DNA from: Mobula hypostoma
Lineage: Eukaryota
NCBI RefSeq assembly: GCF_963921235.1
Contig: NC_086097.1
Location: forward strand, 46,626,001-46,690,000
Length of the DNA: 64,000 bases
Direction of reading: 5' to 3'
Under the pieces are notes generated by a model. The model saw only the letters and a program-made list of their open reading frames with translations. It was not told where the DNA came from and ran no database searches. Shown piece after piece: positions 1-64,000 of this stretch (position 1 is the first letter of the stretch; every line of letters starts with the position of its first letter). The translations under genes were made by a program, and so were the position numbers.

Positions 1-351
1 CCTGCTGCAAGGTACAATTAACCCTGTTTTTCCTCCCTCTCATCGACGCTACCTAATTGGCTGAGCACGGTCTACGTTCTCCATTTGGTTTCTGGTTTCA
101 GCAACAACTCTGACCTGTATTTCAATTTTAACAAATCCTTTTCATTGTTCTTGCCCCCTCCCCCTTCCCACAAAACTCCCCTTATTAATCTAGCAACTAG
201 GCATTTCCAGAAGCACCAGAATCACATAGTCACCTTATCAGAGATATGCTTTGCCCTATCTACTTCAGCTAAGAGGCTACTTTTCACCAAGTATTCCTTG
301 AAAGGCAACACTTAAGCATTTTTCAAGCAATTTATGCATTACACTGTATAT

Positions 352-700
352 AAAAAGCTGGAGGAGTCAGCACATCAGACAGCATCTATAAACAATCGAT
401 GATTTGGAATAAGACCCTTTATCAGAACTGGGAGGGGGAAGAAGCCAGAATAAGAAGGTGGGGGTGGGGTGGGGGGGAGGAGAAGGTGGGGGTGGGAGGA
501 GAAGGAGTACCAGCTGGCAGACAATAGGCGAGGAGGAAGGTAGATGGGTGAGAGAGGGGGATGAAGTAAAAAGCTGGGAGGGGTTAGGTGCAAAAGGTAA
601 AGGGCTGAAAATTAATAAATCTAATAAAGAGGGCAGTAGACCATGGAAGAAAGGGAATGGTGTAGGAAATAACATACGCATGAACTATTGTTTTGCATAA
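352..700 (-). mobile_element. Degraded Penelope-like (PLE) pseudo-LTR/3' fragment
   Basis: Reverse complement reads ...gttctgataaagggtctt...atagatgctgtctgatgtgctgactcctccagc, a decayed version of the PLE end at 27531-27619, preceded by the same pyrimidine-rich tract. Confidence 0.6.
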
Positions 701-774
701 CTTAAAATAAAATGAATTCCTTCTCAATGAAGTTTGCAAGTAGCAATCGATATACAGAAATACCCTCAATAAAA

Positions 775-1745
775 TCCATCTTGGAGTACTGTATTGTGTG
801 CAATTTTGGTCACCTTACCTTTAAAAAGGTATACATAGGATTTACCGTGCAGTGAATGAAGTAAAGATTTAGATGCTGATTCTTAAGATGTCAGATTGAT
901 CACGTGAAGAGTGATTGGCCAGATTGATACTTTAGATTTTAGAAGACTGAAAGGTTTCCTCATTGAGATGTCTCAAATTTTTGGCTGGTTCGGTGAAGTA
1001 GGTATAAGGCTGATGTTTCCCCAGTCAAAAAGTCTGGTACAAAAGGGTACAGTCTCAAAGTAGGGAGTGGACATTCTTAGATTTAAATGAGGAAAGATTT
1101 CTACAGTTAAAGGGTGATGATGAATCATTGGAATTCTGTATCCATACGGACTGTCATTCTTAGTTATTGATTTCATTTGAAAGCAGAATATAGAACATGG
1201 AACGTAGAACAGTACAGCACAGATGGGCTGACCTTTTAATCTACACCAAGATTAATCTAATTTTTTCCTCCCTTATAGCCCTACATTATTCTTTCACTCA
1301 TGTGTCTATCTAAGGGTCTCTTACGTGGTGGGTCTACCACCACCCTTGGTAGTGCATTTAATTTCTGTGTGAAAAAACTACCTCCGATAACCCCTCCCCC
1401 TATACTTTCCTCCCATCACCTTAAAATGATGCCCTCTTGTATGAGTCATTACTACCCTGGGAGAAAAGCAATGGCTATCAATTCTTTCTTGTATCTTATT
1501 GTCTTGTACACATCTATCAGGTCACCTGTCACTCCTCCTTCATTCCAAAGAGAAAAGCCTTAGCTTGCTCTATAGTCCAGGCAAAATCCTGATAAATTTG
1601 TATGGCAATTGTGAATCAGGTTGAATCTAGTGACATGGAAATAGTTAAGGAAAATAATGTTGAACTGATGATTGGCCATGAATAGCAGAAAAGGCACAAG
1701 GGGCCAAATAGCCTACTTTTGTATTTATTCCTATGTTGTTCTAAT
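775..1745 (+). mobile_element. Old CR1 LINE 3' fragment, interrupted by a minus-strand CR1 3' end (about 1189-1600)
   Basis: catcttggagtactgt...ttttggtcacctta matches the CR1 RT C-terminal PHLEYC.QFWSP region; inner copy starts with the reverse tail atagaacatggaacgtagaac. Confidence 0.65.
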
Positions 1746-1849
1746 GTATTAAAAATGCACAAAGATCTGGAAGGTCAGGCAGATTCTGCAGAGAGAGAAA
1801 CAAGGTCACTGACTTTAAACAAATCATGAGGAAGGCAACAAATTTAATC

Positions 1850-2235
1850 TTGACATGTTCCACAACCACAGGGGTTTCACTCCCTGAATGTACAACTGGC
1901 CTGCAATTCCACTCAGAAGATCATGATGGTCACTTCCAATATCTGGGTAGCGGTCAGGACATTTTTGTTTTGTGATAATGTGCTTTTCTCTCAATCCTTT
2001 GCCACTTTTTGATCAGCCATGATAGCTCATGGGTATCTTTTCACACCAGAGTCTGAAACACTCACCAAGTGTGCCTGCAATAAGAGCCACGCTGCCATCT
2101 GCAAACTCACTGAGCAGTCACAATTCTCAAGCAATTGTTCTACAGTTTGGGCTGCTCAGACAGAACATTTATGACACGCTACAACAAATCCCCAGGTTCA
2201 TCCTGATCAGTCATGTGTGCATCCTGACCCTAGAA
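1850..2235 (+). pseudogene. PIF/Harbinger DDE transposase remnant (HARBI1-like family), frameshifted
   Basis: Manual translation across frameshifts: QGFHSLNVQLACNSTQKIMMVTS / YLGSGQDIFVL* / CNKSHAAICKLTEQ / LKQLFYSLGCSDR, matching Harbinger motifs KGFHSLNVQ.VC, YPGS.HD.FIL, YN..H...R..IE, LK.RFRCLD in order. Confidence 0.8.
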
Positions 2236-2464
2236 ATAATGTGAGCCCAAACCTCATCACTGCTGGGGAGTCACTGGCAATGTTCACTCCTTCGCAGTGT
2301 GGTTCCAAATTCTGCAATCCCTCATCCGATGTGTCTGGAAGGTGAGCCAATAGCCTTTTGATAGTTGGTGGGATCGCTCTTTTGCTGGAGACAGAGACAG
2401 AGCCTGTGTGGTCTATCGCTGTGCCCAAAGTCTCTCTTTCAATAATGCTGGTGAATGTTACCAA

Positions 2465-2766
2465 GGTTTGTACACATGGATTTTGGACTATGGACTATAG
2501 ACTTTTTTTCAGTCTATAGTTTTTATATTCTGTGCTTTCTCCATTATTTTTCTTTGTTTTTGTGCAGAACGATGGGGTTTGAGGTTGATGTTCTTGTGAT
2601 TTGTGCGGGTCTGGTGTGTTGATGGTCGTGTTGGTGGGTTTGCTGTTTCTCTCTGAACCGAATTCCATGGTTTTTCTTTGTTTTGTGGCTATCTGGAGAA
2701 GAAGAATCTCAGAGTTGTATACTGCGTACATATTTTGATAATAAATGAACCTTTGAACTTTTGAAT
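2465..2766 (+). mobile_element. Non-autonomous retroposon fragment with LINE-type 3' tail
   Basis: Ends tggctatctggagaagaagaatctcagagttgtat...gataataaatgaacctttgaacttttgaa; the same tail occurs reversed at about 40038-40120. Confidence 0.6.
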
Positions 2767-2907
2767 TTTCTCTCTGTTCAGAGCATCACAGTACCTGCTT
2801 GATCATAATCATCAAGTAAATGGTAAAATGAAAACATTACTGTAGAATGTATTTATAAATACTCCTATCAATAATCAAACAAACAGGAATCCAACGTCTT
2901 TCAGTGT

Positions 2908-3090
2908 GCAACACAACAAAATGCTGGAGGAACTCAGCAGGTCAGGCAGCATCTATGGAAAAAAATACAGTTGATATTTTGGGCTGAAGCCGACTGTACT
3001 TTTTTCCATAGTTGCTGCCTGGCCTGCTGAGTTCCTCCAGCATTTTGTGGTTGTTGCTCAGATTTCCAGCATCTGCAGATTTTCTCTTGT
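2908..3090. mobile_element. PLE-derived fold-back (palindromic) insertion
   Basis: 2908-2973 (gcaacacaacaaaatgctggaggaactcagcagg...tacagttg) is the near reverse complement of 2991-3057; plus arm continues into the PLE terminus gatttccagcatctgcagattttctc. Confidence 0.85.
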
Positions 3091-3099
3091 TTTTTCTTT

Positions 3100-5340
3100 G
3101 TGTCTGCCATCAATGCATTTCATTCACACGTTTCTTCTCACAAGTTGTCCCAGTCACTATAGCACTGATGGCAAAAGAATGTCCAATAGGATCCTAAACA
3201 GGCTCGCCCACTTTACCATGAACAATAGGCTGGGCTAACTGGCCAAGTGGCATGATGAAGGGGACTTTAGTATCACAGAATCACTCCCCTGGGTCAGAAA
3301 TTCTGCTGTCATTGAAAAATAGATTGCAAGTCATTGAAAAACAGATTGGAAGAATGCATTCTTGAAAGTTCCTAGAACTTTACTCTGGCAGTAACTGAGT
3401 TTCCACTGCAGTTCCTGGACATTGGGCACTGCTCCTCATGTTGCATTGGAATCTGAGACTGTTCAGAAGGAGTGTCTTGTGTTTGGTTCTCCAAATGTTG
3501 AAATTAAGCTGGCCACAATTTCTACACTGAGAAGGATGGGCTCTAGGACATGCTCTTTAAGACTGAGGTCCTTCTCCATGAATTTGCTTGCATTCTTTAT
3601 GGCAAGCAAGTCAACATACATTTCATCGTGCACATGAATTTCCTCAGGATGACCCATAAAATCCTTACTACTGCAGAACTCATGGGTAACTAACGGCCTC
3701 TGAGGAGCTGGTACAGTTTACATTTTCTCCTCACCTTGACTGAAGTCCTATAGATTCCCATGTCTAGATTCAGTCTCTAACCCAACATCTAGGCTCACAA
3801 AGGATTAGTCTTGAAGTGAAAGTGGCAGATTGATCATAAGACCATAAGACATAGGAGCAGAATTAGGCTATTCAGCCCATCAAGTCTGCTCCATCATTCC
3901 ATCACCATTCCCACTCAACCCCATACACCAGTCTTCTCACCATATCCTTCGATGCCCTGACCAATCAGGAAACAATCACCTTCTGCCTTAAATGTATGCA
4001 TGACTTGGCCTCCACCATAATCTGTGGCAGAGCATTCCACAGATTCACTACTCTCTGGCTAAAAAAATTCCTCCTTACCTCTGTTCTAAAAGGTTGGTCC
4101 TCAATTTTGAGGCTGTGCTCTCTAGTTCTGGATACCCCCACCATAGGAAACATTCTCTTCACATCCACACTGTCTAATCCTTTCAACATTCAGTAGGTTT
4201 CAATGAAATCTGTCCCCGCGGCCCCCCCCGCATTCTTCTAAATTCCAGTGAGTACAGGCCCAAAGCTGTGAAACGCTCCTCATATGTTAACCCCTTCATT
4301 CCTGGCATCATCTTCGTGAACCTCCTCTGGACTCTCTCCAATGACAACACATCCTTTCTGAGATGTGGGGCCCAAAACTGTAGACAATATTCCAAGAGTG
4401 GCCTGACTAGTGTCTTATAAAGGCTCCACATATTCTCCTTGCTTTTGTATTCTATCCTCCTTGAAATAAATGTCTACATTGCACTTGCCTTCTTTACCTC
4501 AGATTCAACCTGTAAATTAACCTTCTGGGAGTCTTGCATGAGGACTCTTAAGTCCCTCTGCACCACCAATGTTTGAATTTTCTCCCCGTTTAGTTAATAG
4601 TCTGCACTATGGTTACTTCCACCAAAATGCGTTATCATACATTACCCAACACCGTATTCCATTTGCCACTTTTTGCCTGTTCTTCCAATTTGTCTAAGGC
4701 CTGTTGCAATTACATTGCTTCCTCAGCACTACCTACCCCTCCACTAATCTTCATATCATCTGCAAACTTTGCCACAAAACCATTAATTCCTTTATCCAAA
4801 TCATTGACAAACAATGGGAAAAGTAGTATTCCCAATACTGACCCCTGAGGAACACCACTAGTCACTGGCAGCCAACCAGAAAAGGCCCCCTTTATTCCCA
4901 CTTGCTGCCTCCTGCCTGTCAGCCATTCCTCTATCCATGCCAGTATCTCTCCTGTAACACCATAGGATTTTATCTTGTTAAGCAGATCAACAGGTTGATT
5001 TCATCATGACTCCGTTGCATAGCTGACAGAGCCTGACCAGTGAAAATCCTTGACTACCTGAAAGAGAAAAACTTATGGAGGAGAGGGTTGAAGGAGGAAG
5101 TGCATTCTTACACTTTTTGTTGTCTGTAATCAACAGAGATTCTGTGATAAAATTCAAGTAAACGAAGAAGGCTAACCCTGAGATTCATCTCTCTGATCTG
5201 CTGCAGTCCATGGACTCTGTGAAGGCCACTTCTGCTAATAGCAATGTCCTCTTCCAGTTGTCACCAGTTACGTATAATTATTTCCAATACGGGACGGAAG
5301 TGTGTCAGAAAGCATCGTACAGCCAGTTTTGGTGCCATGG
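3100..5340 (-). pseudogene. Probable remnant of the Harbinger second gene (Myb/SANT-like DNA-binding partner), split by a CR1
   Basis: Convergent with the transposase remnant; minus-strand ATG near 5338, a pyrimidine-tract acceptor (tttttctctttcag) near 5058-5071, and peptide EHVLEPILLSVEIVASLIST that I recall resembling shark Harbinger partner proteins; heavily decayed. Confidence 0.45.
3837..4985 (-). mobile_element. 5'-truncated CR1 LINE (RT C-terminal half)
   Basis: SGVPQGSVLG, AKFADD, LVRPLLEYCLQFWAP motifs in ORFs 4710-4901 and 4183-4431; tail reads (ATAAGACC)n on plus; GATCA at 3832-3836 and 4985-4989 as TSD. Confidence 0.92.
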
Positions 5341-5409
5341 TTGATCAGTTGACAGTGTCTACAAACTGCGGAATGTGAGGCTTCGTGCGGCAATAAATTT
5401 GAGAGTGTG

Positions 5410-5640
5410 CAGTCAGAGTCAGATTTACTGCCTGTGAATTAAATGACATGAGATGTGTTGTTTTTTGGCAACAGTTCAGTACAAAACACATAGCATTACT
5501 ATAAACGATCAAAAATAAACAAATAATGCAAAAATGAATATCAAGGTGCTGACGATTAGAATTTGGTGATAGCTGGATGCAGAACGGTAATTAGTAATAC
5601 AGTTGGTGGAAGGTGATATTTGAAGATATTCACAGTCCTT
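5410..5640 (-). mobile_element. Decayed Rex1/Babar-type LINE 3' end
   Basis: agtcagagtcagattta = reverse of the (GATTCT)n-like tail seen at 46781-46794 and about 56106-56116. Confidence 0.5.
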
Positions 5641-6311
5641 GACCACATGACATCCCTGAATTGTTTTCTGCACTATACCCATGTCGCAGGGACTTGGCTC
5701 CTGCATTGACTTGCATGGCTATCTCCTCTCGGTGGCATTTTAGCTTCAGTCTGGAGGCATACCTCATGCTTAGAAGCGTGAAAGAACCTTTTTCTCATCT
5801 CCAGTGCTGCTGATAAATCCATGCAAATATTTTTCATTTATGATCAGTAACAGCTTCCAAGAATGATCGATGCTAGCAGCCCCAGCCACAAAGCACTATT
5901 GCTTTGAAGACAGCAAACTGTTTTTAGTAAGAACTATTAGAAGCGAGTTTCAAACAAAATTGATAAATGGTTTATTGGAACATTTATTATGCTACTGTTT
6001 AAAATGAAAAAGTCAATTAAAAGTGTTTGAGGATATTAATAGCAGTATTATCCAACAGCCAGGAAAATTAAAGTCCCAAAGCATGGCAGGTTATATGATT
6101 TTTTTTCAGCATTTTAAAGTTAGGCAAATAGTTCCATGCTTTGTTACAGAAACAGTAAGATCAATTTTTGAATCAATGTTGCAATGCCCCATTGTTACTA
6201 CCAGGGTTATCACTCTAATGGGAAGGGTGTGGTTGTTCCAGAGAAGGTGCAGAGGAGGCTCACCAGGATGTTTACTAGTATGGAGCCTTTCAGCCAGGAG
6301 AAAAGAGTAGA

Positions 6312-6420
6312 CAGTAGCCCTGAAAAAGGGTCTCAGCCCGAAACGTCGACTGTACTCTTTTCCATAGATGCTGCCTGGCCTGCTGATTTCCTCCAGCATT
6401 TTGTATGTGTTGCTTTGGAA
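6312..6420 (+). mobile_element. PLE terminal fragment with degenerate hammerhead motif
   Basis: agcc-CTGAAAA-agggtctcagccc-GAAA-CGTC-gact followed by atagatgctgcctggcctgctga; core G8 mutated. Confidence 0.8.
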
Positions 6421-6436
6421 AGATTGGATAGGTTAG

Positions 6437-7442
6437 TTTTCTATATTTAACAGCATTCAACTTCCCATCAATACTGATCAAATTTCCAGTCCCTGCTGCT
6501 GGAAAGCATGATGCTACCTCAACCATATTTTACAGTTGAGATGGCGTTACTTGGCTAATGCGCAATATTCGATTTATGCCATATCCTTGCCCATAAAGAC
6601 TTTGCAAAGCATCACTGAGAAGATATTGTAAAGTGTGGAAGAATGTTTTGTGATTGGTTGAGACCAAAGTGGAACTTTTTGGCCTGAACATTAAGTGGTA
6701 CGTGTGACATAAATCTATTACTGCACACAAGCCAAGTAATACCATCCCTTCTGTCAACTATACTGGAGGTAACATCATGCTATGGGGATGCCTTTCAGCA
6801 GCAGGGACTGGAAATCTGGTCATGATTGATGGGAAGATGAACGCTGCTAAATACAGAGAGATCCTGGATAAAAACCTGCTAGCCTCTGCCAGAAAGCTTA
6901 AATTAGAGAGGAAGTTTGTCTTTCAGCAGGACAATAACCCAAATCTCACTGCCAGAGCAACCATGGAATAGCTTCAAATGAAGAAAACTGATGTCCTTGA
7001 GTGGCCCAGTCAGAGTCCTGAAAACTCAATGGAACATCTCTGGCAAGACCTCAAGATTGCTGTCCACCACTGCTCCCAGCTAACTTGCACAGCTCGAACA
7101 ATTTTGCAAGGAGGAATGGGTCAATCTTGCTCCATCATGATGTGCAAAGCTAATAGAGGCTTATCCAAAAAGAGTCCTGGCGGTAATAGCTGTGAAAGGT
7201 GGTTCAACTATGTATTGGGCAAAGGGGGATGAATACTCTTGAACTGCTGATATTACAGTTTCTGAACTTTTAATTCTTCACGTTTTACAACTTCCCATTT
7301 TTTGAAGCGTCTCAGCACAAAACATCCACTGTACTTTCTTTTGCATAGATGTTGCTTGGCCTGCTGACCTCCTCCAGCATTTTGTGTGCATTGCTTAGGT
7401 GAACAAAGGGTTGGGGGCTGAATACTTTTTCAAGGCACTGTA
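6437..7442 (+). mobile_element. Tc1-family DNA transposon, right half: broken transposase plus IR/DR-type right TIR ending CACTG|TA
   Basis: ETKVELFG, MLWGC..AAGTG, FQQDN, VLEWPSQSP, MEHLW motifs with an in-frame TAG at 6969; repeat ggggg.tgaatact.tt at about 7224 and 7413; PLE fragment (about 7310-7397) inside the TIR. Confidence 0.9.
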
Positions 7443-7530
7443 ATGATGGAGGTGATACAAAGCAGACTGGCAGCCAAAAACCACTGATTTTTGTGTATAA
7501 AAATAGTAAATGCTACAGGAGCTTGAATTA

Positions 7531-7604
7531 TAGCACTGTGCAAATGTCTTGGGCACACATACACTGTATATAGCTAGGATGCCTAAGACTTTTGCACAGA
7601 ACTG
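7531..7604. mobile_element. 74-bp Tc1/mariner-type MITE
   Basis: TA|TAGCACTGTGCAAATGTCTTGGGCAC...ATGCCTAAGACTTTTGCACAGAACTG|TA; 26-bp TIRs matching at 20/26, flanking TA. Confidence 0.75.
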
Positions 7605-8187
7605 TATGTCTATTTAAATATTAAATTAATGAATAGGTTTTACTCATTTATTTTTTCTAAAGCAGAGGCACCTGCAATAGACATTTATCAGTAAGAAGAT
7701 AATAAAACTAATTGGCACATGATCACAGACAAGGATCTCCAGGCAAATACCCTCAACATTCACTTAATTAGAACAACAGATCTGCTATGTCAGAATCAAT
7801 GGGGAACCCAAGGCATCTGGGCGAGGAGCCTTGATGACAGGGGAGGTTTGAGAATCATGACAAGCAGGAACAGAACCAGCAGGGAATCCAGGGAGGATCT
7901 GATGACTAGAGGCATTAAGGAGACTGTTTACCTTCTGTGGACTGTCACTCATTATTCTAAGAAAGTTCTAGAGTTAAAATTACTTTCTGTTTTAATACTC
8001 TTGTCCTCTGATGTCTGAAACACAATAAATGAATCAGGGAAGCAAAATGAAAGTTATTTTAAAATCAGCTCATTGAAAAAGATGGTTCCAGATGTGATTT
8101 TGAATTAGTAGTGACTCCAAAACATAAAATTAATTGAAAGAAAAACATGGATCCGAGAGAGGAGCACTTATGACGTGGTGGCATAAT

Positions 8188-11100
8188 AAGACCATAAGAC
8201 CATAAGATATAGGAGAAGAATTAGGCCATTTGGCCCATCAAGTCTGCTCCACCATTCTATCATGGATGATTGAATTTTCATTTCATCCTAACCGCCTGCC
8301 TTCTCCCCATGTTCTTTCATGCCTTGACCAACCAGGAATCCATCAACTTCTGCCTTAAATATACATAAAGACTTGAGCTCCACAGCTGCCTGTGGCAACG
8401 AATTCTACAGATTCACCACTCTCCGGCCAAAGAAGTTCCTTCGAATCTCCATTCAAAAAGGATGCCCCTCTATTTTGAGGCTGTGTTCTTCGGTCTTAGA
8501 CACTCCCATCATAAGAAACATCCTCTCCATATCCACTCTGTCAGGGCCTTTCACCATTAGGTCACCCCTCATTCTTCTGAATTCTAGTGAATGCAGGCCC
8601 AGAGCCATCAAACACTCTTCATATAACAAGCCATTCAATCCCAAAATCATTTTCGTGAACCCCCTTTGAACCCTCTCCAGTTTCAGCACATCCTTTCCAA
8701 GTTAAGAGTCCCAAATTTGCACACAATACTCTATGTAAGACCATAAGACCATAAGACATAGGAGCAGAATTAGGTCATCTGGCCCATTGAGTCTGTTCTG
8801 CCATTCAATCATGGCTGATCATTTTTGCTATTTCCTCCTCAACCCCAGTTCCCAGCCTTCTCTCCGTAACCTTTGATGCCATGTCCAATCAAAAACTATC
8901 AATCTCTGCCTTAAATACACCAAACAACCTGGCCTCCACAGCAACAACCTCCACAAATTCACACCCTTTGGCTAAATAAATTTCACAGCAACTCTGTTTT
9001 GAAAGAGCACCCCTCTGTCCTGAGGCTGTCCTAGACTCTCCCATCATGGGAAACGTCCTTTCCACATCTACTCTGTCTAGGCCTTTCAACATTCAAAAGG
9101 TTTCAATGAGATCCCTCCTCATCCTTCTGAATTCCTGCGAGTACAGGCCCAGAGCCATCAAACGTTCCTCGTATGATAACCCTTTCATTCCTGGAATCAT
9201 CCTTGTGAACCTCCTCTGAACGCTCTCCAATGTCAGCACATCTTTTCTTAGGTGAGGGGCCCAAAACTGTTCACAATACCTAAGGTGAGGCCTCACTAAG
9301 GCCTTATAAAGCTTCAGCATCACATCCTTGTTCTTGTATTCTAGACCTCTTGAAATGAATGCTAATGTGGCATTTGCCTTCTCCATCACTGACTCAACCT
9401 GCAATTTAACATTTAGGGTGTTCTGCACAAGGATTCCCAAGTCACTTTGCATCTCAGATTTTTGGATTTTGTCCCCATTTAGAAAATAGTCCGCACATTT
9501 ATTTCTACTACCAAAGTGCATGCTCATGCATTTTCCAACATTGTATTTCATTTGCCACTTTCTTGCCCATTCTTCTAATCTGTCTAACTCCTTCTGCATC
9601 CTACCTGTTTCCTCAATACTATCTGCCCCTCCACCAATCCTCGTATCATATGCAAACTTGGCAACAAAGCCATCTGTTCCATCATCTAAATTATTTATAC
9701 ACAGCATAAAAAGAAGTGGTCCCAACACCGACCCCTGTGTAACACCACTAGCAGCCAACCAGAAAAGGATCCTTTTATTCCCACTCGCTGCCTCCTACCA
9801 ATCAACCAATGTTCTAACCATGTTAGTAACTTTCCTGTCATGCCATGGACTCCTAATTTGGTAAGCACCTTGTCAAAGGCCTTCTGAAAGTCCACGTATA
9901 TGAGATCCCCTTTATCTATCGTACTTGTAATCTCCTCAAAGAATTCCAACAGGTTCATCAGGCGGGATTTTCCCTGAAGGAAACCGTGCTGACTTTGTCC
10001 TATCTTGTCCTGTGTCACCAAGTACACCATCATCTTTAGCAATTGACTCTAACATCCTTCCAACCAGGCTAACTGGTCTATATTTTCCTTTCTGCTGCCT
10101 TTCACCTTTCTTAAAGAATTGAGTAACATTTGCAATTTTCCAGTCATCTGGCACCATGCCAGAGTCCATTGATTTTTGAAAGATCATTTCTAATGCCACC
10201 GTAATCTCTAACACTACCTCTTTCAGAACCCTAGGGTGCAGTTCCTCTGGTCGAGGTGACTCATGTACCTTTAGGTCTTTCAGCTTTTTGAGCACCTTCT
10301 CTCTTGTAACAGTAATTGCACCCACTTCTCTTCCTTCACACACTACAACAACAGGCATACTGCTCGTTTCTTTCACAGTGAAGGCTGATGCAAAATATTC
10401 ATTTAGTTCATCAGCTGTCTCCTTGAACTCATTATTATTTCTCCCGCCTCATTTTCTAGAGGTCCTGTATTCACTCTCATTTCTCTTTCATTTTTAACAT
10501 ACTTGAAAAAACGTTTACTATCCATTTTGATATTATTTGCTTTCATATTGTATCTTTTCCCTTCTAATGATTTTTTAGTTGCTCCCTGTAGGTTTTTAAA
10601 AACTTCCCAATCCTCTATCTACCAACTAATTTTTGCTTTGTTGTATGCCCTTTCTTTTGCTTTTACAATAGCTTTGACTTTCCTTGTCTGCTAAGGCCTC
10701 ACCAGTCCTTTATAGAGTCTCAACATTACATCCTTGCTTTTGTGTTCTAGTCCTCTTGAAATGATTGCTAACATTGCATCTCCCTTCCTCACCACAGATA
10801 CAATTGGCAAATTAACCGTTAGGGAACCATGCACAAAGAATCCCAATTCCCCTTGTGCCTCAGTTTTTCTGTATTTTATCTCCATTTAGAAATGGTCAGT
10901 CCTTTCATTTCTTCTACCAAAGTACATGACCATACACTTCCGGACATGGTATTTCATCTGCCATTTCTTTGCCCATTCGCCTAATCAGTCTAAGTTCTTC
11001 TGTAGCCTTTCTACTTCCTCAAAATTACTTGCCCCTCCACCTATCTTCATATCATCTGGCTCTTTGGCTTTTATGTCAGCTTTGACTTCCCTTGTTAGAC

Positions 11101-11857
11101 ACAGTTAAGTCATCTTTCCTTAAGAATACTTCTTCCCCTTTGGGATGTATATATCTTGTGCCTTCCGAACTGCTTCCAGAAATTCCAGCCATTGCTGCTT
11201 TGCTGTCATCCCTGCCTGTGTTCTTTTCCAATCAATTCTGGCCAACTCTTCTCTCAAGCCTCTGTAATTCCTTTTGCTTCACTGAAATACTGATACATCT
11301 AACTTTAGCTTCTCCTTCTCAAATATCAGGGTGATTTCAATCATATTATGATCACTTGTCCTGCACAACACCCGTCCAAAATAATTGATCCCCTAGGGTG
11401 TTCAACCATGATCTGCACTAAAAAGCCATCTTTAGTAGTCCCCCAAGAAATTCCCCCTCCTGGAATCTAGCACCAAAGTGATATTCCCAATCTACCTGCA
11501 TATTGAAATTCCCTATGACTATTGTAACGTTGTCCTTTTGACAAGCATTTTCTATCTCCCATTTTAATCTTTATACCACACCCTTACTACAGTTTGGGGG
11601 TCTGTATACAACTCCCAACAGGGTCCTTTTACCCCTGCAGTCCCTTAGCTCTATCCACAATGATTCAACACCTTCTGACCCCATGTCACCTCTCTCTAAT
11701 GATCTGATTTCACTTTTTTCCAGCAGAGCAATGCTGCCCCCTCTGTCCTTTCGATACAATGTGTATCCTTGGACATTAAGCCCCCAGCTATAATCTTCTT
11801 TCAGTCATGATTCAGTGATGCCTACAACATCATACTCGCCAATCTGCAACTGTGCTG
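8188..11857 (-). mobile_element. CR1 LINE (outer copy; RT 3' part plus APE fragment after an internal deletion) inside the Gypsy C LTR
   Basis: (ATAAGACC)n tail at 8186; ORFs 8453-8689, 10691-10885, 11571-11759 (GVVYRPPN); TAAT at 8184-8187 and 11858-11861. Confidence 0.85.
8740..10691 (-). mobile_element. CR1 LINE (inner copy) nested in the outer CR1
   Basis: ORFs 9093-9758, 9695-10042, 9936-10376 (YRPVSL, DFQKAFDKV, QGSVLGP, AKFAYD); TAAG at 8736-8739 and 10692-10695; host CR1 resumes in register. Confidence 0.92.
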
Positions 11858-12868
11858 TAATGATGTACACCATGCACGTACTTTTACATATAACCTGTAA
11901 TGAACTATGAAAACAACAAGGAATGCTTAATCTAACAACATATTTACAATATTACTCAAATATTAAGGACAAGATGAGGGTCCCCATTGGTCAGAGTTGA
12001 CCATGGATTTTGTATCCTAGCTGTCTAGAAACTCAAGACTGAGCAGCACAATATGGGGAGCAAGCTGTTGCACATGTAGCAAGCATCCCCTCTCCACGCA
12101 TCTGACGAACCCAAAGGAACGCTAGAGACCGATACAGTTTGGTATCAGCAGTATCGCAGGAGTTACCGGTCAGCATTGAACTCAATGTAGGACTGCCTTA
12201 GGGACTCCAGCACTAGATTTTCCTTCAGGGTTTACTCCCAAAGCCTTCCTCACGAGTGGGTGTAGCCGTAAGGCAGCGGCGGTTTGAGATCAGAGTTTTC
12301 CTTCTCCTAGATGAGCTGCCAACCATGCCTGACGAGCCCCATCTGCCTGAAGCGACTGGTTTTAAGATGTCAGTAAGCCACCCTTGCCCCTTCTCCTGTC
12401 AGTCGTGTAACGCACTGTAAGGTTTCACTGCTAATGTAATGGTTTCTCTGCAGCAGCAATGTTTGGGTTATGACTAGAGATAATGGGGTTTTCCAATGAG
12501 GGGGATGCTGTTCTTTCTTGTGGGACTGGGAGCAGGGATTTTGCGGTCTTTTGCCAGGGAGAGATAAGACACGAACGGACAGAGTTGGTAGACCAATAGA
12601 CAGAGTGGGTTTGGAGCGAGAGTCCGAAGGTCAGCGACAATCAGAGGAGGTTGATGGTGGACGAACGGCCTTATCAGTGAGCTCCAACGTTGCACATTAG
12701 ACTGTTTCATGAGAATGGGCCCTTTTCTTTTTTTTGTTTATTTACTAACCATATAGTCAAATTAAGAATTATAAAGCTCAATCGTTCAATCGCATATAAT
12801 GTACTGTTTGTTATTTCATGGTACTGATCATCATCGAGTCCTGAAGCCCCTGTGCGTCCTCAATAGTA

Positions 12869-13412
12869 GTGGCCCAGAAGAAGAATGGGAAGGTACAGAT
12901 GTGTGTGGACTATAGGACCCTGAACAGGTGCACCATCCCTGACCAGTGTACTGTCCCGAGGATTGAAGATGCACTGGCCTGCCTGAACAGTGCAAAGTGG
13001 TTCAGTGTGCTGGATTTGAGGAGTAGATATTACTGGATCCCCATGAGTGAGGCTGACATAGAGAAGACAACATTTATATGTCCCCTGGAATTTTTCCAGT
13101 TCGAGACGATGCCCCAGAGTATCTCGGGAGCCCTTGCAACCTTCCAGCAGGTCATGGAGAAGATGGTGGGAGATATGAACTTGCTTGAGGTATTAGTGTA
13201 TCTGGATCTCATAGTATTTGGATCCACCTTGGAAGAACATGAAGCGAGGCTGCTGAAAGTGCTGGGCTGCCTAAAAGCTGAAGGGTTAAAACTTTCCCTG
13301 GACAAGTGCCAGTTCTGCCAAATGTCTGTTAGCTATGTTGGGGACATAGTCTCATGCGATGGAGTAGCAACAGATCCAGCTAAGATTGAGGCAGTAACCA
13401 GTTGGCCAAGAC
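12869..13412 (+). pseudogene. Gypsy A reverse transcriptase fragment
   Basis: MCVDYRTLN, FSVLDLRS, KTTF, MPQ, LVYLD-LIVF (one catalytic Asp of YLDD lost), DPAKIEAV..WPR. Confidence 0.9.
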
Positions 13413-15506
13413 GACTGGGTAACTGAGTGGCACAGGGAAAGAATGTTTCAATCGTCCTAGGCGCCGCCAGATCACTGTCTTTCCTTGCCCTCTCCCCCTC
13501 CCTCACCTGATCACCGTCTTTCCTCTCCCTCTCCCCCTCTCTCAATAACCATGGAGGAGCCTATGCAAGTGGGGTGCATGCACCTGTCTCAGGAGGAACG
13601 AGAGCGGTGCCGGAGAACCGGTTCCTGCCTCTATTGTGGTGATCCAGGACACTTCTGGGTGGCATGTTCCAAGTGTACAGTAAAAGACAATACCCCCAGC
13701 AGGGAGGGGAATCCTGACGGGTCAGTTCTCTCTTCAGTCAGTTTCCCTAATTCTGTAATGCTCGCAGCTTCCTTGTCGTGGAGGTCTCAGACACATGAAC
13801 TTAAGGCATTTATTGACTCCGGTGCAGCCAGGAATCTTACGGACATCCGGGAATTCAACGGACTCAAGAGTTTATAATGAGACAATTTTGGTGGCCATCT
13901 ATGTCACAGGATGTCCACGACTTAGTATCTGCCTGTCCCACCTGCGCTAGGAACAAGACATCACGCCAGCGTCCTGCGGGTCTGTTATGTCCACTGCCTG
14001 TGCCCCACTGTCCCTGGTCCCACCTCTCAGTAGATTTCATCACTGGTCTGCCCCCGTCTAATGGAAACACCACCATTTTGGTCGTTATGGATCAATTTTC
14101 CAAGGCTGCTCACTTCATTGCCCACCCCAAGCTTCCATCGGCTCGCGAGACTGCCACACTCAGGGTTCAACATGTATTCAGGCTCTATGGCTTTCCTCAA
14201 GACATAGTGTCCGATCGTGGACCACAGTTCACTTCCCGCTTTTGGAAGGCTTTCTGCTCTCTTGTAGGAGCCATGGCCAGCCTTTTGTCTGGCTTCTACC
14301 CACAATCTAATGGCCAGACTGAGAGAGTGAACCAGGAGTTGGAGACAACCCTGCGCTGTCTTGCCTCTTCCAACCCCACATCCTGGAGCTCCCAATTGGT
14401 TTGGGCAAAGATCGCCCACAATAACCTCCAGTTGTTCCCCACCGGTATGTCTCCCTTTGAATGCCAGAAGGGATTCCAGCCCCTGCTCTACCCTGATCAG
14501 GAGGTTGACCTAGGAGTTCCTGCTGCTGAACAGCTGATCCAGCGCTACAAATGCACCTGGAGACGATCCAGGGCTTCTCTGCTGCGTGCCCAGAAACAAC
14601 ATTCCCAGCAGGCTGATCAGCTCTGTTGACAGGTAAGGCCATTTAAGCCAGGAGAGGAGGTCTGGTTGGCATCAAGGGATCTTCCCCCAAAAGTCGAGAA
14701 CCGGAAATTGGTACCGCGATACTTGGGACCATTTGTAGTGGAAAAGGCTGTCAACGAGGTGTCCTATAGATTGCATCTATCAGCATCACTGAAGATCCAC
14801 CCAGTATTCCATGTTTCCCAGCTCAAGCCGATTACTACCTCTCCCCTAGCCCCAGTCACCCCACCTCCCCCTCCTCCCCGCCTGGTAGATGGTTCCCTTG
14901 TCTATACTGTGCGGCACCTTCTGGCATCTCACCGGGTACGTGGTAAGGTCCAGTACCTTGTGGACTGGGAAGGTTTACTTGGATCCTGCAAAGGACATCT
15001 TGGACAAGTCATTGATCCGGGACTTCCAGCAGATACAGGTCTGTGGTGCCTCAGGGGCTGTGCCTAGCGAGGAGGGCCCTGTCACAACCACAGATTCGGC
15101 AGCGCAGTAGATACGGCAATTACGCTTGTGAATTTGCATGTGTCTGCTAATTATTATTTAATCATGGTAGTATTTAACTCCATACTTGTTGTCATAGTGC
15201 TTGTCGAGACTTGGACAGAGCATAGCAACGCTTCGCTGCCTGTTTTGCATTCGGCCTTCCCTGAGCTATCGGACTGCAAGTCAATTGTCTCTGAAGACTA
15301 GTGATATTTGTTTAATGCTTAGATGTTCTTTTCAGCCGCAGTGTAGGCTCCGTGTTCCTTTTGAGAGTTTTAGTTAACGGCCCTGATTGGCCGAGCATTT
15401 ATTGTTTTACTTTCCCTTTAACACTGTTGGTATTAAAGTCTGCAAACTATCGACCTGCTTCAGTATCTCTCACTCCGCACTTGGACCATATCCGAACTTG
15501 GTAACA
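13413..15506 (+). mobile_element. Chromovirus-type Gypsy ('family B', sushi-like) copy 1: gag end, protease, integrase, chromodomain, PPT, 3' LTR
   Basis: CCHC knuckle CLYCGDPGHFWVAC, FIDSGA protease, integrase DFITGLP / VSDRGPQF / NGQTERVN, chromodomain YTVRHLL...[13 protein letters not shown]...CA 15080-15506; RT-RNaseH deleted near 13845. Confidence 0.92.
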
Positions 15507-16257
15507 GTGGGGCTATCCGATGAGATGGATGTTGTTCTTTCTTGTGGGTCTGGGAGCAGGGATTTCGCGGTCTTTTGCCAGGGAGAGATGAGGGGAGAAA
15601 ACACGAATGGATAGAGTTGGTAGACCACCGGATGGAGTGGACTTGGAGCGAGGGTCCGAAGGTCAATGATGATCGGAGTAGGTCAATGGTGGAAGACCGG
15701 CTTATCAGTGAGCTCCGACGTTACGCAATAGACTGTTTCATGAGAATGGGCCTTTTTCTTTTTTTTGTTTCTTTACTAACCATATAGTCAAATTAAGAAT
15801 TATAAAGCTCAATCATTTAATTGCATATTGTGTACTCTTTGTTACTTCATGGTACTGATTTGTAACAGCGGACACATCGCACAGCATCCACCCAAACAAG
15901 ATTTCTTAAGTTTGGCCGGGCCGAGGGCTGTCCTCCCCTTGATTAAGCCATGAGCCGAACCGAGAGTTACAGTAGAAATGGTTCTGCTGGGCTTAGTATC
16001 TAAGCCACGTGTGAAGGCCAGTAGCTGGCCTTGGCTGTCAGAGGCCATTTGAGGCTCATGCCATTGGGGGCATTTAATAGTTAGTGGGAGTTTGTCCCCA
16101 TTATCACACCCCACCCGGCTATAACCAAAGACCAATACAGGTATTACTGAAATATTAAATACCCAATACTCCTATCTCAAACAAGAGATTTTGTGTATGT
16201 TACACAACACTCCTCCCTGCTTAGCTATAAACTCCAACTCAATATAGAATGCATCTC

Positions 16258-16373
16258 AACTCATATAGATATATACACTGTATACTCTATGTACACAGTA
16301 TACTCTATGACATCTATGTATACTCTATGTACACAGTATACTCATATAGATACAGTACACAGTATACTCTATA
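16258..16373. repeat. Imperfect minisatellite, unit about TATACTCTATGTACACAG, in the Gypsy C 3' UTR
   Basis: Repeated tatactctatgtacacag variants read directly. Confidence 0.8.
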
Positions 16374-16948
16374 ATGCAAGTGTTATACAAACATCCACAG
16401 CAGAGTAAATTTTAAATTGTCCCTTCCAGGCTTAAGGGTCCAATCACTGTGGAGGATTTCTTACTCTTGTGGGATAACATCTTTCCTGACAGGGAGGGGG
16501 ATAGGGGGTCACTCTGCTTGAGGCTGTGAAACAATCTCAGGTTCTGGGGTTTCCTCCATGGTGGTTGTAGGAGTTGACTTTGAGACTTCAGGAAGTGGTT
16601 CTGACTGCTCTGGACACCTCTAACAATTGACTCTGCTCTCCTCAACTCAAAGTGTTGTCTCTAAATTACATCAGCCACTGTCTCCACTGTGTAGGAAACT
16701 GGTCCAATTCTGTCCTTAATCTTTGTCAGTATCCTCTATTAATCACCTCTGTAGTTCCTCGCCAGGACTGCTTGTCCAGGAGTAAAACATTGAACCTCCT
16801 CGTTTGAGGAGAACTCAATTTGTTTCAACTGTTTGCCCTGCATACTCCTTCTGAGATTGGGTTTGAACAGATCCATGTGTGAGCGCAAGGGATGGCCCAG
16901 GAACACCATGACTGGTGAGGTGTTGGTTGTGGTGGGTGCTGCATTGTG

Positions 16949-17303
16949 ATAGAACCATAGAACCATAGAACATTACAGCACAGAAACAGGCCTTTTGGCC
17001 CTTCTTGGCTGTGCTGAACCATTTTTCTGCCTAGTCCCACTGACCTGCACCTGGACCATATCCTTCCATACACCTCTCACCTACGTACCTCAACATAACA
17101 TTCCAACTATTATACTCAATACTTTGATTTATAAAGGCCAATGTACCAAAAGCTCTCTTTACGACCCTACCCACCTGTGACACCATTTTTAGGGAATTTT
17201 GTATCTGTACTGCACTCCTCAGCGCCCTACCATTTACCTTGTATGTTCTACCTTGGTTTGTCCTTCCAAAGTGCAATACCTCACACTTGTCTGTATTAAA
17301 CTG
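16949..17303 (-). mobile_element. Short internally deleted CR1 inside Gypsy C integrase
   Basis: (ATAGAACC)n tail; KCEVLHFGRTN motif; 3' end nearly identical to 24209-24335. Confidence 0.85.
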
Positions 17304-17474
17304 ATGTGCAAGAAGGAAATTGGCAAGTTTCTGATTTAGTGTCAGTGAACGCTGTCCTGTTCTGCTGACATTGCACACAGTGCATTTTTAGAATCTGGCC
17401 AAACCTTACCACCAACCCATTTGTAACTGGGTTGTACGGTGCAGATGTAATATGCCTTATTCCATTCATCTGGA

Positions 17475-18395
17475 AGAGGGGACCAAATGTAATGTATCTA
17501 AGTTTGCTGATGACACTAAATTGAATGGAAAAGCAAATTGTGGAGAAGATATGGAGAGTCTGCAGAGAGATTTAGATAGGTTAAGTGAGTGAGCAAGTAT
17601 CTGGCAGATGGAGTACAATGTTGGTAAATGCACTTTGGAAGGAAAAATGAAAGAGCAGATTATTATTTAAATGATAAAAAAAAATGCAGCATGCTGTTGT
17701 GCAGAGGGACTTGGGAGTGCTTGTGCATGAATCACAAAATGTTCGTTTGCAGGTCCAGCAGGCTACCAAGAAGGCAAATGTTGGCCTTTATTGTGAGAGG
17801 GATTGAATTCAAGAGCAGGGAGGTTATGCTGCAACTATACAGGGTACTGGTGAGGCCGCACCTGGAGTACTGCGTGCAGTAATGGTCTCCTAACTTGAAG
17901 AAGGATATACTGGCTTTGGAGGCAGTGCAGAGGAAATTCACCAGGTTGATTCCAGAGATGAGGGGGTTAGACTATGAGGAGAGATTGAATCGCCTGGGAC
18001 TGTACTTGCTGGAATTCAGAAAAATAATCTTACAGGAGATCGTATAGAAACATATAAAATTATGAAGGGGATAGATAAGATAGAGGCAGAAAAGTTGTTT
18101 CCACTGGTAGGTGAGACTAGAACTAGGGGACATAGCCTCAAAATTCAGGGGAGTAGATTTAGGACAGAGATGAAGAGGAACTGCTTTTCCATAGAGTGGT
18201 GAAAGTGTGGAATTCTCTGCCCAGTGACAAAGTTGGATAGATTTTTACATAGTAGGGGAGTTAAAGGTTATGAGGAAAAGGTAGGTAGGTGGAGATGAGT
18301 CTGTGGCCGGATCAGCCATGATCTTATTGAATGGTGGAGCAGGCTCAATGGGCCAGATGGCCAACGCCTGCTTCTATTTCTTATGTTTTTATGTT
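17475..18395 (+). mobile_element. 5'-truncated CR1 inside Gypsy C
   Basis: SKFADDTKL, LVRPHLEYCVQ motifs; tail ttcttatgtttttatgttt. Confidence 0.88.
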
Positions 18396-19855
18396 TACCT
18401 GAGACAGTGTGGGGTCTTTTCTGGTTTCCTTTGGATCAGCCCTGGCATAATTGGGAGACTTCCAATTTGCATTAGGGAGATCATGTCAAGAGGAGCGTCC
18501 TCTTTTGTAAAGTTTTTAGGTTTTCCCTTTTCCATGTATAAACGGAACAATCCATCAGCATTTCTATAATTAGTTGTCCTCTTGAATTTGATCTTGTAAT
18601 TGTGTCCTCCCAGAAACAGAGCCCATCGCTGCATTCGAGCTGCTGCTGTTAGTGAAACACCCTCCTGTGGATTGAAAATGGACACTATTGGTTGATGAGC
18701 AGTAATGAAGTACTGGTTGAAATGTTTTATAGCCCAATCCAGACTCAAGGTCTCGCTGTCAATCTGTGCATAATTTTTTCTCTGCAGCAGTCAGGAACAT
18801 GATTCAATGTCTATGTGGCGTTCACTTTCATCACTCATGACATGTGACATGACTTGCACCTAAAGTGAGGTGTTACTGGCAAACTTTACTGAACGATGTG
18901 GACCATTGTGTGTGACGACAGTATCTGACTTCATCTTTTCCTTTAGTTTTTTGAAAGTCACCTTACAGTGCTTTGTCCATTACCATTTCTTCCCGATCTG
19001 TAGTAATGAGTTCAAGGGGTGAAGCACAGTAGCCAGGTTTAGCAGGAACCGTTTGTAGTAATTGACAAATCCTAAAAAGGACTGCAATTGTGACACGTCT
19101 TTTGGCCACCACTGCTTGAATTTTCTCAGCACACTTGTGTAATGCTTGTGAGTCAATAGCGTCACCAAGTAAGCGATTCTTGCTTTAAAGAATTCACACT
19201 TACCGTATCATGCTCTGCACCCATATTATTTCAACACCGTTCTGAGATTTCAGAGATGTTCCTTGTCATCCATAACAGTACAAATTACCAGTAACAATTA
19301 AGCATATTACAGCAATAAAGCCCTTGGTGAGTGTTTATGGTGAAAAAAATTTTGGACTTCTCTTCCATCTCCATCTGTAAGCAGGTCCACTTTGTAGGTC
19401 TCAGCTAAGTCCACTTTGCTGAAGTATCTCCCTCTAGAAAGGTTTACAAAGATAACCTCCACCCTGAGCAGAGCCTATTGTGCTACTTTCAGCACTGGGT
19501 TGATGGTGACCTTAAAATCACCACAAATCCTGACAGGCCCATCCTTCTTGGCTACTGGGACCACTGGCGTCATCCATGGGCTCCACTCTAACTTCAAAAG
19601 AATTTATTCGGCCTCCATGCGACCTAGCTCACTGGCTATCTTATCACAGATGGACAGACTTTGTAAACCAATATTGTGGCATTTTCATTTATTATTCAAA
19701 TATACCTTTGAGTTTTCCCATGCATCCTTGAACACTGCTGTGGCATCATCCAGTACCTTTCTTAACTTGCTTTCTGACTATTAGAACATAGAACTTAGAA
19801 CATAGAATCGTACAGCACAGTACAGGCCCTTTGGCCCACAATGTTGTGCCGACCC

Positions 19856-22650
19856 TCAAACCCTGCCTCCCACATAAGCCCCCACCTTAAATTCCTCCAT
19901 ATACCTGTCTAGCAGTCTCTTAAACTTCACTAGTGTATCTGCCTCCACCACTGACTCAGGCAGTGCATTCCACGCATGAACCACTCTCCAAGTAAAAAAC
20001 CTTCCTCTAATATCCCCCTTGAACTTCCCACCCCTTACCTTAAAGCCATGTCCTCTTGTATTGAGCAGTGGTGCCCTGGGGAAGAGGCGCTGGCTATCCA
20101 CTCTATCTATTCGTCTTACTATCTTGTACACCTCTATCATGTCTCCTCTCATCCTCCTTCTCTCTAAAGAGCAAAGCCCTAGCTCCCTTAATCTCTTATC
20201 ATAATGCATACTCTCTAAACCAGGCAGCATCCTGGTAAATCTCCTCTGAACCCTTTCCAATGCTTCCACATCCTTCCTATAGTGAGGTGACCAGAAATGG
20301 ACACAGTACTCCAAGTGTGGCCTAACCAGAGTTTTATAGAGCTGCATCATTACATCGTGACTCTTAAACTCTATCCCTCGACTTATGAAAGCTAACACGC
20401 CATAAGCTTTCTTAACTACCCTATCCACCTGTGAGGCAACTTTCAGGGATCTGTGGACATGTACCCTGAGATCCCTCTGCTCCTCCACACTACCAAGTAC
20501 CCTGCCATTTTCTTTGTACTCTGCCTCGGAGTTTGTCCTTCCAAAGTGTACCACCTCACACTTCTCCGGGTTGAACTCCATCTGCCACTTCTCAGCCCAC
20601 TCCTGCATCCTATCAATGTCTCTCTGCAATCTTTGACAATCCTCTACACTATCTACAACACCACCAACCTTTGTGTCGTCTGAAAAATTGCCAACCCACC
20701 CTTCTACCCCCACATCCAGGTCTTTAATAAAAATCACGAAAAGTAGAGGTCCCAGAACAGATCCTTGTGGACACCACTAGTCACAATCCTCCAATCTGAA
20801 TGTACTCCCTCCACCACGACCCTCTGCCTTCTGCAGGCAAGCCAATTCTGAATCCACCTGGCCAAACTTCCCTGGATCCCATGCCTTCTGACTTTCTGAA
20901 TAAAACTACCGTGTGGAACCTTGTCAAAAGCCTTACTAAAATCCATATAGATCACATCCACTGCACTACCCTCATCTATATGCCTGGTCACCTCCTCAAA
21001 GAACTCTATCAGACTTGTTAGACACGATCTGCCCTTTACAAAGTCAGGCTGACTGTCCCTGATCAGACCATGATTCTCTAAATGCCCAGAGATCCTGTCT
21101 CTAAGAATCTTTTCCAACAGCTTTCCCACCACAGACGTAAGGCTCACTGGTCTATAATTACGCGGACTATCCCTACTACCTTTTTTGAATAAGGGGACAA
21201 TTTTCGCCTCCCTCCAGTCCTCCGGTACCATTCCCGTGGACAACGAGGACATAAAGATCCTAGCCAGAGGCTCAGCAATCTCTTGCCTCACCTCGTGGAG
21301 CAGCCTGGGGAATATTCCATCAGGCCCCGGGGACTTATCCGTCCTAATGTATTTTAACAACTCCAACACCTCCTCTCCCTTAATATCAACATGCTCCAGA
21401 ACATCAACCTCACGTATATTGTCCTCACCATCATCAAGTTCCCTCTCATTGGTGAATACCGAAGAGAAGTATTCATTGAGGACCTCGCTCACTTCCACAG
21501 CCTCCAGGCACATCTTCCCACCTTTATCTCTAATCGGTCCTACCTTCACTCCTATCATCCTCTTTTTCTTCACATAATTGAAGAATGCCTTGGGGTTTTC
21601 CTTTACCCTACTCGCCAAGGCCTTCTTGTGCCCTCTTCTTGCTCTTCTCAGCCCCTTCTTAAGCTCCTTTCTTGCTTCCCTATATTCCTCAATAGACCCA
21701 TCTGATCCTTGCTTCCTAAACCTCATGTGTGCTGCCTTCTTCTACCTGACTAGATTCTCCACCTCACTGGTCACCCATGGTTCCTTCACCCTACCATTCT
21801 TTATCTTCCTCACCGGGACAAACTTATCCCTAACATCCTGCAAGAGATCTCTAAACATCAACCACATGTCCATAGTACATTTCCCTGCAAAAACATCATC
21901 CCAATTCACACCCGCAAGTTCTAGCCTTATAGCCTCATGATTTGCCCTTCCCCAATTAAACATTTTCCTGTCGTCTCTGATTCTATCCTTTTCCATGATA
22001 ATGCTAAAGGCCAGGGAGCAGTGGTCACTGTCCCACAGATGCTCACCCACTGAGAGATCTGTGACCTGACCTGGTTCATTACATAGTACTAGATCTAGTA
22101 TGGCATTCCCCCTAGTCAGCCTGTCCACATACTGTGACAGGAATCCATCCTGGACACACTTAACAAACTCTGCCCCATCTAAACCCTTGGAACTAATCAG
22201 GTGCCAATCAATATCGGGGAAGTTAAAGTCACCCATAACAACCCTGTTATTTTTGCACCTTTCCAAAATCTGCCTCCCAATCTGCTCCTCGGTATCTCTG
22301 CTGCTACCAGTGAGCCTATAGAATACCCCGAATAGAGTAACTGCTCCCTTCCTGTTCCTGACTTCCACCCAAACTGACTCAAAAGAGGATCCTGCTACAT
22401 TACCCACCCTTTCTGTAGCTGTAATAGTATCCCTGATCAGTAATGCCACCCCTCCTCCCCTTCTCCCCCCGCCCCATCCCTTTTAAAGCACTGAAATCCA
22501 GGAATATTGAGAATCCATTCCTGCCCTGGTGCCAGCCAAGTCTCTGTAATGGCCACTACATCATAATTCCATGTATGTATCCAAGCTCTCAGTTCATCAC
22601 CTTTGTTCCTGATGCTTCTTGCATTGAGGTACACGACCTTTAGCCCTTTT
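19856..22650 (-). pseudogene. CR1 ORF2 (APE endonuclease + RT), frameshifted into four pieces
   Basis: YLNARSI, AITETWL, MGDFN, SDH (APE); KSPGPDGI, NYRPVSLTS, DFSKAFDKV, NFSDDTK (RT; canonical KFADD altered). Confidence 0.93.
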
Positions 22651-22864
22651 ATCTGACTGTCTTTACACCGTTCATTCTGCTTCTCTTTCCTCAAAGCCTC
22701 TCTATATGTTAGATCTGGCTTTACTCCATGCATTTCTTTCACTGCTCTATCGCTCTGGGTCCCATCCTCCTTGCAAATTAGTTTAAACCCTCCCAAACAA
22801 TGCTAGCAAACCTACCTGCAAGGATATTGCTACCCCTCGAGTTCAGGTGCAACCTGTACAATCT

Positions 22865-23712
22865 CTACAGGTCCCATATTCCCCAGAAGAGATCCCAATG
22901 ATCCAAAAATCTAAAACCCTGCTCCCTGCACCAACTCCTCAGCCCCGCATTCAACTGCCATCTCCTCCAATTCTTACTATCACTGTCACGTAGCACTGGC
23001 AGCAATCCTGAGAACGCCACCCTTGAGGTCCTGTTCTTCAGCCTTCTGCCTAGTTCCCGATACTCACACTTCAGGACCTCATCCCTCTTCCTGCTTATGT
23101 CGTTGGTCCCTACATGTATCACGACTTCTGGTTGCTTTCCCTCTCGTACCAGGATGTCGTGCACCCGGTCAGAGACATCCCGGACCCTGGCACCTGAGAG
23201 GCAACAAACCATGCGGGTGTCCTTCTCACGTCCACAAATTCTCCTCTCTGCTCCCCTGACTACAGAGTCTCCAATGACGTCAGCTCTCCTCTTCTCCGTC
23301 CCACCCTTCTGCACCACAGGGTCAGACTCAGTGCCGGAGGCCCTGCCACCATGGCTCACAGCTGGTCGGTCGTCCCCTTCAACAGTATCCAGGATGGTAA
23401 ACTTATTATTCAGGGGAATGGCTACAGGGGTGCTCTGCACTACCTGTCTGCTCACCTTTGCTTTCCCCCCCTCTGACTGTCACCCAATGACCTGCTTCTG
23501 ACAGCCTAGGTGTGACTACCTCCCTGTAGCTCTCATCTATGACTGCCTCATTCTCACTTATGAGTCGAAGGTCATCCAGCTGCTGCTCCAGATTACTTAC
23601 ATGGTCTGCCCAGCTGTATGCACTTCTGGCAGATGTGACTCTGCGGGAGAGGGGCGTTCCCCCAAGACTGCCACATCTCACATGAGAGGCACATCACCGT
23701 CTCAGGAGGCAT
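22865..23712 (-). pseudogene. CR1 ORF1: zinc finger/leucine zipper + SGNH esterase-like domain
   Basis: CLSC...CQKC, LEQQLDDLRL, VIGDSVVRG, CLSGARV, IHVGTND motifs. Confidence 0.9.
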
Positions 23713-23979
23713 TGTAAAGACTAATTGTGAACAAGCTTGTCCTCCGCCTCTTCTTGTCAAAGCCTCTCGAGTCAAAACCTCAAAGCTCCACTCCTTCACT
23801 GGCCCACTCACTCACTGGCCGCTTTTATTGCAGGAATGGGTCTCAGACAATCAAGACCCAACAACGGTAGTCCTCCTATTTTCACCCAATGTGGCTTGCT
23901 GATTGTTATATTTCACTGTTATGGATGTCATTCCCACTGGTATTATCTTTTAACCAGTATAAGTTTTTAGTTGGATATC

Positions 23980-25010
23980 TCAAAGATTCAAAGGATTCAA
24001 ACCACATTTATTATCAAGGAATGTATAAATTATACCTTAAAATTTGACTGCTTACAAGCAGCCACAAAGCAAAAGACCCAAATAAACCAGTAAAAAAAAG
24101 ATCAAAAATCACTGCGCAAAGAAAGAGAGGAAAGAAACACACACATCATGCAAACAACAGAAGCAAGACGGCAACATCCCGAACCAACTCAGTCCCAGAT
24201 CTGCTCCTGAACCATAGAACCATAGAACATTACAGCTCAGAAACAGGCCTTTTGGCCCTTCTTGGGTGTGCTGAACCATTTTTCTGCCTAGTCCCACTGA
24301 CCTGCACCTGGACCATATCCCTCCACACACCTCTCATCCATGTACCTGTCCAAGTTTTTCTTAAATGTTAAAAGTGAGCCCGCATTTACCGCTTCATCTG
24401 GCAGCTCATTCCCCACTCCCACCACTCTCTGTGTGAAGAAGCACCCCCCAATGTTTCCTTTAAACTTTCCCCTCTTCACCCTTAACCCATGTCCTTTGGT
24501 TTTTTTTCTCCCCTAGCCTCAGTGGAAAAAGCCTGCTTGCATTCACTCTATCGATACCCATCATATTTTTATATACCTCTATCAAATCTCCCCTCATTCG
24601 TCTACGCTCCAGGGAATAAAGTCTGGAGTGGGCCCAAACCCTCGGTCTCCAGTTCATCACAGCAGCAGAGCAGGAACTCACAGCACCATATCAGTTCAAG
24701 GCCTCGGTGTCACAGAGAAAGGAATAAACATTTGTGGGAGAGTGAGCAAAATCAGCCCGACTCGCGGGCTTCCGGACTATCTGGACTAACGTTTATATTG
24801 TCCAAGCACTGAGTAGTGTCACGTTCTAGGACATGGATCTCGGTACCCGGATACACTTGGGCCACCCAGCCTGAAGCCATTCACGATCTCACCAAATAAA
24901 CTCGGAGTTTGCAGCAATCCAGCCTCGCACCTGGGTTCGGTGGATCAGCATTGAAACTCTTCCCCCATCGACTCCTCTCCAAATTGACTACTCCATCTCC
25001 GACAGTGATA
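23980..25010 (-). mobile_element. ORF-less non-autonomous retroposon with LINE-type tail, containing a CR1 3' end (about 24209-24622)
   Basis: Reverse tail caaagattcaaaggattcaaa...tttattatc; GC/CpG-richer body 24625-25010; inner CR1 with (ATAGAACC)n tail and LYSLERRRMRGDLIEVYK. Confidence 0.6.
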
Positions 25011-27092
25011 CAAATTCCATCTGTGACCCCAACAGATGGAATTTTGAACAAAATACATACTTTTACATATAACACTTAATTAATATATGTATACAACAAA
25101 GAAAGCTTAATCAAACAATATATTTACAATATTTTCAAATATTACTGAAATATTAAACACAACATTTGGTGCTGCTCATCATTTTCAGGGGAGAGGGTAA
25201 ATGAGATGAAGAACCCAAATAGCTAAATATTGCCATTGGAGGTGCACCACTTCTATTTTCCTAGAGGACGCAAAAAAAAACTCTTACAAATTCTTTCAGG
25301 ACCATGCTGCTTTCCTGTCTCTGTAATGAGTTCAACTGATATCATGGGTCGTGGATAACCTGTGCTCCTCCACCTTTGGGTTCTAAATCACTCATCAGCT
25401 GCATTGGTCCACCACTGATGCACTGGTGCCCATGGCTTCAGTTGTCAAGCCCCCAAGAATGTGAATTCCTTCCCTAGAGTTCTCCGTTTTTCTTTTTCCT
25501 CCTTTCATACTCAATTTAAAACCTCTCTAATTGCTCCATACCAAATGTTGTACTATGGCAGTCCTGTGAAGTCACCAGAGATGGTTTGCTACATTAGAGG
25601 ATACATGAAAACAACGTGTCGCTGTTGTGATGGAGCAGTTAATAGTTTAACACAAGCATTCAATTTCATGACAGCCAAAGGGAAAAATATGTAAAACACA
25701 AGCACAGTAGGTACTAAACAAATAATTGCTTAATTGTACATACAATCTGTCATTCTTCAGAAAATATATAGTTGTTCAAAAGGCAAATAAATTAACGAAT
25801 TTTCTGATATAAGTTAGGTGAAACTTGATCTGCTTGCCACTTTCCCATGTTAGTAAGTAGTTTAGGGACTGTGCAACCTTTGGGCAAATTTACAGATCAA
25901 ACAGTTATCAACATCTTGGGAGAGTTGGCTCTGACCAGAAATTGAAATAGAAGGTAAAACTGGATTCTATATACCTTCCCTCAAAGAACATAACCTGGTA
26001 TCATGCCTGGTTCCTCAAAGCCTCGGTACCATTTTTTGGATAAACATTCAAATGTAATGGAATTCTTACTGCTTGACTGAATGGCTGCAACAACACTCAT
26101 TCAGTGTCAAACATTTTGAGTGAATTATGATGAGAAACAGGTTTTTGAAAATATTTCTAACCTACTGACATTGGGTCCAGACAGAGATTTCAAGCAACTT
26201 CTCTATCATTTTGGGGAGTGGTTATGATCTCTTCTCTCTGCACTACTCATTTCCATTATTGTTACACCGCCAGACTCTGGTTTCCTGCAGAAACTGCAAT
26301 AATGTTCCAAAACATTCTCAAGTATCAAATAATATTTAGTTTTCGGGTGAGTTACCACAAGAATCTCCTTTCTCGCACCAATTTACCGCAACGCATTCCA
26401 AAAGGTTTTGCAGGAAAAGAGCACAAATGCTCAAGATTATGAAGGGATATTTAGGATATGATTCTAACCAATTATCACTCAATATACTGGATTATTAACT
26501 ATAGGAGTAAACCGGCAGGAACTGAGTTGAGGTCAATCTGACAGATAGATATTCTGATGATGAGAAAGCGAGGCTGATATTCTGGAGGGATGAAAATAGC
26601 GATCTCAAAGGTCTTCTTCACCTGGGTCCTGTGTCTTGTCTTGTTAGTGTGCTTTACCATGATGTAACACTTCTGATTCCTCACTTCTTTCTGATTTAGT
26701 TTCTGGGATTATAATATTGCGTTGAGGAATGACTATTCTGTTCACATTTTGCACAGCCTTGCCACTAAGTAGAAAGAAAATCTATTAAATATCAAAAGCA
26801 AAAATTCATGTTCAGTTCATTTTAAAGTGCCATAAGAACCCGAGGTAACAATGAATTGAAAAGGAAGACAATAAACTTTTCTAGCTCCCAGACTCAAGTA
26901 CCAACAAGTCAGGAAATTTCAAAAGGCAATTATAGCAAGGTCAGTCAATGTTTAATGTAATTTTTTTAAAAAATCTACATAAACAACATATTTGTAACAC
27001 GAGGAATTCTGCAGATGCTGGAAATTCAAGCAACACACATCAAAGTTGCTGGTGAACACAGCAGGCCAGGCAGCATCTCTAGGAAGAGGTAC

Positions 27093-27128
27093 AGTCGACG
27101 TTTCAGGCCGAGACCCTTTGTCAGTACT
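27093..27128 (-). ncRNA. Minimal type-I hammerhead ribozyme motif, mutated
   Basis: AGTA-CTGACAA-AGG gtctcgg CCT-GAAA-CG-TC-GACT; G8 to A and one stem I mismatch. Confidence 0.65.
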
Positions 27129-27530
27129 AACTGAAGGAAGAGCGAGTAAGAGATTTGAAAGTGGGAGGGGGAGGGGGAGATCCAAAATGATAGGAGAAGA
27201 CAGGAGGGCACGAACATTGACTTCTCTAACTTCCGCTAATGCCCCACCTCCCCCTCGTACCCCATCTGTTATTTATTTATATACACACATTCTTTCTCTC
27301 TCTCCTTTTTCTCCCTCTGTCCCTCTGGCTATGCCCCTTGCCCATCCTTTTCCCCTCTCCCCCCTTGTCTTTCTCCCCGGATCTCCTGTCCCATGATCCT
27401 CTCATATCCCCTTTGCCAATCACCTGTCCAGCTCTTGCCTCCATCCCTCACCCTCCTGTCTTCTCCTATCATTTTGGATCTCCCCCTCCCCCTCTCACTT
27501 TCAAATCTCTTACTCACTCTTCCTTCAGTT

Positions 27531-27567
27531 AGTCCTGACGAAAGGGTCTCGGCCTGAAACGTCGACT
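27531..27567 (+). ncRNA. Minimal type-I hammerhead ribozyme motif; predicted cleavage after C27563
   Basis: AGTC (stem I)-CTGACGA-a-AGG gtctcgg CCT (stem II)-GAAA-CG-TC^-GACT (stem I'); stem III reduced to palindromic ACGT; one extra A before stem II. Confidence 0.8.
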
Positions 27568-27859
27568 GTACTGCTTCCTATAGATGCTGCCTGGCCTGCT
27601 GTGTTCACCAGCAACTTTGATATTTGTAACACATGCTTTTTGGAATTTTTTTGACTTTAAGACCAGTTTGAGCAATTATTTTAACTAACCGACGCCACAT
27701 TAAACTGCCAGGAAGAAGAACTTCATGAATATGAAACATGCATTAACAGATTCCACACAGTGTTGACGAAAAACAGTGCATTGTGTACTTGCGCTCTTCC
27801 AGAAAGTACAGTACAAATCGATCTGTTGTTTCTATAGGCTTTTAACCATTCGTTCAAAC

Positions 27860-28360
27860 ATTGGTAATGGTTTAGTGTTGTCACATGCAGCAAGATAGGG
27901 TGAAAAGCTTCCCTTGCATAATGTTCATTCAGATCAAATCGATACACAGCGCATTGAGATAGGACAAGGCAAAGCGATAAAAATGCCAAATAAAATGTAG
28001 GGAAAGTGCTATACAGATAAATAATGAAGTATAAGGTCATAATGAGGTGGATTGTGAGATCAAGAGTCAGTCTTATTGTAAGAGGTCATTTCAAGGGTCT
28101 GATAACAATGAGATAGAAGCTGTCCTTCAGCCTGATGGTACATGTTTTCAAGCTTTTGTATCTTCTGCCTGTTGAGAGAGGGAAGAGAGAGTATCTGAGG
28201 TCGTTGATTATGCTGGCTGCTTTACTGAGGCAGTAAGAAATATAGATAGAATCCATAGAGAGGAGGCTAGATTCTGTGATGTGTTCACAACTCTCTGCAG
28301 TTTCTTGTCATCACATGCCAAGCCATTATGTATGCATGCAGACAGAATGCTTTCTAGATA
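27860..28360 (-). mobile_element. Decayed Rex1/Babar LINE 3' fragment
   Basis: LESILSACI...KKLQRVVNTSQ (ORF 28208-28393) parallels the Rex1 C-terminus at 29545-29889. Confidence 0.7.
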
Positions 28361-29139
28361 ATAAGATCTAATACATCTTTCAAAAAGTCTCATTAACCCT
28401 ATCAGACAAAGTCAGAAGCAGAGCACAGTAAGAGAAAGTAAATTTAATTAATTCTTTCTAATATCTGGTTAAGAATTTTTAACTTCTATTTCTACAGGTT
28501 TGCAAGATTCACGTGGATACGTTAAAGAAAAATTATACTTATTTGATTAAAAGTTTAATTTTATGCATTACTGTTGACTAAGTAATTAGAGCTGATACCA
28601 AAAGGGTCACTAAAATATTTGTAAGATAAAAAAACATTTGCTCAAAAATATTTTAGTCAGCCTTGCATAAGGAATAAACATAACTACTCGTGACTCATCA
28701 TCAAATCTCTGTGATGTTGCCATGGAGTCAAACATTGGGATAACAATGCAGATTACACTGATGTTTGTACTGTGCCTGAAGATTGCATGGTCATTAGTTA
28801 TAAAGCATGGATTTCATGCCGGGGTCACTGAAAGTGGGTGTGAGTGGGGAGATGGGGGGAAGAACCTCAATGCTTAGGACCTGCTCGATGCAATTTTCAG
28901 GTTATTTGTTAAGTGAGCATGTAGCTGCCCACCTGGAACAGGAACAGTCTACACTGCACGCAAATTGAATTTTACCCCAATTTAGGTAAAATTGGTACAG
29001 CGTTTAATTTGAGGGTTTCACTTAGACTCACAGTCCCACACTGTTCACCAGATCAGAAGATTGTTATAGCTTTCATATCAAAAACCAGAAGCTGTTGGGA
29101 TTACATAAAGCCTTTTATGAATTATGCATGCCCACAAGG

Positions 29140-30080
29140 TACTCCCTTTTCACTATGACTGCGTTCCTGTACACATTTCTAACTCCATAATCAAGTTCGC
29201 AGATGACACCACGGTGGTTGGCCTGATCAGAGGGGATGACAAGACTGCCTACAGGGACAAGGTCCAGCACCTGGCCACGTGGTGTGCCGATAACAACCTG
29301 GCCCCTAACACCCAGAAGACCAAAGAGATTGTTGTGGACTTCAGGCATGCTAGGAGCCACACTCATGTCCCCATCTACATCAACGGAGCTGTAGTGGAGC
29401 ATGTATCAAGCTTCAAATTCCTTGGTGTCCACACTTCCGAGGATCTCACCTGGTCCCTGAACTCCTCCATCCTGATCAAAAAGGCGCCACAGTGCTGTTA
29501 TTTCCTGCGGAGCATCAAGAAAGCTCACCTCTGTCCCAGGATACTTGACGGACTTTTACCGCTGTACCATTGAGAGCATATTCACCAACTGCATCTCAGT
29601 GTGCTATGGCAATTGTCCCGTATCGGGCCTCAAAGCACTCCAGTGGGTGGTGAAAACTGCCCAGTGGATTATCGGCACCCAATTGCCCACCATTGAGAAC
29701 ATCTACCATAAGCGCTGCCTGGGCAGGGCGAAAGGCATTATCAAGGATGCATCTCACCCTAACCATGGGCTTTTTACTCTCCTCCCATCCAGTAGGCGCG
29801 ACAGGAGCCTCCGCTCCCGCACCAGCAGGCTCAGGAAGAGCTTCTTCCCTGAGGCTGTGACTCCGCTGAACCTCTCATCACAGCACTAAGCAGTATTGCA
29901 TCTGTATTGTACTGTCTCCGTACTTTTATATTTGTATGCTGTAGCACTTGCTTTTTATTCACAGTTATTTTGTAAATAATACTATTCTTTTGCACTTCTG
30001 GTCTGATGCTAATCGCATTTCATTGGCTTTGTATCTGTACTCAGCACAATGACAATACAGTTGAATCTAGTCTAATCTAA
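29140..30080 (+). mobile_element. 5'-truncated Rex1/Babar-type LINE, well preserved
   Basis: SIIKFADDTTVVGLI, NTQKTKEIVVDFR, FKFLGV, FYRCTIESI, HPNHGLFTLLPS, SFFP; (AATCT)n tail 30064-30080. Confidence 0.92.
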
Positions 30081-30427
30081 CAGACCCACTCTCCCACACA
30101 CCATGGACTATGGATCAAGTCAAGCCCTTCTAAATGGAATGACTGTAGATTGTAATTTTATGGTCAGCATGGACACGGTGGCTGAAAGGCCTATTACTGG
30201 GCTGTTGGACAATGACGCTTCTGTGATCTCCACTCAACAATTAATCTTCTCGCTGGTTTGTTGTACTTTAGTCTGTGACTCCTTAGACTTCTGATCCTAC
30301 CCGAGTACCAGCTGCTGATTCAGTCCTTTCTAGGCAGACAGTTTGAGGCTGGCTGGTAGATGAGGCCTAAAGATCACAATACAATCCCTTTCCTAGAAAA
30401 GCCTAAAGATGTTATGCACTGGTTCTC

Positions 30428-31255
30428 AAGGTTCAAAGTTCAAAGTAAAACTTATTATCAGAGTACATATTGTACTGGCCACTTCATACAATCCTGAGGT
30501 TCTTTTTCTGCGGACATGATCAGCAAATCTATAGAACAGTAACTGTAAACAGAATCAATGAAAGAGCAAGAGCATAGGAGATAACAAACTGTGCAAATGC
30601 AACTATAAATAAATGGCAATAAATAATGAGAACAAGAAATAACAAGATAAGGAGTCCTTAAAGTGTGATCAATGGTTGTGGGGATAGTTCAATAGATATG
30701 TATGTGTGTAGTTATCCTCTACAAGAGCCTGGCTCAGGGATAGTAACTGTTCTTGAACTTGGTAGTGCGAGTCCTGAGCCCTAAGGCATTTGTACCTTCT
30801 ACTTGATGGCAGCAATGAGTAAAGAGCATGGCGTGGGTGGTGAGCACCTTTGATTATGGATGCTCCCTTCTATGACAGCGTTTCATGTAGGTGTGCTCAA
30901 TGGTTGGGAGGGTTTTACCTGTGAGGTACTAGGCCATGTCCACCACCTTTTGTAGGATTTTCCACTCAAAGGCATTGGTGGAAATGCATTACCAGGCTGT
31001 AACGCAGCCAGTCAATATACTTTCCACCACATACCTATAGAGGTTTATCAAGGTTTGTGAGGTCACACCGAATCTCCGCAGACTCTTAAGGAAGTAGAGG
31101 CATTGTCATGCTTACTTTCCAATTATATTCATATAATGGGTTCAGGACAGGTCCTCTGAGATAGTGATACCCAGGAATTTAAAGTTACCAACCCTCTTCG
31201 CCTCTAATCCTCTGATGAGTACTGGCTCATCGACCTCTCCTGAAGTCCACAATCA
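30428..31255 (-). mobile_element. Rex1/Babar LINE 3' fragment
   Basis: Reverse tail gttcaaagttcaaag; reverse strand gives VVDFR..., VGNFKFLGITISEDLS. Confidence 0.75.
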
Positions 31256-34200
31256 GCTACAAATAGCTCAGTGGGATCATAGATTTACACCTGCTCCCTG
31301 CCTCCACTCTTCTGACATATGTCTGATTCCATTCATAATCCTGCCCCTAATTCCATCCTCCTTATACTTTCCAAAAATTCGTATTTATCTATCTAAAAGA
31401 TCCCAAATATCCATTTCATTTCTTCCAGTCACTCAATCTATCAGTTCATCTATCAAGTTTGATAAGCCACGGCTTCCTTTATAAAGAAATTGATGGGTGG
31501 TTTTAATTACTTTTGCTTCATCCAGATGCTTGGGAGATTGCAATCACTTAAATACACTCAAATCTGATGATGCTGCTAATACAATTCAAAGTATTCACTC
31601 AGTACCTGGAGTACCTCCAAAATCCTGCATGTGTAAAGGATTTTGATGCTTGGAAATAGGACATTATGGTTTGTATAAAATTAACTAGAAAACCTTCATA
31701 CTTCCAAATCTGATAAATTTTCCTTTGGTCCTTTGTTATCCTCCTCATTAACACATAGCAATGTTGTTTTCAATAATGTATAATTGTACAATATGAACTA
31801 TTATTCCACATCCATTTATACAACATTGCACAACTCCCATATAGGCACGGGTTAAATCATGAATACTTCTATTAGAGAATTAAAACACAATATTGTATGA
31901 TACTGTTTTATAAGATCAATAGGGGATAGCCACTGCATCAGAGCATTGGAAACACACAAGTTTGACAGCAATGTTGAAAGCTCCTTAATGTTCTGATATG
32001 CAGGTGCGAAAACTGAATGTCTAAAATTGGATTCTCTTTTTTGTTGCTGCACTAACACATAGAATGAGCGCTATTGCCGAAATAGTTCTCCCAAAAAGAT
32101 TGTGAAATTAGCTGCAAACTAGTGGGCAAGAGTGTAGGCGTGCTCCGTCCAAGATACATCAAACTGTGGCATGTGAGGAGCACTCTCAGCTTAGAGAAAC
32201 TATTACCCTTTGCATTGCAACATTCAGAGGTAATTTAGCCGTAAAGATGCATTCCCTATGGCAGCCATACAGCAGCAACATACATCTGGTTGCCATGAAG
32301 GTTAGTAAAAATGATAGGCTATGCAGAGACCATCACACCAAGAGGGAAACCAGGCTGCAGGCGAATGAGATTTATCCCAAGAGGAATGGCTGAAAATAAT
32401 ATCACACCCTAACAAGATATGTCAAGGTGATTTAAATTGTGTTGTTTATGCTGATAACTGCTCAAATACAGCATCACCCGGCCACACAACACTCACACAA
32501 ACACTGATCGAGCTTATAAATATAGAACAGGAAGGCGTCCACTGAAGCAAAAGCTGTCAAGAAGGGGAAAGTGAAGTGTTTCAACTGGCTGAAGGGAGTC
32601 CTCCTGTTCATGGCCAGAGGCAATGAGGCAAACCATTTTAATTTTGTTTTTGTTATGAAAAGATTATGTAATACAGAACATTCAAGTGAACTTTTCAAAA
32701 GAATTCATGTTTATTCATTGGTGATGTAATTGTAACCCTAAAACAAGTAATTCATGGGGTTTAAAACCATAGGCTTCAACCCAAACTTATGATCAAGTCA
32801 GGAGACACATAAACTGGGGGGAAAAAGACATTTTGCTAGTTTAAGCATCCCTGGCACAGGTTGGGAAATGTGTGAACAGTCTCTCATGATTTTTGAATCT
32901 GCTCTATTAAGTACCTCATAGGTGTCCCCTTAAAATGGCATTAGATATTGGGTTATTCTTTTCTATGCGTGACTGTCAAATAATAGACATTTAATACACC
33001 TAGAGCTCTAATTTATACAGAGAGAACTTCAAACAAGCCAGATGTTGCATACTGATATCATGATAACATGAATCCCAATCATGACTTAATAACATGAATC
33101 CCAATCAGAGGTTCTGATCCAATTCCACCCTGAAGGGATTTCTGACTCCTGTTGTTCTATGTGATCTTAGATCACATAGCTCCAGAACAGATGCGTGCTG
33201 CACGATCCAGTTTCTAGGCAACTGGCTCTTTGATGCATCGGGATTGGTAGGCATATATATAAAAAAAGATACATTCAGGAGGTCAGAAAGTGAATGAAAT
33301 CAAGTTACCCTTTCTTTCTGCTTGGCGAACTTTCAGAGCTGAAACATGTTTGAAATTATATGTGGTGAGGCATGGAAAGTAAGGAGGGAAGAAAAGACCA
33401 AAGAGCAAGGTCAGTGATGGGCAGAAAGCAGGAGTGAGCAGATGACAAGTAGGATGGATGCAATGGAAATAGAGATGGTAACGGGACAACAAATGAAAGG
33501 TGAGAGTAGAAGAAGCATAAATGGGAATAGAATACTTATAAATTCCTATCCTTGTTTGTATCTCATCTAGACTTACCATTTGCTTCTATACTTTTCCTTT
33601 CAATTGTGTTGAAAATATGTTTGCCACCAGTTGGCCCAGGCATAAACATTATCCAGCATCCTTGATAAAGTCTTGATTATATACACACCATGTTTATAAT
33701 AATTGCCCATCAAGAATACTTTTAATTTGCCATGTTCTCAATTTGTTCTCTTAATTGGTCTGTTTTCCACCATCCTACATCCTTTTTATTGTCTGTTTCA
33801 GCTCACCTTCCACTGCCCTCAATTTCTTCTGTAGCTACAACAGCCATTCTGAACAGATAAGATAGAAACCTGTGCCTCAAAAGATTGGATGCAAGCACCT
33901 TGACAAATCAATAAGAGGAATGGCCTTATTTTGGTCAGTTTTTTCATTTATTACAATTGCTTTGATTATCATGAAACTTTAAAGACCTTGTTTGCTTCAT
34001 TCACTCCAATTTTTAAACAAACGTTTATGCTCTTGCTAAATCTGCAAGCATTTTGATCTTATTCACTTTTACTTTGTTGCCTCAGTCGTGGGAAATAGAT
34101 TAAAAGTCATTCCATTATCATCTTTATTCTTCAATAATCCTTTAACAAAACAAGCTCTACAGCTTACCAGCAACATAAGACCATGTAAACAATTCTTACA

Positions 34201-35672
34201 AATTGATGACTAAAATCCAAATAAAGCAGCCATGTGATACACCCTGGCCGAGAGCAGAATTTTTATTGTCCATTACAGAAGAGGTGAGCCCCTCAATGCA
34301 TAATGGAATCTTGTTAATAACAGAAAATTGCTTAATTACATCAAACCTTTTGAGAAAAAAGTTTTCAGAATTTATCTTGTGTAGGTTGTGATGTTGATTA
34401 ATATCAGGCTCGTGTTAGAGCATGCCACACCAAGGTAACATTTTGTGCATGGTTTTACAAGTGATGGTAGAAAATTGGGAAGATTGAAAACAAGAATGAG
34501 GACGATGAAGGCTCCATTTTAACCAACAAAAATAATGAACTGCTATCAAATATTTTGGCATGCAAATACTTTTGAAAGAAGTTTTTGTAACCTACAATAA
34601 AATATTTTAAAAATATCAACCTAAATTTTGCAAGCACCAAGCTTTTAACTCGGTTTTATTTGACTACTTCAGCTCTCAAGAGGTTTTTGGTTTGCTGTAT
34701 TAATTGTTTAGATGATTGAATAAATCAAATGCAGACCCATGCGAACAAAATAAATAAATTGTAGGTGACATCATCTCAACTTTAATACATTTTGTGTTTC
34801 ATTTAGTTTCTGCTAACATTTACTGTATATGAACCTTCCTTGTTAGAAATTTAAATCTCATATTTTTTGGTTTAACAAAAGCTTTGGCAGAGGCAGGGAA
34901 AGAAAATTTTAAGTCACAAGAAAGAAATGCAGAGCAGAGTTTAATGCACAGGCTCAATTTTTTTAAAAATAGAAAGATAATCTTTACATTTATGGTAAAT
35001 TTAAGTAGTGAGGTGCGGTGTGATGTGATGCAAATGTGGATATTTCATGGATTTTACTCCTGCTTCAGGGTTTTGGACATAAGGAAAAATATCAAGAGAT
35101 CAGCTGCAGGAGATCCGCAGGCTGTGTAGGATTTTATGGAAAATCTTGCAGAGTCTATTGACTTCTGTACCTTAATACCACAAATGTGCTTCAAGCACAC
35201 AAACACTGTGCCAGGAATGCAAATTCAAACACAGAAGAGCGTTTCCAGCAGCTTTTGCTTTTATTACAGCTGTTGGTGATAGCAGCAACCATGGCCAATG
35301 TATTTCCACACAAATATACCACCCACACATACATGGGCAATGAGACTCTAGCATGGATAGAGCACGGCAGTCTAACAACAAGCATTCTTAAAAATAAACG
35401 TTTTCACAGAGATTTAACCGACAGAGTATTAACTGCTTTAGTTGGAAACCTATTCTAGAAATACAGTAGTTTACTGAAAGGGTGATTAAATCTCTTGTCT
35501 TGCTTGTGGCTTCTTTTGACTTTATTGTTTTTCTGCCTCTACTGGAAACCAAAGAGAGCTAAACGTTAGAAAATTCCAAGTGTAAGAGAGCAGTGAATAT
35601 TAATTTATAATATTTAATCTTGTGGGTTTCTGATTGTTACTCAAATGTTTATGTAGTCACTAGCTTTCTCAG

Positions 35673-36087
35673 CCTCCAAGATGACCACAACCCTGCCGTA
35701 GGGTTTGGAGGCCTCGATGACCCGGAGAACTATGTTGACTGGAGTCAGGGTTTGGCTTCGGCTCTTGGTAGGGTCACCCATGTCAAACAGGTCAAAGGGT
35801 AGAGGCCAGATTAAGAGTGGTCCACCGGTCCTCCAGGTTCGGGAGGTCAGCTCAGGGCTAACAACCCTGACTGGTAAAACAAAATTGTTATGGAAACAGC
35901 AATGAAGATTCCTTCTACATCTGAGTTTGATGGTATTCCTGAGTCTCCAGCTGAGACTTGCTTGACTGACAGTAGTGAAAACTAAGAGGAAGTTTCTGAC
36001 ATGATGAAGGAAGTCCTGAACACTGCCAAAGATCAAGGACTTTCATTGCTGCCCTGAATGCCAGTGGAATAATGGGCAGTAAGTAGG
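35673..36087 (+). mobile_element. 415-bp non-autonomous RTE-clade retroposon with 12-bp TSD
   Basis: TAGCTTTCTCAG at 35661-35672 and 36088-36099; head ctatgttg...ggtagggtcacccatg..aaacaggtc resembles Rex3/Expander 5' UTRs; 3' end ttcattgctgccct...agtaagtag. Confidence 0.8.
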
Positions 36088-36189
36088 TAGCTTTCTCAGA
36101 TTATTTGGAGATGTGCATATGTCTCCAGCAAATTCTTATAGTTAATTAATTTGTGGAGTAAAAATTCTATAGCATCAAAGTTGCTGACA

Positions 36190-36425
36190 ATCAGAATTAA
36201 AAACACTTAGCAGGTCAGACAGCAATTACAGAGAGAGAAACATTTCAGCCGTGGATGTTTCTTCTAATCAGAGATCATTCTAATGTTTTGTGTAAATGCT
36301 GTCTACCCCATTAATATTTCTAGCATTAATTCTGATGAATCATCGCTGGAACGTTAACCCTGTTTCTCTCTCCACGGATGCAGAGAGATCTCTTGAGCAT
36401 TTCCAGCATTTGTGCAGTTATTTTA
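36190..36425. mobile_element. Old PLE-derived inverted-arm remnant
   Basis: Minus arm acttagcaggtcagacagc...gagagagaaac; plus arm ttCTGATGAatcatcgctGGAACGTTaaccctgtttctctctccacggatgc. Confidence 0.55.
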
Positions 36426-38646
36426 GAAATTATAACTTTCGCTTTCTTCCCTTTCAATGTGTGATGCTACCAGTGGAGACTATTACTCTGCCTTTTAGTA
36501 TGCTTAATACAGATTGCAAGCACCATCATGAGAAATTATATCACAAGATCAAATCAACAGAAAATTCAAAACAAGGCGCAGGTAATGGACATCGGAAATA
36601 CAAACAAGTTCTGACGAAGGGTGGATTGCAAATATAACATTCTAAACTGAACACTGGATCACATCAAGGAGATTTAGTAGAAGTTATCTTCATGGCACTG
36701 CAAAATGTTATCAGACAGATGCTAACAATCAAATTACACGTGTATCAACTACATAAAAACAACTTGAACTCGATTCTATAACAAAGAATAAATAATAACT
36801 TCAATACTGAAATCAGCCTCTCGACTTACATGATGGCTGTAGCATGAAATAGAACTGTGACCCTACTCACAATGTTTTTCTTTCTCAGAGACTAGCAACT
36901 ACTTGAAGACATTGTGGAATCATTTCTACAAAAACCTTATGAGCCCTTTTAAATTTAGAATTACAATCCATTTACATTTACTAGCTCTTATGCTACTCTT
37001 TTTGCTTTTCCTTTATTCTGAGGAAAATTACCCTCAAAGTCGAGGCATTGCACTGCCGCTCTGGAGGTGGGTGTGGCAGGGCAGGGTCTCTGCCTGTCTA
37101 CTTCTCCTTTGCCTCAGTTCTAAACTGAAGAGATACAGAGCCAGGATCCTGCTGGATTACATGCCAGCAACTGGATCATCGAGGCTGCAGATTACCTTAC
37201 CATTGAGAACAGGAAGGCCATATCTGACACTATGTCTATAGATCATGCAAATTCTTTGACTGTGAGTACACAGCAGATACCTCTCAATGTGATACCAGCG
37301 CAGTGCTGAAAACTATTCAACTGCCTCCCTTTCCTATTCTTGCTCCCACCTCCGGTCTCCAACACATAATTTTTACTACGACTCTTCGTACAAAACATGT
37401 TGCCTGGACAGCTAAATTGTTAAGTAAGCAGAACAGTAATCATGGGGAAGGTGACATAACAGTTATCATGCTATACTGTAGTAAATGGCTTTGCACACTG
37501 AATGCAATTCCAAGTAATGTGGTTCAACTAAAGATTCATGCCTTTGTCACTGTCTCAAATGAACCTAAAAGTATTTAGTTTAGGCCAGATCTCAAACACC
37601 ATCAAACGATCAGACTATCATGGAATTGTCTTTTGTGCTTAACCAGAGCATCCCATTACAATTTATTTCTAACACCAATCCCTTAGCAACCAAAAATCAA
37701 TCAGACTCCTAGAAAATAATAAGTGAGTCTCCAGAGCCATTGAGTATTCCTAAGATTAATTATCATCTGGGTGAGGAAGTTTCTTCTCATCTCAGTCCTA
37801 AATGTCTAACCTGTTACTTGGTGATAGTGACTCTTGGTCCCAGATACCCCTGCTAGGTGAAGTATCATTCCTGCATTTGTATTGCAAAACCACGTAAGAA
37901 TTCTGTATTTTTCAATGGAAATCACCTGCCTTTCATCTAAACTTACTTAATGTCTAGCCATACCGCAAATCTGCCATTCCGGGAAACCACAGGCAAACTT
38001 CCAATACACTCCTATCATAAGTATCATCTTTCTTAAGGAAATTAATCTGTCCATGGGTGTCTGTATTACACAAGTAATCACATAATGACTTCATACAATT
38101 GCAGTAAGGTATACCTTTATCAAAAAATGATTTCTTCTTTAAATCAGTTAAACAAGCCCTGACAATATTAAAGCATGGTTGGGAATAACATTATTAAAGA
38201 AGAAGCTAAAAATTATGAAAATGAGTAGGAAATAAAACAGTATATATTGTACTTGGAAAAGCAATGTAAACATATTATTCAAAGAGAGATCAAAAGATCA
38301 TAAGGAGAACATCAAGCTTTTATTCCTCAGCCAAAATAGACGAGGCGTTGAATTTTAGTAGTCAGGTTGAACAGTCTCTTGGAGTTTTAATATAACTGCC
38401 TTAGCGTTTTAATGGCATCCAACAATATGTCATTGGAAACCAACTGCCAAATAAAACAATAGTTTGCATTTCTTCATGACTCCTGACACAATAGTCCAAT
38501 CTGTGTAACAACATTAAAGGTGGAAAAGGTACAATGTGAAAAGGAAGAAGCAAGTGAGAGAGGAGAGAAGAGTGAATGCTCAGAGAAAGGGGGAAGCTTT
38601 TAAGGAGATCACTAAAGTACCGGGATGAAAGAGGGAGGGAGGCAGC

Positions 38647-41600
38647 TATTATGTTTTGTAGTTCCCAAACCTGATCAAAAAAGACCCACGGGAACCAGCC
38701 AACCATGTCTACTTTGTTTAAATTGTAAATTCTCCCATTTAGGCCTGGGAGGATTTCTTACTCTTGTAGGATAACGTCTTTCCTGATGGTGGCGGTGGAG
38801 TCGCTCTACTTGACAGGTAAGACTTAGACTTACGCTTGTGAAATGATCTCAGGTTCTGGAGCCTTCTCCGTGCTGGTTGTAGAAGTTGACTCTGGGACGG
38901 CAGGAAGTGTTTCTGATTGCTGTGGCTGCCTCGCTTCTCTAACAATTGGCTCTGCTCTCCTCAGCTGATCAATGTGTCGTCTCCAGATGACATAAGGTGC
39001 AATTTCCACTCTATAGCAGAGCTGTCCAGTTCTGTTCATAATCTTTCCAAGTACCTAGTTTTGATCGCCTCTGTAGTCCCTCAGCAGGACTGCTTGTCCG
39101 GGAGTGAAACATTGAACCTCCTTGTTTGAGGAGCCCTCAGTGTGTCTCTGCTGTTTGTCCTGCATACTCCCTCTGAGACTGGGTTTGAGGAGATCCAAGC
39201 ACGAGTGCCTGGGATAATCCGGGGCACCATAGCTGGTGAGTTGTTAGTTGTGGAGTGTGCTGCATTGTAATCTGCAAGGAGGAAACTGGTGAGGTTCTGA
39301 TCCAGTGTTAGTGTGGTGTGTTCTGCTGACATTGCTCGCAGTGTATTCTTCAGACTCTGAACAAACCTTTCATCAAAGCCGGTTGTGTGTGGGAGGTACA
39401 GTGCAGACGACATATGTCTTATTGCATTCATTTTCAGGAATGATTGAAACTGTTTTGCAATGAATTTTGATCCACTGTCACTGACTAGGTGTTCTGGAAC
39501 CCCAGGCCTTGAGAAGCTTCTCAACACATCAACAGCGTGCGAGGCTGTAGTGGAGGCTATTGGGATCACTTCTGGCCACTTTGTAACTGCATCCACTACC
39601 AACAAGAAATTTGTGCCCATGAATTATTCAGAAAATTCCACATGAACCCCCTGTCAGGGCAATGCAGGCCGTTCCCAGTGATGGAGAGATGCCGCTCCTG
39701 GTATCTTCTGGATGTGTTGGCATCCCAAACAGTGCATGGAAAGCTGCTCGATCCACCGATCTATCCCAGGCCATCAGACAAAGCTTCGAGCCAACACTTC
39801 CATTTTGACCGCATGTAGATGACCAGCATGTAGCCCCTCCAACATTTTAGCTCTCAGCTTGGATGGTACAACAACTCTCAATCCCACATAAAGCAATTCC
39901 TGTCAAGGACAAATTCACCACGGCGATGGTAAAAATGGGGAACTGGAATTCCTGCTGCACATTCCAGCCTTTTTGGGTGGCCAGGTAGACCTGAGACAGT
40001 GTGAGGAGTATTTTTTGGTTTCTCTTTGGATCACCTAGGTTCAAAGATTCAAAGGTTCCTTTTATTATCAAAGTATGTACATAGAGTACAACTCTGAGAT
40101 TCGTCTTCTCCAAATAGCCATGAAATACTGAAAAAACCGTGAAAGTCATTGAAAGAAAAGTCAACCCATATGAAAAAGAAAAAGAAACAAAACTCACAAA
40201 CCCTAAACCCCCAGACCCTCCCTCGCACAAAAAGTAACAAATTGCCCACCCAGATACAGCAGCTAAAACATCAAACCCCTAACTCCCAAGCCCCTCCAAT
40301 GCAATGAAAAATCAGCGACAACATGAAAATCCCCCCAAGCCCCCTCACACACAAAAATCTAACAGATCGCTCAGACAGCAAAACTCCAACAAGAACATCA
40401 GACCTCAAATCCCCAACACCCTCCCTCACCCAAGAAAAGGAACATATACCATAATAGGGAGATTTTTGATTTGTTTTAGGGAGAATATGTCATGGGGGGG
40501 GGTTCCTCTTCTGTAAATTTTTCAGGTATTTCCTTTCCCCAGGGTAAATGGGACAATCCATTAGCATTTCCATGATTAGTTGTCCTCTGGAAACTGATCC
40601 TCTAATTGTGTCCTCCAAGAAACAGAGCCTGTCTCTGATTCGTGTTGCTGCTGTTAGTGGAACACCCTTCTGTGGACAGAAAATGGACACTCCCTTACAA
40701 ATACCAGTTGATACATTTTACACCCCAAACCCGACTCAAGGCCTCTCTGTCAATTTGTGTGTAATTTTCCTCTGTAGCAGTAAGGGAACATGATGCAAAT
40801 GCAATGGGGTGTTCACCTCCATCATGATAGCATGTGACAAGGCTGCACTTATACCATAAGACAAGGCATCACAGGCAAGCTTCAATGGACGACGAGGATC
40901 ATAATGTGTGGGTTGTTGCCATTTCCTTTGCCTTTTGGAAAGCCACCTCACACTACTTTGTCCATTGCCATTTCCTCCAGATCTGTAGTAATGAGTTCAA
41001 GGGATGGAGCTCAATGGGCTAGTTTGGCAAGAACCTGGTACAGTAATTGACAAAAAGAACAGCATCTGTAACACGTCCTTTGGCTTTGGGGCATCCACCA
41101 CTGCTTGAATTTTCCCAGCACACTTGTGTAAATGATGTGCATCAATGGCGTGACCACAGTAAGTGACGCTTAGTTTAAGGAAGGCACAGTTGTTGCATCC
41201 GGCTCTGAGCCCATTATCTTCTAATCTTTTTAAACACTGTCTTGAGCTTTTGGAGATGTTCCTTGTCATCCTCACCGGTAACAATGACATCCCTCATGTA
41301 ACACTGAGTGACTGGCCAGGTTTGCAGCTGCTGATCGATAGCTTTTTGCCAGAGTGCAGGTGCAGATGCCACTCGAAAAATAACACTATTATAGTGATAA
41401 AACCCTTTTTAGGGTTAATGGTGAGAAACACTTCAGACTTTTCTTCCATCTCCATCTGTAGATAGGCCTCAGCTAAATCCATTTTGCTGAAGTGTTTTCC
41501 TTCAGAAAGTTTTGCAGATATCCTCTATCCTGGGCAGAGTATATTGATCTACTTTCAGTACTGGGTTGATGGTGACCTTAAAATCACCTCAAATCCTGAC

Positions 41601-43565
41601 ATGCCTATCCTTCTTGACTATTGCAACCATTGGTGTAATCTGTGGGCTCCATGCAACCTTGGACTGAATTCCTTCAATTGCCATGTGATTTTACTCACAG
41701 ACAGTATAAGGAACCAGACAGGCTTTGTAAAACTTGGTCATGGCATTTTCATTTAACTCTATTTGACTCTTGATGTATTTGAGTTTTCCAATGCCATCCT
41801 TGAACCCTGCTGTGGGATCATCCATAGTTCGCTTTCAGCTGACTCTTGCAGGGGATGTGGCATGCAAATGGTGGATGGATTCTCTAACCAAGTTGTAGTT
41901 GACTCAGTCAATCATGGCCCCACAATACTGACCCTCCTGATTTAAACACATACTGTACAAGCCCATCGTGGCTTGTTGGTTGTTGTATTTCACTGTTACA
42001 TATGTCATTCCCTCAGGAGTGATCTGTTCTCCAGTATAGGTTCTTAGGTGGATATCTGCAGGTTTCGGTTCGGATTTTTTTTAATGGCATTCAAACTAAA
42101 ATAGCTGAGTCAATGTCCAATTCTATTTTAATTAATTTGCTGCTTACTTATGGTGTAAGCCATATTGCTTGTCTGTTGTTAGTTTTCATGTAGTAATCCT
42201 CAAGGCTTGTCAGTCCTGTTTCGCTCTCCTTATTATCAGATTTTTCATCAACAGCATGCAAATCAGTGCTCTTTTTGAAACTGCAACTTGACTTCTTTTA
42301 AAATCTTTTTCTCTTCCCTGTGAAGTCCACTTATTTTTGTCTGCCCAACATGCTCTTTGTATGTGTCCTACTTCATTGCATTTTCTGCAAGTTTCACATT
42401 TAAACCTGCATTAGTCTGGCATATGTGAGACCCTGTCACAACAGTAACACAAATTGTTTGGCCAGGCAGGTTTCTGTTTAGGCATTGCAATGTTGTTCAT
42501 GCTCACTTTAATTGCTGACTGCAACTCAATTGCATCTCTGGCTGCTGTTTCTACTGCTCTTTTAAATGTGAGTTGTGATTCAGTTAGGAGCTGTTTCTGA
42601 ATACTTTCTTGCAAGATTCCACAAACTAACTAATCTCTCAGTGTATCAGTAAGCCCATCATTGAACTGACAATACTCGGACAATCTCTTCAGTTCAGCCA
42701 CATTTACTGAAATCAACTTCCCTCCCATTTGATTCCACTTATGAACCCTAAAGTGTTCCACAATTAACAATAGTTTTGGTACTGAATGTTCCTGCATTAC
42801 TTTCATAATATCAGCAAAACTCATGTCAGCTGGTTTTGTTGGAGCTGTTAAATTTGTAAGCAAATGGTATGCTGTGCCAGCTAATACACTCAGCAAAACT
42901 GTCACTTTTCTCATTGGTTATTCCATTTTCTTTAAAATATTGCTTAATTCATTCAGTATACACAACTCAGTTATCTGTTGTACAATCGAACACATCTATC
43001 TTTCCAATATAGTCAGCCATTTCGCTTCTTTTTTTAATTTATTATTATTACCACCTGGTACTCATTGTTTATGAACCAGTGAATATTGTTTGTTTTCTGC
43101 CTTTTCTTTCAACTCAACCGTTTTTCTGCCCTTCTGAAGAAAAATACCTGTTGCAGTTTATTTTAACTCAAACATCTCTCTCTCTCTCTTCCCCCCCCCC
43201 CTTCCAGTGAAATAATATGCTGCACTTGAACAAGTCAGTAGTTGTCTTGGGTTCATTTTAAAACTGCCTCATCGCCGCTGTTATGTTTTGTAACTCCAGA
43301 AGATAATTGAACAAAAAACATAGGAACAGGGAAAAGGTATCCATTTCATTTTACTTTAGTGAGGTATGTACTTATGACAAGGTGGTGTAATGCCGTATGC
43401 CATTTATGCACTACTTACATACAACCTGTAATGAATTCTGTAAGCAATCAAAGAATGCTTAATTCAGCAATATATTTACAGTATTATTACCAGTAAATAA
43501 TATTACTAGGTATATTACTGAAATTATTACTAGTCAAGTATTACTGAGATATTAAATACACTACA
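38647..43565 (-). mobile_element. Gypsy family C copy 2: 5' LTR, PBS, gag-pol remnants, partial 3' LTR
   Basis: LTR 43279-43565 (TG...CA); decayed PBS 43268-43277; gag APTKPADMSF, LTFKRAVE; RT MDLAEAYLQM; RNaseH LACDA; integrase LLVVDAVTKWPEV, LVSD; LTR-end remnant 38647-38718. Confidence 0.9.
40038..40445 (-). mobile_element. Non-autonomous retroposon fragment (same tail as 2465-2766) inside Gypsy C
   Basis: gttcaaagattcaaaggttcctttattatc...tacaactctgagattcgtcttctcc; internal imperfect ccccca...ccctc repeats. Confidence 0.65.
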
Positions 43566-43929
43566 GGAGTTATGAATGATAAACCTGTAACCCTGATTCT
43601 ACGTGAGTTACAAAGATACCATGACAGCTATGACTATATCCATGTTGAGAAAACTTGAGTGGCATGGATTCAAACTCCTTTACTCTAGACATCCTCGTTT
43701 CCTGGAGGTCAAAGTTCAAAAGTTCATCCATACAGGGTCAAGACGCTGGCTGTGGAAGGGGAAGCCTTTCAGTTTTAGAACTCTTTAGCTGAATGGTTTT
43801 GATGAGAGACCCTGGACCCAAAATGCTAGAAATTTCTCTTTTCACAGAAGCTATCTAACCTGTTGAGTTACTTTCTACTAGGGAATGATATTATCTTTGT
43901 AAATTTTACACTTTAATGCAAACATCTCA

Positions 43930-44075
43930 ATTGTGTGGAATCCACGGAGTGAAAGTAACAGTCAATGTTTCAAGACAAAATGTCGTTGGTTCATTTCCAC
44001 TATAGATGCTGCCCGACCTGCATTATGGGTGTGTTGCTTCAAAGTTCCAACATCTGCAGCCTCTCCTGTCTCAAT
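43930..44075. mobile_element. Old PLE-derived fold-back remnant
   Basis: Minus arm gtgaaagtaacagtcaatgtttcaag abuts plus arm caaaatgtcg...atagatgctgcccgacctgc...ttccaacatctgcag. Confidence 0.55.
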
Positions 44076-44849
44076 TTAGTGGAAGCTACTTTCTTCAGCT
44101 GGTTACCTTTTAGAAACAAAATTGATATATTAATTATCACATATAAAGTTTCTTCACAATCTTTATATTCACAATTGTCAGATATGTTTTGCAGGAATTT
44201 TCAACCGCCTATTTTAGGAAAAAATCCTATAAACAGCAATTAAGAGAATCTAAAATGTTTCTTTTTGTGGTTGAATGAGGATTGCAGGCAGTGACAGGAG
44301 TTGACCCTGCTCCCTTTTCAGCAGTTTTATATCATCCATTGCTTTGATGTTGGACAGATGGGATCTTGATTCAGTAGTAGAGTCAAGTTACCTGACTATT
44401 TAATTGTCTTTATGGTAGACAACCCAAGAAATGTAGAACAGTCAACATAAAACAATGAAAAGGAACATTTACAAAGTGAAGGGATATCACTATTGTTTCC
44501 CACGAGTGAACTTACAGTGTAGATTCTTTCAGTGACCATAGAATCTTACTGGCATTGCAACTTTCCTCATGCAACATTACGTAATCTTGGGATAGCAGTG
44601 TCCCTACTCTGAGCATGACAGCCCAGTATGCTCCTAGTCCACATAGAATGGCATAGGATTTTGCAAGCAGTTCATTGGCCAGTCACAGAAATAATATATA
44701 TAATTTTTTTCTTTTTCTTTGGACGAACTTTAACTTCAGTATTATATTGTTTTAATGGAAGCACCAATCTACGTATAACATCATTTCATTTACCATCCTT
44801 CTCCAAAGCCTCTGTGACCGGCAGCAGTTTTTTAAAATTTGGTTTTATT

Positions 44850-45087
44850 TTGTTTAGAGATATTGCACAGTAACAAGCCCTTCCAGCCCACCAAGCCTGG
44901 GCCGCCCAGTTGCACCTGTGTGACCAATTAAGCTACTAACCCGTAAGCATTTGGAATGGGGAGGAAACTGGAGCACCTGAAGGAAGCCCATGTGATCACA
45001 GGGAGGACGTACAAATTCCTCACAGACAGCAGAGGGAATTGAACACAGTCTGTGTTACGTTACGTGTATTGCTGCACTACCGTGCCA
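44850..45087 (-). mobile_element. tRNA-derived V-SINE (HE1-like)
   Basis: Reverse strand ggcacggtagtgcagc (A-box region), gttcaattccc (B-box), tttgtacgtcctccctgtgatcacatgggcttccttcaggtgctccagtttcctccc (V-domain-like). Confidence 0.8.
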
Positions 45088-46105
45088 AGCCACCATAATC
45101 TTGGTCATTATTTTCATTTTTAATGTCGAAAAATCAAATGACCAATCTTTCTTGAAATTATTGTTTTCCATTTGTAATTATTTTAGCTGTTATGCTCTCT
45201 GATTCACACAAAATTTAATCTAATAAAGTGATTCAGAAAAGCCATTGATCTTCTTTCACTAGCTTTCATTCTCTGTATGGAAGAATAATAATCAAACTAC
45301 AACATTTATTTTTAAAGCAAAAGTAGCCTCGAGCTCATTCATAACAATTTTAGGAGGTGCAAAACTTTTGAGCTATTGAACCTAATGAATTTTAACACAG
45401 TGTGGTGATATATTGCTCCTAGCTGCTGCATTGCCAGCCAAGATTAGAAAGCAACCAATAACATTGTTTGAGCTAAAAGCACAACCTTCAACACAGACAC
45501 TTTCACAAAATAACTAATTTTGCAGCATACTTCGTTTTATGCTTCTGTCAAAACTGCAGCAAAATGGGAGACAGTAGCCTAACCTGAAAAAGGCCACTCT
45601 GAAAATCATTAAGTAATTGCATTATCAATGTGTTAATAGTGCAAGGTTTACACTATTTTATCTTACCATGTACAAAGTCAAAATCAATCATTACACAAAT
45701 AAAAGTTACATTTGGTCATACTTAATTCCCAATTGCAACGTATTGCATTTGTCTTTGTGGTTTGTTGTTTAAAATAATGTTATTAAGGTGAATTGCAGGT
45801 TAGGTTTTTGATTAAAACAATTGCCTCAGACAGAGGCTATTTTTTTGCTTTCAATTCAGGAACATGATTGAAACAGAATAATGGCTTTTCTTAACACTGA
45901 GAGGTTTTAACCAGATTATGTCAGCTAATAATCAATACAGATAAAATGAATATAAAGAAACCTTGATGTAAAGACTTCACAAGACACACAAAACACTACT
46001 GAGCTTCAATTAATATAGAATTAAAACATTTCCCAAGATTATGCAACATGATCTACTTCTTGCTTTAAAACTGGCTGTGTGCGGCCTCTTTATAAACTGA
46101 CAATC

Positions 46106-46121
46106 GCGCCACCTTGTGGCC
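46106..46121 (-). promoter_or_regulatory. Candidate CTCF binding site
   Basis: GGCCACAAGGTGGCGC vs core consensus GGCCACYAGRKGGCRC (one deviation); CpGs retained; non-repetitive context. Confidence 0.6.
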
Positions 46122-46644
46122 TGTTTTAAAGGTACACTTGCATTGTGCAGTGCTACATTTCCTGTATACCATGTGACTTCATTTCAAAAATGTAGTCAAA
46201 AGAAAATAGCGTGCAAGATGCAAGTTCTACAAGCTGCACAATTTTTCCCTCAGTTCCACCTAATGGATGATCCTTTAAATCAACCGTGGTGTCTAACGTG
46301 TCAATCATTGTGGATGTTTCCTCAGCACATTGTTGCTACAGGACCACTCAGGCTTAACTGTGCCTCTGAGGCCTGCCTCTGTAATAACTTATAGCTGACC
46401 TGCATGAGGAGGTTTCAGCCAGGTTAGATTGTCTTCCTCCCAACTCGCCACCACTCATGATCTCATCATGCTCGTCACCTGGCATAAACCTTTACCTGGC
46501 ATGCATCACCAATTGCTCAACCACCGGCTCCCACACCCTAGCTTATCAACACCCACATCCTTCCTAGCCTTTTAAAAGCCCAACCCAGTCCCAACTCCAA
46601 CCACCCGCTGGTAACCCAATTCCCATTTGCTCCAAACACACTTT

Positions 46645-47638
46645 TACTTTGCTTTATATATACACACACACACACACATAGTTACTGTAATTCACATTTT
46701 TTCTCTATTATTATGTGTTGCAGTATACTACTGCTACAAAGACAACAGATTTCATGACATACACTGGTGATATTCAACCTGATTCTGATTCTGATATAGT
46801 CCTAATCTATTCAACCTTTCCCTATAATCTCAAGTCCTGCCAACATCCTTGTAAAGTTTTTCTGCACTCTTTCAATCTTATTGACATCTTTCCTGTAGGT
46901 GGGTGACCAAAACTATACACAATACTCCAAATTAGGCCTCACTAGCATATTATAAAACTTCAACATAACATACCAACTCCCGTATTCAATACTTTGATTT
47001 ATGAAGGCCAATGTGCCAAAAGCTTTCTTTATGACCCTATCTGCCTGTGCCACCATTTTCAATGAATTATGGACCTGTTTTCTCAGTTTCCTGTGTTCTA
47101 CTGTTCTCCTCAGTGCCCTTATGATCACCTGATCTGTCATCCCTTGAACAATCTTTTATTGGCTCAGTATCCATGACACAATACGAGATTCAAGATTCAA
47201 GATTGTTGAATGTCACTTCTAGTACACAAAGGTGAAGGAGAACGAAATTATTGTTACTCCAGATCTGACGCAGCACAAAAAAACACAGTAAGGTGAAGAA
47301 CACAATAATTTAAAAAAACACAATAGATACTGTATAAATACACAAGATAACTTATATATATTGCCTTTATGTACATAAAGTGACGCTAGATAATACTAGA
47401 TCTGTAGATAAGGTGACTGGCAGGAAATTATAAAGTAGTGGTGGGGGCTATTGTGGGTGGGTTAGAGAGTGCAGGTGTTGATTAGCCTTACCGCTGTGGA
47501 AAGTAACTGTTTTCGAGTCTGGTGGTCATGGTGTGGATGATATGTAGCCTCCTTCCTGAGGAGAATGGAACGGAAGCAGGAATGGATGGGATCCTTCATA
47601 ATATTGTTGGCCTTTCTCTGGCCCCTTTATGTATATAT
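46645..47638. mobile_element. Cluster of LINE scraps: Rex1 tail with (CA)n (plus, to 46795), CR1 RT fragment (minus, 46796-47125), Rex1-type 3' end (minus, about 47186-47638)
   Basis: aacctgattctgattctga tail; LVRPNLEYCV (ORF 46913-47140); gattcaagattcaagatt reverse tail. Confidence 0.7.
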
Positions 47639-47867
47639 TGTGGTGTATTTAATATTTGAGTAATATAGTAAATACATTGTTTGATTAAGCACTCTGTTGT
47701 TTATAATAATTCATTATGGGTTAAATGTAAAAGTATGTGAATGACATATGTCATTACACCACAATGTCGTAAGTCTGCGCCTCACTAAAGTAAAATGAAG
47801 TAGACACATTTTACCAGGTTCCCATTTCTCTCTTTTGATTAATTTCTGGAGATTCACAACTTAACAG

Positions 47868-47877
47868 TGGCGACGAG
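47868..47877 (+). promoter_or_regulatory. Primer binding site TGGCGACGAG, complementary to a tRNA 3' end (matches tRNA-Ser(GCT) ...CTCGTCGCCA)
   Basis: Directly follows the LTR end CA plus one G. Confidence 0.8.
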
Positions 47878-49069
47878 TAAGTTTTAAAACGAACCTGACA
47901 TGACCTCGATAAAGGTGCAGCACCTTTATTTTTCTTCACAAGGGGAGAAAGGGAGCCATTCGAGTTTTTTTTTTAAGTGCAGAACGTGTTTCTTCTGGAA
48001 GTCATCAGAGCTGGTCAAGTTAAAAACATACAGAAAATAAACAAAATTCACAGGTTCATAAACAGTGATTACCCGGTGATAACATTAAATAAATAGAAAT
48101 GGCTGGCTACATCAGAAAGATAGACATGTTCAATTGCACCACAGATAACTGGCTGATGTATATTGAACAAATTGAGCAGTGTTTTGAAGCAAATGAAGTA
48201 GCCAAAGCCATTATGATTGCAGAATAGTTTAGGAATCAAAAGCAAGGGGATTCCATTTCAGCATACATGGCTGAATTGAAGAAATTGTCTGAGCATTATG
48301 ATGAACATAATGATGCAGTGAGAAATCGTTTAGCTTGTGGAATCTTACAAGAAAGTATTCAAAGAACAGCTCCTAACTAAAGCACAACTTCCTTGACTTT
48401 CAGGGTGCCTTCAAAGCAATCTTGTGCAGCACAGCTCAACGGTTATGACTAAATATTCCCGGTTCAGCCGAGAATCACAATTGCTTCCAAGGTCTGTACA
48501 GTTAATAAAAATGGCTGAATGCAATTGAGTAATCCATCGCTGCTTAAAACTGATAGAAACAATGCTGATTATGGTTGTACTTCTTGCCGGACTCCTCATA
48601 TGAAACGTAGCTGCAGGTCAAGGATACAAGTGTGTTTAAGAAAACAGGGTTTTCGACTCCCAGTACCAACTATCTTGCTGGCAAAAGTAGTCTGTAGTAA
48701 GTAAAATCAAAGATCTCAGATCTAGGGTGCTGTATTGCATAAGTCCTTTGTTTCACAGAATCGTGGTTAACCCCTTCTGTACCAGATGCAGTGATTCAGA
48801 TTGACGGATTCACCATGCACCGTCGGCTGTCGAGTCTCTCAAATGCAGGGCTGGAGATGTTTGCCTCATGATCAACTCTTGGTGCACAAGTCAGTGTTGT
48901 CCCAATTCTGCTCACCAGACCTGGAATACCTCACAATGAAGTGCTGTCCATTTTACTTGCCGAGAGAGATTTCTGCGATCATTTTGGTAACAGCGTACAT
49001 TCCACCACAGGCCAATGTCAAACAGACTCTAGATTATCTGAGCAATGGGATCAACATGCTTGAAACAGC

Positions 49070-49661
49070 TGTAACGCGCTGTAAGGTTTCACTGCTAATG
49101 TAATGGCCTCTCTGTAATGTTTCACTGCTGCGGTAATGGTTTCTCTGTAGCAGCAATGTTTGGGTTATGACCAGAGGTAACGTAGGCTTTGGAATATGTG
49201 CTAACCAATGAACGAAATGTTGTTCTTTCTGGTGGGTCTGGGAGCAGGGATTTTGCGGTCTTTTGCCGGGGAGAGATGAGGAGAGAAGACATGAATGGAG
49301 AGAGTTGGTAGGCTGCCGGACAGAGTGGACTTGAAGTGAGGGTCCGAGGGTCGGCTACACTCGGAGGAGGTCGATGGGGAACAAATGAACACAACCGTGA
49401 GCTCCAACGTTGCGCAGCAGACTGTTACATGAAAATGGGCCCTTTTCTTTTTTTTTGTTTCTTTACTAACCATATAGTCAAATTAAGAATTATAAAGCTC
49501 AATCATTTAATTGCATATTGTGTACTGTTTGTTATTTCGTGGTACTGATTTGTAACAGGGGACACATCGCGCAGCATCCACTCAAATGAGATTGTTTAAG
49601 TTTGGCCGGGCCGAGGGCTGTCTTCCCTTAGATTAAGCTGCTGGCCAAACGGTGAGATACA
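49070..49661 (+). mobile_element. Solo LTR, family A
   Basis: TGTAAC...GATACA; perfect CAGC TSD at 49066-49069 and 49662-49665. Confidence 0.93.
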
Positions 49662-51540
49662 CAGCACACCCTTTCACCATCACTACGGGGGATTTTAACC
49701 AGGCCAGCTTGAAGAAGTCACTCAATAATTACCATCAACAAATCACTTGAGTACCAGAGTAAACAACACACTGGACCACTGTTACACCACCATCAAGAAT
49801 GCCTATCGTGCTATTCCACACCCTCACTTCGGGAAGTCTGATCACCTGGCTGTACTTCTACTCCCTGAGCATAGGCAGAGACTGAAGACTGCAGCACCAG
49901 TTGTGAGGACCAAGAAGGTATGGACAAGGGAAGCACAGGAGTGCCTACAGGACTGCTTTGAATCAGTGGGCTGGACTGTATTCAGGGTTTCATCTTCGAA
50001 TCAGGATGAGTATGCTGCAGTTGTTACTGACTTCATTAAAACCTGTGTGGTTGAGAGAAAGCCTACGAAAAATTGCTGTACATTCCCAAACCAAAAGCCA
50101 TGGATGAACCAGAAGGTCCATCATCTGCTGAAGGCTAGATCTGTGGTATTTAAGTCTTGTGACCCCGGACTGTACAAGAAAACCCAGTATGATTTGCAGA
50201 GGGCTATTTCAAGAGCAAAGGGATGATTCTGAGCAAGGTTGGAGGCGACATTGGATGCACGTTAACTGTGGTAGGATTTGCAAGATATTACTTCCTACAA
50301 AGCAAAACCCAATAGTATGAATGGCAGTGATGCTTCACTACCAGATGAGCTCAATGTCTTCTATGGCCACTTTGAAAAGGAGAACATAACTACAGCCGTG
50401 AAGATCCCTGCTGTACCCAATGACCTGTGATCTCTGTCTCGGAGGCAGATGTCAGGCTGCCTTTAAGGATGGTGAACCCTCGCAAGGCAGAAGGTCCCGA
50501 TGGAGTACCTGGTAAGCCTCTGAAAACTCGTGCCTACCAACTGGCAGGGGTATTCAGCCTGACATTTTCAACCTCTCACTGCTATGGTCAGAAGTTCCCA
50601 TCTGCTTCAAAAATCCAACAATTATACCAGTGCTTAAGACCATAAGATCATAAGACATAGGAGCAGAAATAGGCCATTTGGCCCATCAAGTCTGCTCCAC
50701 CATTCAATCATGGCTGATCCTCTTTTACCCCTTCCCAACCCCATTCTGTGGCCTTTTCTCCATAACCTTTGATGCCATGTCCAATCAAGAACCTACCAAT
50801 CTCTGCCTTAAATGCACCCAATGACTTGTTCCATAGCTGTGGTAAAAATTTCCATAATTCACCGCTCCGTGGCTAAAGAAATTTCTCCATATCTCTGTTT
50901 TAAATGGACACCCCTCTATCTTGAGGCTGTGTCCTCTTGTCCTATACTCCCCAACCATAGGAAACATCCTGTCCAATCTATTCTGTCTAAGCCTTTCAAT
51001 ATTCGAAAGGTTTCAATGAGATCTCCCCTCATCCTTCTGAATTCCAGCGAGTACAGACCCAGAGCCATCAGACCTTCCTCGTATGATAACCCTTTCATTC
51101 CTGGAATCAGCCTTGTGAACCTCCTCTGGACCTTCTCCAATGCCAGCACATCTTTTCTCAGATGAGGAGCCCAAAACTGTTCACAATACTGAAGGTGAGG
51201 CCTCACCAGTGCCTTACAAAGCCTCAGCATCACATCCTTACTCTTGTATTCAAGACCTCTTGAAATGAATACTAACATGGTGCCACTGACTCAACCTGCA
51301 AGTTAACAGTTAAGGTGTTCTGCACAAGGATTCCCATGTCCCTTTGCATCTCAGATTTTTGGATTTTCTCCTAGTTTAGAAAATAGTCTGCACATTTATT
51401 TCTTCTACCAAAGTGCATGACTATGCATTTTCCAACATTGTATTTCATTTGCCACTTTCTTGCCCGTTCTTCCAATCTGTCAAAGTCCTTCTGCTGCCTT
51501 CCTGTTTCCTCAACACTACCTGTCCCTCCACCAATCTTTG

Positions 51541-52091
51541 TGTAAGACTTGCTTTGCCTAGTGGCTTAATATAGGGGGCGAGAACCCCCTGCCCGGCCAA
51601 ACTTAAGAAATCTCGTTTGGGTGGATGCTGCGCGATGTGTCCCCTGTTACAAATCAGTACCCTGAAATAACAAATAGTACACAATATGCGATTTACCGAT
51701 TAAGCTTTATAATTCTTACCTCGACTATATGGTTAGTAGAGAAACAAAATATAAAAGAAAAAGGGCCCAAATCTTATTAAACAGTCTGTGTACAAAGTTG
51801 GAGCTCATAGTTTCCCCTTCGCTGATCCTCCTTCGATCGTCGCTGCCCCTCGGACCCTCGCTGCGAGTCTACCCCGTTCAGTGGTCTTCCAAATCTCTCC
51901 ATTCGCATCTTCTCTCTTTATCTCTCTCTCTCCCTTTGGCAAAATCAACTGCTTCCAGAATCACAAGACAGGGCAACAGAATCCTGATTGGCTAACATGC
52001 AACCACGGTCCTGTTATCTCCAGCTATAACCCAAACATTGCTGCTACAGTAAAACCATTACATTAGCAGTGAAGCCTTACAGCACATTACA
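51541..52091 (-). mobile_element. Solo LTR, family A-related subfamily
   Basis: TG...CA; both ends homologous in reverse to 49070-49661; host CR1 resumes at tatcatctgcaaacttgg; no clean TSD. Confidence 0.85.
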
Positions 52092-52539
52092 AATATCATC
52101 TGCAAACTTGGCAACAAATCCATCTATTCCATCATCTAAATCGTTGATATACAGCATAAAAAGGAACAATCCTAACACAGACCCCTGCGGAACAAAACTA
52201 GTCACTGGCAGCCATCCAGCCAAGGGTCCTTTTATTCTCACTCACTGCCTCCTACCAATCAGCCAATGCTCTAACCATTCCAGTAACTTTCCTGTAATGC
52301 CATGGGCTCTTAACTTGGCAAGCAGCCTCATTTGTGGTACCTTGTCAAAGGCCTTCTGAAAGTCCAAATATACAACATCCACTACAGCTCCTTTATCTGT
52401 CCTACTTGAAATCTCCTCAAAGAATTCAAACAGGTTTGTTAGGAAACATTTTCCCTTAAGGAAACCATGTTGACTCTGTCCTATCTTATCCCATGTCACT
52501 AAGTACTCTATAATCTCAGCCTTCACAACAGACTCCAAC

Positions 52540-55500
52540 CAGTTAAGCTTAAAAAAGGCTAAAGCAGAATTAGATAAGATTTCAAAACAAATTAAAGATT
52601 TAGATAATATTTATGCAATTTCCCCTAATATTGATTTACTCAAACAAAGGGTGGAACTTCAATCACAATATAACCTATCACTAACTCATCCCATTGAGGG
52701 CTATTTGCTTAAGTTAAAGAGCCAGTTTTGTATGTTTGGAGATAAAAATAACAAACTGCTCGCATCTCAATTAAAAACAGCTAGAGCCAAAAGGCAAATT
52801 TTGAAAATTCGTGGGAAAGATGGTACCCTGGCTTGGGAATATGAAGAAACTAATAAGATTTTTCAAGATTTTTATATTGAACTTTATAAATCTCAATGTC
52901 CAGTACATTCTTCTGAAATGAATGCTTTCTTAGGAAAGATTGCTTTCCCTAAAATTTCTGTTGAGGATCAAAAAACTCTTGATGCCCAAATTACCGAAGC
53001 CAAAATTCATAAAGCTATTTTTTCAATGCACTCTGGTAAGGTCCCTGGACTTGATGGCTATCCTGTAGAATTTTATAAAAAATTTGGAAAATTGCTTTTG
53101 TAAATGTTGGAAATGTTTAAGGGTTCTTTTGTGAAAGGTGATTTACCCTCTACTTTCTATGAGGCTTCTATTTCTTTCATTCTTAAAAGGGATAAAGATC
53201 CTACTGACTGTGCCTCATATAGACCTATTTCATTATTGAACGTCAATGCCAAGATTCTGTCAAAGATAATGGCCAATCGGTTGGAGAATATTTTGGGTAA
53301 AATTATTTTTAAAGATCAAACAGATTTCATAAAGGGTCGTTAATCTTTTTCAAATGTTTGGAGACTATTTAACATTATATATTCGTCCTGTTTTAAAACT
53401 CCACAATGCGTCATCTCTGTGGATGTTGTAAAAGCATTCGATCGAGTGGAATGGGAATATTTATTTAATGTTTTAGAGAAATTTGGCTTTGATGTTAATT
53501 TTAATAATTGGATTAGAATGATATATAAAGCTCCTATTGCTACTGTTGTCACTAACAAATGTAGGTCTCCTTTTTTTCATCTTTCACGGGGAACAAGACA
53601 AGGTTGTCCGTTAAGTCCTTTGTTATTTAATTTAATATTAGAACCCCTTGCTATTGCTCTTCGTGAAGGTAAAAATATTCATGGGATTTGTTGTGAATGA
53701 GACCATTCATAAGATTTCTCTTTACGCTGATGATTTATTTGTTCATATATCTAATCCCGAAGAATCTATTCCTGCCTTGCTAAAATTATTCAATGAATTT
53801 GGAGATTTTTCAGGATATAAAATAAATTTTGGTAAAAGTGAATTGTTTCCTTTAAATGAATCTGTCTCTATATATGATAATACTTCTTTCAAAGTCACGG
53901 ATTCTTTTAGATATTTAGGTGTTATAATCACTAAAAAATATAAGGATCTTTATAAAGCCAATTTCGTTCCTTTGGTAGACTCTATGAAGTATTTATTTAA
54001 TAGATGGAGTCCACTTACATTTTCACTTGTTGGTCGTATCCATATAGTTAAAATGATGATTTTACCAAAATGTTTATATTTATTTCAGAATATCCCTGTT
54101 TTTTGATTAAGAAGTTTTTTGATTGGATTGATTCTATTATTTTATCTTTTATTTGGAATAATAAAAGACCAAGAATTAGTAAGTGTTACTTACAAAAGTT
54201 GAAAAAGGATGGAGGTCTTGCTTTGCGTAATTTAAGCATGTATTACTGGGCTGTTAATGTGCGATACATGTCCTTTTGGTTATATTGGGTTGATAAGAAT
54301 GATAGGCCAATTTGGGTAGACCTGGAATTGAAAGCTGTGAAACAGTTTTATTTAACCTCATTATTGGGAGTTGCTTTACTTATACAATTAGCTAAAGTTG
54401 CTAATTTAAACCTATACCCTGTGATTAAGCATTCTTTACAAATTTGGCTCCAGTTCCGCAATTTTGTTAATCTTAAAAGATTTAAACTTTGTAGGTTAAT
54501 TTATCGAAATGACTTTTTTAAACCTTCTTTGAGTGATCCAATTTTTTTACTTTGGAAAAATAAAGGTATTAATTCTTTTTGGGATTTATTTAAAGGAGAT
54601 ATATTGATGTCTTTTGAACAATTAGTTGATAAATATTCTCTTTCATACTCACACTTTTTACAATACTTTCAAGTTAGACATTTCTTACAAAAATATTTAA
54701 GTAATTTTCCCTACATATTGGAGGCTGACCTGTTAGATACTATTATGAGTGTGAACCCTTCGAAGAAGGGTTCTATTGGAAGAATTTATAATTTATTATT
54801 ACAATGGGATAAGCATCCTTTATTTAAGATTAAACAAGATTGGGAAAAGCAACTCAATTTGACTTTTATGACGGAGGATTGGACGCGGATTCTGAAGCTA
54901 GTTAACTCTTCTTCAATCTGTGCTAGTCATTCACTGATTCAATTTAAAATTGTACATCGTTACCATTTGATGAAGGAGAGATTGTCTAAAATATTCCCTA
55001 ATGTTGATAGTTATTGTGATAGATGTAAAACCGAGACAGCTACACTGACACACATGTTTTGGTCTTGCTTTATACTAGAACAGTTCTGGAAGTCAGTTTT
55101 TTCGATAATTTCTAAAGCACTTAAAATTAATTTACAACCTAACAAATTAACTGTGCTTTTTGGAATAATTCCTCAAAATATCCACGGTATCTCTGTGTCT
55201 GACTAACATGTTATTGCATTTGTTACATTGATAGCTAGGAGAGCCATTTTGTTGAAGTGGAAGGATACAACGGCTCCCATTTTGTCACAATGGTTCTCTC
55301 AAGTGATGCTATGTCCTAGTTTGGAGAAAATTAGAAGTCGAACCTTTGAACCTTCATTTGATTTTGAGAAAAGATGGGGTTCACTTGCTCGTTATTATCC
55401 TTTGGGTTAATTGATAGATTTTCTCCATGATCTAATTGTAAATTTTTGGGTTTTTTTTCTTGCTTGCGGTTTGATGTTTATACTTGGAAGCTTTTTAAAT

Positions 55501-55700
55501 GACGCATGGCTCTGGGGTTGTACACCTAATGGGTTTTTTCCCACTTTTTCTGCTTAGTAGGTTTTTTTTATTATCACCAAAATTTTTCAATCTTTAAAAT
55601 AATGTTTTTTTTTCCTTGAGACATTGTAAGTGTTGCTTACTTTGATGTACTCGTGTTATTTTTGAATAATATAATATTAATAAAAAGATTGAAAAGAAAT
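52540..55700 (+). mobile_element. 5'-truncated L1-clade LINE (ORF2 RT + C-terminal Cys motif)
   Basis: KVPGLDGYPVEFYK, SYRPISLLN, KAFDRVEW, RQGCPLSPLLF, SLYADD, CDRC...HMFWSC; AATAAA plus A-rich tail; TSD AACAGACTCCAAC 52527-52539 / AACAAACTCCAAC 55701-55713. Confidence 0.95.
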
Positions 55701-56445
55701 AACAAACTCCAACATCTTCCCAACCACTGAGGTCAGGTTAACTAGTCTATAATTTCCTTTCTGCTGCTTCCTAAGGACACCCATCACCCAGGGCATGCCC
55801 TCTTCTCATTGTTATTGTCAGGAAGAGGTACAGAAGCCTGAAGGCACACACTCAGTGATTCAAGAACAGCTTCTTCCCCCCTGCCATCTGATTCCTCAAT
55901 GAACATTGAACCCATGAACACTACCTAATTTTCTTAATATATAGTATTTCTGTTTTTGCACTATTTTAATCTACTTAATAAACATGTATACACTCACTGT
56001 AATTGATTTACTTATACATTTTTTCCTCCTATATTATTATCTATTGCATTGTACTGCTGCTGCTAAGCTAACAAATTTCATGCCACATGCTGGTGAAAAT
56101 AAACCTGATTCTGACTCACATTTAAAGAGCAGTTGAAATTGCTGTATCATTAGAAACATGAGCCAAAGACACAATTAAATTGCAGTCATTCCACAAATGT
56201 ACTTGCATGGCATTTCAAAGATACTGAACCTAAACCTGAGAACTCCTGTGGGATTGACATTCATAACAGTGAAATACTAAAACCAACAAGCCACATTGGG
56301 CTTGTATATGGTAAAAACAAGACAGCCAGCATTGTGGGGCTGTGATTAGCCAGACAACTACAACTTGATTAGAGATCTATCCACCATTTACATGCCACAT
56401 TCCTGGTAATAAAGTCAAAAGAAGGCAAATTAAGGAAGGTACTGC

Positions 56446-59400
56446 ATGAACATCTCTATTTTTTCCAAAACTGATCTGCGCAATGCTTACAATCTAATTC
56501 GTATGACAGAAGAGGATGAGTGGAAAGTGGCATTCAGCCCCTCTAATGGCCACTATGAGTACCTTGTGTTGCCTTCGGTCTTGCCAACACCCCCACTGTT
56601 TTCCAGACCCTGGTTAACAAAGTGCTCAGAGACGTGTTGAACTAATTTGTTTTCTTGTACTTAGATCACATACTTATCTATTCTCAAGAACACACCCAGT
56701 ATATCTGCAGGGTTCTCAGACAGCTCCTAGAAAGTAACCTGCATACCAAGCCCAAGGAATGCAAGTTCCATAAAGACCAGGTGTCATTTTTGGGCTATAT
56801 ACTTATCCCATCCAATGTTCAAATGGACCTGGGTAAAGTTCAGGCAGTCACAGAGTGGCCCAAACCATCTATAGTCAAACAGGTGAGGCCCTTCATGGGT
56901 TTGCAAACGTTTATCTCCACTTCATCCGGAATTTTGGCTTTATTACGGCTCCCATAAATGCACTCGCCAGGAGGTCCTTGGCAGGATTCTATTGGATGGA
57001 CGGTGCCGACCGAGCATTTTTGGGGTTAAGGTGATGTTTCACCACTGCCCCAGTCTGCAACACCCAGACCCATCACAGATATTCATAGTCAAGGTGGATG
57101 CATCTGAGGTTGGCATTGGAGTTATCCTCGCTCAGTTCTCTTCTGCAGATAGCCGGATGCATCCTTGTGCCTTTCTTTCCAATCGCTTGACTCCAGATGA
57201 GAGTAATTATGATGTTGGGAACCGGGAGCTACTGGTTACCAAGAAGGCACTGGAGGAATGGCCAAATTCTAGAGCGGGCAGAGCATCTTTTCTTGGTTTG
57301 GACAGAGCACAAGAACTTCTCCTACATTCAAGAGCAAAGAGACTCAATTCCCATCAAGCTGGGTGGGCTCTCTTCTTCACCTGATCTAATTTAATCCTCA
57401 CCTATCATCCCAGCGGCAAGAATACCAAGGCTGATGCTGTCTCCTGCCAATTCAACGGATCTCAAGACAATGCCAATCCAGAGCCCATCCTTCCTCGCTC
57501 GTATATTGTTGCTCCAGTGATCTGGGGAAGAGAGGCAGAGGTGTAGGTCGCCCAAAAGTCAGATCCAGGCCCGGGTGGGGGACCTCCCAACTGGCTGTTT
57601 GTCCCTACTGCAGTGCAATACTAAGTGATGGAATTAGGGTCACTCCTCCCATCTGGCTGCCCGTCCGGGAATTCAATAGACCCAGCAGTTTATTAAGAGG
57701 CAATTTTGATGGCCATCTATGTCCCAAGATGTCCACGACTTTGTAACTGCCTGCCCCACCTGTACTCAGAACAAGACGTCATGCCAGCGTCTTGTACGTC
57801 AGCTATCTCCGCCGCCTGTGCCCCACCACCCCGGTTCCATTTCTTGGTGGATTTCATCATTGGGCTGCCTCCATCCAAAGAAAACACCATCATTTTGGTC
57901 TGTGGATCGATTCTCCAAGGCTGCCCACTTCATTGACCTCCCTAAGCTCTTGTTGGCTCGTGAGACTGTCACACTCATAGCTCAACATGTGTTCAAGCTC
58001 CACATCTTCCCTCAAGACATAGTGTCTGATCGTGGCCCACAGTTTACTTTGTGCTTTTGGAAGGCTTTCTGCTCTCTTGTAGGAGCCACGGCCAGCCTCT
58101 CGTCTGGGTTCCACCCCCAATCCAAAGGCCAGCCTAAGAGAGTGAATCAGCAGTTGGAGATGACCCTGCACTGACTTGCATCTCCCTACCCCATGTCCTG
58201 GAGATCCCAACTGGCTTGGGCAGAGATTGCCCACAATAACCTCCAGTCATCCTCAACTGGAATGTCCCCCTTTGAATGCCAGAAAGGGTTCCAGCCACTG
58301 CCCTTCTCTTCCCAGCCACCAAGAGCTTGACGTAGGAGACCCTGCTGCTGAACAGCTGATCCAATGCTACAAACACACCTGGAGACGAGAAGTCAGGGCT
58401 TCTCTGCTGCGCACCCAGGAACAACATGCACAGCAGGCTGATCGGTTGGCATCAAGGGATCTTCCCCTGAAAGTCGAGAGCTTCAAATTGGCACCGCGCT
58501 ACATGAGACCATTTGTAGAGGAAAAGGTTGCCAACAAGGTATCCTATAGATTATGCCGACTAGCATCACTGAAGATCCACCCAGTGTCCCATGTTTCCCA
58601 GCTCAAGCCGGTTACTACCTGTCCGCTGGCCCCACTCACCCCACCACCTCCTCCTGCCCGCCTGGTAAATGGCTTCCTGGTCCATATTGCACAGCACCTC
58701 CGGGTATCTGGCCAGGTACGTGGTTAAGTCCAGTACCTTGTGGATTAGGAAGGGTATGGTCCTGAAGAACGTTCTTGGATCCTGGCAAAGGACATCTTTG
58801 ATAGGGAGGAGAAGATGGCGGTGCAACACAGCGCGCGCGGCCTCTCCGGTGAAATGATACCTATTTGTTAAATAGGGGTCGTGCACATTCCTGATTTGAT
58901 GGAGATGGACGTGAGAAGCACAGAGGAACATCTGGAGAAACTTTTGAAATGCCTGGTTCGCTACTCCTGCTACTGCGCGATCAAGAATCTCCGGAGGGAA
59001 GGCCCCAAATCCTCGGCTTTGCCTGTTGCTGGTGGCTGGGGTTGGGGTCGAAGCGCTTGGCAGAGATGGTGCTCGGTGCTCGGTGTCGGAGGGCTGGTCG
59101 GAGGCTCGAAGTTTTCGGACGGACTGAGAGTCAGACTGTGGTCGGGTGCTTCCAGGATGCTGCATCGGCAAGTTTGGGGCGCTGGAAGCTCATGGCAGGG
59201 AGAGTTTTCTTCCTTCTACCGTCTGCGTGAGTTGTTGGGACTTTCGAGAGACTTTGAGTCTTTTTACCGTGCCCGTGGTCTGTTATTCATCAAATTACGG
59301 TTTTGCTTGCACTGTTGTAACTATATATTCTAATTATGTGTTTTTTGTCAGTTTTTCAGTCTTGGTCTGTCTTGTGTTTCTGTGATATCATTCTGGAGGA

Positions 59401-59960
59401 ACATTGTATCATCTCTTAATGCATACATTACTAAATGACAATAAAAGAGGACTGCGTAATCTAATCTAATCATTTTGGATAAGCTGCTCAGGCAGAGGTC
59501 TGTGGCATCTCAGGAGGTGTGCCTAGGGAAAGGGGCCCTGTCACAATCATGGATTCAGCTGTACAGCAGTTTTGACAATTGTGCTTGAGAATATGCACAT
59601 GTCAGCTCATTATTATTTCATTATGGTGGTATTTAACTCCCTTCTTTTCATTGTAACGCTTGTCAAGTTTGAGCAAAGCACAGCAACGTTACACTGGCTG
59701 CTTACATTCGGCCTTGTTTAAGAAAGTGGACTATTGAGTCAACTGATGATGAAGATGAGTTATATTTGTTTTATATTACTTTCACCCACAGTGTTGGCAT
59801 TTAGTCTTCCATTTGAGAGTTTTAGTTAACAACCCTGTTTGGCCTAGTGTTTATTGTTTTTTTTCCCCCTTAAAATGCTGTTTGCATTAAAGTCTGTGAA
59901 CTAGTGACCTGCTTCAGTGTCTCCCTCCCCATACTTGGGCCATATCCAAATGTACTGACA
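56446..59960 (+). mobile_element. Chromovirus-type Gypsy family B copy 2: RT, RNaseH, integrase, chromodomain, 3' LTR
   Basis: [53 protein letters not shown] then LTR 59539-59960 homologous to 15080-15506. Confidence 0.92.
58805..59470 (+). mobile_element. 666-bp non-autonomous retroposon with YY1-box head and (AATCT)n tail
   Basis: Starts GGAGGAGAAGATGGCGG; CpG-rich; ends gacaataaaag...aatctaatctaat; degenerate TSD CATCTTTGATAG 58793-58804 / CATTTTGGATAA 59471-59482; the paralogous Gypsy B site near 14996 is empty. Confidence 0.8.
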
Positions 59961-60284
59961 CTGTGGTCTCACTTTTGATGCACAAGGATTACACAAATAT
60001 CCTGAGAAAATTCAAGCTGTGGTGGATGGCCCAACACCAAAGGCCATGTCACAGTTGCTGTCCTTTTTAGGATTTGTCAGTTACTATAACAGGTTCCTGC
60101 CAAACCTGGTTACTAAGCTCCACCCCTTGAACTCATTACCACAGATTGGGAAGAAATAGCGATGGACAGAGCAATATGAGGTGGCTTTTAAAAAGGTAGA
60201 GGAAATGGTGACAACAGACACTGTACTCACACATTATGATCCAGATCATCTAGTGAAGTTTGTCTGTGACATCTCACCTTATAG

Positions 60285-60450
60285 CAGGGGTGGCCAACCT
60301 TTTACATTCCATGCGTCAATTCTTTACCCTCATGAGTTCAGATGCACCATACCACTCTTGTACCCCCATTCAATTCTTGTAAAAAATGTTAACATAGATC
60401 TCATGCGTGAAAAAATTGACCCATGGAATGTAGAAGGTTGGCCACCCCTA
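60285..60450. mobile_element. 166-bp hAT-superfamily MITE
   Basis: 37-bp TIRs CAGGGGTGGCCAACCTTTTACATTCCATGCGTCAATT (3 mismatches); 8-bp TSD CCTTATAG / CCTTATGA; empty site ccttatgg near 60946. Confidence 0.92.
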
Positions 60451-61140
60451 CCTTATGATATAGGTGCGGTCATGACACATGTTATGAGTGACGAAACACC
60501 ATGTTGCCCTACTCCTGCAGAAAAAAATTACATACAGATTGACAAGGAGGCCTTGGTTCTGGTCTGGGGTGTAAAACATTCAACCAGTACTTGTATGGGA
60601 GAGAGTTTACCTTCATTACTGATCACCAACCACGAGTGGCCATTTTCAATCTACAGAAGGGTGTTCCACTAATAGCAGCAGCAGGAATGAAGAGCAGTGG
60701 TGGCCAAAGAACATGTCACAGTTGCAGTCCTTTTTTAAGATTTGTCAATTGCTACGATCGGTTCCTGCCAAACCTGGCTACTGTGCTTTACCCCTTCAAC
60801 TCATTACTACAGATCGGGAAGAAATAGTAATGGACAAAGCATTGTAAGGTGACCTTTCAAAAAACTAAAGGAAAAGTTGATGTCAGATACTGTCCTCACA
60901 CATTATGGTCGACATCATTCGGTGAACTTTGCCTGTAACACCTCACCTTATGGTGTAGGTGCAGTCATGTCGCACGTTATGAGTGATGAGTGTGAACGCC
61001 CCTTAGATTTTGAATCGTGTTCCCTGACTGCAGCAGAGAAAAAATTATGCACAGATTGACAGTGAGGCCTTGAGTCTGGTTTGGGGTGTAAAACATTTCA
61101 GCCAATACTTGAACGGAAGAGATTTTACCCTCGTTACTGC

Positions 61141-63475
61141 TCTCTTTCTTTTCTTTTTTTATTAAATTTCATATACACACATACAGAGTTCATAAGGATA
61201 CTTCTTATAAATCAAAATAAGGTAGCACAAAATGCACTATATATAAATCACACTGATACAATCACGGTATCCCATATTCATAATCAAATAAAATAAATTG
61301 AATAATGAAATACAATAATATGGTTAATTATATTATTTAAAAAATCTACACTCACTACCAAGACAAAGCCGTTTGGTAAAAAAAGCAAAAGAAAAAAAAG
61401 AGTACCATATAGTGTTTTATAATAATAGCTCAGATCTATGTTTTAATAACAATAACAATTCAAAGATTTTCAAAATAGTTCAAAAAGGGTCCCCATACCA
61501 TTTGAAAATCTTGATTCGAATCAGAAATCGAACAAAGAATCTTCTCTAAATTTAAACATGACATAACATCGCATAACCATTGAGCATGTGTAGGGGGGCA
61601 ACCTCCTTCCATTTAAGCAAAATCGCCCTCCTAGCCATAAGAGAAATAAAAGCCAGCACCCGCAAATGAGAAGGCTCCAAAATTATAGCTCTTTCCTCAA
61701 CAATACCAAATAAGGCAGTCAAAGGATTGGGCTTAAAGTTAACTTTAAAAAGTACAGAAAAGGTTTGGAATACATCTTTCCAATATTTTCAAGGCTCAAA
61801 TATGACCAAAACATATGAATTAATGAAGCCTCTCCATTATTACATCTGTCACAATAAGGAGATATATCTGCAAAAAAATAAGAGAGCTTGTCTTTAGACA
61901 TATGAAACCTATGTACCACTTTAAATTGTAGGAGGGAATGACAAGCACATAATGACGAAGAATTAACCATTTTGAAAATAGCCCTCCAGGTCTCATCAGG
62001 TAATGAAGTCTGTAAATCCTTTTCCCAATCTTTTTTAGTTTTGTCTAAAGGAGCCATTCTCAGTCCCAACAACAGGCCATAAATATAAGATATTGAGCCA
62101 TTATCAAAAGGTTTCAAATTAAAAATTACATCTATTATGTTCTTATCCGGGCTGGTAGGAAATATATGTAGTTTAGATCTTAAAAAATCTCTAATCTGTA
62201 GGTATCAAAAAAAGTCGGCATTTGATAGGTTATATTTCATTGAGAGCTGCTCAGAAGAAGAAAGGATCCCTCCAACAAACAGATCCTGAAATCGTTTAAT
62301 GCCTAATCTATCCCAATCTCTAAACAACAGATCATTTTTTAAAAAATAGATTGTTTAAAAAAGAATTAGAAAAAATAGGACTAGAAAGGGAAAATCTCAA
62401 TAAACCGAAATGTTTTCTAAACTGTAGCCAGAACCTCAAAGTGTGTTTAACCACCAAACTCTCAGTTAATTTATTTAAAGATAAAGGAAGAGAGGATCCA
62501 AGAAGAGAAATAATAGAAAATTTCATTAACAGAGTTGGCTTCCAAAAAGACCCATATTGGAGAATCCTCACAATTAACATAATATAACCAGAATGTAAGA
62601 TCCGTATGTTAATTGCCCAATAATATAACCTAAAATTGGGTAGAGCAAGGCCTCCATTCTTTTTAATTTTTTGAAGGTGGGCTTTATTTAATCAGGGTTT
62701 TCTCTTCTTCCATATATAGGAAGAAAGAATCGAATCTAAAGAATCAAAAAAAGACAGGAATAAAAACAGGTACGGTTTGAAAAATGTATATAAATTTAGG
62801 TAAAATATTCATTTTAATAGAATTAATTCAACCAATCAATGATAAAGAGAGAGGCGACCAATTAGAAAGTGTCTTTTTCACATAATTCATTAAGGTTAGA
62901 AAATTTTCTTTGAATAGATCTTTATCATTCTTAGTGATTGTTACACCCAAATATGTAAGTTGTTTTCTTACAATTTTAAAAGGAAGGTTAATATCGGTTG
63001 GTATCAAATTATTTAAAGGAAACAATTCACTCTTATGTAAATTCAATTTATATCCTGAAAACTGACTAAGATTAGTCAGTAAAAGAAACATAGAGGGTAT
63101 AGAAGTTGTAACATTAAATATAAAAAGCAATAGGATATCAGCATAAAGCGAGACTTTATGAATAGTACCTTTCCTTAAGATACCGGTGATATCTTTAGAC
63201 TCTCGAAAGGCAATTGCTAAAGGTTTTAATACCAAATCAAAAAGCAAAGGGCTCAACGGATATCCTTGTCTGGTTCCACAGTTTAATTGGTTTAGAATTC
63301 TGGAAGTTTAATTGGTTTAGAATTCTGGAAGTTATTAAGGACCCAAGCGGAAGGAGATAAGTAAAGTAATTTAATCCAATGAATAAAATTGGGCCCAAAA
63401 TCAAATTTTTCTAAGGTTTTAAATAGGTAATTCCATTCAACTCAGTCAAAAACCTTCTCCACATCCAGAGAAAGA
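61141..63475 (-). mobile_element. 5'-truncated L1-clade LINE, second subfamily
   Basis: T-rich tail at 61141-61163; SPLLFDLVL, VSLYAD, SGYKLNLHKSEL, CDRC...HMFWS. Confidence 0.92.
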
Positions 63476-63479
63476 TTTT

Positions 63480-63940
63480 TTTTTTAAATGGATCTTCCTG
63501 GTTCATCCACAGTTTCTGCTTTGGAAACACCTGGATTGTCCTCTTTGCTACACAGTCCTCAGTACACTTGCTGATAGAATCTGTGATTGTTGAGACATAA
63601 CTTGAGAAGATTATCTAACTTCCCTTTCTTTATTTCTTTAATTCTTGTTCAATGGTTCTTCATTGCTTTTTTTCAAATTTTCCAAATCTTCCAATTTCCC
63701 ACAACTCTTGGTGACTTTGTACGCATGAGCTCTTAGTTTGATACCTTCCTTTGTTTAAGCCTGGCTCTCCCATCTTTACTGTCCTTTGAACTGGAATATA
63801 TTTTTGTTGAGCACTGTGAAAATTTTCTTTGAATATCTTCCACTGTTCCACAATTGTTCTACAATATTCTGGCATGGACTAGAAGGGCCAGGCTGACCTG
63901 TTTCCAAGCTGTAATTGTTATATGGTTATATGGTTATAGC
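63480..63940. mobile_element. CR1 scraps: minus-strand ORF2 fragments, then a plus-strand 3' end with (ATATGGTT)n tail
   Basis: VEQWKIFKENFHSAQQKYIP; ggcatggactagaagggcc...ttatatggttatatggtt. Confidence 0.65.
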
Positions 63941-64000
63941 CTCCTTATGGAATGGACATTTTTTCTGGTCGCAGTATTACATAACAGGCAGAGTCAACGT

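Follow-up and report, generated by a model that had tools for sequence, protein, structure and literature searches.

A 5′-truncated insertion with inverted arms and hammerhead motifs in Mobula hypostoma, probably left by a Penelope-like element

Introduction

An insertion in the genome of Mobula hypostoma carries two inverted arms, each with a hammerhead ribozyme motif, and the question arises whether this arrangement serves a function or is what a transposable element left behind. The insertion lies in a 64,000-nt stretch of contig NC_086097.1 (positions 46,626,001 to 46,690,000), the whole of which was analysed and is called the window below; coordinates refer to it. According to the original prediction, a Penelope-like element (PLE) had been inserted here, whose hairpin would compete with ribozyme folding in a read-through RNA and could act as a self-silencing or ADAR/siRNA-generating cassette. 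Published PLE anatomy agrees with the proposed PLE identity, with the minimal hammerhead and with the reading as an inverted copy, but the functional part of the proposal for the most part did not hold. The insert is very probably the 5′-truncated leftover of a very high-copy, endonuclease-positive PLE, which was dead on arrival and decays neutrally.

Anatomy of the insertion

The insert comprises 619 nt (27001-27619) between perfect 13-bp direct repeats. Its inverted arms, 27033-27208 and 27451-27627, are 94.9% identical over 177 columns when the overlap with the target site duplication (TSD) is included; trimmed of this overlap they measure 168 nt (27041-27208) and 169 nt (27451-27619) and are about 95% alike. 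Coordinates and alignment agree with the size, the repeats and the arms of about 170 bp that had been predicted. The following parts were distinguished:

26988..27000, plus strand: left TSD, 13 bp, of which the last 5 nt (26996-27000) agree with the natural end of the PLE family as well
27001..27040, minus strand: 40-nt tail, present in the inverted copy only; fits the published one-sided tail of 30-40 bp
27041..27208, minus strand: left arm, an inverted, 5′-truncated copy of the element's 3′ end, 168 nt
27093..27128, minus strand: minimal hammerhead motif, degenerate (G8 is A, stem I pair broken at 27125)
27207..27208, no strand: head-to-head inversion junction, a 2-nt GG overlap common to both copies; family contigs are loose before 27207
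27207..27239, plus strand: final 10 codons and stop codon of the element's ORF (GTNIDFSNFR)
27240..27619, plus strand: 3′ UTR/pLTR of the sense copy, pyrimidine-rich; the right arm corresponds to its last 169 nt (27451-27619)
27531..27567, plus strand: minimal type-I hammerhead motif with intact core boxes; predicted cut at 27563/27564
27620..27632, plus strand: right TSD; over the first 8 nt it agrees with the beginning of the missing tail at 6/8

These parts are those of a PLE end. Besides the TSD, a 3′ end in sense orientation (10 codons plus the UTR), a shorter inverted 3′ end and a one-sided tail were observed, and 5′ truncation with an adjoining head-to-head inverted truncated copy is present, as is a hammerhead motif in the pLTR. 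The assignment to the PLE class is based on this anatomy, because the mere 10 codons left are too short for a protein search for RT or GIY-YIG domains. These codons are a putative C-terminus of a PLE GIY-YIG domain, probably of the Neptune type, whose endonuclease ends the peptide resembles. Upstream of 27207, the family consensus derived from loose contig ends stays in frame (G-S-L-Q-P-D, read by eye), so that 27207 is the point of 5′ truncation within the ORF. At the left boundary, 405 family contigs of run X1 (DNA) and 439 of run X5 (a second organism) fit back to 26996, and 132 and 96, respectively, to 27002. The tail belongs to the left arm only (40 nt, or 38 if the shared AT comes from the element) and the sense copy has none. 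The target flanks contain 76% AT, the TSD is short and the insert ends without poly(A); an unoccupied target site was not seen among the contigs of the sequencing runs. A frame of 132 codons without stops (26998-27396) runs through the inverted arm and the spacer, has no Pfam match and is probably incidental.

An inverted truncated copy and a tail of 30-40 bp at one end have been called typical of PLEs (Craig et al. 2021, PMC8557442), and the insert shares this tail with the endonuclease-positive (EN+) units described there. It also has their 5′ truncation, head-to-head inverted truncated copy, short TSD and AT-rich target, as described in the available text of PMC8557442 and PMC3846280. Compared to the units portrayed in that text, the insert lacks an upstream direct pLTR, retains hardly any of the ORF and has a 2-nt overlap instead of a palindrome at its inversion junction. 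The TSD is 13 bp long versus 8-10 bp in rotifer inserts, which are flanked by inverted pLTRs (Arkhipova et al. 2013, PMC3846280). Further similarities exist to Poseidon of Anolis carolinensis, for which the accessible part of Frangieh et al. 2024 (PMC11167929) describes two alternative 3′ ends separated by the tail, an AT-rich target and an ATT motif inside the TSD.

Relatives in the window and elsewhere

The window consists mostly of decayed LINE, LTR and DNA-transposon sequence. Related, older PLE ends are located at 2905-3091, 6315-6415 and 7305-7399. The first of them is an older fold-back end of a related subfamily (hairpin of -113 kcal/mol, tail on the right arm, very short loop); a TSD was not found for it. 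Pattern scans for relatives gave 0 matches in viral contigs, metagenomes and prokaryote genomes. The 19 loci recovered by a looser metagenome scan were all chance matches of 20-39 nt. Some neighbouring sequences may be mentioned in their own right: between 6315 and 7399, two decayed same-strand pLTR ends flank a Tc1-type transposase look-alike (by eye; no Pfam match), and the segment 6440-6857 between them has an inverted self-match of 67%. On the minus strand, 19856-23479 holds a CR1/L2-type LINE that is fairly complete, with an esterase-type ORF1, an endonuclease and RT pieces.

Long inverted termini inside a TSD and a second fold-back copy within the same window (2905-3091) would also be expected if the unit had not arisen by a single truncation event but were mobile in its entirety, as a non-autonomous element resembling a MITE or a retrozyme; PLEs are the source of retrozymes (bioRxiv 10.64898/2026.07.22.740005). 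However, the arms are asymmetric with the tail on one side, family contigs at 27207 run on into coding sequence and not into the inverted arm, and the copy at 2905-3091 has another junction and its tail on the opposite side. Moreover, retrozymes are tandem and not inverted (bioRxiv 10.64898/2026.07.22.740005), non-LTR retrozymes being defined by hammerheads in at least two consecutive tandem units, whereas the insert has one intact motif in an inverted arrangement. A unit moving as a whole is therefore very unlikely.

Abundance and age

In run X1, 146,787 contigs were placed on a stretch of 3 kb, and the summed depth reached 1e6-1e7 over the insert compared to about 16 on the flanks. Over 27240..27619, the summed depth of family contigs was about 1e5 times that of the flanks, which is a rough sign of abundance and not a copy number. 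The PLE family is extremely abundant. About 300 nt to the right of the insert, another abundant repeat (27901-28400) reaches a summed depth of up to 65,000.

In X5, as in X1, contigs extend into the insert from either flank. For the joints listed, they reach 30 and 28 letters into it in X5 and 22 and 25 in X1, the rule for a bridge being 31. Over 25801-27030 the second organism differs at 34 letters and over 27592-28066 at 12 letters, which is about 2.7%. It is likely from these contigs that the insertion is shared with the second organism. The two arms have diverged by 7-8 events in 169 nt, corresponding to 2.1-2.4% per arm. Since this value exceeds the approximately 1.35% per lineage determined for the flanks, the data fit an insertion that is older than the split from the X5 organism and that has been decaying without protection. 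Retention in two organisms would also fit selection.

Hammerhead motifs

As predicted, both arms contain a minimal type-I hammerhead motif, the plus core being intact and the minus copy having G8 changed to A. In the plus motif, stem I (27531-27534/27564-27567) encloses CUGACGA (27535-27541) and GAAA (27556-27559), the latter followed by CG and, at the cut site, UC; a palindromic ACGU stands where helix III would be. Minimal hammerheads (min-HHRs) of this kind occur on opposite strands 100-700 bp apart (PMC4209133). The plus copy has their CUGANGA and GAAA boxes, the palindromic positions 15.2-16.2, the NUH site and helices I and II. It lacks their G10.1-C11.1 pair combined with a single unpaired base. 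Two unpaired A precede stem II, and a G-U stands at 10.1-11.1 (P about 0.88); the alternative, A-U with one unpaired A, is formed with P about 0.11. The conserved G10.1-C11.1 reads G-U in both arms (U at 11.1), and the relative at 6315 in the window has C. The "one extra A" ascribed to the plus copy does exist at 27541, but minimal hammerheads normally have one base unpaired between 9 and 10.1 (PMC4209133), and the plus copy has two.

Regarding the minus copy, the original prediction had identified the change of G8 and overlooked further damage at 27125, where the stem I pair that adjoins the core is broken. With these two changes, the minus copy lacks the make-up of a min-HHR, falls outside a relaxed hammerhead descriptor and, in isolation, does not adopt the hammerhead fold. 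The hammerhead search of both strands that had been suggested recovered the motifs in part: the relaxed descriptor gave one match on both strands of the 64 kb, the plus motif, and 0 in 50 block shuffles, but the minus motif was missed and Rfam yielded no match at gathering thresholds. Among the 12 weak Rfam matches at E<=10 there was no hammerhead family; they were of microRNA type and driven by purine and pyrimidine tracts. An initial loose hammerhead pattern, which was discarded, gave 3 matches where 1.4 were expected and thus performed no better than chance.

Compared to the min-HHRs in the available text of PMC4209133, the motifs are likewise of type I, have a short helix I, no real helix III, a palindromic 15.2-16.2 and an unpaired base between 9 and 10.1, and are paired on opposite strands. 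They differ by a helix II of 3-4 bp, by the G-U at 10.1-11.1 in both arms, by the second unpaired A on the plus strand and by a minus copy devoid of G8 and of a stem I pair. The available text of PMC4209133 names no cartilaginous fish, although its supplements may list the motif of this family, and nothing specific on Penelope hammerheads in sharks was found in the literature covered, which comprised papers outside subscription. The Poseidon hammerhead and tail lie in the ORF start, whereas the motif of the insert is located about 290 nt past the stop codon (PMC11167929, in the part available).

Family data add to this picture. Among the variants listed for run X1, the pairing base at 27125 is present in 97% of the family depth. 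The extra A at 27541 is absent in 31-65% of the family depth in four runs, again among the variants listed (31-34% in the DNA runs, to which a counting ceiling applies), and there may be a subfamily that carries it. The copy alignment used for conservation of core and pairing comprised six segments of the window, most of them decayed. As to the two arms of the insert, 3 of 8 differences fall within the 37-nt motif where 1.75 are expected (P = 0.25), so that the motif shows no sign of protection.

Folding of the transcript

For the hairpin of the insert, a folding energy of -349.9 kcal/mol was calculated (z = -28 compared to 20 shuffles). As an isolated 52-nt RNA, the plus motif forms stem I with a probability of at least 0.93, and stem II forms as well. 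Within the full insert, by contrast, the probability of plus stem I is at most 1e-40, and imposing the hammerhead fold costs 65 kcal/mol. The order of transcription leads to the same result. The head-to-head position of the arms means that transcription of either strand yields the antisense arm first. As soon as the plus motif emerges, the left arm has paired with 114 of the 117 right-arm bases (stem I probability about 1e-35); for the minus strand, pairing involves 118 of 124 second-arm bases by the time the motif is complete. These values are from equilibrium folds of RNA prefixes and not from a kinetic simulation. Since the antisense arm precedes and pairs first, the hammerheads would not be able to fold in a read-through RNA. 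The competition between hairpin and ribozyme that had been proposed for such an RNA is contradicted by this order on both strands and by the gap of about 65 kcal/mol; in the models, the ribozyme is sequestered by the hairpin and does not compete with it. An RNA starting within the spacer could expose the plus motif (P 0.64-0.69).

Motifs of this type depend on a second sense copy as a partner for dimeric cleavage, and none in the 64-kb window passed the descriptor. Co-folding of two plus motifs resulted in a strand-swapped duplex (-41.1 versus 2 x -16.4 kcal/mol), which is not a model of the active dimer. For min-HHRs, no activity of monomers and low activity of dimers have been described (PMC4209133). 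According to the accessible text of PMC11167929, the motif of the anole element depended on the protein which that element encodes; insertion did not require the motif, and RNA-seq revealed no ends produced by it.

These results bear on the assumption that the insert has been co-opted as a regulatory cassette, with a host transcript running through it and hairpin and ribozyme folds competing for the control of cleavage or silencing. The intact core boxes of the plus copy and the probable retention of the insert in a second organism speak for such a role. They are opposed by the energy gap and the order of the arms, by the missing dimer partner in the window and the doubly broken minus copy, and by arm differences that are not depleted in the motif. 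Poor cleavage of such motifs even as dimers (PMC4209133) and the dependence of the anole motif on the element's protein (PMC11167929) weigh against it as well, as far as the text of these papers is available. Finally, the placement of the insert "inside a host transcript" gained no support from Pfam scans, which covered 150 of 154 ORFs of at least 58 aa between 22.0 and 53.5 kb and, outside 22-52 kb, 53 of 169 ORFs of at least 62 aa, ORFs of evident repeats having been dropped. Matches were obtained for 9 of these 203 ORFs, every one to a transposon-type domain, and a host gene was not detected among them, this being a weak test that misses short exons. A switch between hairpin and ribozyme is unlikely from these models and a co-opted cassette extremely so. 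The hammerheads are passengers of the pLTR, and a selected role is without support.

Editing and small RNAs

The predicted duplex consists of 164-173 long-range pairs, includes perfect helices of 65 and 45 bp and contains about 80 adenosines. If transcribed, it is plausible that this duplex of about 165 bp would be a passive substrate of ADAR or Dicer, like other inverted repeats. To this extent the idea of a self-silencing, ADAR- or siRNA-generating cassette is tenable, but what remains of it is a passive property that has already been reported for Penelope repeats. They rank with the repeats most strongly edited by ADAR in lizard and Xenopus tropicalis, and heavy hyper-editing is described for the brain of the elephant shark (Porath et al. 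2017, PMC5625713; PMC10636886); in rotifer and Drosophila, Penelope repeats yield small RNAs. The inverted or palindromic repeats hyper-edited by ADAR share with the insert the self-folding into long, near-perfect dsRNA, as the available text of these papers describes them. Their editing was observed, whereas the insert is known here from its sequence and predicted fold alone.

It is conceivable that the locus belongs to a long intron or a non-coding transcript, in which the hairpin is hyper-edited or diced as a by-product, with no role for the ribozyme. The properties of the duplex favour this possibility, as do the edited Penelope repeats of lizard and Xenopus tropicalis and the general hyper-editing in elephant shark brain (PMC5625713, PMC10636886). 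No host exon was identified among the scanned ORFs, a weak test that nevertheless counts against it, and we regard it as rather unlikely. It is compatible with a dead PLE, transcription being the only addition.

The presumed RNA runs X13 and X18 cover the family and have no contig on the unique left flank, which is uninformative either way. Variant places of the types A>G and T>C numbered 5 and 9 in the presumed RNA runs and 5 and 10 in DNA, in contigs whose 90% cut-off cannot reveal hyper-editing. Two other differences were noticed. Over the insert, DNA run X1 has 8 C>T variant places and the presumed RNA runs have 0 and 1; the latter also lack the extra A at 27541 more often (58-65% versus 31-34%). 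Copies that are transcribed may be of more recent origin and have undergone less CpG decay, or the counting ceiling in the DNA runs may account for the difference.

Origin of the inverted copy

Very probably, the element's RT-endonuclease made staggered nicks in the target and copied only the end of its RNA, twice. The way in which PLEs produce inverted copies and tails is described as unsettled (PMC8557442, PMC11167929, in the text available). A published alternative to the scheme outlined below is self-priming on an antisense template, which was argued from palindromic junctions; unlike these, the junction at 27207-27208 is not palindromic. For the anole enzyme, it has been described that both strands are nicked and extended, that synthesis starts at two internal sites bounding the tail and that a dimer is predicted (PMC11167929). 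This activity, observed in vitro, could give the layout of the insert. According to the accessible text of the same paper, Poseidon primes without target homology, whereas both junctions of the insert show short matches between target and template, 5/5 nt at the tail end and 6/8 nt at the tail start. The latter degree of matching to the tail start is attained by 0.5% of the 8-mers of the window, a value that does not allow for the free choice of end points; given this freedom, the matches may have arisen by chance.

On this basis, we tentatively propose that fold-back PLE insertions record a double target-primed reverse transcription, in which a dimeric RT-endonuclease nicks both strands and microhomology anneals them to two internal start sites on the RNA. 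One nick would have primed cDNA synthesis from the tail end and the opposite nick from the tail start, and the two short cDNAs would have grown toward each other until they were joined head to head at the GG overlap. The proposal, derived from one insertion, is possible although doubtful at present. It was not found in the literature covered, again papers outside subscription. If true, double priming would account at once for the inverted copy, for the tail at one end only and for the varying length of the TSD, and it would add microhomology-guided priming to the in vitro picture.

Significance

Taken by itself, this copy is of little weight. It is one PLE scrap among very many, and its fold-back layout, the pairs of hammerheads on opposite strands and the ADAR editing of Penelope repeats have each been described before. 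On the other hand, it is a clean example in which every junction can be read. The abundance of the family would permit a genome-wide census of such junctions and thereby a statistical test of double priming. If many such hairpins sit in introns, this lineage could carry a large load of dsRNA.
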